Below are positions 1-64,000 of a stretch of DNA of 64,000 bases, piece by piece. Source of the DNA: Scyliorhinus canicula (Eukaryota); the NCBI RefSeq assembly GCF_902713615.1, contig NC_052147.1:209956559-210020558 (forward strand), in the 5' to 3' direction. The notes beneath the pieces were generated by a model that was not told where the DNA came from, did no database searches, and saw nothing but the letters and a program-made list of their open reading frames with translations. Position 1 is the stretch's first letter, and each line of letters begins with the position of its first letter. A program made the translations under genes and the position numbers.

Positions 1-380
1 AGGCAGGGGAATGCTTCGAGGCAAATTGCTCCTATGGAGTGCAGGCACTGACATAGTGAAATGAATGGCAGCCTCTTGTGCCATAGCAATTCTGGGATTC
101 TATAATAGCTGTAGTCTAGCTGTCCTTTGTTTTAGATGCAAAGCAAATGCTACAAAATCACTTTGTGCTTCTTAAATTTGAACTTGGAGTCTGAAATTTA
201 TGAACAATTCATGGACCTTCAATTATAGAAATTTATCAAAATCTACAGTTGCCCAGATTGTTAGTTATTTGAGCTATGGTTTTAAAGGACTGATTGGTTA
301 GCCACAAAGGTTAGCTAATTATCACAACAATGTGCAGACTCTAGATTACCCATTAGCAATGTTGCTAGTGTTTTACATTA

Positions 381-1780
381 TGAACAATATTCAAAGAACA
401 ATACAGCACAGGAACAGGCCCTTCGGCCCTCCAAACCTGCGCCGACAATGGTACCTGCCTAAGCTAAAACTTTATGCACTTATGGAGTCTGTATCCTTCC
501 ATTCCCACCCTATTCATATATTTGTCTCGATGTCCCTTTAAATGCTGCTATCGTACCTACTCCCACCACCTCCCCAGGCAGCGTGTTCCTTATATTTACC
601 ACCCTCTGTGTAAAAAAAAAAAACTTGCCTCACACATCTGTTCTGAACTTTTCCCCACGCACTTTAAACCTATGTCCCCTAGTGCTTTGCTCTCCTATCC
701 TAGGAAAGAGCATCTAACTATCCACTCTCTCCATGCCACTTTTTAAAAAAATTATAAATTTAGAGTACCCAATTCATTTTTTCCAATTAAGGGGCAATTT
801 AGCGTGGCCAATCCGCCTACCCTGCACATCTTTGGGTTGTGGGGGTGCAACTCACACAAACATGGGGAGAATGTGCAAACTCCACGCGGACCCAGAGCCG
901 GGATCTAATCTGGGACCCAGGCGCTGTGAGGCAGCAGTTCTAACCACTGTTCCACCGTGCTGTTCTGTGTCCATGCCACTCATAGTCTTGTAGACCTCTA
1001 TCAGGTCGCCTCTCAACCTCCGTCATTCCAATGAGAGCAGACCGAGTTTATCTAACCTCTCCTCCTAGCTAATGCCCTCTGCCAGGCAACATCCTAGTAA
1101 ACCGCTTCTGTACCCTCTCCAAAGCATCCATATCCTTCTGGTAGTGTGCCGACCAGAATTGTACACAATATTCCAAATGAGACCTAACTAAGGTCCGGTA
1201 CAGCTGCACCATGACTTGCCAATTTTTATATTCAATGACCCAACCGATAAAGGCCAGCAAGCCGTGTAAATTCTTGACCACCCTTATCCACACGCGTTAC
1301 CACTTTCAGTGATTGGTGGACATGTACACCCAGATCTCTCTGCCTGTCAATACTCGCAAGAGTTTGACCATTTCCTGTGTAATTCCTACATGCATTTGAC
1401 CTTCCAAAGTGCATTACCCCTCAATTGTCCAGATTAAGCTCCATCTGCCATTTCTCCACCCAAGACTCCTTCCAGTTTATATCTTGCCGTATCCTCTGAC
1501 AATCCTCTTCACTATTCGCAACACCACCAAATCATCTGCAAACTTACTAATCAGACCAGCTACATTTTATTCCAAATTATTTATATACACCACAAACAAC
1601 GAAAATCCCAGAACCGATCTGCGGAACGCCGCTAGTCACAGCCTTCCATTCAGGAAAGCCCTCTTCTACTTCCACCCGCTGCCTTCTGTGCCCAAGCCAG
1701 TTCTGTATCCAACTTACCAGCTCTCCTCTGATCCCATGTGACTTCACCTTTTGTACCAGTCTACCATGAGATACCTTGTT
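381..1780 (-). mobile_element. CR1 LINE 3' fragment (RT C-terminus and 3' UTR), interrupted by a SINE
   Basis: ORFs 1069..1293 (LYRTLVRSHLEYCVQFWS) and 1232..1414 (QRDLGVHVH). Confidence 0.88.
741..964 (-). mobile_element. HE1/V-SINE, short-tail type
   Basis: tRNA-like head plus V domain; TSD TCCATGCCACT at 730-740 and 970-980. Confidence 0.88.
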
Positions 1781-1794
1781 TTATTTTATTCTGA

Positions 1795-2110
1795 GCAGTT
1801 GGCCACTTGAGCCTACTCCACCATTCAATAAGTTCATGGCTGGTCCAATTTTAATCTCAACTTCACATTCCTGCCTACCCCCAATAATCAATCTTATTCT
1901 TGCTGATAAAGAATCTGTCAATCTACTGTCTTAAAAGATATTCAAAGACTCTGCCTCCATCATTTTCTGAGGAAGGGAATTCCAAGATGTCTTGACTCCA
2001 AGAGGAAAAAAATGCTTCTTCATCTCTTAAATGGGCACCCTCTTATTTTTAAACAGTGACCCCTACTTCTCGATTCTCCGACAATAGGAAACATCCTTTC
2101 TGCATCCTCT
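1795..2110 (-). mobile_element. old CR1 3'-end fragment
   Basis: Resembles the reverse complement of the CR1 3' end at 33600-33900. Confidence 0.65.
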
Positions 2111-2844
2111 TGTGGTCTTACATTTTCAGTTGTCTTTCAGAAAATACTATTTTGTTCTGTCTTCTTGGGTTTTATTTTATTGGAGTGAATTAGGGAACAA
2201 ATGTAATGAGATACAAATGACAATCTCTGAAATGTCTGAAGTTAATCATCTGGACTAATAATTCAGACAATTTTATTCTGGATTGTGTTGAGCATTATGG
2301 ATGAATGAAATATCATCTTTTGTTGTTTAGGGGTGCCTATTGTCAACTCAACTTCCTGACATTTTGCTAAGTCTTTTTGCTAAGTACAGTGCATGTATGA
2401 ATTTTGGAGGTCCGTGAACATCTCCAACATTTCAGTAAATGTTTCTGTAATACAATGGCAAAGACCAGTACTAAAAGCTGACTTGCTTGGTAAATAAGAA
2501 CAACTGCTTTGCATCTATGTAATGCCTTTAAATGCAGGTATATGGTCAAACGTGTGTCATTTCTCATATCATTTACTTCTTGGAGGAGACTTTAACTCCA
2601 TTCTTAACCCAGGTGTAGAACACTCATCCACAATATCTGTTTCAATATCAAAATCAGTCATCAGATTTCTTTAGGATGCACATGGAATGGAAGACTCATT
2701 GCATTTTCTATACCCATCAGCGAGATAATACTCCCTTTTCTCTCCTGTTCGTAACGTTAACTTGTGTATTGACTATTTTTCTCTTTGGCATACAGTAATT
2801 TTGTCATCTCTGATTATTCCCCTTTCCTTTTATCAATACAATTC

Positions 2845-3170
2845 CATGGCCTGAGAGGCCTAGACAGAGTGAACATGGAGAGGATGTTTCCACTAGTAGG
2901 AGAAACTGGGACCCGAGGGCACAGCCTTAGACTGAACATCTGAGACTAGGGGGAATTTCTTCAGCCAGAGGGTGGAGAATCTGTGAACCCATTGACGCAG
3001 AAGGCTGTAGAGGTCAAATCACTTGAGTGTCTTTAAGACAGAGATAGATAAGTTCTTGATTAATAAGGGATATGGGAGAGAAGGCAGGAGAATGGGGATA
3101 AGAAACATATCAGCCATGATTGAATGGTGGAGCAGACGCGATGGGCCAAATGGCCTAATTCTCTGTCTTA
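2845..3170 (+). mobile_element. CR1 3'-end fragment
   Basis: TRGHSL / FFSQRV / SVFKTEIDKFL remnants and a CR1-type 3' UTR. Confidence 0.8.
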
Positions 3171-3761
3171 TAGCCAGCCTGCTTCTCGTCAGCCATGGTG
3201 ACTTAATTCTCCTCCTTTGGTGGATGCAGATTTTACTAAATTTGTTTCCTCGCAAATAAATACTTTCACAGAACTTAATACGACTTCAGATATCACTTTT
3301 GCTACTGTTTGGGAGATATGAAGGCCTACTTACGTGGCAAATAATTTCATATACTGCTGAACTTGACAAAGCAATATGTCAAAATTGCCCCAATTGATTG
3401 ACTGAATTATTTTTGTGGGCCAGCAGTATGCTATTGCACCTACCTCAGCATTATCCAAACAGCATCTGGCTTTACCGACTGAATTTGACCTTCTCTCTAC
3501 TAAACAAATGGAAAAGCTTGTACTTCGATTACCATGTACATTCTATGAGCATGGTGAAAGAAGTGGTTGACTTCTGGCTCACCTACTTCACCAGTCAACT
3601 TCCCCTCGACTTATTCCTGAAATCACCATACCAACAGGGTCAACCACCACCGATCATCAGATCAATGATCAATTTAATCTTTTTTAATTCCACTCTTTAT
3701 ACCTCATACACCCCTTCAGATCCTGGTTTATTTCCCAATTTATTTGATATTATTGACATCA

Positions 3762-4092
3762 GGGCAGCACGGTAGCATAGCACAATCGCTTTACAGCTCC
3801 AGGGTCCCAGGTTCGATTCCTGGCTTGGGTCACTGTCTATGTGGAGTCTGCACGTTCTCCCCGTTTGTGTGTGGGTTTCCTCCGGGTGCTCCGGTTTCCT
3901 CCCCATCCAAAGATGTGCGGCTTGGGTGGATTGGCCAATCTAATTTGCCCTTGGTGTCCAAAAAGGGCAGGTGGGGTTACAGGGACAAAGAGGGATAGGG
4001 TGGAAGTGTGGGGCTTAAGTAGGGTGACCTTTCCAAGAGCCGGTGCAGATCCGATGGGCTGAATGGCCTCCTTCTGCCTGTAAATTCTGTGA
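3762..4092 (+). mobile_element. full-length HE1 V-SINE with CR1-derived tail
   Basis: GGGCAGCACGGT head, GGTTCGATTCC B box, V domain, GAATGGCCTCCTTCTG tail. Confidence 0.9.
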
Positions 4093-4351
4093 TCTGATCT
4101 TATGAATGCGTTAGAAGTACCCCTTTCCAAAGATGAAATACTAAAGGCAATTAAATCCATGAAAAACAAGAAGGAACCTGGGCAAGATGGATTTTTATAG
4201 CAACCAATGATAGTTTCATGATCACTATTACTGAGACTAGATTTCAATTCCAGATTTATTAACTGAGTTTAAATGCCACTGGCTGCCGTGGAGTAATGGT
4301 CTGGGTCTCTAAGGATAATGTTTCGGCATGCCCTGTTTTGTGCCAGTTTTA

Positions 4352-4665
4352 AGGGTGGCACGGTAGCACAGTGGTTAACACTGTTGCTTCACAGTGCCAG
4401 GGACCCAGGTTCGATTCCCGGCTTGAGTCAGCCTATGCGGAGTCTGCACGTTCTCCTCGTGTGTGCATGGGTTTCCTCTGGGTGCCCCGGTTTCCTCCCA
4501 CAAGTCCTGAAAGACGTGTTTGTTAGGTGAATTGGACATTCTGAATTCTCCCTTTGCAATGACGTTTTTGTGAAAATCCCCTAGTCACCACACTCCGGCT
4601 CCTGCTGAGGTGCAGTAATGTAAGCCTACTTGTGACAATAATAAAGATTATTAAAGATTATTATT
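4352..4665 (+). mobile_element. V-SINE with AAGCCTACTTGTGAC/(TTA)n tail and an internal inversion
   Basis: Head and V domain as in the other copies; 4555-4614 is inverted relative to the copy at 10066-10375. Confidence 0.85.
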
Positions 4666-5527
4666 TACAATATAATTTTATGAATTCTTATCTTAACATT
4701 CTCCATTATTATTCTGTTTTCTGAATGCTTTCTCTTGACAACCCCTCCCTCCTACACTTTGTGAGACATCTTCATCCGCTCTTTTAACGAGTGATAAGGA
4801 TCCTCAGCATTGCAGTTCATACTGGTCTATTTCCTTTTTAAATGTGGATGTCAAGCTATTAGCTGAAAGCTTTGCCCACCGTCTTGAACCTGTCCATCCA
4901 TCTATTATCTCTCCTGACCAGACAGGGCAAACAATCTTTCTTTAATTTAAGGCGTCTTTTCAATGTTATTTACAAGCATTCAACTACTCAACTTCCTGAG
5001 GGTAACTGGATGCAGAAAAGGCCAAAAATTTGGATTTTGACTTCTTTTTATAAAGTGATAAAACTGATTAATTCCTCCCCAGTTACTTCACTACGTTCAA
5101 ATAATACCAACTCTAAACTCTTTGACCTCCATCAGGCTAACAGATGGGCCTGTCCCCTTTGCCCCCCCCCCCCCCCCCCCCTATACTTTCTGCCTTTGCT
5201 TTTGAGCCCATGGCAATTTCACAACAGACATGTGGAGATATATGGGGTAGATTGCTGCAGAAATATTTTCTATATGCTGATTACCTTCTTCAATTGTCTG
5301 ATCTGGCCTCATCTCTTCTATATATTTTCTCTATTGTTGAGCTATTTGGTCATATTTCAGGTTTTAAAATTAATTTGTAAAATAATGACATTCTTCTTGT
5401 TAACTTTATTACCAACAGTTAACTTCTTCCTCCCCTCCACTTCAAGGTCTCATAAACGGCTTTAAATAGTTAGAAATTTTAATTAATCTCTTGGAGACCT
5501 TTTTAAACTCAAATTTGACCCTTTGGA

Positions 5528-5763
5528 GGGGTGGCACAATGGTTAGCACTGCTTCCACAAGGCCCTGAGGACCTGGGTTCAATCCTGGCCCTGGATCACT
5601 GTCTGTGTGCAGGTCACTGTTTGTGCGCAGTTTGCACAATCTCCTTGTGCCTGCATGGGTCTCACCCCCACAACCCAAAAATGTGAAGGGTAGGTGTATT
5701 GGCCACGCTAAATTGCCCCTTAATTGGAAAAGAAAATAATTAGGTACTATAATAAAAACAGAC
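5528..5763 (+). mobile_element. HE1/V-SINE, short-tail type
   Basis: 14-bp TSD TTTGACCCTTTGGA at 5514-5527 and 5764-5777. Confidence 0.88.
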
Positions 5764-6554
5764 TTTGACCCTTTGGAACATATGAAACACATTGGTCGTA
5801 AATTCTGCAAAGATTAATAATATTTTGTCAATTCCTATACTTATTTCAGTGCATTTCATTGTTTATCCCCAAGTGTTTTTTCAGTAGACCAATTAATTTC
5901 TTCCATTATTTAGAATAAGAAAACACCCAGAATTCGTAAGATCCAAGCATTTAGGTGGTCAAATTTTAAGTTTTTTATTATTGGTCTGCTAATATCTGTA
6001 ATATTTCCTTTTGGCTTTACTCAGACCCAGCTAGTTTAATGTGGATGCATCTCTGCCTGCTGTGTTGTGCTCCTCCAATCCTTTCTGAACCAGTTGCTTT
6101 TCTTCAAACCCTATCATTAGACAGTCACTTAAGATTTGGAACCTGTTCAGAAAACACTTTGGGCTACAATCTCTCTCTCTCTTCGCAACCCCATTGATGC
6201 AAATCATTTATTTCCACCTTTGTTAGGAGATTCTGCCTTTCAAACCTGCTACGCAAGAGGCATCAAAACCGTTGCTCACTTATATATTGATAATATTTTT
6301 GCTTCTTTTGGCTTTCTCTCGGAAATGTGATCTGTCCCACACATTTCTTTTGTTTACTTACAAATCTGAGATTCTGCTCATTTAAAAAAAAAATCAGTTT
6401 CTTTTATTGCCTCTGAAATCATCAATTGATTTATATCAGAACAAAATCCTTTTGTTAGAGCTTTCATTTCCAAATTATTCTCGAATCTTTTCACTACACT
6501 GCCCATTTCTACCTTTTCAAAATTTTAAGATTTTGATTCAGCATTATCGAAAAC

Positions 6555-6783
6555 ATTTTTTAAAAAAATAAATAAATTTAGAGTGCCCAATTATTTCTTT
6601 CCAATTAAGGGGCAATTTAGTGTGGCCAATCCACCTTTCTGCACATCTTATTTGGTTGTGGGGGTGAGACCCACGCAAGCATGGGCAGAATGTGCACACT
6701 CCACATAGACAGTGACCCGGGGCCGGGATCGAACCCATGTTCTCGGCGCTGTGAGGCAGAGGTGCTAGCCACTGTGCCGCCCT
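6555..6783 (-). mobile_element. HE1/V-SINE, short-tail type
   Basis: Reverse complement of the SINE consensus; flanking direct repeat AGCATTATC at 6540 and 6784. Confidence 0.85.
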
Positions 6784-7321
6784 AGCATTATCAGAAGATA
6801 ACTGGAAGTCTATTCTCTCGTGTACATTCCCCATCGGTATGAGCAAGGCATGGCTTGCTTAATTAAAAATCTTATTGTATCGATCGATCTATCTCGTTAA
6901 ATTATCTAAGATTTATCCACATTTTGATTCCACCTGTGGCAAATGCCATACAGCCACAGCCCTCTAATTCATATTTATTGGTTGTGCCTAAAATTGCTTT
7001 GTTTTGGATAAAATGCTTTTTACAGCAAACTCAATTTTTGGAGCATCATTGAACCGCCTCCCGTTACAGCACTCTTTGAAGTGGAACCAAATGGTATCCC
7101 TCTTTAAAAAAAAATTCAGACTGATGCGCTCACCTTTTCAATGTTATTTGTTAGTCACATTATTCTACTAAATTGAAAGCAGTCTGCCCCACCCTCTTAC
7201 TAATTGGATACATGATCTTATGCAAAATCTTAAACTTGAGAAAATAAGGTAGACCATAAGAAGCTCCACTGATGAATTTTATGTAGCTTGGTTACCTTTC
7301 CTATATTACTTTGAGGAACTA

Positions 7322-9290
7322 TGGGCGGAAAATTGGTTTTGACGCCAAAATCGTGGCGGGCGCTGGGTTCATGCCAAATCGCAATTCTCCGGTGCCTCGA
7401 CAGCGGCATCAATGGATTCTAAACCTCGCGTATAAGCAAATGCTGTTTGCATATCATTAACTGGCCTGACCCGGTATTCTGCAGGCCTTCGCGATTCTCC
7501 GCCGGGGAGGGGGGCAGCCAGGGTGTCCAGGCACGGGCCACCATTACCACGGCCTGCAAGGCAGCCATCTTGCTGCGCACCCCACTGACCACCCATCTTG
7601 GCCCCTGGTTCTTCAGAGTACCACTGGCAGTTTGGGTGCCTCCACTCTCACGCCCACACCCCACCCTCTGACATACCACCCCCCCCCCCCCCCCAAACCT
7701 GCTGCCACCTGCCAGCGGGCCATCATGCAGTCCTTCCAAGGGCAACACCCACAGTAGCCCTGACCGGAGGGTGCCGGATGGGGGCCATGGAGCGTCACCC
7801 GCCAGCAACCCTTGGAGCCAGGAGGATTGGTGGGGGGGGGGGGGGGGAGACACACACGACATGTGGGGGCAGGGTCTGCAGCACCAACTGTTGTCACCCG
7901 GTGGGCCTGGTTTGTCACGGGGGCACACACCGTGCTAACATGTCGGCCTTTCACCCTCAGCAGACAATAGATTTTGGAATACAACCAGCAATGGTGGCCT
8001 TCCTCCTCGTTGCCACAGCCCTGGGGGATGCACTGAGGCTTTACCAGCTGGAGCTGTTCAAGGATGAGGAAGCTGAGCAGTGGAGTGTGCCCCAGAGAAA
8101 CAGGAGGCAGCCGGTGAGGATTGGGACCCGGCCGCCCAACAGGCTGAGGAGCAGGAAGTGCAAAGGAGGTGCCGCATGAGGTCTCTTGTGTACTGGCAGC
8201 GCCTGTCATTCGAGGACCTGCCGGACCCGACATGCCATCAAAGACTGCGGCTGAGCAGGGAGACAGTGCAAAATATTGGCCGGATAGTGGCACACCTGGC
8301 ACCGTGGGGGAATGAGGAAGGACACCCGCTCCCGGTGGCTGTCAAGGTGATGGTCGTCCTGAATGTTTACGCCATGGGGTCCTTCCAGGCGCCGGGTGGG
8401 GACCTGTCTGGGATCTCAGAGCTCGGTGCATCCACGCTATCATGGAGACCCCATATGCCCAGTCAGCACAATACATCCATTTCAGTGTAGACCAAGCCCA
8501 CCAGGATGCCCAGGCTGGAGGGTTTGCTGCCATCGCTGAGATGCCCAGGGGGTGATTAACAGGATGCATGTCGCCCTATGAGCACCTGCAGGTGACTGGC
8601 CGCCCTACGCAATAATAATAATATTTATTGTCACAAAGCTTATGTTAACACTGCAATGAAGTTACTGTGAAAAGCCCCACATTCCGGCTCCTTTCGGTTA
8701 CACAGAGAGAATTCAGAATGTCCAAATTTCCCAACAGCACACCTTTCGGGATTTGTGGTAAGAAACCGGAACACCCGAAGGAAACGCAGACACAGAGAGA
8801 ACGTGCAGACTCCGCACAGTGACCCAAGCAGGAATCAAACCTGGGACCCTGGAGCAGTGAAGCAACAGTGCTAACCACTGTGCCACCATGTTGCTCAAAC
8901 TGAAAGGTGTTACACTTGATGAACGTGCAGCTAGTATGTGACCATCAGCTGAGCATAATGCACATCTGCGCTCAATACCCGGGCAGTGTGCAGAACACCT
9001 TCATCCTGGCACACTAGACGGTTTCTGGCCTCTTCGAGGCACCCCACCCCCGGCTTCTGGGCGATACGGGTTACCCACTGTGGTTGTGACCGATGACACC
9101 TATCCAGAGGCCACAATTCGACATGGAGACCTGCTACAATGATGCCCTTGCAGCGACTAGGAGTGTGATCGAACGGTGCTTCGGCATCCTGAAGATGCGG
9201 TTTAGGTACCTGAACCGCTCTGGATGGGCCCTCCAGTATAGTGCTGGGATGCTCTCCCACATCATGGTGCCTGCTTCCTTCTCTGATGCT
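7322..9290 (+). mobile_element. degenerate Harbinger/PIF DNA transposon (HARBI1-like DDE transposase pseudogene)
   Basis: ORF 8080..8490 (RLRLSRET, LPVAVKVMVVLNVYAMGSFQ), NVQLVCDHQL..ICAQYPGSV, LGDTGYPL, and ORF 9093..9329 (YNDALAATRSVIERCFGILKMRF). GC-rich left terminus. Confidence 0.88.
8610..8895 (-). mobile_element. V-SINE inserted into the Harbinger transposase
   Basis: SINE head, V domain and (TTA)n tail on the minus strand; transposase motifs continue on both sides. Confidence 0.85.
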
Positions 9291-10065
9291 GTGAAGCCAC
9301 AGTGCCGCCCAAATTATTATGCCATGTGAAATTATATCTATTATGATTGTTGATTTTCTATTTTTGCAGGGGAAGAGGGGTGTTAGGGAGGGTTTTTAAA
9401 ACCTCTTTTCCTTTCTCTTTCCCTTCCAAATGTAAGTTTATTAAATTATTGCTGTACTGTAAGCAATTCTGCACTATTATTCATTATGATTGTTGTAACT
9501 TGCAGAAATTTTTAGAAGGTATTTCACAGAAGCTAAGGAAAAACGGGCACCAAAAGAAAAAGGAGAGTTTAAGATGCTTGTTGAAGGAGGTAGATTTTAA
9601 GGAGGACCTTAAAAGAGGAAGCAGTAGTCGTGTCGGGAGGGAATTCTTGATTCGGTGCTGAAGTCATGACCACCAATTGTGGGGAATGGAAGAACCTGTG
9701 GTCTCTGGATCAGAGAAATTGGGGAGGGAGGGTAAAAGGCTGGAGAAGGTTACACAGATGGGCAGCGAGTCCATTAAGTACTTTAACCACAAGAAAAAGA
9801 ATAGTAGACAAAGTTATTCCTATTTTGGAATTTGATTTCAAATTAAAAGTCATAATAGTAAGAACCCATTTTTAAAATAAAACTGTACTTTTGAGAGAAA
9901 AGATATTCTTGAAGTTCGGGGTGGGGTACCATTTTCAAGAAGTGTAAAGCGAGCTGCATCTGTCTATGCTCTAAATTTTGATGGGAATGATTACCTGAAG
10001 TGTAAAAAGAAAAGTTCAGGTTTAGGTGCACTGCTGTAGAACATTTTTCTTTCGAAGGGCTCATT

Positions 10066-10375
10066 TGGGGCAGCACGGTAGCACAGTGGTTAGCACAGTG
10101 GTTAGCACTGTTGCTTCGCAGCGCCAGGGACCCAGGATCAATTCCTGCATGGGTCACTGTTTGTGCGGAGTCTGCACGTTCTCCTTGACTCAGCAGTCTG
10201 GGTTTCCTCCAGCTGCTTCGGTTTCCTCCCACAAGTCCCAAAAGACGTGCTTGTTAGGTGAATTGGACAATCTGAATTCTCCCTCCGTGTACCCGAACAG
10301 GCGCCGGAATGTGGGGACTAGAGGATTTTCACAGTAACTTCATTGCACTGTTAATGTAAGCCTACTTGTGACTCT
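10066..10375 (+). mobile_element. V-SINE with AAGCCTACTTGTGAC tail (12-bp head duplication CACAGTGGTTAG)
   Basis: Consensus head, V domain and tail. Confidence 0.88.
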
Positions 10376-11073
10376 AAACTATCTTGAAGATTTTGCATGT
10401 TATGAATAAATTTGGTGATTTTTGTTTTACAAGGGAAATGCCCAAAAATCATACGGCTGGCTGTAAGATTGAGAAAATTAAGTTGGCTTTATGAACATCT
10501 GATTTATGTTGAGATGTACTCTTGTGCTGATACCGAGCTAGCAGAATACTAAATTCTCCCTCGTGTACCCGAGCAGGTGCCGGAGTGTGGCGACTAGGAG
10601 TTTTTCACAGTGACTTCATTGCAGTCAGCGCACTTGTGAGGCTAATGAACATTATTATTATTAATTCTAATATTGGTAGCACAGACGGTGAATTTTAGAA
10701 TACTAGAAATTTAAGCTTGAGCCTCATCAATATCAGAACTGCCTTGCAAAAATGAATGCAAGTATAGTAGTTTCATGCTTACGTTTTTGTTTTAAGACCC
10801 AATTTGAAGTATGAAATGGAAATGCAGCCTGTGTTGAACAACTTTCTACTGTCTTCACGTTGAAGAAGGAAACTTTTGTAATGTTCCATTTTTGTAAATA
10901 AAATTTAATTTTCAAAAAAAGTAACACTTTGGGTGCTAATGATGTGCCACTGCAGGGCCCACTGGCCTCGAGCATATTAATGTACACTGCTCCCTTTCCA
11001 AGAACATCTGGGTGCAAGCGTAACCACCGCTAAGAGAGGCTGGCAATCAGGATGAATGAGTGTCTCTTTATAT

Positions 11074-11812
11074 TTGCTCTAGGTACTTGAACAATCAATG
11101 GCCTCCATCTGTTTATCCTTAACTGTTATAATACAATTAACATGTTCCACTCTTTTTAAAATCAAAACAAACTTTAAGATTTCATAGCAAATTTGAGGGC
11201 GAGAAAAGTAATTTTCCATATTCTGTACACCACATCATAACACAAAACATTCCTCTTCTGTGATCTCCCAATCTTATCTTTGTGCAAGCATTCCTCTTTC
11301 TAAAGGAATCTGGCAATTGATAATAATAATAATCGCTTATTGTCACGAGTAGGCTTCAATTAAGTTACTGTGACAAGCCCCTAGTCGCCACATTCCGGCA
11401 CCTGTTCGGGGAGGCTGGTATGACTTGGATCAACATTTTATCTTGGAGATTTCCTTTCTTTCCAGCATCACTTACAAACTAGCAAGGATAATCCTGAACC
11501 TTTTATGTAGTCTCACACTCTGTTGACGATACATTATCCCGCGGGGAACAGTTATTTATATAATATTCTATGGCAACCTATTCTCAAGCCATGTCTTGTA
11601 TAGAATTTGATACGGGGAACTCCTTATCTCAGATAAGGAGAACAGAATAGGATAAGGTGTACAGAATATGGAAAATCATTTTTCTCGCCCTCAAATTTGT
11701 TATGAAATCTTAAATGTTTGTTGATTTTAAAAAGAGTGGAACATGTTAATTGTATTATTACAGTTAAGGATAAATCGATGGAGGCCAGTGATTGTTCAAG
11801 TACCTAGAGCAA
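11074..11812. repeat. imperfect inverted repeat with arms of about 157 bp (11074-11231 and 11656-11812)
   Basis: TTGCTCTAGGTACTTGAACAATCA...CCATATTCTGTACACC is mirrored by GGTGTACAGAATATGG...TGATTGTTCAAGTACCTAGAGCAA, with scattered mismatches. Confidence 0.9.
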
Positions 11813-11827
11813 GGAGTTCCCCGTATC

Positions 11828-14022
11828 AATCTCAAGAGCGTACTGCCAAAATTCCACCAGCACATCTCCTGTCCCACCAGGGGTGACAACACTCTTGACC
11901 ACTGCTACTCAAAAATCAAGGGCGCCTACCGTTCCATCCCCCGACCGCACTTTGGGAAATCAGACCATGAGACGGTACTCCTTCTCCCGGCATACAAGCA
12001 GAAACTCAAGCGGGAGAAGCCAGCTAAGAAGGTCGCGCAGTGCTGGTCCGAGGAAACAGAAGAGCTCTTACATGACTGCTTAGAGACAGTGGGCTGGTCC
12101 ATCTTTAAGAACTCAGCGACCAACTTAAATGAGTATGCCACCAACGTCACAGACTTCATCTGCAAATGTGTGGACGAACGCGTGCCAAAGAAAGCAGTAC
12201 ATACATTCCCCAACTGGAAACCATGGCTCAATCGCGAGATTGACTCCCTACTGAAGGACAGATCTGAGGCATTCAAGTCAGACGACCCTGACCGATACAA
12301 GAAATCCAGGTATGACCTCCGCAAAGCCATCCGAGATGCCAAGAGAATATCAAACCAAGCGAAGCTGTACAGTATCTCCGGCAGCAGCGTACCCCTCCCC
12401 GATGAACTTAATGCATTCTATGCTCGGTTCGAGCAGGTAACCAACAATCCGATGTCGAGTGCCCCAACAGCCCATAACTCACCCATACCCACCATCACAG
12501 CTTCCGAAGTCAGATCGGCCTTCCTGAAAGTGAATCCTCGGAAGGCGACAAGCCCGGACGGGATTCCTAGTCATGCAGTCAGAGAACCTGCGCGGACCAG
12601 CTGGCAGAGGTGTTCGCGGACATCTTTAACCTGTCCCTACTCCACTCCGAGGTCCCCACCTGCTTCAAGAAGACCACCATCATACCGGTGCCAAAGCAGA
12701 ACCAGGCAACGTTCCTCAATGACTATCGTCCGGTGGCCCTGACTTCAGTCGTAATGAAGTGCTTCAAGACCTCCATACTCCCAGAACGCCTCGATCCACT
12801 GCAATTCGCATACCGTTGGAACTGTTCCACAGCAGACGCCATTTCCCTGGCCCTACACTCATCCCTAGAGCATCAAGGACAACAAGGACTCCTATTTATT
12901 GACGACAGCTCCGCATTCAACACCATAATCCCAGCCAAGCTCATATCAAAACTCCAAAACCTAGGACTTGGCTCCCCACTCTGCAATTGGATCCTCGATT
13001 TTCTGACCAACAGACCACAATCGGTAAGAATGAACAAAAGCACCTCCTCCACAATAGTCCTCCATACCGGGGCCCTGCAAGGCTGCGTACTTAGCCCCCT
13101 ACTCTACTCCCTGTACACAGACAACTGCGTGGCAAAATTTGGTTCCAACTCCATCTACAAGTTTGCTGACGATACTACCATAGTGGGCCGGATCTCGAAT
13201 AACGACGAGTCAGAATATAGGAGGGAGATATAGAACCTAGTGGAGTGAGTAGCGACAACAATTCTCCCTCAATGTCAGCAAAACTAAAGATCTGGTTATT
13301 GACTTCAGGAAGCAAAGTACTGTACACACCTCTGTCAGTATCAACGGGGCCGAGGTGAAGATGGTTAGCAGTTTCAAATTCCTAGGCGTGCACATCTCCA
13401 AAAATCTGACCTGGTCCACCCACGTCGACGCTACCACCAAAAAAGCACAACAGCGCCAATACTTCCTCAGGGAACTAAGGAAGTACGGCATGTCCACATT
13501 AACCCTTACCAATTTTTACAGATGCACTTTAGAAAGCATCCTATCTGGCTGCATCACAGCCTGGTATGGCAACTGCTCAGCCCAGGACCACAAGAAAGTT
13601 CAGAGAGTCGTGAACACTGCCCAGTCCATCACACAAACCTGCCTCCCATCCTTTAACTCCATCTACACCTCCCGCTTCCTGGGGAAAGCGGGCAGCATAA
13701 TCAAAGACCCCTCCCACCCGGCTTACTCACTCTTCTAACTTCTTCCATCGGGCAGGAGATACAAAAGTCTGAGAACGCGCACGAACAGACTCAAAAACCG
13801 CTTCTTCCGACCCTCTTATGGACTGACCTCATTAACACTACACCCCTGTATGCTTCTTCCGATGCCGGTGCTTATGTAGTTACATTGTATACCTTGTGTT
13901 GCCCTATTATGTATTTTCTTTTATTCCCTTTTCTTCTCATGTACTTAATGATCTGTTGAGCTGCTCGCAGAAAAATACTTTTCACTGTACCTCGGTGCAC
14001 ATGACAACAAACAAATCCAATC
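11828..14022 (+). mobile_element. 5'-truncated Rex1/Babar-type LINE (endonuclease end plus RT, frameshifted)
   Basis: ORFs 11792..12742 (CPTRGDNTLDHCY, GKSDH), 12610..13233 ([34 protein letters not shown]) and 13355..13738 (FYRCTLESILSGCITAWYG). Confidence 0.88.
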
Positions 14023-15210
14023 TATTGCTTCTAAAATAACCAGTGTTTCCATAGCTGAAGTACTTTTAACCAAGCTTTTTATTTTCTTAGTTTCCCAGGC
14101 CAAGGGACAACTTTTTCTATTGTCACCTACCAAGAGTATAAAACCAGCTGTACTTGAAAAATCATCCGGAAGATTGGCATGAAAAGCGTCATAAAAAGGA
14201 CTAATTTCATGCCCTTCCAAGGCTGGCAATTTGAGTACGCATTTCTCTAATTTTCTAAATGTTTTGTTTACCCATAAAACATCCTCCGTTGCAGTGTTTC
14301 AAAATAATACTTTGTTCCAATACATCAAAACTGGCATCTCATGTTATCTGGGTGCATAGCTAATTCAACTGTGCAAGCAAGCTTCTTTGCTGCTCTGTTT
14401 CTTCTTTCCATGCAAGATCATTTTTCTTAGCCTGATTTATTGGGATTTATTAAGAATAACATCACCTAGATAATTCAAGGTTACTCGTGACTGATTCTGC
14501 TTAATGTCTCAGGCTGTGTATTTAAAGGCCCCTTAAGCCTTCCGATCTTATAACAAATTGCTCAAATTTCACAGTATCTTCCCATGGAAAATCATTGACA
14601 TGCATCGTAATGATGCCTGAGAGTTTTCCTTTATGGGTACCAGTAGAACATTACTGAATCTGCTTTCAGTTGACTACCCCCTGCTTTCAGTAAGACCAAG
14701 AAATACCATTCCCTCGACACGTCATTGAGTCTGTAAAAGCATTTTTAAAATTTCCTTAAGTTCCCTTTTACATCACTTACTACTTTCAATGTGCTCTTTG
14801 AAATTTTCTCCCTGTAAATATGTAGCTTTTATATTGATCGATCTATATTTCCACGAACATATGGCTAACAGAGCTAAGAACATTTTCAGGATTACATTTC
14901 CCACCATAGGGAAGTCTACTCCATCATCTTGATCTCCAAAACCCCGAGTCTCACTTCAGTACCATATGCCCTGTCTGAGCAGATTTGTTTCCCCCTAAAT
15001 GTATCCATCTACGTGATGAGGCATGCTGTCACCTTTCTGACACTTCTGAGTAGACATCAAATTGCTTCCAACTATTTTGTGTCTCATTAATTTATCTTCT
15101 AATTTGTTGGCAGCACCAAAATCTGGTCAAATGGGCTTCTACTTCTAGCAATGTTCCTAGATTGTTTTGTAATCCATGTTCTAGATACCATTAATCTAGA
15201 CAAGATACAG

Positions 15211-15697
15211 CAGTGGTGGGCAACCTACAGCCGGGGGTCACATGCAGCCCACCTGGGTTCTGAGTGTGGCCCTCGCGACACTTTGTTGACCGTTGCTCAT
15301 GCGCAGAGTTGCCACATTTCACAGATTTCCGTCCGTACAATTTTTTTTCCAACAGATATGACTCGGTGATATACGCGTAGGCATGTAAAGTGAAGTGCAT
15401 GGTGGTTGCACACAGCACTGACTGAGAACCGTGTGCCCCCTCTGAATCTAAAAGTGTACATATTTATTTTTGTTTTTACCATTTTAGCTAGTTGTTCTGT
15501 TAATATATAAATGATTAAGCATTTTCTATAACTCATTATGAAACATTCAGCATGTTTCAAATTTATGGGGTCTTTTCATGGGGTCTTTTCATGGGGGTCA
15601 TGGTTAATTAACAAGCCTGATTTCAAGCTTGCAGCCCACTGAGATGAAGGAGGGCCACTCATGCAGTCCATTTGCTAGCCTACGTTGCCCACCATTG
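15211..15697. mobile_element. non-autonomous hAT MITE
   Basis: TIRs CAGTGGTGGGCAAC and GTTGCCCACCATTG; 8-bp TSD AGATACAG / AGCTACAG (7/8). Confidence 0.85.
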
Positions 15698-15877
15698 AGC
15701 TACAGCCTCTTTGTCCTTTCTGAACTATTACTACTAGATCTCTCCCTCCAATGATCAGAGCTTCTGTCACAGTATGTGATCATTTCCTCGTGCCAAGAGT
15801 CAGTCTTGAGATCATTGAGAGTTCTCACTGTGCTTGTTTTCTACAGTTTCACCTCATTTTGGCAATCCAGAGATCTT

Positions 15878-16601
15878 GGGCGGAATTCTCCACTCCCGCG
15901 CGGCATTGGGAAGGCCGTCGTGAACTCGGCCGAGTTTCACGATGGCCTTGGAGGCTGCTCCTCGCACCCTATTCACCCCCCCCCCCCCAGGGGGCTAGGA
16001 GCGGCGCTCCGTAAATCTCGGCCGCCGGGCCTTGATGCTTGCTCAAGGCGGTTCGCCGAGAATGACGCAACAGCGGCGCCTAAGTGACATCAGCTGCGCA
16101 TGCGTAGGTTGGCCGGCTCCAACCCGCGCATGCGCGGCTGACGCCACGACGGCTGCCGGCTCCAACCCACGCATGCGCGGTTGCCGTCTTCCCCTCCGCT
16201 GCCCCGTATGACGGGGCGGCGGAGGGGAAAGAGTGTGTCTCTTGGAGACGCCGGCCCGACGATTGGTGGGCACCGATCGCGGGGCAGTCCCCTCCCGAGC
16301 ACGGCCGTGGTGCTCACTCGCCTCTCCGCGCCCCACAAGCCACAAACAAAACTTTGGCGCCATGTTCACGATGGCAGCCACCAGGTGTGGTTGCAGCCGT
16401 CGTGAACCGGTGGGGAACGTCAGGCCGCTCGGCCCATTTGGGGCGAAGAATCGGCGGTCGCTGTGAAAAACGGCGAGCGCCGATTCTCCAAGCGGGGGTT
16501 GGGGTGGGGGTGGGGGGGGTGGCGGTGAAAGGCCAGCGTGTCGTGAGTCGCCCAGCCCTCCCGCGATTCTCCCACCCGACGTGGGGAGCGGATAATCGTC
16601 C
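15878..16601. mobile_element. GC-rich non-autonomous element, probably Harbinger-derived MITE
   Basis: Starts GGGCGGAATTCTCC like the 7322 element and has repeated GATTCTCC/GAGAAT motifs. Abrupt GC-rich island inside the AT-rich copia. Confidence 0.65.
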
Positions 16602-19594
16602 ATCATCTTGGATATTTACCCAATATTTGAACTTGCCTTCAGCCTTCCCTGCTCTCCCTATAATAGCCACATCACTCCATTTACCGGACCCTTCTGGTAT
16701 GCGCATCACCCTGGTACCAACTCGAGGCAATTGCCCTTTGGATATAATGGGCCCTGTTCTGTGCCTTTGTGTCGATCTACCTATCACCATCCAACCTTTT
16801 ATCTACCATTATTCTGTTCCTCGTATCTGTCAAACATGATTGTGAGGTTTAGGGTGCCTCATTGCCTTCTATTAATTGTTCAAATTATAAAAGTTTGTAA
16901 TCCATCCCAATTAACTGAGATGAGTAGACCGTAATAGCTTGACTACCATGTTGGAGAACCACTGTCTTCCCATCATATGCTATCACCTTGCCAGGACCTT
17001 TCCACTCTTTGACTTTTTTTAATAGTATACTAAATCCCCAGGATTAAAGTTGCTAATTACTCAATGCTCGAGTTCTATGAACTTCCTCTGAGACTTCTTG
17101 CCTGATAAATATACTTCTGCATGCATGCAATGCAGTCCAGTGTGCAGAGAAAAAAATGTTGTCCCTTCTAGAGCCGGGGATATCTTGCAGTACAGATGAT
17201 ATTCCCTGGCATTGACGAGAGCCACAGCCCCAACAATCTGAAGTGAAGGACTGCCTGTGGTAGAGCAGTTGTTAACTTGCAGTTTGGTTGATTGGCTAAG
17301 ATCTTACGGGGCATCTCATTGACCACCTCATTATTTTTTCACTGAGTCTGAGAATTCTAAATTTCAGTCCGGATGTAAGTATCAGTCGAACACCGGATAA
17401 CTTCAAAGAATCTTTTATTTACCTCGGGGCTGCTGCACAAGTGAAACTGAGTAACAGCAAGTGAAGGCAATTTTCTTTTATTTACAGTTAATTATATACT
17501 GGTACAAAACCTCTCAAACCCCTCCTTCATATATTTTCTTCTTCGTCTCAATATTCACACAGTTAGTTCATTAGCTTACATAGCATATCAATTTTTATCA
17601 TCAGCAGGAGTAAATCATCCCACAGCTGCATTTCATTCCCACGGACACTCACAGGTTCCCACAGACAGCCAGGATCGCGATAAGGCCATACCAAGCTGAA
17701 CACAGAAGCAATTCATCTCACAAGGCACGTACACATATTACACAAACTTGACATGCCCATCAAGCTCTGATTCTAACTTGACCCAAACTCTAAAGTCCAT
17801 GGCCAAAAGGACTTTCAACTATTGTGTTCCTGACCACAATGTTCATATTTTCGCACATGTTTCTAAACTTAACGAATTTCCCTCCCCATTTGTCAGTCAG
17901 AAATTCAACTGCTGCTCTGGTCTGGCCCCTATTCATTTCAATGACTACTTAGCATGTATTACTGTAGAAAGACTGGATCTGGTATAGAAATTTTACATTT
18001 CTTGAATGCAAAATGAAAATATTTGTCGTCCTACACCTTTTAAATCCATGGATACTACTTTATTAAAGTTTTGAGCCCTGATTCTTTTTACATACATCAT
18101 GTTTTTCACTCTTTGATGAGCCTTGCAAGCTCATCAACCATAATTCCATCCTTTAGTAAAGTTTTTAATCTGAGAAGAAGGATAAGTAAATTGTTTGTCT
18201 AACTTTAAGGCAGTTTGCTATTTTACTTTCATTCTTATCACCTGGTGCCATTAACACTTTTCTAATATTCTGATTAGAAGCAATAATTCTCTGAGGTCAT
18301 GTCATGCCCAGAGAGATCATTGGGAAGTGCATTCTATTTTTCTTAAGGAACCAACATGGAAAGATGGACACTGCATGCTCTCATAATGGTTTCCAGAAAG
18401 TCAGGTGACTTCTGTTTGTGGTTTCTGGGGAGACAGAAAAGATGTCTGGCAAGTTACTTGATGGGCTATCAACCCTTCCCCTCCCCTCATTATGTACTTA
18501 TCACCTCGGCTCCAATCCATTATGTGGGCCAGTATTTTTCAAACTTTTTTCCCGGGACCCATTTTTGCCTTCGCAACCCATACCGACTGACCTTTGCAAC
18601 CATTGCCTCATTCACTTACCTTTAGTGCGAAAGGGGAGCTCACCCCAAACAGGTTCATAGGAGGAGAGGGCAATGTGCATATCAGGTGCAGACTTAAAAC
18701 CGGTTCCTTTTGTACCGTCTTCATTTTTGTGATAACAGAAAATCCATCCTTGTCCTGAAGGACAATAGCAACAAAGTGTTTGTTTTATTCAGTACTGGAT
18801 ACTCCAGGGCAATGCCAGTTCAGAATGTGGACAGCCTCATGGTCTTTTGGCGTGTTTTTAATGTACTATCACATATCCGGTATAGCAGTGCACTCTTTTC
18901 ATTTGGAGTCAGCTTTAAGTTAATAACTGACTCTGGGGTCTCAACCTGTAAAATTAATTTTTCACCCACCAACATTTTGAAAATCTGAAACTACTTTTGT
19001 TTGCCAGTACTTCCCTGCTTTTAACACACACAAGCTTTGCATCCTTATTTGTATTGGCACAGTTGACAAAATCAAGTAACCATATTTATATTGCTTTGGT
19101 CCTAAGTTTCTTCTTTGTAGGCTATTAACCAGAGGCCCTGGAACTCTGTACAGAGGTAACACCAGCACTGCTCTGTCCTGCTGTGGACTCTTCTGTGCAG
19201 CTGTCTCCAGCAGAATCAGTTGTAAGATCTTGGCCACAAGATACACTGCCTATTTGTGTCTCTGGCCTCTTGCTCTTACCTGCAAGAAAACAATTTATCG
19301 GCACAGTTCTCTTGTCTTCTTTGCCATAAGCTATAAAATGGAAGAAGCTGTCTGCGGTGATTGGCACCAAAAGCACGTCCACCGAGAGCGCTTGATTTCA
19401 AGTGTACGTGCGGGGCACGTGGCCTGTTCACTGCTGCCACTTATGGCCAGAAGACTGCACAGAGCCTCATTTTTTTTCTTATTTAAAAGGTGGCAGCAGT
19501 CGGCATTTTTTTCCCCGCCACAACCTTTTTGATTATATTGAAACTTTGTTTAACAACCAGATCCTGAAACCGAATTATATTTTTTTCAAGTAAC

Positions 19595-19772
19595 AAAAAT
19601 GAAAATTACTTATCGTCACGAGTAGGCTTCAATGAAGTTACTGTGAAAAGCCCCGAGTCGCCACATTCCGGCGCCTGTCCGGGGAGGCTTGTACAGGAAT
19701 CGAACCGTGCTGCTGGCCTGCTTGGTCTGCTTTAAAAGCCAGCGATTTAACCCAGTGAGCTAAACCGGCCCC
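19595..19772 (-). mobile_element. short tRNA-headed SINE (GGGGCCGGTTTAGCTC head, AAGCCTACTCGTGAC tail)
   Basis: A-box-like head and GGTTCGATTCC B box; its 3' tail is shared with other SINEs in the window. Confidence 0.8.
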
Positions 19773-19773
19773 T

Positions 19774-19777
19774 AAAA
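19774..19777 (-). terminator. Pol III oligo-T terminator (TTTT) of the tRNA-Ala gene
   Basis: The minus strand trailer reads CAGA TTTT AGG directly after the discriminator A. Confidence 0.6.
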
Positions 19778-19781
19778 TCTG

Positions 19782-19853
19782 TGGAGATGCCGGGGATTGA
19801 ACCCGGGATCTCATACATGCAAAGCATGCGCTCTACCACTGAGCTACATCCCC
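19782..19853 (-). tRNA. tRNA-Ala(UGC), 72 nt, intron-less
   Basis: Minus strand reads GGGGATG TA GCTC AGTGGTA GAGC G CATGC TTTGCAT GTATG AGATC CCGGG TTCAATC CCCGG CATCTCC A. All four stems pair, the G3:U70 alanine identity pair is present, the anticodon is TGC, and A and B boxes are intact. Position 46 is A instead of the usual G. Confidence 0.93.
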
Positions 19854-20747
19854 TCCTAAACACGGTCAGGCAGAATGTCACTGGGCACCTGTCAGTACCG
19901 TTTCCCAGGTAACAGACTGAAAACATACTTAAAAAAACACAATGCTGGGCACAACTCAGCTGACCAATATGTGCAGACACATTCCATTCTATACCCCTGC
20001 AATATTTTACCAGCTCCTGTATACATGTGTAGTTTAGTCACAAGGTAATGCCATCCTTGGCGAACAATTGAAGTCCCGATAAAGCTAGAAGCAAAGATCC
20101 TTGCGGTACAGGAACCAATTCAGCTGATGGAGTCCATGTAGCCACACGGTAGAGATGGATGCTTGAGGATGAGTACCTGGGAAGAGGGGGTGGGGAGGTG
20201 ATGAAAGAAAGAAGCGTCTTGAAGGACAAGAGCCCCAGTGTGGCGAGACAATTCGGAAGTGATGGAGTGGACATAGGGGCTTGTTAGGATGGAGGAGACT
20301 TGTGTCCGGGTTAACTGAGAGAATGATAAAGGATGCATGGGGTTCGTTAGTGACACACTGAACCCCAGAACTAATACAGATCTCGATACTGAACACAGTA
20401 GCAGAAAATGCCATCCAAAGAGAATTTTACAGGTCACTGGCTGCAAACTGCCTCAACTACACTGTGGCCTAGAGAGGCCGGGAAATCCATGGCACTAACT
20501 TCTACATTAGCCTCATGTGATCATACACTGCTATAGTGGGAATTTTACCGAGAGAGAAAAGGGGGGAAAAATGGTCAGGCGATCTTTGGTGACTGTTGGC
20601 GACCCATTCTACACCATCCCGCGACCCATCCACGGGTCGTGACCCCCAGTTTGAAAACCACTGCTCTATTCTTCAATCGTCATTCTGTCAGATGAGTAGG
20701 TGAGACTTTGAGAACTCTATACAGGCCTGCTAACATATAGCTAAAAA

Positions 20748-23700
20748 TAATTAATCTTTATTGTCACAAGTAGGCTTGCATTAACACTGCAATGAAGTTA
20801 CTGTGAAAAGCCCCTAGTCGCCACTTTCCAGCACCTGTTCAGGTACATAAGAACATAAGAACTAGGAGCAAGAGTAGGCCATCTGGCCCCTCGAGCCTGC
20901 TCCGCCATTCAATGAGATCATGGCTGATCTTTTGTGGACTCACACCAAAAGGCCCGAACACCATAACCCTTAATCCCTTTATTCTTCAAAGAACTATCTA
21001 TCTTTACCTTAAAAACATGTAATGAAGGAGCCTCAACTGCTTCACTGGGCAAGGAATTCCATAGATTCACAACCCTTTGGGTGAAGAAGTTCCTCCTAAA
21101 CTCAGTCCTAAATCTACTTCCCCTTATTTTGAGGCTATGTCCCCTAGTTCTGCTTTCACCCGCCAGTGTAAACAACCTGCCCGCATCTATCCTATCTATT
21201 CCCTTCATAATTTTAAATGTTTCTATAAGATCCCCCCTCATCCTTCTAAATTCCAATGAGTACAGTCCCAGTCTACTCAACCTCTCCTCATAATCCAACC
21301 CCTTCAGCTCTGGGATTAACCTAGTGAATCTCCTCTGCACACCCTCCAGTGCCAGTACGTCCTTTCTCAAGTAAGGAGACCAAAACTGAACACAATACTC
21401 CAGGTGTGGCCTCACTAACACCTTATACAATTGCAACATAACCTCCCTAGTCTTAAACTCCATCCCTCTAGCAATGAAGGACAAAATTCCATTTGCCGCC
21501 TTAATCACCTGTTGCACCTGTAAACCAACCTTCTGTGACTCATGCACTAACACACCCAAGTCTCTCTGCACAGCGGCATGCTTTAATATTTTATCGTTTA
21601 AATAATAATCCCGTTTGCTGTTATTCCTACCAAAATGGATAACCTCACATTTGTCAACATTGTATTCCATCTGCCAGACCCTAGCCCATTCACTTAACCT
21701 ATCCAAATCCCTCTGCAGACTTCCAGTATCCTCTGCACTTTTCGCTTTACCACTCATCTTAGTGTCATCTGCAAACTTGGACACATTGCCCTTGGTCCCC
21801 AACTCCAAATCATCTATGTAAATTGTGAACAATTGTGGGCCCAACAAGGATCCCTGAGGGACACCACTAGCTACTGATTGCCAACCAGAGAAACACCCAT
21901 TAATCCCCACTCTTTGCTTTCTATTAATTAACCAATCCTCTATCCATGCTACTACTTTACCCTTAATGCCATGCATCTTTATCTTATGCAGCAACCTTTT
22001 GTGTGGCACCTTGTCAAAGGCTTTCTGGAAATCCAGATATACCACATCCATCGGCTCTCCATTATCTACTGCACTGGTAATGTCCTCAAAAAATTCCACT
22101 AAATTAGTTAGGCATGACCTGCCCTTTATGAACCCATGCTGCGTCTGCCCAATGGGACACTTTCTGTCCAGATGCCTCGCTATTTCTTCCTTGATGATAG
22201 ATTCCAGCATCTTCCCTACTACCGAAGTTAAGCTCACTGGCCTATAATTTCCTGCTTTCTGCCTACCTCCTAGTGGTGTCACGTTTGCTAATTTCCAATC
22301 CACCGGGACCACCCCAGAGTCTAGTGAATTTCGGTAAATTATCACTAGTGCATCTGCAATTTCCCTAGCCATCTCTTTTAGCACTCTGGGATGCATTCCA
22401 TCAGGGCCAGGAGACTTGTCTACCTTTAGCCCCATTAGCTTGCCCATCACTCCCTCCTTAGTGATAACAATCCTCTCGAGGTCCACACCTGTCATAGCCT
22501 CATTTCTATCAGTCGCTGGCATGTTATTTGTGTCTTCCACTGTGAAGACCGACCCAAAAAACCTGTTCAGTTCCTCAGCCATTTCCTCATTTCCCATTAT
22601 TAAAACTCCCTTCTCATCCTCTAAAGGACCAATATTTACCTTAGCCACTCTTTTTTGTCTTATATGTTTGTAAAAACTTTTACTGTCTGTTTTTATATTC
22701 TGAGCAAGTTTACTCTCATACTCTATCTTACTCTTCTTTATAGCTTTTTTAGTAGCTTTCTGTTGCCCCCTAAAGATTTCCCAGTCCTCTAATCTCCCAG
22801 CAATCTTTGCCACTTTATATGCTTTTTCCTTCAATTTGATACTCTCCCTTATTTCCTTAGATATCCACGGTCGATTTTCCCTCTTTCTTCCGTCCTTCCT
22901 TTTTGTTGGTATAAACCTTTGCTGAGCACTGTGAAAAATCGCTTGGAAGGTTCTCCACTGTTCCTCAACTGTTCCACCATAAAGTCTTAGCTCCCAGTCT
23001 ACCTTAGCTAGTTCTTCTCTCATCCCCTTGTAATCTCCTTTGTTTAAACACAAAACACTAGTATTTGATTTTACTTTCTCACCCTCCATCTGTATTTTAA
23101 ATTCCACCATATTGTGATCGCTCCTTCCGAGAGGATCCCTAACTATGAGATCATGAATCAATCCTGTCTCATTACACAGAACAAGATCTAGGACCGCTTG
23201 TTCCCTCGTAGGTTCCAATACATACTGTTCTAGGAAACTATCGCGGATACATTCTATAAACTCCTCCTCACGGTTGCCTTGACCGACCTGGTTAAACCAA
23301 TCGACATGTAGATTAAAATCCCCCATGATAACTGCTGTACCATTTCTACATGCATCAGTTATTTCTTTGTTTATTGCCTGCCCCACCATCTCGTTACTAT
23401 TTGGTGGCCGATAGACTACTCCTATCAGTTACTTTTTCGCCTTACTATTCCTGATTTCCACCCAAATGGATTCAACCTTATCCTCCATAGCACCGATGTC
23501 ATCCCTTACTATTGCCCGGATGTCATCCTTAAATAACAGAGCAACACCACCTCCCTTACCATCCACTCTGTCCTTCCGAATAGTTTGATACCCTCGGATA
23601 TTTAACTCCCAGTCGTGACCATCCTTTAACCATGTTTCAGTAATGGCCACTAAATCATAGTCATTTACGATGATTTGTGCCATCAACTCATTTACTTTAT

Positions 23701-25095
23701 TCCGAATACTACGAGCATTCAGGTAAAGTACACTTATGTTGGTTTTTTTACCTCTGTTTTGAATCTTAACATCTCCAGTTTTATTCCTTTTCTTATTACT
23801 GGGCCTATTCACTGAGCTCCCCTCAGTCACTGTACCTTGTACTGTCGCCCTTTTAGATTTTTGACTATGTCTTCTCTGCCTTGCACTTTTCCCCTTACTT
23901 CCTTTTGCTTCTGCCCCTGTTTTACTACCTTCCAACTTCCTGCATCGGTTCCCATCCCCCTGCCACATTAGTTTAAACCCTCCCCAACAGCTCTGAGCAA
24001 ACACCCCCCCCTAGGACATCGGTTCCAGTCCTGCCCAGGTGCAGACCATCTGGTTTGTACTGGTCCCACCTCCCCCAGAACCGGTCCCAATGCCCCAGGA
24101 ATTTGAATCCCTCCCTCTTGCACCATCTCTCGAGCCACGCATTCATCCTATCTATCCTGACATTCCTACTCTGACTAGCTCGTGGCACTGGTAGCAATCC
24201 TGAGATTACTACCTTTGAGGTCCTACTTTTTAGTTTAACTCCTAACTCCCTGAATTCCGCTTGTAGGACCTCATCCCGTTTTTTACCTATATCGTTGGTG
24301 CCTATGTGCACCACGACAGCTGGCTGTTCACCCCCCCCCCCCCCCCCCCCCCAGAATGTCCTGCAGCCGCTCTGAGACATCCTTGACCCTTGCACCAGGG
24401 AGGCAACATACCATCCTGGAGTCTCGATTGCGTCCACAGAACCGCCTAACTATTCCCCTTACAATCGAGTCCCCTATCACTATAGCCCTGCCATTTTTCT
24501 TCCTGCCCTGCTGTGCAGCAGAGCCAGCCACGGTGCCATGAACCTGGCCTCTGCTGCCTTCCCCTGGTGAGCCATCTCCCTCAACAGTATCCAAAGCGGT
24601 ATATCTGTTTTGCAGGGAGATGACCGCAGGGGACACCTGCACTGCCTTCCTACTCTTGCTCTGTCTTTTGGTCACCCATTTGCTGTCTCCCTCAGTAACT
24701 TTCACCTGCGGTGTGACCAATTCGCTAAACATGCTATCCACGACCTCCTCAGCATCGCGGATGCTCCAAAGTGAGTCCAACCGCAGCTCCAGAGCCGTCA
24801 AGCGGTCTAACAAGAGCTGCAACTGAACACACTTCTTGCACGTGAAAGAGCCAGGGACAGTGGACGTGTCCCTGAGCTCCCACATTGCACACGAGGAGTA
24901 TGACACGGGTCTGGGATCTCCTGCCATGTCTTAAACGGCAGGAGAATTCAGAATTTCCAAATTACCCAACAGCGTCTTTTGGGAGGAAACCCAAGCACCC
25001 GGTGAAAACTCTCACAGACACAGGGAGAACCTGCTGACTCTGCACAGAGTCGCCCAAGCTGGGAATTGAACCTGGGACCCTAGCGTTGTGAAGCT
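20748..25095 (-). mobile_element. V-SINE split by the CR1 insertion (3' part 20748-20846, 5' part about 24936-25095)
   Basis: Joining ..cctgttcaggtaca to ggcaggagaattcagaat.. restores the reverse complement of the intact SINE at 10066-10375. Confidence 0.8.
20847..24935 (-). mobile_element. young, nearly complete CR1-clade LINE. ORF1 (zinc finger/leucine zipper plus SGNH esterase) starts at 24927; ORF2 (APE endonuclease plus RT) starts at 23968 and is interrupted by TAA at 23429-23431
   Basis: ORFs 24328..24927, 23973..24437, 23429..24004 and 20918..23389. Motifs GDSIVR, HIGTND, DGLHL (esterase); LNARS, ITETW, YRPP, GDFN, SDH (APE); YLDFQKAFD, QGS, FADD (RT). (TTCTTATG)n 3' tail. Inserted into a SINE. 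Confidence 0.95.
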
Positions 25096-25184
25096 AGGCT
25101 CTATCAAGTGAATCCGAGACCCAAATGTTGATTTTAGTGAAGTACTACCCTGGTCTGAGGCATGACACTTAGTGGAGCAACTTT

Positions 25185-25355
25185 TTAAAAAAAGTTTGGA
25201 GTACCCAATTCATTTTTTCCAATTAAGGCGCAATTTAACGTGGCCAATCCACCTACCATGCACATCTTTGGGTTGTGAGGGCGAAACCCACGCAAACACT
25301 GGGGGGTATGTGCAAACTCCACACGAACAGTGCTGACCACTGCACCACCGTGCTA
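25185..25355 (-). mobile_element. HE1/V-SINE with internal deletion
   Basis: Reverse complement of the SINE V domain and short tail. Confidence 0.8.
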
Positions 25356-25543
25356 CTCTGGCGCAACATTTTAAAGTGGCTGATTTCGTGATTTTTAGCA
25401 TTGAGGTGAGCTGTTTCCAAACCCCCTCACTTTGCATCGGAATCAGAAGGCAGTAAAATTGCCATGATAGCTGAGATGACTTAGAACATTGAACATACAG
25501 TGCAGAAGGAGGCCATTCGGCCCATGTCTGCACCAATCCACTT

Positions 25544-27008
25544 TTTTTATTTTTTTGAAATAATTTTTATTGAAAAATTTTGAATTTATACAACAATACC
25601 AAAAATAACAATAATATTAGCAATCATAAACATTCGCCCCACCTCCATGAACAACACAGCATTTTAACAACAACGCAAATTAACACAATATAAAGTTACA
25701 GAATAGAAACTACAATAAGGAACCCCCCCCCCCCCCCCCCCCCCCCCCCGGGTTGCTGCTGCTATTGACCAAGATACCTATCTTTGAGCCAGGAAGTCCA
25801 GAAAAGGCTGCCATCGTTTATAGAACCCTTGTATTGATCCTCTCAGGGCAAATTTGACCCTTTCCAATTTTATAAATCCCGCCATGTCACTGATCCAGGT
25901 CTCCACACTTGGGGGCCTCGCATCCTTCCACTGTAGCAGGATCCTTCGTCGGGCTACTAGGGACGCAAAGGCCAGGACACCGGCCTCTTTCGCCTCCTGC
26001 ACTCCCGGCTCTACCGCAACTCCAAAAATCGTGAGTCCCCACCCTGGTTTGACCCTGGATCCAACCACCCTCGACACCGTCCCCGCCACCCCCTTCCAGA
26101 ATTCTTCCAGTGCTGGGCATGCCCAGAACATATGGGCGTGGTTCGCTGGATTCCCCGAACATCTGGTGCACCTGTCCTCGCCCCCAAAGAACCTACTCAT
26201 CCTAGTCCCAGACATGTGGGCCCGATGCAGCACCTTAAATTGGATGAGACTAAGCCTCGCACATGAGGAGGAAGAGTTGACTCTCTCCAAGGCATCCGCC
26301 CAAGTCCCGTCCTCTATCTGCTCCCTGAGTTCCTCCTCCCATTTAGCCTTCAGCTCCTCCACTGACGACTCCTCCACCTCCTGCATTACCTTATAGATGT
26401 CAGACACCTTCCCCTCTCCAACCCACACCCCCGAAAGCACTCTGTCCATCGTCCCCCGCGAGGGCAGCAGAGGGAATCCCGCTACCTGTCGCCTAGCAAA
26501 CGCCTTTACCTGCAAGTATCTGAACATGTTCCCTTGGGGAAGCCCAAATTTATCTTCCAGTTCCCCCAGGCCCGCAAACCTCCTACCAATAAACAGCTCC
26601 CTCAATTTACTGATGCCCGCCCTTTGCCACCCCCTAAATCCCCCATCCTTGTTCCCAGGGATGAACCGATGATTGCCACGCAGTGGAGCCTCCATCGAGC
26701 CCCCTGTTTCCCCCCGATGCCGTCTCCACTGTCCCCAGATTCTTAGGGTCGCCGCCACCACCGGGCTCGTGGTAAACCTCTTAGGGGAGAGCGGCAAAGG
26801 CGCCGTTACCATGGCACCCAGGCTCGTACCTCTACATGACACCATCTCCATTCTTTTCCACGCCGCCCCCCCCCTCCCCCTCCATCACCCATTTACGCAC
26901 CATTGACACATTGGCCGCCCAATAGTACCCCAGAAGGTTGGGCAGCGCCAGCCCGCCTCTATCCCTCCCTCGCTCCAGGAACGCCCTCTTCACTCTCGGA
27001 GTCTCGTG
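25544..27008 (-). mobile_element. young 5'-truncated L1/Tx1-clade LINE (ORF2 C-terminus with CCHC motif, polyA tail)
   Basis: ORF 25778..26851 contains CTRCSGNPANHAHMFWAC and 26832..27020 contains GGLALPNL..YYWA. PolyA and AATAAA on the minus strand. 19-bp TSD TGTCTGCACCAATCCACTT at 25525-25543 and 27009-27027 at a TT/AA site. Splits an HE1 SINE tail (about 25483-27138). Confidence 0.92.
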
Positions 27009-27490
27009 TGTCTGCACCAATCCACTTAAGCCCTCACTTCCACCCTATCCCTGTAACCCAATAACCCCTCCTAACCTTTTTGGTCACTAAGGGCAATTAA
27101 TTATGGCCAATCCACCTAACCTGCACGTCTTTGGACTTGGTTAGTGTCAGAGCAACAAAAAGAATTGGAAAAGAGGGTGCTGTGGTTGAGTGAGTGTGCG
27201 ACATGTCAAGATGCATTTCTTTTTATTAAGGAGAAGTGGAGTTGGGAAAACTGGAAAAGAAATCATATCGAGCAGTTGCTCGCAGATACTGATGGTTAAC
27301 TACAAGGCACAGTGAGGAACAACTGGCTGTAAATCTAGCTCTTCCAAGCAAGTATGCTCCTATATGCAAGAATCTACCCATGCAGACTTTTTTTGTATTT
27401 GGCTACTGATTTATTCCTTGTTTTGTGGGTTTCTGACTTTGAGATATGTGCTGATTAGTTGTACACTTGGATGAACACAGGAGCTTCATG

Positions 27491-27560
27491 GTACTCCAAA
27501 ATAGTTAATTTTTAAAACATACAAAGTACTCCAAAATATTTTCTTTTTAAAACATACAAT
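27491..27560. repeat. 35-bp tandem duplication just upstream of the exon 2 acceptor
   Basis: GTACTCCAAAATA....TTTTTAAAACATACAA occurs twice (27491-27525, 27526-27560). Confidence 0.85.
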
Positions 27561-27578
27561 TTTATCTTCTGCTTTCAG

Positions 27579-27659
27579 GTTCAGGAAAATTCTCCTGGTC
27601 ACAGGGCTGGACTGGAGCCTTTCTTTGATTTTGTTGTTTCCATTGCGAATGCTAGATTG
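27579..27659 (+). CDS. GORASP2: GORASP2 (GRASP55) coding exon 2, 81 nt, phase 0-0, [27 protein letters not shown]
   Basis: ttctgctttcag acceptor and gtaagc donor. The peptide matches the GRASP55 PDZ1 signature [12 protein letters not shown] (GRASP65 has AQQAGLEPYFDF). Confidence 0.96.
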
Positions 27660-27868
27660 GTAAGCAGTTTATTTTCTAATGGAGTGCGCTACAATTTTGC
27701 CACTGAACTTAAAACAATTATTTTTCGTTTCATTTTTTTAAATCCCAGTGCATTTTGCTGATATAAAAATTGCAAAATCTATGGCAAGTACCCTGGCGAT
27801 ACCCCAGAAGATGCACTGGGGGGACTCCCACCCCACAGCAGTCCCGATGCAAGGTCTATATGGGAAGT

Positions 27869-28078
27869 ACAGTAAGAAGTCTTACAACACCAGGTTAAAG
27901 TCCAACAGGTTTGTTTCAAACACGAGCTTTCGGAGCACTGCTCCTTCCTCAGGTTTCATCTGAGGAAGGAGCAGTGCTCCGAAAGCTCGTGTTTGAAACA
28001 AACCTGTTGGACTTTAACCTGGTGTTGTAAGACTTCTTACTGTACTTACCCCAGTCCAACGCCGGCATCTCCACATCA
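27869..28078. mobile_element. Penelope-type inverted terminal-repeat (pLTR) insertion forming a perfect hairpin
   Basis: Arms 27865-27952 and 27960-28047 are exact reverse complements (88 bp, 7-nt loop). 12-bp TSD TATATGGGAAGT at 27857-27868 and 28079-28090. The Penelope assignment is from recognition of the CTGANGA..GAAA pLTR motif. Confidence 0.75.
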
Positions 28079-28149
28079 TATATGGGAAGTGCCTAGGATG
28101 TTTAAACTTTCAATGGACAATTATCTTGCATCGGGAACCATCCAAAACT

Positions 28150-29220
28150 CTTGATTTTAAATCCAAGACTTTGGATGGTTGACTCCAGAGCAGAAACGTT
28201 CTCCAGGGAACGTTAGAACGATTTCTCAACTATGGTACCAAAAGACCGGCCTTTCCCATGTGCTGTGGCCACTCTGAATGGGGAGACTATTGAGGAAACT
28301 TGACAACAGCTGGTCGAAGAATTGCAGCCCACTTCCCCTGGAAAACATCAACATCTCCCATGGTTAAGATCACAGCTACCTTGAATTTCTTTATATTTGG
28401 ATTATTCCAGGCAGCAATAGATTATCTTTTCCACATTGGTCAGGCTGTTGCTCACTATTATGGTAGCCACTGATGCTCTATTCGGAAGGACTGCACAGTT
28501 GGAATCCTTTCAACTGGAAACTGACGAGCAGAAACAGAAAAATCTACCCAATTCTTCTATTGAGCAGATTTGTACAATTGCAAGACTGGGGGCTCCCCTA
28601 AAGATGTGTTGGGAAGCCCATCCACTTGGCAGTGTAAACCTCTCTTGGGCAATTGCCCTGCAGTTGTAACCACCTGAAAGTGCAGTTTAAATCACATACT
28701 TCAGGTGGTTCTGACTGTTTTAACAGCAATAATTACCCAGGAAAAATTTGAATTCAAACCACTTCTAACTCCAGTTAACTGATGCACCCCTCCCACCGGC
28801 AGATTTCCCCTTGTCAACCAACCGAGCCAACATCCCCTGAGCCGAATGACGGACAGCCTCCAAAACCGACCAACTTCTCCACTGACCACCTGACCATATC
28901 CACTTGGCTGATAAATCAGCCCTCTCCATGGCTTCTGAAAGTAGATAGATCTCTTGCCTGCTTTATGGCAGCTAGCGCTGTAAAAAGTGGGCTTGCTTTC
29001 CGTGTCTCCCACTTTACAACCCTGGATTTAAGGCCTCCGAAAGGTAGGTGTCCTCCACCGTTCTCACCCAAGTCTGATGGTTGGGTGACAATGGTTGGCT
29101 GGATTTTGAGGTAAGAAACTAGGACTGTTTCAATCTGATTCGGAATACCACTTCGCGGATGTTCCGGCCCAATATGTTTACCATTCAAAGCCCAAGATGG
29201 TAAGCACACTCAATTTTAGA
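28150..29220 (+). mobile_element. highly degenerate Harbinger/PIF transposon remnant
   Basis: About 28360-28420 translates as ..VKITATLNFF..G.FQAA.., similar to the VKVMVVLNVYAMGSFQ motif of the 7.3-9.3 kb element. Confidence 0.45.
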
Positions 29221-29458
29221 AATAGGGTCACCTTTCATTCTGTTAATGCCTAGCCAGTGTGCAGTGTTAATTAGCTCTTATTTTTCCAAAGAAGTGGTTG
29301 TTAGGGGTGCTGAATGGTTAATTGATGATTATACCCTGATAAAAGATTTACTTGAATGTGTGGAGTTTGGGAGAAATGAGCAAAAGTTCAACTTTGGAAG
29401 CATTTCATTTATGTTAGATTTGCTGCTTAAATATATAAAGGTATTTCCTATGTTTCAG

Positions 29459-29662
29459 AATCAGGACAATGATACTCTGAAAGATCTTTTGAAATCGAAC
29501 GTGGAGAAACCAGTTAAAATGGTTGTCTACAGCAGCAAGACACTCAAATTGAGAGAAACTACAGTAACTCCCAGCAACATGTGGGGTGGACAAGGCTTGT
29601 TGGGAGTCAGCATACGTTTCTGCAGTTTTGAGGGAGCAAATGAAAATGTGTGGCATGTGTTG
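29459..29662 (+). CDS. GORASP2: GORASP2 coding exon 3, 204 nt, phase 0-0, [12 protein letters not shown]...[27 protein letters not shown]
   Basis: tgtttcag acceptor and gtaagt donor. Lies inside ORF 29246..29677 and carries the GRASP motif WGGQGLLG. Confidence 0.97.
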
Positions 29663-30244
29663 GTAAGTAAGTTCTGATCTGGGAGGTTGGAGCAAGGGTG
29701 AAGTAGTTTCTGGGTGGCAAAGAAAACTATCAATTATTTTTATGTTTAGCTTTGAAGCTATTTTTGCTTTTGGCCCTAAATTATTCAAATTGTTTATCTT
29801 TGGGGAAAAAAAAGAAATTTAAGTGTAATTACCTCCATAATCTTTGGCAACAATTTTAAAGCTGTGAAGTTTCTTTTGGGTGGATAGTGAGAGTAGCAGT
29901 TAAATAAATTTAACACCTTCCTAATTAGTTACCTTATGTGGAAGTGGTCATAAGCAATTGCTTACAAGTACCTTTTTATTGGATTCAATTTATGGGGATA
30001 ATGTCAAGTTCAATGTGATTTTAAAGAAGTTCTTCATGTAATGTCAATGTTGTTTACAGGATGAGTATTTGTTGCCCATCCTAATTGCCCTTGAGAAGGT
30101 TATGGTGACCCACCTTCTTAAATAGCCATAACCTGTCTGCACGTAACCCACAATACAGTTGAGGTGGGACTTGCATGATTTTGTCCCATCAATGACGCAG
30201 GAATTGTGATTATGTTTCCAAGTCACAATTGCATGCCACATTGG

Positions 30245-33200
30245 TGAGTACAGAAATCAAGGTGATGAATGGGTGACTGGAGGGCTGGTGCAGGAGATGG
30301 GGCTTTAGATTTCAGGGTCATTGGCACTGGTTTTGGGGAGATAGGAAATGTACAGGCCGGACTGGTTGTTCCTGAATAGAGCAGGGTCAAATGTATTTTC
30401 GGAATAGTTTGTTCGTTCCTTTCCCCTCCCTAATAGCACAAAGAGCTAAAATTAAAGAAGAAAAACCAGGTGCACAAAGAATTGGGAGAGACAGCTGGCA
30501 CTAGAAATTGTAAGGCATTAGGTGGAATGAAATCTGGTTGAAGTTAAGTTTACTGTGTATGTATCCGAATGCATGGAGTGTGGTAAATAAGGTTGGTAAT
30601 TTGCAGATGCAGGTAACCAAGTGGGAAAAGGATGTTGTGGCAATAACAGAGACCTGGCACAAAAGGAAGTAGGGCTGGGTACTAAATGTTCCAGGACGGT
30701 CTGCACTTGGGCAGGACTGGAACCGATGTCCTAGGGGGGGTGTTTTCTAGAGCTGTTGGGGAGGGTTTAAACTAATGTGGCAGGGGGATGGGAACCAATG
30801 CTGGAAGTTGGAAGGTAGTAAAACAGGGACAGAAACAAAAGGAAGTAAGGGGAAAAGGGCAAGGCAGAGAAGACATAGTCAGAAATCCATAAGGGCGACA
30901 GTACAAGGTACAGTGACTGAGGGGAGCACAGTGAATAGGCCCAGTAATAACAAAAGGAATAAAACTGGAGATGTTAAGATTCAAAACAGAGGTAAAAAAA
31001 CCAACATAAGTGTACTTTACCTGAATGCTCGTAGTATTCGGAATAAAGTAAATGAGTTGGTGGCACAAATCATCGTGAAGGACTATGATTTAGTGGCCAT
31101 TACTGAAACATGGTTAAAGGATGGTCACGACTGGGAGTTAAATATCCGAGGGTATCAAACTATTCGGAAGGACAGAGTGGATGGTAAGGGAGGTGGTGTT
31201 GCTCTGTTATTTAAGGATGACATCCGGGCAATAGTAAGGGATGACATCGGTGCTATGGAGGATAAGGTTGAATCCATTTGGGTGGAAATCAGGAATAGTA
31301 AGGCGAAAAAGTAACTGATAGGAGTAGTCTATCGGCCACCAAATAGTAACGAGATGGTGGGGCAGGCAATAAACAAAGAAATAACTGATGCATGTAGAAA
31401 TGGTACAGCAGTTATCATGGGGGATTTTAATCTACATGTCGATTGGTTTAACCAGGTCGGTCAGGGCAACCGTGAGGAGGAGTTTATAGAATGTATCCGC
31501 GATAGTTTCCTAGAACAGTATGTGATGGAACCTACGAGGGAACAAGCGGTCCTGGATCTTGTCCTGTGTAATGAGACAGGATTGATTCATGATCTCATAG
31601 TTAGGGATCCTCTCGGAAGGAGCGATCACAATATGGTGGAATTTAAAATACAGATGGAGGGTGAGAAAGTAAAATCAAATACTAGTGTTTTGTGTTTAAA
31701 CAAGGGAGATTACAAGGGGATGAGAGAAGAACTAGCTAAGGTAGACTGGGAGCTAAGACTTTATGGTGGAACAGTTGAGGAACAGTGGAGAACCTTCCAA
31801 GCGATTTTTCACAGTGCTCAGCAAAGGTTTATACCAACAAAAAGGAAGGACGGAAGAAAGAGGGAAAATCGACCGTGGATATCTAAGGAAATAAGGGAGA
31901 GTATCAAATTGAAGGAAAAAGCATATAAAGTGGCAAAGATTGCTGGGAGATTAGAGGACTGGGAAATCTTTAGGGGGCAACAGAAAGCTACTAAAAAAGC
32001 TATAAAGAAGAGTAAGATAGAGTATGAGAGTAAACTTGCTCAGAATATAAAAACAGACAGTAAAAGGTTTTACAAATATATAAGACAAAAAAGAGTGGCT
32101 AAGGTAAATATTGGTCCTTTAGAGGATGGGAAGGGAGTTTTAATAATGGGAAATGAGGAAATGGCTGAGGAACTGAACAGGTTTTTTGGGTCGGTCTTCA
32201 CAGTGGAAGACACAAATAACATGCCAGTGACTGATAGAAATGAGGCTATGACAGGTGAGGACCTTGAGACGATTGTTATCACTAAGGAGGGAGTGATGGG
32301 CAAGCTAATGGGGCTAAAGGTAGACAAGTCTCCTGGCCCTGATGGAATGCATCCCAGAGTGCTAAAAGAGATGGCTAGGGAAATTGCAGATGCACTAGTG
32401 ATAATTTACCGAAATTCACTAGACTCTGGGGTGGTCCCGGTGGATTGGAAATTAGCAAACGTGACACCACTGTTTAAAAAAGGAGGTAGGCAGAAAGCAG
32501 GAAATTATAGGCCAGTGAGTTTAACTTCGGTAATAGGGAAGATGCTGGAATCTATCATCAAGGAAGAAATTGCGAGGCATCTGGATAGAAATTGTCCCAT
32601 TGGGCAGACGCAGCATGGGTTCGTAAAAGGCAGGTCGTGCCTAACTAATTTAGTGGAATTTTTTGAGGACATTACCAGTGCAGTAGATAACGGGGAGCCG
32701 ATGGATGTGGTATATCTGGATTTCCAGAAAGCCTTTGACAAGGTGCCACACAAAAGGTTGCTGCATAAGATAAAGATGCATGGCATTAAGGGTAAAGTAG
32801 TAGCATGGATAGAGGATTGGTTAATTAATAGAAAGCAAAGAGTTGGGATAAATGGGTGTTTCTCTGGTTGGCAATCAGTAGCTAGTGGTGTCCCTCAGGG
32901 ATCCGTGTTGGGCCCACAATTGTTCACAATTTACATTGATGATTTGGAGTTGGGGACCAAGGGCAATGTGTCCAAGTTTGCAGATGACACTAAGATGAGT
33001 GGTAAAGCGAAAAGTGCAGAGGATACTGGAAGTCTGCAGAGGGATTTGGATAGGTTAAGTGAATGGGCTCGGGTCTGGCAGATGGAATACAATGTTGACA
33101 AATGTGAGGTTATCCATTTTGGTAGGAATAACAGCAAACGGGATTATTATTTAAACAATAAAATATTAAAGCATGCCGCTGTTCAGAGAGACTTGGGTGT

Positions 33201-34360
33201 GCTAGTGCATGAGTCACAGAAGGTTGGTTTACAAGTGCAACAGGTGATTAAGAAGGCAAATGGAATTTTGTCCTTCATTGCTAGAGGGATGGAGTTTAAG
33301 ACTAGGGAGGTTATGTTGCAATTGTATAAGGTGTTAGTGCGGCCACACCTGGAGTATTGTGTTCAGTTTTGGTCTCCTTACTTGAGAAAGGACGTACTGG
33401 CGCTGGAGGGTGTGCAGAGGAGATTCACTAGGTTAATCCCAGAGCTGAAGGGGTTGGATTATGAGGAGAGGTTGAGTAGACTGGGACTGTACTCGTTGGA
33501 ATTTAGAAGGATGAGGGGGGATCTTATAGAAACATTTAAAATTATGAAGGGAATAGATAGGATAGATGCGGGCAGGTTGTTTCCACTGGCGGGTGACAGC
33601 AGAACTAGGGGGCATAGCCTCAAAATAAGGGGAAGTAGATTTAGAACTGAGTTTAGGAGGAACTTCTTCACCCAAAGGGTTGTGAATCTATGGAATTCCT
33701 TGCCCAGTGAAGCAGTTGAGGCTCCTTCATTACATGTTTTTAAGGTAAAGATAGATAGTTTTTTGAAGAATAAAGGGATTAAGGGTTATGGTGTTCGGGC
33801 CGGAAAGTGGAGCTGAGTCCACAAAAGATCAGCCATGATCTCATTGAATGGCGGAGCAGGCTCGAGGGGCCAGATGGCCTACTCCTGCTCCTATTTCTTA
33901 TGTTCTTATGATAGAAGGTATTCAGGGTAGATGAGAAAAGGAAGGGAAGAGGATTAATTAAGGACAATGTTTAGTGTTGGAGAGATGTCCTGTGGGGTCC
34001 AGGACCAAATCTATTAGGTTAGACTAAGAAACATTAGATGCACTATGAAAAATAATGACAATTTGCAAATAAATCATACTGTAGTTTAATGAGTTTGGGG
34101 CGGGGGCGGGGGGGGGGGGGGGGGATGCAATCCTTGATTTAGTTCTGGGGAATTAAGTTTTGAGAAACTATAATCTAGCAGAATGTTAAGTCACTTGAAC
34201 AAAAGTGGATTAATCAAGGAAAGCAGGCATGCATTTGTTAAAGGCAAATCTTATTTAACTTATTTGATTAAGATTTTTGATAAGGTAACAGGGTGCATGA
34301 GGGGAATACGGTTGATGGGGTGTTTATGGACTTCCAAAAGATGTTTGATAAAGTACCACA
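30245..34360 (+). mobile_element. old degenerate CR1 remnant split by the young CR1 (flanks about 30245-30692 and 33910-34360)
   Basis: Left flank has decayed esterase and endonuclease sequence (VAITETW-like, LNVPG). The right flank continues it (..KVFR..) and reaches the RT remnant MDFQKMFDKVPH. Confidence 0.65.
30692..33910 (+). mobile_element. young 5'-truncated CR1 LINE of the same subfamily as 20847-24935; ORF2 30775-33816 with internal TAA at 31312-31314
   Basis: ORFs 30775..31314 and 31354..33816 are in the same frame; protein nearly identical to the minus-strand copy; TTCTTATGTTCTTATG tail. Confidence 0.95.
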
Positions 34361-37117
34361 TGTTACGATACTGAACCAGACCATCAAGCAATTTGTTTTA
34401 ATTTGTAAAACTTGTGAGGAAAGGATATTGCACCCCAGAGTGATGACCCTGACTAATTGGTATCTTTTATGTTGAAACAAACTTTAATTTAAACACAGAA
34501 TTAACCACATTAACATCAAAGAAATAATTTTACAATTAACAGTTAAGCAGTTCTTAAATAAAAGGAAAACTTGAACTTACTGTCTACACCTACTGCTAAT
34601 TCCAATTAAGCAATGCAATACAGCTCAAATGCCACTTATAAAGGAAATTAGCATAACAGGTTTGCTTAGCTCTGCAGACTTTTGGCGAGAGCTAATTTCC
34701 AGAGTAGATCTAGTATACTTCTGCTCAACCTATCAGCATTTGGCAAAACCGGCTATTCAACTTAAAATCCTATAACAGACTGCAAAACTAGACGGACCTG
34801 GCTCCTCCCATTAATTACTCAGTAAGTTCCATGACCTGCTCAGCTAGAACTAAACACTACTCCCTCAAATTATCTACACTTCAGGGAATCTTTAGTAAAC
34901 ATGGTCAAGGAGAATCCCAAGGCCTTTTATGCATATATTAGGAACAAGAGAAAGAGAAGGCCCACTCCAGGACGATGGAGGAAAATTATGCATGAAACCA
35001 CAGGAAGTGGGTGAAATCCTTATTGAGTACTTTGTATCGGCATTCCTTGAGGAGAGGGCCTGACGGATGTTGAGGTCAGGGATAGGTGTGTGAACACTCT
35101 TGAGAACATCAATACTATCAAAGGAGGAAGTGTTGAGCATCCTAAATTGCATTAAGGTAAACAGGTTACTGCGGGAATCAAAAGGAGAAATAACTGGGCC
35201 CTTAACAGATATCTTCACATCCTCTTTGACCACAGGCTAGGTTCTACAGGACTGAAGAATAGCCAATATTGATCCCTTATTTAAGAAAGGAAGCAGGGAT
35301 AATCTAGCAAATTATAGGCCAGTGAGTCTGACATCAGTGATGGGGAAGCTTTTGGAAAAGATACTGATGGACAAGGTGTATGCACATTTGGAGGGAAATA
35401 GACCAGTTAGTTACGGGCAGCATGGTTTTGTATGGGGACGGTCATGTCTCACCAACCTGATTGAGTTTTTTGAAGAGGGGACAAAGAAAATTGATGAGGG
35501 AAAGGCTGTGGGTGTAGTTTATATGGACTTTAGTAAAGCGTTTGACAACGTCCCACATGACAGACTAGTACAAAAACTAAAATCACATGGGATTTGGGGT
35601 GGGCTGGTTAGATGGATACAGAACTGGCATGGTTACAGAAGACGGAGTCACAGTGGAAGGGTGTTTTTCAGACTGGAGATCTGTAGTTAGTGATGTTCCG
35701 CAGGGATCAGTGTTGGAACCTTTGTAGTATATATAAATAATCTGGAGGAAAATGTGGTTGGTCTGATTAGTAAATTTGTGGATGACACTAAGATTAGTGG
35801 AGTTGCTGATGGTGCTGAGGATTGTCAGGGGATACAACAGGATATAGGTAGATTGGTGACTTGGGTACAGAAAGGAGTTTAATCCAGACAAATGCAAGGC
35901 GCTGCATTTTGGAGGATCAAATCTAGGTATGAATTATACTGTAAATGACAAAAACCCTTAGGAACATTAACATACAGAGGGATCTGACGTACATGTCCAC
36001 AGTTGCCCAAAAATGGCAACACAGGTGGCCAAGGTGATTAATAACAATCGTTTATTGTCACAAGTAGGCTTACTTATGACGAGACTTACTTGTCATACTT
36101 ACAGAAGACATTACTTACTTATGACTGCAATGGAGTTACTATGAAAAGCACCTAGTAGCCACATTCGAGCTCCTGTTTGGGTAATTCTCAGCTGGTATGG
36201 GAATTGAACCCTCGCTGCTGTCCTTGTTGTGCATCACAGACCAGCTGTCTAGCCCACTGAGCTAAACCAGACAATATTAAATAGACATATGGCATGCTTG
36301 CCTTCAGCAGCCGGGGCATTGAGTACAGGAGTTGGGAAATCGTGTTGCAGCTATATAAAACCTTGGTTCGGCTGTATTTTCAGTATTGCATGCAGTTCTG
36401 GTCACCACATTATCAGAAGGACGTGGCAGTTTTTGAGATGGTGCAAAGAAGGTTCACCAGGATGTTGTCTGGTTTTGATGGTGTTGGCTATGAGGAGAGG
36501 TTGAATAAACTAGGATTGTTTTCACTGGAAAAACAGAGGCTGATGGGAGACCTGATAGAGGTCTACAAAATTGAGAGGCATAGACAGGGTGAATAGTCAG
36601 AGGCTTTTTCCAAGGGTGGAAGTGTCAATTACAAGTGGGCACAGGTTCAAGGTGAGAGGGTAATGGTTTACAGGAGATGTGCGGGGTAAGTTTTACACAC
36701 GAGCGGTGGGTACCTGGGAGGCGCTGCCAGAGGATGGGGTGGAAGCAGGCACATTAGCAACATTTAAGAGGCATCTGGATGAGTACACGGATAGGGAGGA
36801 AATAGAGGGATAGGGACCAAGTAAGGGCAGAAGGTGTTTTTTTTTTAGTTAGGGCATCATGATTGGTACAGGCTTGCAAGGCCGAAGGGCCTGTTCCTGT
36901 GCTGTACTTTTCTTCATTTGTTCAGTCAAAACATGATTCCATTAGCCCTTTATCTGTAACCAAGTAAGTGGTTGAAATAAATGATTACCTAACCTTTTAT
37001 GACTCTTTAATTACAGCTTTAGCAGGCATACTGCCTGTATGTATTTTAAACCAAGGTTTTAATATTTATACAGCTGAATATAAAATATAATATATAACAA
37101 TTTGTACATTCCTCACA
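34361..37117 (-). mobile_element. possible solo LTR (TG...CA) split by a CR1 insertion
   Basis: Begins TGTTACGA abruptly inside the old CR1 RT and ends ..TCCTCACA; non-coding; TSD not clear. Confidence 0.4.
34893..36925 (+). mobile_element. degenerate CR1 LINE (RT and 3' end) with a SINE inserted at about 36040-36272
   Basis: ORFs 35322..35690 (QHGFVWGRSCLTNL, MDFSKAFD) and 36294..36596 (LYKTLVR..QFWSPHY). Confidence 0.88.
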
Positions 37118-38857
37118 CACCTAACATACTTGTTAGTAAAATTGAAGCTCAAACCTGATCAACCTGAAATGTTAACTCTGTTTCTCCCTCCATATATGCT
37201 GTCTGACTGGCTGAGTGTTTCCAGCATTCATTATATCTTGTTTTTGTATTTCTAATTTCTTTCATTTATTGGAAAATATGCCTCCATATGTTCATGTTTA
37301 TATTCATATTACGAGTATATTAGAAAGCTCCTGAAATATAATAATGAGCACCTTCACCATTTTCCCTATTCTCAAATGGCTACCAAATAGGTCATGGGAG
37401 TATAAAATGTAGAGGCCAGAATGCAACTGCCCATTTCAAATAAGCTACAACACTCTTAAGTAGAGAACTTAAAACTCATTGCAATTGTATTTTAGTTCAT
37501 TAGCCCATTTTCCTTGACCGACCAACTGGAGAAAGAAATCTAAATAATGGGCTTATACCAAAGTCACAAATGATCTTCTCTGTGCTTTGCATCATTCAAA
37601 ATGAGGAACCTTTCCATGGTCCTCTACATCTCTTCCCCATTTTTCAGTTTGGTTCCACTCCGTAACAAAGTGCCTTCTCTTTCTGTTCACCTCTGGTGTT
37701 CCTAAAAGCACCTTTTTTATGTATCAGAGAATACACCCCTGCTGGTGAAATATCACGTGATCTGTAGTGACGTTGAGAGGGCTTCAGTTCTCCATCTTGT
37801 ATGAGCAACTTCTCCTAATACACCACTCATTGCATTTTGTAACAAATCTAAGTGTGTGGGCACCTCCATACCTTTTCACTTTGCAGCACTTCGAGAATAT
37901 AACAAATGAGAAAACTAGAGATTGAGGATTGAGACAAAACAAAATTGCTATAAAAAATCATCGGCAAGATAATTGGAGACCGCGTTGAGAGCAGAGAAAA
38001 GATTCTCTAGACCAGACTCTCAGGTTGGGCGAAGCAAAAGCCTCCGTGCTGAAGGTTTATAAAAAATGGATCACAACTGTAAGTTAGCAGAATGACAGTT
38101 CAAAAACCTGCTTGCCATTGGAGTGGGTAGAGTCTAGGCTGCAAAGGCTGTGCATGTGGCGATGTTAAACGGGCTGGGGGGTGGCGGGGGCAACTTTAAG
38201 GGTAGCAAAATACTGTGATTTGGTGCAACACTAGATGGCATTCTTCATGATGGGTTAGTACGAGGGATCTGCAGTGAAGCTATTCGGAGGAAGCTGCTTA
38301 CTGTAAGTAACTTAACTCAAAGCTGCTGTATAAGTTGCTGCGTCAATGGAGCTAGCAGCAAAAGAGGCTTCACAGATGAGAACTGGAACAAAGATCCACA
38401 AGGTGGAGACTGCTAAAAACAAATCTGCAAGCGTACAACCATGTCATCGATGTGCACAAGTTGGACACTCAGCAGGGGAATGCTGGAGTAGAAAAAGTAC
38501 ATGGAGGAACTGTGGCAAGAAGAGCCAAAGTGGGTTAGGCAACATCACCAACACCAAAGATGTGCAAGAAAAACGCACCTCAACAAACTAGATTGTGTCT
38601 ATAAGTTAGTGATCGAAGTTCACAAACCCTCAGGAGACGAGGCAACCGAACAACATCAGGAGCTGAAACCAGATGGTTTGTCAATGCGAAGCGATTAACA
38701 GCATTTCTGGGCATTCCCAAAACTTGATGGTAACCGAGACAAAATGGATGTGGATACGGGTGCAGCTGTGCCAGTGATACCTGAGACAATTTATAATCCG
38801 AAGTTGGCTCACCTGCCTTTACAACCGCCAAATGTTATCCTAAGAACATGCGCTATT

Positions 38858-39183
38858 CATAGAATTTTACAATGCAGAAGGAGGCCATTCGGCCTGTCGA
38901 GTTTGCACCGGCTCTTGGAAAGAGCACCTCCACCCCATCCCCATAACCCAGTAACCCCCCCCAACACTAAGGGCAATTTTGGACACTAAGAGCAATTTAG
39001 CATGGCCAATCCACCTAACCTGCACATCTTTGGACTGTGGGAAGAAACCAGAGCACCTGGAGGAAACCCATGCACACACTGGGAGAACGTGCAGACTCCG
39101 CACAGACAGTGACCCAAGCCAGGAATCGAACCTGGGACCCTGGAGCTGTGAAGCAATTGTGCTAACCACTATGCTACCGTGCT
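38858..39183 (-). mobile_element. full-length HE1 V-SINE with CR1-derived tail
   Basis: Reverse complement of the 3762-4092 type. Confidence 0.88.
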
Positions 39184-41559
39184 ACACAGAAGACGTTGCA
39201 CCATTAAAAGGATACATAATGATGCAAGTAGAAATAAATGGGCAAACAGCGGAGTTGTCTCTTCACGTTGTCCATGGACATTTTCCTGCTTGTTTGGTAG
39301 AGCATGGTTGGGAAAATTAAACTCTACTAGGGAGCAGTGAATCAACTAGTGGTTTCAAAGAATGACCTACAGCAACTTCTCGAAGTATAAAAAGGTGTTT
39401 GAAGATTCACTGGACTGTTGATGTTCAACTCAAAATCAAGCCGAACAGTACTTCTAAATGTCCCAAAGGTAGAAGTGTATCATATGCCATCAGGCCAAAA
39501 GTTGAAAAACTAGAAAGGCTAGACAAACAAGAGTCATTGAACTGGTTGCTACAAGTGATAGTTCCTGTGAAGAATTGCGATGGCTCAGTGAGAATGTGGA
39601 GATTTTAAAACCATTATTAACCTGGTATTGTGCACGGATCACTATTCAGTAGTGCAGATTGAAGACTTGTTTGCCAGACTTTCTGGAGGTCAGAAATTTG
39701 GTAAAATAGATCTATCACAGGCATTTTTACAATTGAATGTGGCTGCAAAATCACAGCTGCTACTCACTATCGTGACGCACAAAGGTCTGATCCGTTACAG
39801 GAGACTTCCATTTGGAATAACATCTGATCTTGCTCTTTTTCAGGGATCCAAGGATCAAATTCTAAGTGGGGTGCAATGTTATCTAGATGGCATTCAAGTA
39901 AACAAGAACACTTGAAGAACCCAGAAGCTACACTGAAACGTCTACAAAACCATAATCTTGAGTTAAAAAGGAAAAGTATGACTTTTCAAGGTATCTCATC
40001 TGGGTCACATCAATGATAAAGATGGCTTACACAAGGAGCTGACAAAGATGACCATGATCTTGGAACGACTGATCGCATTTTTATAAAATGAGTTCAAGGG
40101 ATGTGGGCAGCACAGGCTGGGCCAGCATTTATTGCCCATCCCTAATTGCCCTTGAGGGGGCAGTTGAGTCAGCCATGTTGCAGCTGTGGGTCTGGAGTCG
40201 CATGTAGGCAAGACCAGATAAGGATGGCAGATTTCCTTCCCTAAAGGACATTCGTGAAACAGATAGGTTTTTACAACAATCAACAATGGTTTTGTGGTTA
40301 TCATTAAGCCTTTAATTCCAGATATTTTTTATTGAATTCAGATTCCACCATCTGCCGTGGCGGGATTTGAACATGCGTCCCCAGAGCATTGCTCTGGGTC
40401 TCTTGATTACTAGTCCAATGACAATATCACTATGTCTCCGCCTCTCCTAACTCTCTGCACGAGCTGTTAGTTAATAGCACAGAAAACAATTACGCTCCAC
40501 TAGAAAAACGGGCTTTGAGCATCACATTCAGGGCAAGAGGTTTCATTGCTACCTTCATGCATATAATTTTACTCTTGACGAATCACTGACACTTGACAAC
40601 AACAATCTTTGGGCCGTATGAAGGTGTCCTTCCTTTAGCAGCTAATAGGGTACAGAGATGGTCTTTGATGTTATCGACATAGATGTACAATATCCAGTAT
40701 TGTAAATCGGAGTAACGTGCAAATGCTGATGCTATGTCAAGATTGCCACTACAAGTCAAGCTTGAACCAGAAGAACATTTCGTCAACATCCTATATTTCT
40801 CATGCATGGATAATGTTAATCTCTAATTCTGAAATACGCAAGAACCGATCCAGTAATGGGGAAAGTGATGGACTTCATCCAAAAGGAATGATTATAGACG
40901 TACATTGTAAAAATCCAGACCTTGAGTTCTACATCACACATCGCACTTGAGCTGACAGTCCACAGTGGAGTTTTATTATGGGGAATGAGTGATTATTCCT
41001 CCGTGCTTGCATAATAATGACCTTGACCAACTGCATGTGGGACGTTCTGATGTGATGAAGATAAAGGAGCTGGCATGCAATTTTTTTGGTGGCCAGGATT
41101 AGATACTCTGAGAAAGTGGGGCAATGTCAGTCCTGTGCAAAATTAAAAACAAATTCACCACTGCAGCCATTACATCCTTTGACATAGCCAACACAATAAT
41201 GGCAGAGAATACACACAGACTATGTTGGTCCAGTTGACACTTGTTCCTATTGATCATGGATGCACAAAGTGGGCAGAAGTATTAATTATGAAATCCATAA
41301 TGACAGATTAAATATTCGCAAGATTTGGTATACCGGAGCTGTTCGTAAGTGACAATGGTACTCTGTTTACTTCTAAGGAGTTCAAGGACTACTTAAAAGG
41401 AAATGGTATACAGCACATAAAGTCAGTTCTGTGCCATCCTTCAACAAATGGGTGCGTACCGTCACTTAAACATTCCATTAAATCATCAAAGGACACGGTA
41501 CATTAGCAAGAAGAATGAACAAATTCTTAATGTCTTATCAGAACACCACGCATGCAATG

Positions 41560-41840
41560 ATTATCTTTGTGTTACAAGTAGGCTTACATTGACACGGCAA
41601 TGAAGTTACTATGAAAATCCCCTAGTTGTCACATTCCAGCGCCTGTTCAGATACACGGAGGGGGAATTCAGAATGTCCAATTCACCTAACAAACACGTCT
41701 TTCGGGACTTTGTGGGAAGAAACTGGAGCACCCGGAGGAAATCCACGCAGATCCGGGGAGAACGTACAGACTCCGCACAGACAATGGCCCAAGCCGGGAA
41801 TCTGACCTGGCACCCTGGTGTTGTGAAGCAACTGTGCTAC
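41560..41840 (-). mobile_element. V-SINE with AAGCCTACTTG tail
   Basis: Reverse complement of the 10066-10375 type. Confidence 0.85.
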
Positions 41841-42169
41841 CATAAGTTCACAAACAATACTGCTGTAAAAATAAAGGAAACGAGAACAGTTTGATCTTTC
41901 GATGCCAGCTGATACTTCACACATTGCCAAATGATAACACAAGCACAATTTGCTGGGAGGGAACAAAACTCTTTGTCCTTGAGTGAATACTCATTGCCTG
42001 AGTGCTAGTTAGAAGCTGCACTATGAGGAATGGGTACCTGCTGTTGTTCGAGCTAAAACAGGTCCAATTTCATACTCTGTACAGGCGGATGATGACGAGT
42101 TTGGCAAAGTCATACTGACTAACTACTAGCTTCACAAAGTGAAATCGCTGAAACCTCTGAAGAAACCCG

Positions 42170-44315
42170 TCGGTGGCCATGAGCTGATCGGTCACACAGA
42201 AGGTGGTTCCTGTTTGGAGAAGTTTGATTTGGCCCTTTCTACCCTGTTAATGGGTGTTTTTTGAGCAAAAAATTGGGAACTGAGTGGAGGGTGCTGTTTT
42301 GTTTTACCCCAGTGCAGAATGTCAGTGGGTTATCACACCCAGCAGAAGTTGGTGAGAGCCCTAGCTCAGGAGTTGGAGGACACACGTGGTGCAGCACTAA
42401 CGGAGAAAATGGCAGAGGGGGATGTCGTCATCTACCACATTGCCTGTGGAGCAGTTCATGGACTTTTGCAAGGGGGAGTTTCAGCAACAGCGGCAAGAAA
42501 TGCAGGAGGATTGGTCCAAGGCAATTTGAGGGAGCAGTAATCCCTCTTCATGAGACTTTGGATCGTTTGGAGAAGCGCTGTAGTCACAAGGTGCGATGAT
42601 CCGAGAGATGCAAAGGGCACTCTGACTTTTCGAAGATGTTCGAGCAGCTGATCAAAGTGGGGGTCTCCGAGAAGGATTTACCAAGACATTGGTGCCAACT
42701 TGGCCAAATGGAAGGGAGAGTTTAATAAGGCCAAGGTGGCACTCTTTCTGAGCAAGGTCTGATTTGGGGTGTTGTACCCGGCCAAACTTCGGGTGACTTT
42801 CAAGGGCAAGGAACCTTTACAATGCCAGAGGCGATGGACAGCTTATTCAAGGAGCATGGGTTGAGGGAGGGCTATCGTTGGGAATTTCTTCTGTTTTATG
42901 GCTTTTTTATGTATATACAAGTTTTGTAATTGATGTGTTGTTTCTCTTTTGCATATGTTGATTGGGGTGTGTTGATGAGTGGGGGGATCGTTCTGTGTTT
43001 TGGGTCTCGTTTGGTGGGAACTTACGAAGTGGTATGTATATACAATATGTGCAGTATTTGGTTGTCTTTTGCACATGTTGGTTTTGCATTGGTCTGTGTC
43101 GATGGGGGGTGGTGGTACAGAGTTTTGGTTGAATGCTCTTGCAGGGGAGGGATGGGGGGGGGGGGAAGAGTTACCTGGGGAGGGGCCTTTTGAAAGTGTA
43201 AGGTGTGGGAGGGGTAGTTTGGGTGGTATCCTTTTCTAATGCCCAGGTGGCAGTTGCCATGCCAGCTGCCAGCAGAGAATGCTAGCAAATGGAAGCAGTG
43301 TGGGGGAAGGGACTGCAGTGGGTGGGATCTATGCTGGATGGGGCTGCTGGATAGCGGGGGTGGTGGGGTGGGTGTTGGAGTTGGAGGTCGGTAATGATAG
43401 GAACATGCAAGGTCTGAATGGTCCGGTTAAACGGTCGCAGGTGTTCGTGCATCAAAAAGGTTTCAAGCGCAGATGTGGCTTTGCTTCAGGAAACACATCT
43501 GTGGATGAAGGACAAGATATGATTAAGGATGGGAGGGGGGGGAAAGAGATTCATGATGGTGAGTGGGGTCCTGGCAGGAACATCAGTTGTCTTAGTCAAT
43601 ATATATGCACCCAATTAGGACAATGCGGACTTTGCTAAGCTGTTAGCACCCATCCCGATCTTGGATTCAGATCAGCTGATAATGGGGGCGATTTTAATTG
43701 TGTGTTGGACCCTAGGGTGGAGAGGCCTAGACCCAAGACAATGGTCAGGTTAGGGATGGCGAAGCTGCGTGGGTATTTATGGATCAGATTTGGGGGGGGG
43801 GGGGGGTCTGGATCCATGCAGGTTTAGGCAACCGGGAAAGAGGGAGAGTATTCCTTCTTCTCCCATGTACATTGGTATTGTTTTTTTTTGTATGTGGTGA
43901 AGTCAGTGCTGTCTGAGTCATGGGCGCAGAATACGCAAGAATTGTAATTTTGAACCTTATGTGGACATAAGGGTGCAGAGGTGACCAGGGTGGATGTTTG
44001 ATTCAGCTCTCCTGGCAGATATAACATTCTGCAAGAAGTGGCGTTGGCGATTAAAAATAATAAAGAACTCTAGAGCTTAATCAGAATGGGATGGTTTCCG
44101 TCTCCACGTTCTGGGAAGCGTTGAATGCGTTGGTCAGGAAGGAGGTCATTTCTTATAAGGCCCACTGGGATAAAGTTGAGAGGGAGGAGAGGTTGGTGGA
44201 AGCTATTATAGAGCTGGATTGGAGGTACTCCGTGGCCCCGACTAGGAAACTGTTAGCAAAAAGGAAGAAACTACAGGGACAGTTTCACCTCTTGACAACA
44301 GGGAAGGTGCTGGGC
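42170..44315 (+). mobile_element. degenerate L1/Tx1 LINE 5' half (ORF1, spacer, endonuclease)
   Basis: ORF1-like GVLYPAKLRVTF; endonuclease remnants GLNGPVKRSQVF, LLQETH, LIMGGDFNCVLDP, KEGEYSFFSHVH, STFWEALNALVRKEVISY. Confidence 0.78.
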
Positions 44316-44969
44316 CTTTTTTTTTTTAAAACCTCCATGATTTCTTTCCTGGCCTTGCATCTGCCTTCGTCTATAAACCCTAACTTGTCCAAAACACATG
44401 TTTTATTTTCTGCAGTTAATGCCTCACACCCATTGCCCAAGATCTTGTTGATTTGTTTGCCTGTTCTCCAGGCTGTGTTGAAAATCACCGTCCTATCATT
44501 GCCTTGATTTGTAATTGAGTTGAATGTGTAATTTTGACTCTTTCAGGATAAGGTTTCAGCTAGAGCTTTGCTAAAATTTGGAGTCAGCACCATTAATTTA
44601 CTCAGAATCCTGCAAATCTTTAAACCGCACTGAAGTAAGCATGCTGAACTTTGCTTTGTGATATTTGTTAGTTTAGGTGAAATGATCCATCCTTAAGTGC
44701 AGCTGTGTGACATGCCACTGGTATGTATTTTGCATAAAACTGATTAACAAGTTATTAATTTTTGATTGTTGGAACCAAATTATTCAAATTTTTAGTTGCA
44801 GCAGTGAAAATTGTATTGTTTGCAGTATATTAATGTGTTTGGAAATTCTTTGTTTAGGTGGACTGACTCTTAGTATGAGCAACTGTTTTAAGCTCAACGT
44901 TGGAGGGATCATTTATTTTTGAATAATTACACAATTTAATTATCATAATATGCTTATATTTTTAACCAG

Positions 44970-45056
44970 GAAGTGGAACCAAATTCTCCAGCTGCATTAG
45001 CTGGTCTTCGACCTCACACAGACTATATAATTGGAGCAGATACTGTCATGAATGAG
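44970..45056 (+). CDS. GORASP2: GORASP2 coding exon 4, 87 nt, [29 protein letters not shown]
   Basis: tttaaccag acceptor and gtaaat donor; PDZ2 sequence in frame with exon 3. Confidence 0.96.
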
Positions 45057-45288
45057 GTAAATTGAACAGATGATATGGTTTCAAGTTTAAACATGAATAA
45101 AAGCTATGGAGGTACCTTCCAAGTCATTTCTAACTTTGATTATTCTGACAAATATTTTTTGTAACCATACAACACCATAAAGATTCAGCAATAGTTTGAG
45201 AAGCTGCATATATTTGCATATTGTGTATAAAGACTGGAAATTTTCTTTCTCTCTGAAGAGAGAATTTTCAGTTCGAAATTTCAGAGTT

Positions 45289-45516
45289 GGGGCGGCGCGG
45301 TGGTTAGCGCTGCTGTCTACAGCGCTGAGGATCCGGGTTCAATCCCGGCCCCAGGTCACTGTCTGTGTGGAGTTTGCACATTTCCCCCGTGTCTGTGTGA
45401 GTTTTACCCCCACAACCCAAAGTTGTGCAGGTTCGGTGGATTGGCCATGCTAAATTACCCCTCAATTGGGAAAAAAAATAATAATTAGGTGCTCTAAATT
45501 TAAAATAAATAAATAC
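45289..45516 (+). mobile_element. HE1/V-SINE, short-tail type, in GORASP2 intron 4
   Basis: TSD ATTTCAGAGTT at 45278-45288 and 45517-45527. Confidence 0.88.
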
Positions 45517-45870
45517 ATTTCAGAGTTAAAAATTGTGAATACTTTTTTAAAACATTTATGAAATTATGCATATGTCTCAAAATACCAATATTTTCTCCTT
45601 TATTTGTGAAAAAGAGACCAGCTTGAATGTGCGTTACATATCAGTGAAATTATGGGGTACTTGTGTATATTGTGCGGAGAATTTCACTTAGTTTTGCTGA
45701 CACTGCATTTCATCCCTCTATTAATGTTCCAACTGAATTGGTGATCTCTAGTATTTCCTGCACAAATTTTACATATCTCTTCTCATCAGCATACTTGGGT
45801 ATATGTTTGTGTACACACATTGAATGGATTAGAAAATAGCATTACTAATACTTTAATTTATTTCCCCTAG

Positions 45871-46001
45871 TCTGAAGATCTCTTCTCTCTGATCGAGACA
45901 CATGAAGGAAAACCTTTGAAGCTGTATGTGTACAATACAGACACTGATAACTGCCGAGAAGTCGTTATCACGCCAAATACTACATGGGGTGGAGAAGGCA
46001 G
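45871..46001 (+). CDS. GORASP2: GORASP2 coding exon 5, 131 nt, [43 protein letters not shown](S)
   Basis: tttcccctag acceptor and gtaaga donor; PDZ2 motif WGGEG. Confidence 0.96.
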
Positions 46002-46422
46002 GTAAGATGCAAACTCATTTTAAACTGAATAATTCAAATTCTGTATAAAACCAGGAAATCCTGGACAGAAGTATACTGTCCATAGCATTTAGACGGCAAT
46101 GTGGGCGTACTTAAAAGGCATGAACTGTAGCAGTTCAAGAAGCTATCTCACCATCATCATCTCGAGCGCACTTCGGAATGGGAAATAAGTGGCTAGCGTC
46201 ACATACATCACACAAACAAATAAAAGGGGCATAATACTTCGGTAGAAACCCTTTTCCCTGTAACTAACACATTTTGGGTAGATTGAATATTGAAATTTTA
46301 AAAGTGAATTCATTTTTCAAACGCTGACAGACTGCTAACAAGCTCCAGCTTTTTTTTTTGTTTCTCATTTTAATATTTACCTTCTAGAATTTGGTGAATA
46401 ACATACATAAATTGTTTTTAAG

Positions 46423-46555
46423 CCTAGGTTGTGGGATTGGATATGGCTACTTGCATCGAATTCCAACCCGTCCATTCGCAGAGGGTAAAAAAATTAGTCT
46501 TCCTGGACAGCAACCTGGTACACCAGCCAGCCCATTAAAAGATGGTTTCACAGAG
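46423..46555 (+). CDS. GORASP2: GORASP2 coding exon 6, 133 nt, (S)[44 protein letters not shown]
   Basis: tttttaag acceptor completes the AG|C Ser codon; gtaata donor. Contains [11 protein letters not shown] and the proline-directed phosphosite region PGTPASP. Confidence 0.95.
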
Positions 46556-47543
46556 GTAATATTTGATTTGTTTTATCTTGAAGATACATTGAAAGGAATA
46601 TTTATTTTGTATGCAGTTGAAACATTTGGAAAATTTTTATGTGGAATTGAAAAATGTGATGGGCCATTGCATTTTAATGTTTTTCAAAAAAAAAGTGAAA
46701 AGACAGTTGGCTATTTCAATTCATGAAAAACTGTACAGCTTTGAAGGCAGAAAAGTGTGTAGACACTTTCAATTGTGAGAATTAATGTAATTGACACAAT
46801 GAAAATTTGATTACTTTTTTTGTAAATTTAGAGAATCCAATTTTTTTTTTCTAATAAAGGGACAACCTACCGTTGCCAATCCACCTACCTTTCACAAAAT
46901 GTGAGATTACATTAATAGTTTACAGAATATTTTAAAGAATAGTTGGCAGAACTCAAGTAGGGGATTTACTTGTGCACTAGCTAGTTATCCAGTCATACCT
47001 ACATTTCTGGCGTTTATAATAACCCTGTTTGCAATCTTCAAAATCAGCCTTGTGTTATGTTATTTTAAAAATGTACTTGTGTTTCAATAATTCTGCCCAG
47101 CCTGGCTGAAAATATCCTCCCTGTGATTATGATCAGTCTACAAAATTATTTTTTGCTTGAAGCTTTTAATATCGTTATTTATGTAAGTAAAAATTGGGAA
47201 CTTACACTGTGCTGTTTTCCAGAGGGTTATTGCATAAAATATTTTAATATGATAATGACTGAAGTTTTAAATAAAAGCAAAATACTCCGGATGCTGGAAA
47301 TCTTTTTTTTTTTAAAAACAGAAAATGCTGGAGAAACACAGCAGATCTGACAATATCCATGGAGAGAGAAACAGAATTAACGTTTGAGTCCATATGACGT
47401 TGTTTAGGGCCAGAAGGTTACAATATATTGGCTTCAGTTTTGTCATCAGACAGGGTGGAATGTCAACCACATTGAAGTATTCTTACAGGTAGCAATCCAA
47501 GAAATAAATTGCACTCAATTTTTAAACTTCTAATAATTTTGCC

Positions 47544-47606
47544 GAGAGCAAAATAGATGATTGAAACATGCAGATAGAGCAAAATAGATGATTGAAACAT
47601 GCAGAT
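47544..47606. repeat. perfect 31-bp tandem duplication AGAGCAAAATAGATGATTGAAACATGCAGAT x2
   Basis: Read directly from the sequence. Confidence 0.9.
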
Positions 47607-48220
47607 TGGATTAAGGTCGAAGCATGGACTGGTTATATCTCACAAGGAGGCCATTCAGCCCACCATGTCCTTGCTGGCCCCCCTCGAGCAGTTCACCCAC
47701 TGCCAATCCTCCACCTTTTCCCCGTAACAGCTGAAATAGCAAACTGTTTTTATCACGACAGAGAGATTTAACATTTTGCAAAAAATTGGTTCTTCAGGGC
47801 CAGTGAGGCTGTTCAGTAATTATGAACTTATTTAGCTATTTTAAAAATCTGGGTTGTACCGCATTCAAAAAGGATTAACCTTTCAATGGGTTTTCTACGA
47901 GACTAATAAAAGGGCAAGTTTTCATTAGTTCAGTGATTTCTGTTTGATATCAATTCACCACCCTATGGGGAAAGAAGTATAGAATCATTGACCTCAACCT
48001 CTGGATTTTTGCATTTAATGCATGTGTGGACTCCAGAAATTGCTGTCCGTTTTTGATGTTGCTGTCACAAAATTCAAGCCATTGTGTTTACTTCTGTAAT
48101 AAATGTTGCGGTGGTGTACTTTCAATTTCAAATTTTGAACTAAGTGTGATTTATTGCAGTTTTAGGTTTAAGTTTATTTGTTGAATACTGATCAGATAAG
48201 CACTTCTTCTATCTTTGTAG

Positions 48221-48332
48221 GTTCAGTTATCTGCTGTTACCCCATCATCTGCTGCAGCCAACCTCCAGCAGGGATTATCAGGACTCTCACTGGGTATGGC
48301 TCCCCCTTCTGTTAACAGTGTTCTTAATACAG
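48221..48332 (+). CDS. GORASP2: GORASP2 coding exon 7, 112 nt, VQLSAVTPSSAAANLQQGLSGLSLGMAPPSVNSVLNT(G)
   Basis: atctttgtag acceptor and gtatga donor; start of the Ser/Pro-rich domain; frame is consistent. Confidence 0.92.
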
Positions 48333-48699
48333 GTATGAATTAATAGCATTTACACAAGTACTGAAATTTACTTTTTTTTAAACTTAATTCTGATATTTTC
48401 ATTTAAAATCTTTCCTCTTCCCCTGAGGGTTTTTGATTTGCCAACTTAAAGCTGTGTTCTTCCAAAACCTCTGGATTGCTCATTATTTTGAGTTCTCTAA
48501 TCAGAAAAGACCCACTCAAATGACTCAATCCTATGAGTGCAGCTGTTCTTGTTATCTGTGCAGGGATTAGCCTGTTTACCATTTCTTATTCCACATGATT
48601 GCTCATGTAAAATATTGAGAGTTGAACCACTCTTGCTATTACAAATTGTGATCAGTTTTAGATGCATTCTATGGTTCAGTAGCATTAGTAACCCCGTAA

Positions 48700-49060
48700 T
48701 CGGGGAGGGGGTGGCGTAGTGGTATTGTCGCTGGACTAGTAATCCAGAGACCTAGAGTACACTTTTCAAATCCCACCATTGCAGATGGTGAAATTTGAAT
48801 TCAATTTTTAAAAAATATGGAATTGAAAGTCTAATGATCACCATGAAACCATTGTTGAGGTTGTCGTAAAAACCCATCTGGTTCACCAACGTCCTTTTAT
48901 GGAAGGAAATCTGCTATCCTTACCTGGTCTGGCCTATATGTGACTCCAGACCCACAGCAATGTGGGTGACTCTTAACTGCCCCTCAAGGGCAATTAGGGA
49001 GGGGCAATAAATGCTGGCACAGCCTGTGACGTCCATGTCCATTGAACGAATAAAAGAAAT
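48700..49060 (+). mobile_element. tRNA-derived SINE of a second, non-V family; a related copy lies on the minus strand at about 40085-40445
   Basis: GTGGCGTAGTGG A box, TTCAAATCCC B-box-like motif, GGGCAATAAATGCTGG tail; a reverse-complement match inside the gypsy element. Confidence 0.7.
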
Positions 49061-49953
49061 ATAGTCTGACCATCTTTTATGGAATTGACTCGCTTTCTTG
49101 TATCTACTTGAATGGATAATTATCTTTGGGGAGATTTGTGACTGGTGCATCTCCTTATGCCCTGAACTAAATATTGTGGCTTTTATATGAACTTCAATCT
49201 TTCCAAATTCAGACCAAGCAAACACTTGGCGTGATTCTCCGGAAAGATTTTGAGGTGTGGTGTTGCAGTGAGTGGGAATTGCTGCGAGCTTCACGGCGAT
49301 TGGCCCAGGGAGGCTGGCAACGCTATTCAACATTACTGCATTTGAGGCCCTCGTGATAGGATCTTTACTAATTTTCCCCCCTTTTTTCTACTCGTGCTGA
49401 TGCTGGAACTTGACCGTGGCTGTTTTCTCTTCCCCTCTCTGCAACCACGCAATGACATCCTTGATGCTGTGCCAGGGATGCAATCTACTACCCTGGAAGA
49501 AAATTCTGCCTTCCTAACTATAGAATGCCTGATCAGTTTGCTTTCCTAGTCTTCCTTCTGCTTCTCTGTACAGTTGAGCCAACTGTGGTACATAATCTAC
49601 ATAGTGTACCAGTGAAAGCTTGCGTTGCTATATTTTATTCACTGAACCAACAATACACAATTACCCATGGTATTCTGGTTTATTATAAAAAGGAATAACT
49701 ACTTAAGAATACCTGCTAACAGTGTAAATTTTGCCCATTTCCAGCAGCAGTTATTTTTGGACAATTTCTACCTGGTCAATATATCTGGTGTAAGAGTAAC
49801 ATGTTTCTGTGGAAATATCCTGCAAATTTTATAAGAAGGCTTTGTTTTTCCTATTTCTTCTGTTGCCCAAGATTCTGGAAATCAATAGTTGTTTATTCAA
49901 AACATTTTGAGACTTTCTTTATTAAATTTTGATTTTATTTTTTAACTTGTAAG

Positions 49954-50043
49954 GTGTTCCAACAGTTCCATTGTTGCCTTCATCTGTGAATTCACCACCA
50001 GGTGCAGTACCAACAAATCTAAATTCTGATCCCACCCTACCTG
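49954..50043 (+). CDS. GORASP2: GORASP2 coding exon 8, 90 nt, (G)VPTVPLLPSSVNSPPGAVPTNLNSDPTLP(G)
   Basis: ttgtaag acceptor and gtaagt donor; GVPTVPLLP is typical of GRASP55. Confidence 0.92.
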
Positions 50044-50414
50044 GTAAGTCTCTAATTATAGGATAAGAATCATGAATTGGTGTGATTCTGGAAGGAAATT
50101 TTGTTTTCTACCTAGATGTTAATTTGGTTTATTGCCTTCCAAAAATATTTTTTTTTTCTGCAAAATTTACTGGCGATGTACTTTGTAATACACTCTCAAT
50201 GTGTCAAACTGGAAACTTCCACTGACACAAGACAATTATTTAAAATATGGACTAATTAGTGAATATTAACTGGGCAAATGTTTGGTTAACACGGAGCTTG
50301 ACAATATTTTTCACTTCAAAACCATCCCGCCATGTTCTGACCAATAATACAAGCTCATTGGCCTGACCTAAAAGGACTTGATGCACAGTGAGTCAATTTA
50401 CTTAATTATTTCAT

Positions 50415-50592
50415 TATTTTTAATAAATTGAGTACCCAATTCTTTTTTTCCCAATTAAGGGGAAATTTAGCGTGGCCAATTCACTTACCCTGCACATCTT
50501 TTTGGATTGTGGGGTGAGACCCTCGCAGACACTGGGAGAATGAGAAAACTCCACACTTAGTGACCAGGATTGAACACAGGTCCTCGGCGTGT
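50415..50592 (-). mobile_element. partial HE1/V-SINE
   Basis: Reverse complement of the V domain and short tail. Confidence 0.8.
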
Positions 50593-50905
50593 AACTTGCT
50601 TCAATAATGTGGTCCATTCATAAGTAACTTGATTTTTAAATGGTTGATAACATTATGAATTTTTAATTGCTGTTCATTTTTTGAAAGCTAAATCAATTCT
50701 GTAGGATTCTATCAGGTATTCTAAATGATGTGATGAATTGAGTAACATGAATATCCGTATTTTGCTTTTATATCAATAAGTACTATTGAACAATTATTTA
50801 TATTGTAAGCACAAGCACTATAACACTTTTTGAAAGAGGTGCCACATGTATAGCATTATTCACATTATTAACATTGATAATTATATGTAATTTTAATATT
50901 TGCAG

Positions 50906-51025
50906 GTTTTATGCCATTACCAGGTGGACTTCCTAATTTGCCCAACCTACCCAACTTCAATATCACCCTACAAAACCTTGCTCCAGTGACCTTACCAGGA
51001 ATAGGTGTGATACCTCCGCCCGCTG
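50906..51025 (+). CDS. GORASP2: GORASP2 coding exon 9, 120 nt, (G)FMPLPGGLPNLPNLPNFNITLQNLAPVTLPGIGVIPPPA(G)
   Basis: atttgcag acceptor and gtatgt donor; MPLP.GLPNLPNL motif of GRASP55; phase 1-1. Confidence 0.9.
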
Positions 51026-51149
51026 GTATGTTTCTAGAGTACTTGAAATTGAACCATTTTTCATTATAAGTGGGAAGTAATTTCAAATATAATCTTCTCA
51101 TAATTTCTGTTGGTTCTTTGCCCCTTTTAAAATTTCCATGCAAGGGCAG

Positions 51150-52850
51150 CAAAGGTTCAGAATGTACTCAAGGTGTGGGACTTCAATGGCCATCATCAAG
51201 AGTGACTCAGTAATCTGGGAGTGCAGGTCGCTCTGGACTGCGCTCAGCTCCATAAATTGAATTTTATGAGTTTGGTGGGCAGGGTTAAAGTGGGGTTTGC
51301 TGAGGTGGGATAGCCTCAGGCCGGGTGCAGGCAGTTAAGATGAACATTTTGCCGTGATTTTTATTCTTGTTCGGTCTTTTTGCCGAAAATGTTTTGGGCT
51401 GATGTCATCATTTGTGTGGGGAGGTAAGGTAGCAAGGATTAGGAGGACTGTGCTCCAGAGAGGGTGACAGTTTGGGGGCATGGCCCTTCTAAACTTGTTA
51501 TACTATTACTGGGTGGCGAACGCTGAGAAGGTGCAGGACTGGAGTAGGGAGATGGAGGCTTTGTGGGTGTAGATGGAGGCAGGGTTTTGTGGAGTTTGCA
51601 GGCTTTGGCAATGGTGCGGCTTCCATTTGCCCCAGGGAGGTATTCGGGGAGTCTGCTGGTAGTGGCCACGCTGAAATTATGGAGGCAGTTTCGGCAACAC
51701 TTTAAGTTGGGGACAGGGTCGAATTTGAGTCCGATTCGAGGGAACCAGGGGTTTGAGCCTGGGAAGATGGATGCAAAATTTCCAGGATGGGCTGTTCCTG
51801 GAAGGACGGTTTGCTATTCTGGAGATGTTGCGGGCGAAGTATGGGGTGCCGCAAGGTGAGGGTTTCCGGTACGTGCAGGTGTGGGATTTTATGAAAAAGT
51901 CTGTCCGACCTTTCCAGTGGCACCGCCCTGCTCATTGCTGAGGGGGGTGTTGGTGATGGGGTTAGAGGGGGTGGGGTCATCTCACCGATTTATGGGAGGA
52001 TTTTGGCAGAGGATAGGGTGTCTCTTGAGGGGGTTATGGCAAAGTGCAAAGATGTGCAGGTAGGTACATTGGCCATGCTAAATTGCCCTTAGTGTCGAAA
52101 GGTGGGGTTACTGGGATAGGGTGGAGTTGTGGGCTTAAGTAGGGTCCACTTTCCGTTGCAGACTCGATGGGGTGAATGGCCTCCTTCTGCACTGTAGATT
52201 CTATGAAGTTGGAAGAGGAGCTAGGGATGGTGCTGGAGGAGAGACAGTGGAGTGAGGTGCTGCGGAGTGTGAATGCCTCAACATGATGCGCAAGGCTGGG
52301 GTTGACGCAGCTAAAGATAGTGCACAGAGCGCACCTGCTGAAGTTGAGGATGAGCCGGTTGTTTGAAGGGGTGGAGGGTATTTGTGAGTGGTGTGAGAGG
52401 GGCCCAGCCAATCACGTACACTTGTTCTGGTCCTGTCCAAAGTTGGAGAAGTTTTGGGGTTATTCTTGAGAACCATGTCGGCAATTCTAAATGTGGACTT
52501 GGGGCCCAGTCCCCTGGGGGCAATATTCGGGGTGTCGGACTTGCCAAACTTGCAGACTGGTGTGGGGGTAGATGTTTTAGCCTTCGCCTTGTTGATTGCT
52601 TGCAGGTGGGTCCTGTTGGAGTGTAGGTCCGTTTCTCCACCCTGTGCCTCAGTGTGGCTGGGGGATATAATGGAATTCTTGTATTTGGAGATGTTTGCTC
52701 TGAGGGCGGCGAGTGAGGGATGCTACAAGAGAGGGGCTTTATTTGTATTGCATTTTGGGGAGCTGGTTGCTGCCTAGGGGAGTGGGGGTTATTTTGTTTT
52801 GGGTTGGTTTTATTTTGTAAATGCTATGTGTTTTATATTTAATTGCTAAA
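51150..52850 (+). mobile_element. degenerate L1/Tx1 ORF2 C-terminal fragment with a SINE piece at about 52048-52205
   Basis: Homologous to 25778..26851 (VVATLKLWRQFRQHF, C..C.RGPANHVHLFWSCP, LAFALLIACR). Confidence 0.82.
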
Positions 52851-52905
52851 ATTTGAATTTAAAAAAAAAGTGACTCTGTAGCACAACCAGACAAGAGTTC
52901 GATGT

Positions 52906-53820
52906 GAACATAAGAACTAGGAGCAGGAGAAGGCCATCTGGCCCCTCAAGCCTGCTCTGCCATTCAGTAAAATCATGGTTGATGTTGTGGACTGTGCCCC
53001 ACTTACCTGCCCGCTCACCATAACCTTTTATTATTTTACTATTCAAAAATCTATTGACCTTTGCCTTAAAAACATTCAACGGGGTAGCCTCAACTGATTC
53101 ACTGGGCAGGGAATTCCACAGATTCACAACCCTTTGGGTGAAGAAGTTCCTCCTCAACTCAGTCCTAAAACTGCTCCCCGTTATTTTGAGGCCATGTCCC
53201 CTAGTTTTAGTTTCACCCGCCAGTGGAAATAACCTCCCTGATTCTATCTTAAATATTCTCTTCATAATTTTATATGTTTCTATAAGATCCCCCCCCTCAT
53301 TCTTATTCCGATGAGTATAGTCCCAGTTTACTTAGTCTCTCCTTGTAAATTAATCCTCTCAACTCCAGAATCAACTTAGTGAATCTCCTCTGTGCCGGTA
53401 CATCCTTTCTCAAGTAAGGAGACCAAAACAGTACACAGTCCTTCAGGTTTGGCCTCACCAGCACCCTATACAGCTGCAACATAACCTTCCTGTTTTTAGA
53501 CTCCATCCCTCTAGCAATGAAGGACAAAATTCCATTTGCTGCCTTAATTAGTTACTGCACCTGCAAACATTTTGCGATTCATGCACAAGGACACCAGGTC
53601 CCTCTGCACAGCAGCATGCTGCAATTTTTTACCATTTAAATAATAGTCCATTTTGCTGTTATTCCTACCAAAATGGATGACCTCTCATTTATCAACATTG
53701 AGCTCTACCTGCCAAACCCTTCCCACTCAAACTACCTATATCCCTTTGCAGACTTTCAGCGTCCTCTGCACACATGACTCTACCACTCATCTTAGTGTCA
53801 TCTGCAAACTTCGACACATT
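52906..53820 (-). mobile_element. older, decayed copy related to the young CR1 family (3' part)
   Basis: ORFs 52846..53265 (RNFFTQRVVNLWNSLP), 53303..53527 and 53692..53874 (SKFADDTK). Confidence 0.88.
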
Positions 53821-56800
53821 TGGCAGCAACTGAAGGACATATCTTCTAGATTGGGCATATGGCAGATGGTGCAAGAGAGAACAAGGGGAAATCCTACTTA
53901 ACCTCGCCCTTGTCTACCGGTCATGGATATCTCTGTCCATGACAGTAACTGCAGGAGTCAGCACCTCCGGGTCCTTGTGCTGACAATGTTCCATCTTCAC
54001 GAGGAGGATATCCTCCATATGTTGTGACACTACCACATTGCTAAATGGGACCGATTTTAAAATAGATCTAGCAACTCAAAATTGGGCATTATGAGGTCCT
54101 TTGGGCCATCAGCAGAATTGTGCTCAACCAGATCTGTAACCTCCTTGACCTGGCATATGCCTCACTCTACCATTACATTCAAGCCAGTGGAATCAGGAAA
54201 GCATGCCAGCTGCAGCAGCAGGCATATCTAAAGATGTAGTGCAGCTACAACACAGTCAGAAATGGTGGTTGACAATCAAACAGGGGGAGGAGGCTCCACA
54301 AGCATCCCTATTCTCTATGATGGACATTCCCAGCACGTCAGCGCAAAAGACCAAGTTGAAGAATTTGTAGCCAGCAGTGCTGAGTGGGTGATCCATCTCT
54401 GCCACATCCTGATATCCCCAGCATCACACGTGGCAGCCTTCAGTCAATTTGGTTAACCCCATTGAGATATCAAAAAACTACTTGCGTCACTGAATACTTC
54501 AAAGGCTATGGGCCCTGTCATGATACTGGTGTGCTGTACTGATGGATTCTGCTCCAGCTGCACCCCTAGCAAACCAGTTCCAGTATAGTAGAAACACTGG
54601 CATCTACCCAGGTATGCACTGCTTGCAAAAAACAAGACAAATCCAATACAATCAATTGCCACTCCAACATCTACTCTCAATCATCAGCAAAGTGACTGAA
54701 GGGGTCATTGATAGTGCTGTCCAGCAACACTTGCTCAGCAACAACCTGCTGATGTTCAGTTGAGATCCGTCAGAGTCTTTCAGCTCCAGACCTCATTATA
54801 GCCTGGGTCCAAACATGGACATAAGAAGTGAACTTGCGAGGCTAGTTGATTGTATCAAGGGATACTAACAAAATTGAAGTCAATGGGTACCAGAGCTCTA
54901 TTGGTTGGAGTCATACCTGACACAAAGGAAAACTGCTGTGGTTGTCGAAGGCCAATCATCGCAACCGTGGGCATCACTGCAAGAGTTCCTCAGGGTAGTG
55001 TCCTCGGCCCAACCATCTTCAGTTGCTTCATCAATGACCTTCCCTCCAGCACAAGGTCAGAAGTAGGGATGTTCGCTGATGATTGCACAGTATTCGGTAT
55101 TATTCGCCACTCCTCAGACACGTGAGCAGTCCCTGCTTACATGCAGCAAGACCTGGACAACATTCAGGCTTGGGCTGATTCGTGGCAAGAACATCTCCGT
55201 AATCACAAGAGAATCTGACCATCTGTCAATGCTGTTCAATTGTGTTACCATCCCTGAACCCCCACCTCCAACATTCTGGGAGTTTCTGTTGTTCAGACAC
55301 TTAACTGGACTAGCTGTATAAATACTGGACTAGCTGTATAAATACTGTGGCTACAAGAAGGTCAGATGCTTGAAATTCTGTGGTGAACAACTCACTTCCT
55401 AAATCCCAGAGCTTGTTCATCTACATGGAACAAGTCAGGAATGTGATTGAATACTGGATGAATGCAGCTCTGACAACACTCCAGCTGAACCTGGATAAGA
55501 ACATAGAACGATACAGCGCAGTACAGGCCTTTCGGCCCTCGATGTTGCACCGACATGGAAAAAAAAACTAAAGGCCATCTAACCTACACTATGCCCTTAT
55601 CATCCATATGCTTATCCAATAAATTTTTTAATGCCCTCAATGTTGGCGAGTTCACTACTGTTGCAGGTAGGGCATTCCACGGCCTCACAACTCTTTGCGT
55701 AAAAAACCCACCTCTGACCTCTGTCCTATATCAATTACCCCTCAATTTAAGGCTGTGTCCCCTCGTGCTAGCCACCTCCATCCGTGGGAGAAGGCTCTCG
55801 CTGTCCACCCTATCTAACCCTCTGATCATTTTGTATGCCTCTATTAAGTCACCTCTTAACCTTCTTCTCTCTAACGAAAACAACCTCAAGTCCATCAGCC
55901 TTTCCTCATAAGATTTTCCCTCCATACCAGGCAACATCCTGGTAAATCTCCTCTGCACCCGTTCCAAAGCTTCCACGTCCTTCCTATAATGAGGCGACCA
56001 GAACTGTACGCAATACTCCAAATGCGGCCGTACCAGAGTTTGGTACAGCTGCATCATGACCTCATGGCTCCGGAACTCAATCCCTCTACCAATAAAGGCC
56101 AACACACCATAGGCCTTCTTCACAACCCTATCAACCTGGGTGGCAACTTTCAGGGATCTATGTACATGGACACCGAGATCCCTCTGCTCATCCACACTAC
56201 CAAGAATTTTACCATTAGCCAAATATTCCGCATTCCTGTTATTCTTTCCAAAGTGAATCACCTCACACTTCTCCACATTAAACTCCATTTGCCACCTCTC
56301 AGCCCAGCTCTGCAGCTTATCTATGTCCCTCTGTAACCTGCAACATCCTTCCGCACTGTCTACAACTCCACCGACTTTAGTGTCGTCTGCAAATTTACTC
56401 ACCCATCCTTCTGCGCCCTCCTCTAGGTCATTTATAAAAATGACAAACAGCAACGGCCCCAGAACAGATCCTTGTGGTACGCTACTCGTAACTGAACTCC
56501 ATTCTGAACATTTCCCATCAACTACCACTCTCTGTCTTCTTTCAACTAGCCAATTTCTGATCCACATCTCTAAATCACCCTCAATCCCCAGCCTCCGTAT
56601 TTTCTGCAATAGCCGACCGTGGGGAACCTTATCATGGCGACTGGATAAGCGTCCGTTTTGATCGGTGCTTCATCTACAATCTTAAACGTTCACTCGCGCC
56701 ACTACAGGTGCACAGTGGCAGCAGTGTGTGCCATCCACAAGATGCACTTTGCCAAGCTACCTTTAGCAACACCTTCCAAGCCCATGGCCTCTACCACCTA

Positions 56801-56990
56801 GAGAACAGGGCAGCAGATTTATGTGAACACCACCACCTGCAAGTTCCTTTTGGGTTGCGCACCATCCTTGGAACTGTATCATTGTTCTTTTTCTAGCGCT
56901 GGGGCTCCCTTCTTAAACAGCATTGTGGGCAGATGGACTCAGCACTAACTTCTGAAGAGCTGCTAGCCTTGCAAATAGTGCTCTCATGAA
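53820..56990 (+). mobile_element. old CR1-like LINE remnant interrupted by a younger CR1
   Basis: ORF 54850..55125 (VPQGSVLGPTIFSCFINDLP..MFADD). Confidence 0.72.
55495..56635 (-). mobile_element. young 5'-truncated CR1 LINE, RT C-terminal half
   Basis: Intact 292-aa ORF 55731..56609; flanking direct repeat CTGGATAAG at 55491-55499 and 56641-56649. Confidence 0.9.
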
Positions 56991-57253
56991 CAAATTTTTA
57001 AAAACATGTTCATGTGTCAACACATGTCCTGTTGCAGCACTCTATTATCACTTTATTGGAAACTGCTTTCTGTTTCCAGCCTTTTTAAAAAAAATTGGCG
57101 TTTAAAATTTCCATGTGACAAATTCCATTCTCTGGAAATCATAATCAGAAAATGGTTACAGATTCAGTCGCCATGACACAATGCTATGCACACAACCTTT
57201 CGACATTATAGAGTGTGCAAAATCTGAAAGTAATTCTCATGTTTTCCTTCTAG

Positions 57254-57579
57254 GTTTTCCATCAGCTGCTCAGCTGCCGCCACTAACAGTTCCTGGACTG
57301 CCCCCTCTAACAATGCCGACCATGTTTCCCTCACAATCACCCTTGATTACTGAGGCAAAGGCTGGTCTAACTGAAACAGTTTCAGCCATCTCTCCAGGAG
57401 AAGCTGGTTTTCGTGTTTCTGCCTCTGCACCGCCTGCTGAACAAACCCCTGCTCTCATCTTGGATACTGCACCAGTTTCCATGACAACTGCTGACATCCA
57501 GGCAACTGCATCACCTAATGCAAAGAATGAAGAACCATCTTCTGCTTTCGCAGACACACAAGCTTTTTCTGAGTCTTAA
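57254..57579 (+). CDS. GORASP2: GORASP2 last coding exon (10), (G)FPSAAQLPPLTVPGLPPLTMP...ADTQAFSES*
   Basis: ttccttctag acceptor; 3' part of ORF 57181..57579; Pro/Ser-rich; ends SES-stop. The nine exons sum to 1284 nt in frame. Confidence 0.9.
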
Positions 57580-59045
57580 CTGTAGACCTTTTCAAAGCAG
57601 GAGTTGATTAATGTATTTATTCAGCTGCAGAATGTTCTGAAATTAAAACATTGTAAAAGATAGACTGGCATGATCACATCTCAAGGAGCGTTAAAACATT
57701 GTACATAATTGTAAGGATGAGGTAAATGCATACCTTTAATACAGTTGGATGGTTTACCACATTGTGAAGCAATGGGATTACTTTTGATGTAAATGGAAAA
57801 TAAATTATTTTATCAAGTACAGATTCAATTACCTCTCTTCCGCTCCCCCTCCCAGCTGAGGTTTGTTTCTGGTACAGCATGTGTGCTGTTCAGTTACATA
57901 TTTGTTGCATCAAAACATGGTATTTTGGTTGTAATCTTTTCTAGCCTGTACAATTTGCAGATCACTAGGTCAGTCCTGTATCATTAAAACATCCCACTGT
58001 TTTTAATGATTGAAGGGAAACAATGCAAGAGAAAGCTTATGTGCACCTGAAATCCAGAAGGTGTCACTGTGAACAGAACGGGGAATATATTTGAAAGAGA
58101 TGATTTAGCAATAAATTCTACTGGAAAACTTGTCCTAATTCATTTAATTTCAAATTCTGCTGGTATTTTTCAGAATAGAAGGAAAATTCTATTTTTAAAA
58201 AAATCTACCCTGTCAACTCTTGTGTGCCAAAATCTAATGTTACTTTTGTGTATATAACCTGGGAACCCTGTGACTTTGTCAGGATTTCAAGTGAGTGATA
58301 TGATATGATAAAAAGTAGAAATTCTTTAAATGTAATCATGTGAAATGTTTTCAACACAAGTGCAATGCCATTTGCAATGCTGGTGAATAGCATTGAGTAA
58401 CAATCTCCTCGAAGAAATAATGGTGTTAAAAAGAATGAGGCAAGAACATATTGAGGGGCTTTTCATGTAAGACAGCGATTAAGAGACTCGTTTTTCAATG
58501 TTGTGGAAGCAGATTGGGCTGGTGTAGCACTGTAAATTTAAATGATCTCAGCCACTAATCCCAAGTAATTTTCAAGCCACGATTTTCTATTTAATCTCAA
58601 ACTGCTTGTTCTGACTATATTTTAACAAACCTGTTAGTATGATCATTGAAGGAGAATTTGGGAGAGATAGGCTTACTTTTATCAGAGCAGTTGGGCTTTG
58701 AGGTGAGTGGATAGTTAACTTCTGGACAGTGAACCTGAGTATCTCCTGCTGTCCTGAGTTGTTGAATGTGTGTCTGAGTGCAAACAAAGGCCAAGAGCTA
58801 ATTCAATTATGTTGATATCTATGCTGAGTGAGGTGGGGCATTTTTAGAAATAGATGCAGGAGAACCCTTAATGTTTTAATTGATTGAAATATGTTGAAGT
58901 AGAAAACATAGACATTGGAGAAGATAGGGTAACAACTGACGAGTATTTTAAGGAAATGAGTAGAATGTGAGACTTTTTTAATAGTGGTCAGGAGCATGGT
59001 GTGGATCTATAAATGACTTGTATTGTAATATGAAATAAAAATCTA
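57580..59045 (+). other. probable GORASP2 3' UTR; AATAAA candidates near 57799, 58110 and 59034
   Basis: AT-rich sequence after the stop with several polyA hexamers; the true end cannot be determined from sequence alone. Confidence 0.45.
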
Positions 59046-61329
59046 GTTACTAGTTTAAGGAAGAAAATTGCTAGTACCCCATTCCAAATAAGGTGGCTTG
59101 ATGTTTTACTTTATTTCCACTACATAGCATGAATATTCTTTAAATGTAGTGTTCTACTGTAAAACATCTTCATGAAACATAGCATATAATTCTGTGGATA
59201 AACGTTTGTCTTAATCTGCCCACATAGACATTTAAAAGAATAATTATTTGTATTTATAAAGTAGTAATGGAATCTATACTGAATCAATTATTTGAATATA
59301 CTGCAGATACAGTTTCAAAGCAGTATCTGCTTTGAAATTGATGCAAACTAACAGCATCATTAATGCAAACAATTACATCTTACTCAAATTAGAGAAAACC
59401 AAACTTCTGCGCACACACTACTTCAGATGTTCCATGTGTCCAAGAGGTGTCTGAATGCCAGAGAAATTTGCATCCTTTGTTTTTATGACTTCTTGAATTG
59501 TATAAAATTGAACTACTGAAACATGTTTTTTCTTGTTTGATCTTAATTCATTGCAGGTGTCAATGTATCGGTTTAAAATGTAATACTTAATTATCTAGGT
59601 TATTCGATTGTCCACCTGAAACTTTGGAATGAATTAACTTTACATATTTAAAATACATTGCACATTCTAAATCAATATGTACAATATTAAAAGGAATCTA
59701 CTGGAATTTATTTTCATGATCAGCACGGACATTTCTGATCAGAGTTGTTCAGGATTTTTTTAGATACCTAATGATTGGTAACAAGACTATTTTGAGAATT
59801 CATCTCCAGCTGATCTGGGTTTGAACTTTTTTTTTTGCCAACCATTCATGAACAAATATTTAAAATTTTGTGGGGGGGGGACTATTGTAGGCTTTTTATA
59901 TAGTTTACAGTTAGAATTTAAATTTTAACTACTTCATACACAGTATATAATGTACACAATTGACTTTTTATAAAAAATCGTTTAGTTCAGTGCCACAGTA
60001 TCCAACTGTTATAAAAACATTTCACAATTGGGATTTTTTTTTGTGTTGACTTAATTTTGCAAATTGCTTTATTAGGACAATTGAATGATGTGTCACTTTA
60101 GTGTTCAAAAAGTGCCTTTTACATGACAAAAGCATTTCTGATTTTGTAGCTTTTGGTATGTGACAATTTGTCAAGATTGTCACCCTCCATATTTTATGTC
60201 CCTTTTGTCTCTGAAGGCATTTATGAACAGTATGTAATGAATTTACTGCCATTGCCATCAGGGAAGGAAACCCTCGCCTTTTGGACCTCCTTACTCACTT
60301 TGTATTAAGGTTTTTCTCCAAATATTTCTTCTTTTGTCTTGGCCTCCTATGCAGCTCGTTGGGATTGTTTCTAATGCTAAAAATGAGAGCTTCATTGAAT
60401 GTCTCCTGAAACTTGTTGGTGGGCATGGTAAATGGCAGCTTTATGGAAATGTGTCAGAAACAATACCCGTGCTTTTAACCTAACCCACCTGGGGTCTTCA
60501 GTAGACAGTAATATGGGTGAGATGTAAAATGCATCCAACCAAAACATGTGCCATTCCTGCTAACTTGATTCTGTGCACATGCACAGCTAACTCTCCAAGC
60601 TGGCAGTATAGCTTTGCTGGTGCCAACCAGCACAGACCATTTGGGAATGGATGTATGCCATTCATCTCAGTTAGACAAATGACAAGTTTGTTCCATATCC
60701 TTTTGATGCCTTTACTTAGCAAAACTCTAATCAGTCTTGGAAGCTTGAATGATCCCAATATCTGCAATATTTTGAGGGAAATGGTTCCAAATCTTTTCCC
60801 ATCAGGTAGTGTCCTTTGCAAAATTCCAAAGTTGTGATATATTGTTCTTGGGAAGATACTAAATTTTATTAAAAGGCAAAGTAAATGACCTGAGCATCTT
60901 AACTCTTAGTAAAAGCAGGCATTTCTCTCAATTCTTGGGTTACACAAAGGATAGGATTATTTTTCATGTTCTGCATGATGTCATAGCTGCATTTAATTGG
61001 AATTTCTTAAGACAACAAGGTTTAATCCAGGGGAGGGATTCAACCAGGGTGACAGTGGAAGGAAATGTGAAAAGAGTGGTCATTACAAATTTCGGCTGTG
61101 CCGTAAATACCTTTTAGGATTTGGTGGCATTAGGCACTTTTAAGTTGTCTGACCATCTATTCTTTCCACATGTTTCTTCGGAAAAGAACTAAAAATGATA
61201 TCCTTTTATGACGCAAACAAAACCTTTGTATATTTAAATAACTCTGACTAATGTGTTGGTCCCTGGTAAACAAAATAGTGGTTAAGATTAGATAGCCAAA
61301 TTTAGTCAAGAACATATTTTCAAAAGAAA

Positions 61330-61575
61330 GAAAAAACTTGCATTTGTACACCACCTTTCATGACGTCAGTGCTTTACAACCAAGGAAGTGATGTCACTGT
61401 TGCCATGCAGGAAATGCAGTTGTCATTTGTGCACATTAAGCTCCAACAAGCAGCAGTCTGTGATAGTCATTTTTTTCCCTTGTGGTGTTGATTGAGGGAT
61501 AAAAATTGGCCAGGGCACCTGCGATAGCCCTCCTGCTCCATGTAATAGTGCCGTGGGATCTTTTACATCCATTTG
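61330..61575 (-). mobile_element. ancient Deu-domain SINE fragment; further decayed copies at about 61790-62145 and 62885-63040
   Basis: The reverse complement reads GGATGTAAAAGATCCCACGGCACTATT..GGAGCAGGAGGG..GTGCCCTGGCCAATTTTTATCCCTCAATCAAC, which I recognise as the Deu core of SINE3/AmnSINE1/SacSINE1. Confidence 0.6.
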
Positions 61576-64000
61576 GGTGTAATTAAGAAAATGGCATGCT
61601 TATCCCCACATCAAAACCTAATGGAACAAAAATAACTTTCATAAAAACGAAAACGTACATTTTATGGTATGTATGCTTTAGGGTGCATAAATTCAATTTT
61701 TGGGGATTTCCACTTTTTTGATGTACACCATACAATAGTATGGTGAGAACAAATAATGGATTCTCATCAGAAATATCTTGGAACACTTTGCAAGTAAAGT
61801 TTACCTTGAGATGCAGTCATTGCTTTATTAAAAAGGTAGCAACCATTTTGCACAAGATCTATGAGTTAAATGTCTAATCTGTTTTGATGGTTAAAAGAAC
61901 ATTGGCAAAGGTAGCTGCCAGAATTTCCTCTTGTCATCGTCATGGAACATTATCGTTCAATTGAATCACCACATGTAGTTGGGGTTCCAGTTTAATGTCT
62001 CATTAAAAGAAGCATCTCTGGTGTAGTACCGAAGAGATGCTACATTTGGAAATATGCTGGCCCAAAGTATATGTCCAAGTCCTGCTATGGAGCTTCAACT
62101 TCTAAATGTCTGACTCCAAAACAACAGTGTGGTGAACTCAAGCCAGAACCTTGGGAAAGTAGGGCCTAAAAGATCTATTATTAGACTAATCCCCTGGTAC
62201 TGTATTTTGAGATTATTTTCAAATTGTAATTCTACATGCTGTTTTGATAAAGGGTTTCTATTGTCTTCCCTCTCAGCTTGCTGTGTATATTTGTGTTTTG
62301 ATTCCAGTTGCGAGAGGACAAATGGATCTCTTGTGGCACTAGTCACACTTGGTCAAAGGAGATGTTGTTTTTAAAACAGCCTGCTAATCTGTTCTCTGTC
62401 CAGGAGGGTGGGTGGGTGATGGACTGGGTATCCAAGATATGTGTTGCATCTTGAGATCTGTCTCAGGAGGATTTCAGATTTGTTAACTTTGTTGGGTGTG
62501 TTTATAGGGGGGGTATAGAAGGTATCAGGAATCCACTGTGTTGAGAACTATAGTAGAGTGTACTGTTTGTGACTGAAGGAAGTGAATCATGAACCACATT
62601 TATGAAGATTTATTCTACATGTGAAAAGGAACCATCATGACAGCTGAGATGGTTTGCTGAAATGTGAAGGGTTTTTTTTAGATGGAACGTAATTGGAAAG
62701 AATTAATGGACATTTGCAAAGTAATACCTTACCACATTGTCAGGATGTTTCGAAGCATTTCATTACCAATAAATGCATTCACTGTTCCTGTGCTGACAAT
62801 TAGGCAGCGAGGTCCGACAAATAACAGACTGGCTCATTGTTCATTTTCATTTGTTAAAGCGAGCGGAATATTATTTATAATATTGGGCCAGCTCCCTTTT
62901 GTTTTGAGTAGTGGGATCTTGTCCAACTGCATGTCTTATCTGAAAGATGTATTTCCAACAGTGCAAAGTTTCAGATTGTGTCCTGATTTGGGACAACTTC
63001 TGGTTTACAGGTGTGTGCTACCAACTAAGCCAAGCTGCCGTATGAACGATAGCTGCAGAATGTTGGAATATTATTTCCAAACAGCTGGCTAAAAAACTAT
63101 AGGTTTCTAAACTTCATATTATGCACTCTTAACGAATTATAAGGACTATTTTGCAGGGAACACTACAAGTGTGGAGTCTAATTTTCTGTAAAGTAATTGA
63201 AGGCATACAAGAATGATAACTGGAACATTTGTGATGTGAGCTCATAAATGATAGAAGCTCATAATAAACCCTTGGTTGCACAGATGTTTAGAGAAACAAG
63301 TAGATGCAGCTGGCTCTCTTAATCATAATGTGCAAATGAGACGTGCAAAATGAACCATTCCTGATGGATCAACCGGACAGAATTGAAGCAATAAATTCAG
63401 ATTTGAACATTTCTTTGTTTTCCTCAGTTTATATTTATTTTTTTAACCCAGGACTGGGGTTTTTTAAGCCAGCATCTTTTGTGAATGTGATATCCTTTGT
63501 AATTTTATATTTTGTTAAATTATGTTTCTCTGGGTAACCTGCAGAAACATCAGAAAATATCCAATGTTCAAAACAGCTAGTTGCAACTTCGTGATGTGTT
63601 CTGCTTATGCTTTTGCACTGAAGTAGTGTGGTGAGCTAAAATCATGAAAAAGCGCAGAATTAACCTATAATTTTAGGTTTCCTTGAAGAGGGGGGGGGAT
63701 AGGACATCCTACTCCATTTTACTTTTTTGAATGCATCGTAGTGTCCATCATTTCCATATTGTCTGACCACCAAAGAGTATGATAAACTAAGGAGAATGTT
63801 AACTAGCTGAATCACGATTGTGTTGTGCAGGATTTATTCTTAGACAAAACTGACCACTTCTCTAGGTTCATCTAAGTGCCAAGGGAACCCTGGACTACTT
63901 TCTTTATTACTGACCATTACCTTAAAGCTTTCTCTCCTGCCCCATCCACCCTCACCTGTACCAACAGGTGGAAATATCTAATGTCACCTAGAGACCCTCC

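Follow-up and report, generated by a model that had tools for sequence, protein, structure and literature searches.

A complete tRNA-Ala(UGC) and an apparently full-length tRNA-headed shark SINE lie directly next to each other on the minus strand of the 64-kb stretch of DNA analyzed here (the window), and the pair is enclosed by two hAT-type ends. The data presented below make it likely that the tRNA-Ala and the SINE are a single chimeric retrocopy, which sits inside a hAT-like DNA transposon that is older and non-autonomous. The transposon itself probably did not capture a tRNA gene. The features on which this view is based are listed in Table 1.

Results

ARAGORN identified a tRNA-Ala with a TGC anticodon at positions 19781/2-19853 of the minus strand. 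Rfam also assigned this segment to its tRNA family; the RF00005 score was 70 bits, compared to a gathering score of 29, and zero non-canonical pairs were flagged. The G3:U70 pair and the A and B boxes of tRNA-Ala were legible in the Rfam alignment. On the same strand, the tRNA was followed by the trailer CAGA (19781-19778) and then by TTTT (19777-19774). A previous reading, which was made from the sequence alone (here called the sequence-only reading), had described a complete tRNA-Ala(UGC) with G3:U70, A and B boxes, and TTTT. ARAGORN, Rfam, and inspection of the sequence all supported this description, as the features expected of a functional tRNA-Ala gene (the cloverleaf, the UGC anticodon, G3:U70, the two boxes, and the T-run) were present.

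When the sequence was read directly, an encoded CCA was absent from the 3' end of the tRNA-Ala. Because CAGA and TTTT rather than CCA came after the tRNA, the segment corresponded to a primary transcript that was stopped at the terminator, and not to a mature tRNA. A PDZ-coding exon of GORASP2 was located on the plus strand of the window. Thus, the minus-strand tRNA-Ala is antisense to GORASP2, as had been proposed.

The SINE that lies directly behind the tRNA is a key feature that was absent from the sequence-only reading. On the minus strand, the order was tRNA, CAGA, TTTT, one A, and the SINE head, which is the arrangement of a complete Pol III RNA located 5' of a retroelement in the sense orientation. 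The SINE head began 1 to 4 nt past the T-run of the tRNA and on the same strand, and it was followed by a Deu-type core and an AT-rich tail. The junction is given as a range of 1 to 4 nt because the start of the SINE was compared with the single other head in the window.

The core motif of the SINE was found at five places in the window, including the copy at 19596-19772, and about 8 SINE matches were detected in the 64 kb when a motif search and local BLAST were used. In the case of the window self-BLAST, the queries covered positions up to 19798 and from 19859 on, and the subject was the whole window. Given about 8 SINE matches per 64 kb, an exact same-strand abutment to the tRNA is very unlikely to be due to chance. 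Furthermore, the tRNA segment terminates with its Pol III stop, where it is joined to a complete SINE, and such a junction points to an RNA-derived copy, and not to captured donor DNA. The sequence-only reading had also raised the idea that the tRNA and its flank were simply the head of a tRNA-Ala SINE. This idea was nearly right: the tRNA does not form the head of the SINE, yet the two are physically linked, and the SINE is whole. A metagenome scan with the SINE head yielded nine loci; none of them had the SINE core, and they were considered unrelated.

One alternative is that two independent events produced this arrangement, with the tRNA-Ala gene already located in the element and the SINE inserted beside it later, either by chance or by preference. 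SINEs are dense in the window, and Pol III genes are insertion targets of some retroelements in other organisms, both of which would favor such a history. However, a same-strand insertion within 1 to 4 nt of the T-run is too exact for this alternative, and the origin of the tRNA within the element is left unexplained. In addition, no target duplication was found around the SINE alone when its flanks were read in the sequence. We view two independent events as highly improbable.

Another alternative is read-through at a donor locus, where a tRNA-Ala gene had a SINE downstream. Pol III would have passed the weak T4 of the donor gene, and the dicistronic RNA would have been retrotransposed via the SINE tail. 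Four T nucleotides are the minimal vertebrate Pol III terminator and are leaky, and a read-through co-transcript would yield a final anatomy identical to that observed. On the other hand, read-through requires that a SINE landed 1 to 4 nt past the terminator of the donor gene, and it leaves the 47-nt leader described below unexplained, as does a template switch. This alternative seems improbable.

The single chimeric retrocopy also fits the relative ages of the parts. The CpG observed/expected ratio, which could also be high owing to protection from methylation, was 0.92 in the SINE, compared to 0.40 and 0.42 in the left and right hAT arms, respectively. The ratio was 0.40 for the whole window and 0.23 to 0.65 for three other SINE copies, and nearly all of the CpGs were kept in the SINE at 19596-19772. 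The difference between 0.92 and 0.40 to 0.42 indicated that the host element is far older than the tRNA-SINE unit inserted in it. The youth of the unit accounts for an undecayed tRNA inside a decayed element. Together, the RNA-type junction and the younger unit favor a possibility that the sequence-only reading had listed as an alternative, namely, that the segment with the tRNA was inserted later.

Table 1. Features of the tRNA-SINE unit and of the hAT-like element around it
Feature	Positions	Strand	Evidence or remark
Left terminal inverted repeat, CAGTATTTTTCAAACT	18530-18545	+	14/16 with right arm; 12/16 to published TIR
Subterminal 9-mer GCGACCCAT, two copies with one mismatch each, left end	18554-18581	+	Motif search
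Left arm, no recognizable coding remnant	18546-19581	.	CpG observed/expected 0.40; single copy in window
Candidate B, 3' copy of alternative target duplication, GTTTCAGGA	19562-19570	-	Read from sequence
Candidate A, 3' copy of target duplication, TGTTACTTGAAAAA	19582-19595	-	Adjoins the end of the SINE homology
Deu-domain, tRNA-headed shark SINE (head, core, AT-rich tail), apparently full length	19596-19772	-	Motif and homology searches; CpG observed/expected 0.92
tRNA trailer CAGA, TTTT (Pol III stop), and one A; junction with SINE	19773-19781	-	Read from sequence
tRNA-Ala(UGC), intact cloverleaf	19782-19853	-	ARAGORN; Rfam RF00005, 70 bits, E 3e-13
47 nt directly 5' of tRNA	19854-19900	-	Belongs to the inserted unit under candidate A and to the host element under candidate B
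Candidate A, 5' copy of target duplication, TGTTACCTGGGAAA	19901-19914	-	11/14 with 3' copy
Right arm, purine-rich at 20100-20300, no coding remnant	19901-20647	.	CpG observed/expected 0.42; single copy in window
Subterminal 9-mer GCGACCCAT, two exact copies, right end	20599-20629	+	Motif search
Right terminal inverted repeat, reverse complement CAGTGGTTTTCAAACT	20648-20663	+	14/16 to published TIR

No unambiguous target duplication was found around the inserted unit, and two candidates, each of which implies a different 5' boundary, were considered. In candidate A, which is 14 bp long, all three of the differences between the copies were transitions, and the empirical chance of such a match was about 0.035. 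Candidate A implies a 47-nt 5' extension of the tRNA, which exceeds the usual leader of a pre-tRNA by far. A young insertion would also hardly be expected to show three changes within 14 bp. In candidate B, GTTTCAGGA was the same as the 8 bases abutting the 5' end of the tRNA (19861-19854), except for one extra C, and the empirical chance was about 0.11. For candidate B, an indel must be assumed, as well as a tail of unusual length. An Rfam search at an E value of ≤5 found nothing in 19854-19900, and at the same threshold it found only a chance-level snoRNA match in the two flanks.

As for the host element, the inverted pair at 18530-18545 and 20648-20663 was identical at 14 of 16 positions, which confirmed the proposal that hAT-type terminal inverted repeats (TIRs) enclose the segment. 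The two ends, which begin with CAG, resembled the published hAT/SPIN TIR CAGTGGTTCTCAACCT (PMC3014272); the right end matched it at 14 of 16 positions, and the left end matched it at 12 of 16. The terminus at 18530-18545 had two matches in the whole 64-kb window, and these faced each other. With up to one mismatch allowed, the 9-mer GCGACCCAT had six matches in the window, and four of the six were within 70 nt of the two termini. The hAT-type ends are real and related to each other.

The target duplication expected here is 8 bp long and has the form NYYTARRN in related published hAT families. No 8-bp hAT target duplication was found, as the flanks ATGTGGGC and CTCTATTC agreed at only 3 of 8 positions. 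When shifted termini were considered, the best pair among 169 comparisons agreed at 6 of 8 positions, which is the level expected by chance. The absence of a target duplication is in line with an alternative in which each hAT-type end is left over from a separate broken element, and the intervening 2.1 kb is normal intron DNA that contains a nested retrocopy. By our own estimate, an inverted pair with 14 of 16 matches within 2.6 kb is about what chance would produce, and the interior of the element was unrecognizable. In contrast, the subterminal 9-mer is present in both ends but seldom found elsewhere in the window, and the only two such termini in the 64 kb face each other. An origin of the ends from separate elements is very unlikely.

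Pfam searches with 20 stop-to-stop pieces from both strands of 18500-20700, taken up to 19798 and from 19859 on, identified zero families at an E value of ≤1, and the threshold of ≤10 that was used for four of the 20 pieces also identified zero families. Word searches with three open reading frames (ORFs) for other copies of the element among gene calls found nothing. The most transposase-like piece (18823-18990, minus strand) was used in a phmmer search of 1.84 billion proteins, and zero hAT proteins were recovered; the three matches were all repeat-rich proteins with scores that were summed over repeats. A ubiquitin-like match of this piece had a single-domain score of 17.5 bits and was picked after the fact, and homology was rejected. 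The ESM Atlas provided no usable match. Since Pfam, the word searches, and phmmer were all without hAT matches, the internally deleted, frameshifted transposase claimed for this element was not substantiated; a remnant of a transposase or of the hAT dimerization domain is expected in deletion derivatives alone. A second copy of the hAT-like element was not found in the 64-kb window or in the protein word searches.

These results also bear on the central proposal of the sequence-only reading, which was that a Pack-type hAT family captured the tRNA gene and disperses it. In such a case, the tRNA gene, alone or together with the SINE, would be cargo that moves by cut-and-paste transposition. The unit does sit between two related hAT-type ends. 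However, the 3' edge of the supposed cargo is an RNA end that is fused to a SINE, and the CpG observed/expected ratios (0.92 versus 0.40 to 0.42 in the arms) mark this cargo as far more recent than the ends. The 8-bp target duplication is absent, zero transposase remnants were found, and neither the window nor the protein searches contained a second copy. With the SINE fusion at the Pol III stop and the CpG contrast, a family that captures and disperses a tRNA gene was left unsupported, and we regard it as very improbable.

Discussion

The single chimeric retrocopy could have formed via target-primed reverse transcription. Specifically, a LINE reverse transcriptase, presumably that of a CR1/L2-type LINE and not L1, would have started from a nick in the old element and copied the SINE RNA. 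At the 5' end of the SINE RNA, the enzyme may have switched templates to the oligo-U stretch at the 3' end of a pre-tRNA-Ala that was still unfinished. The pre-tRNA would then have been copied too, and the pair would have been fixed as one piece of DNA of roughly 280 to 305 bp. The hAT element would have been the landing site only. With such a retrocopy, neither selection nor capture by a Pack-type element is needed to explain why the tRNA is nearly perfect. The internal A and B boxes and a T-run of its own are present in the new copy and would, in principle, allow transcription by Pol III.

The locus shows a path by which an intact-looking tRNA gene might end up in a dead DNA transposon even though it was neither captured nor selected for; namely, a SINE and a whole pre-tRNA would be brought in together by a retrotransposition accident. 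In a genome-wide count, such copies would inflate tRNA gene predictions, and they might also be genuine new Pol III units or TFIIIC sites. They also illustrate how new tRNA heads can be acquired by SINEs. It is a speculative and rather doubtful suggestion that pre-tRNA/SINE chimeras are a regular route for seeding new, promoter-complete tRNA genes in this shark lineage, and that the copy described here is a transcribed tRNA-Ala gene and a TFIIIC site antisense in intron 1 of GORASP2. It is less likely that a later transposition of the two-headed unit, or of the hAT host, has carried the tRNA to a new place.

Several known systems resemble this locus in part. The U6/L1-type chimeric retrocopies have been described as products of template switching by reverse transcriptase (Buzdin et al. 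2002, cited in PMC5729268; PMC4476161). As in those chimeras, the 3' end of a full-length, sense copy of a small Pol III RNA is joined to the 5' side of a retroelement copy, and the two would have been inserted together. The 3' partner in the U6/L1 chimeras is a 5'-truncated LINE, whereas here it is a whole SINE. The 5' partner here is a pre-tRNA with its trailer, unlike that in the U6/L1 chimeras, and the flanking duplication is a candidate only.

A template switch from TguSINE1 RNA to tRNA-Asp gave rise to PittSINE (PMC5729268). In both cases, reverse transcription of a SINE RNA would run onto a tRNA, and the chimera retains a Pol III promoter. In the case of PittSINE, the new tRNA replaced the old head, but here the old SINE head was kept, which resulted in a two-headed unit. 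Chimeric tRNA/LINE-1 insertions have been reported in mammals (bioRxiv 10.1101/2025.02.02.635956), and these also involve a tRNA that is inserted together with a non-LTR retroelement in one event. The mammalian insertions mostly contain antisense tRNA halves and are attributed to twin priming. In contrast, the tRNA described here is whole and has the sense orientation, and its 3' end was not trimmed.

Pack-MULEs and other transduplicating transposons acquire their cargo as DNA, and this cargo is as old as the element and common to several copies. The locus resembles them in that host-derived sequence is located between the TIRs of a non-autonomous DNA transposon, but here the cargo is younger than the element and ends at a Pol III stop that is fused to a SINE. 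Finally, the Dada DNA transposons target tRNA and snRNA genes (PMC3706591), and the physical association between a DNA transposon and a tRNA gene is common to both systems. Dada elements belong to another superfamily and insert into pre-existing multicopy RNA genes, whereas the tRNA described here lies inside the hAT-like element and probably came with a SINE.

A complete tRNA-Ala copy followed by a SINE

The sequence-only reading had described a near-perfect tRNA-Ala(UGC) gene with a TTTT terminator, antisense in GORASP2 intron 1, and each of these points was borne out. ARAGORN called a tRNA-Ala with anticodon TGC, and the Rfam tRNA model matched it end to end at 70 bits (gathering score, 29) with no non-standard pairs flagged; in the alignment, G3:U70 was present and both internal promoter boxes, A and B, could be made out. 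The terminator was found by reading the minus strand, and the strand of GORASP2 was checked. The discriminator was followed by CAGA and the T-run, and no CCA was present 3' of it in the minus-strand reading. Thus, the copy corresponded to a primary Pol III transcript that extended as far as the terminator rather than to a mature tRNA. Elsewhere in the window, ARAGORN called a tRNA-Cys(ACA) that fell below the gathering score of the Rfam tRNA model. Its flanks resembled the head of another kind of SINE (CORE/V type), and it is probably a pseudo-tRNA SINE head.

Downstream of the tRNA-Ala, on the same strand, we found a tRNA-headed SINE that had been overlooked. Its extent was determined by sequence reading and by self-comparison of the window (BLAST; subject, the whole window; queries, sequence up to 19798 and from 19859 on). 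The head began GGGGCCGGTTTAGCTCA, and the core, which we take to be a Deu-type domain as in the SacSINE1-like elements of sharks, had five matching places in the window including this copy (at most 3 mismatches in 32). The family background of SacSINE1-like SINEs has been described (PMC5499810). A metagenome scan with the SINE head returned unrelated loci only. Because the window contained a single other SINE head, which was old, the first base of the SINE was placed just to within about 1 to 4 nt of the T-run.

Features of the tRNA-SINE unit, its host element and other sequences in the window
Feature	Position	Strand	CpG o/e	Remark
Inverted termini, host	18530-18545 / 20648-20663
Left arm, host	18546-19581		0.40
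Right arm, host	19901-20647		0.42
tRNA-Ala (ARAGORN)	19781-19853	minus
tRNA-Ala (Rfam)	19782-19853	minus
Discriminator	19782	minus
CAGA	19781-19778	minus
TTTT	19777-19774	minus		then one A
SINE part	19596-19772	minus	0.92	11 CpG in 177 nt; head at 19772, AT-rich tail ends near 19596
Candidate A	19914-19901 and 19595-19582
Candidate B	19861-19854 and 19570-19562
Translation faintly like hAT C-terminal domain	near 19010-18820	minus
56-aa piece	18823-18990	minus
Ubiquitin-like stretch	18886-18990	minus		36 aa
Purine-rich stretch	20100-20300			right arm
SINE copy	20742-20847	minus	0.30	strongly decayed
CR1 LINE	20847 onwards
SINE copy	36125-36268	minus	0.23	old; head 36250-36268
Other SINE copy			0.65
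tRNA-Cys(ACA)	45286-45357	plus
Whole window			0.40

Two other SINE copies are worth describing. The copy that kept a tRNA-like head, the sole other one in the window to do so, was 72% identical to the copy adjoining the tRNA. The second, with the same core and tail, was situated some 80 nt beyond the right end of the hAT element and directly adjoined the start of a CR1 LINE.

The hAT-like host element

The hAT-type TIRs noted earlier stood as an inverted pair with 14/16 agreement; by our estimate, roughly one such pair was expected by chance in 2.6 kb. The 64-kb window had no further match to this terminus. In a published table of hAT families, the TIRs are 16 nt long with the form CAGTGGTTCTCAACCT, and the 8-bp duplication has the consensus NYYTARRN (PMC3014272); the right end matched this TIR at 14 of 16 positions and the left end at 12 of 16. 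The subterminal 9-mer GCGACCCAT had six matches in the window (at most 1 mismatch), and because four of the six were no more than 70 nt from one or other terminus, the ends are related. This was a stronger argument than the inverted pair. For the 8-bp target duplication, the flanks agreed at 3 of 8 positions and shifted termini gave nothing beyond chance, which counts against a clean single element.

The internally deleted, frameshifted transposase of the sequence-only reading was not detected. Of 20 stop-to-stop pieces taken from 18500-20700 on the two strands, none matched a Pfam family at E<=1 (nor, for four of the pieces, at E<=10), and word searches with the three longest ORFs gave no match. 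By eye, a minus-strand translation bore a faint likeness to the hAT C-terminal domain, and for this reason a 56-aa piece was compared with 1.84 billion representatives. Only three proteins passed. Each was repeat-rich, with a score summed over repeats, and no transposase was among them. The interior of the element is best described as non-coding, as is normal in a non-autonomous element.

One of the three proteins had ubiquitin repeats (an HEPN_DZIP3+polyubiquitin protein), and the start of the 56-aa piece resembled the first two ubiquitin strands (FQIF-KML.G....L.VE). Ubiquitin homology was not accepted: a single repeat scored 17.5 bits, the model was picked post hoc and Pfam was blank. The likeness could have arisen by chance, or the element could contain a ubiquitin-like fragment in an advanced state of decay. 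A stretch of the right arm was also strongly enriched in purines, with a GC skew of up to +0.45, which left all three minus-strand frames open over about 330 nt; searches gave no protein relatives.

Relative ages and boundaries of the unit

The SINE fused to the tRNA was scarcely decayed in CpG content, whereas the host was at genomic background. This difference explained a near-perfect tRNA within a decayed element without selection. Alternatively, the high CpG content of the SINE part may reflect not youth but an active Pol III site that is shielded from methylation. The results did not support Pack-type capture of the tRNA by the transposon, since the tRNA ended at a T-run joined to a whole SINE that was far less CpG-decayed than the host; they favored the other suggestion of that reading, a later insertion.

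Two candidate target duplications were considered for the unit. Candidate A (11/14, all differences transitions) started exactly at the end of SINE homology, and about 3.5% of matched controls did as well by chance. It would leave 47 nt of unexplained sequence 5' of the tRNA; moreover, a young insert would hardly be expected to show three changes within 14 bp. Candidate B consisted of the 8 bases adjoining the tRNA, which recurred with one extra C (about 11% of controls by chance). It would imply that the AT-rich tail is long and that the tRNA intermediate was processed at its 5' end but not at its 3' end. Duplications at CR1/L2-type insertions are often short or absent, so a weak duplication was not decisive.

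Origin of the unit

The unit contained a complete pre-tRNA with its trailer and T-run, no CCA, then 1 to 4 nt and a whole SINE, all in a single orientation. Given this anatomy, it is likely that the unit, which lies antisense in GORASP2 intron 1, is a chimeric retrocopy inside an old hAT-like element. In such an event, SINE RNA would undergo target-primed reverse transcription, and the LINE enzyme, on arriving at the 5' end of that RNA, would move on to another RNA, the untrimmed pre-tRNA-Ala, at its 3' end. Template-continuation events of this type are known for U6/L1 chimeras (PMC4476161), and the same kind of event has been proposed for a CR1-mobilised SINE that gained a new tRNA head (PMC5729268). 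In mammalian tRNA/L1 chimeras, the tRNA part is mostly a half tRNA inserted antisense (bioRxiv 10.1101/2025.02.02.635956), whereas the tRNA described here is complete and has the same orientation as the SINE.
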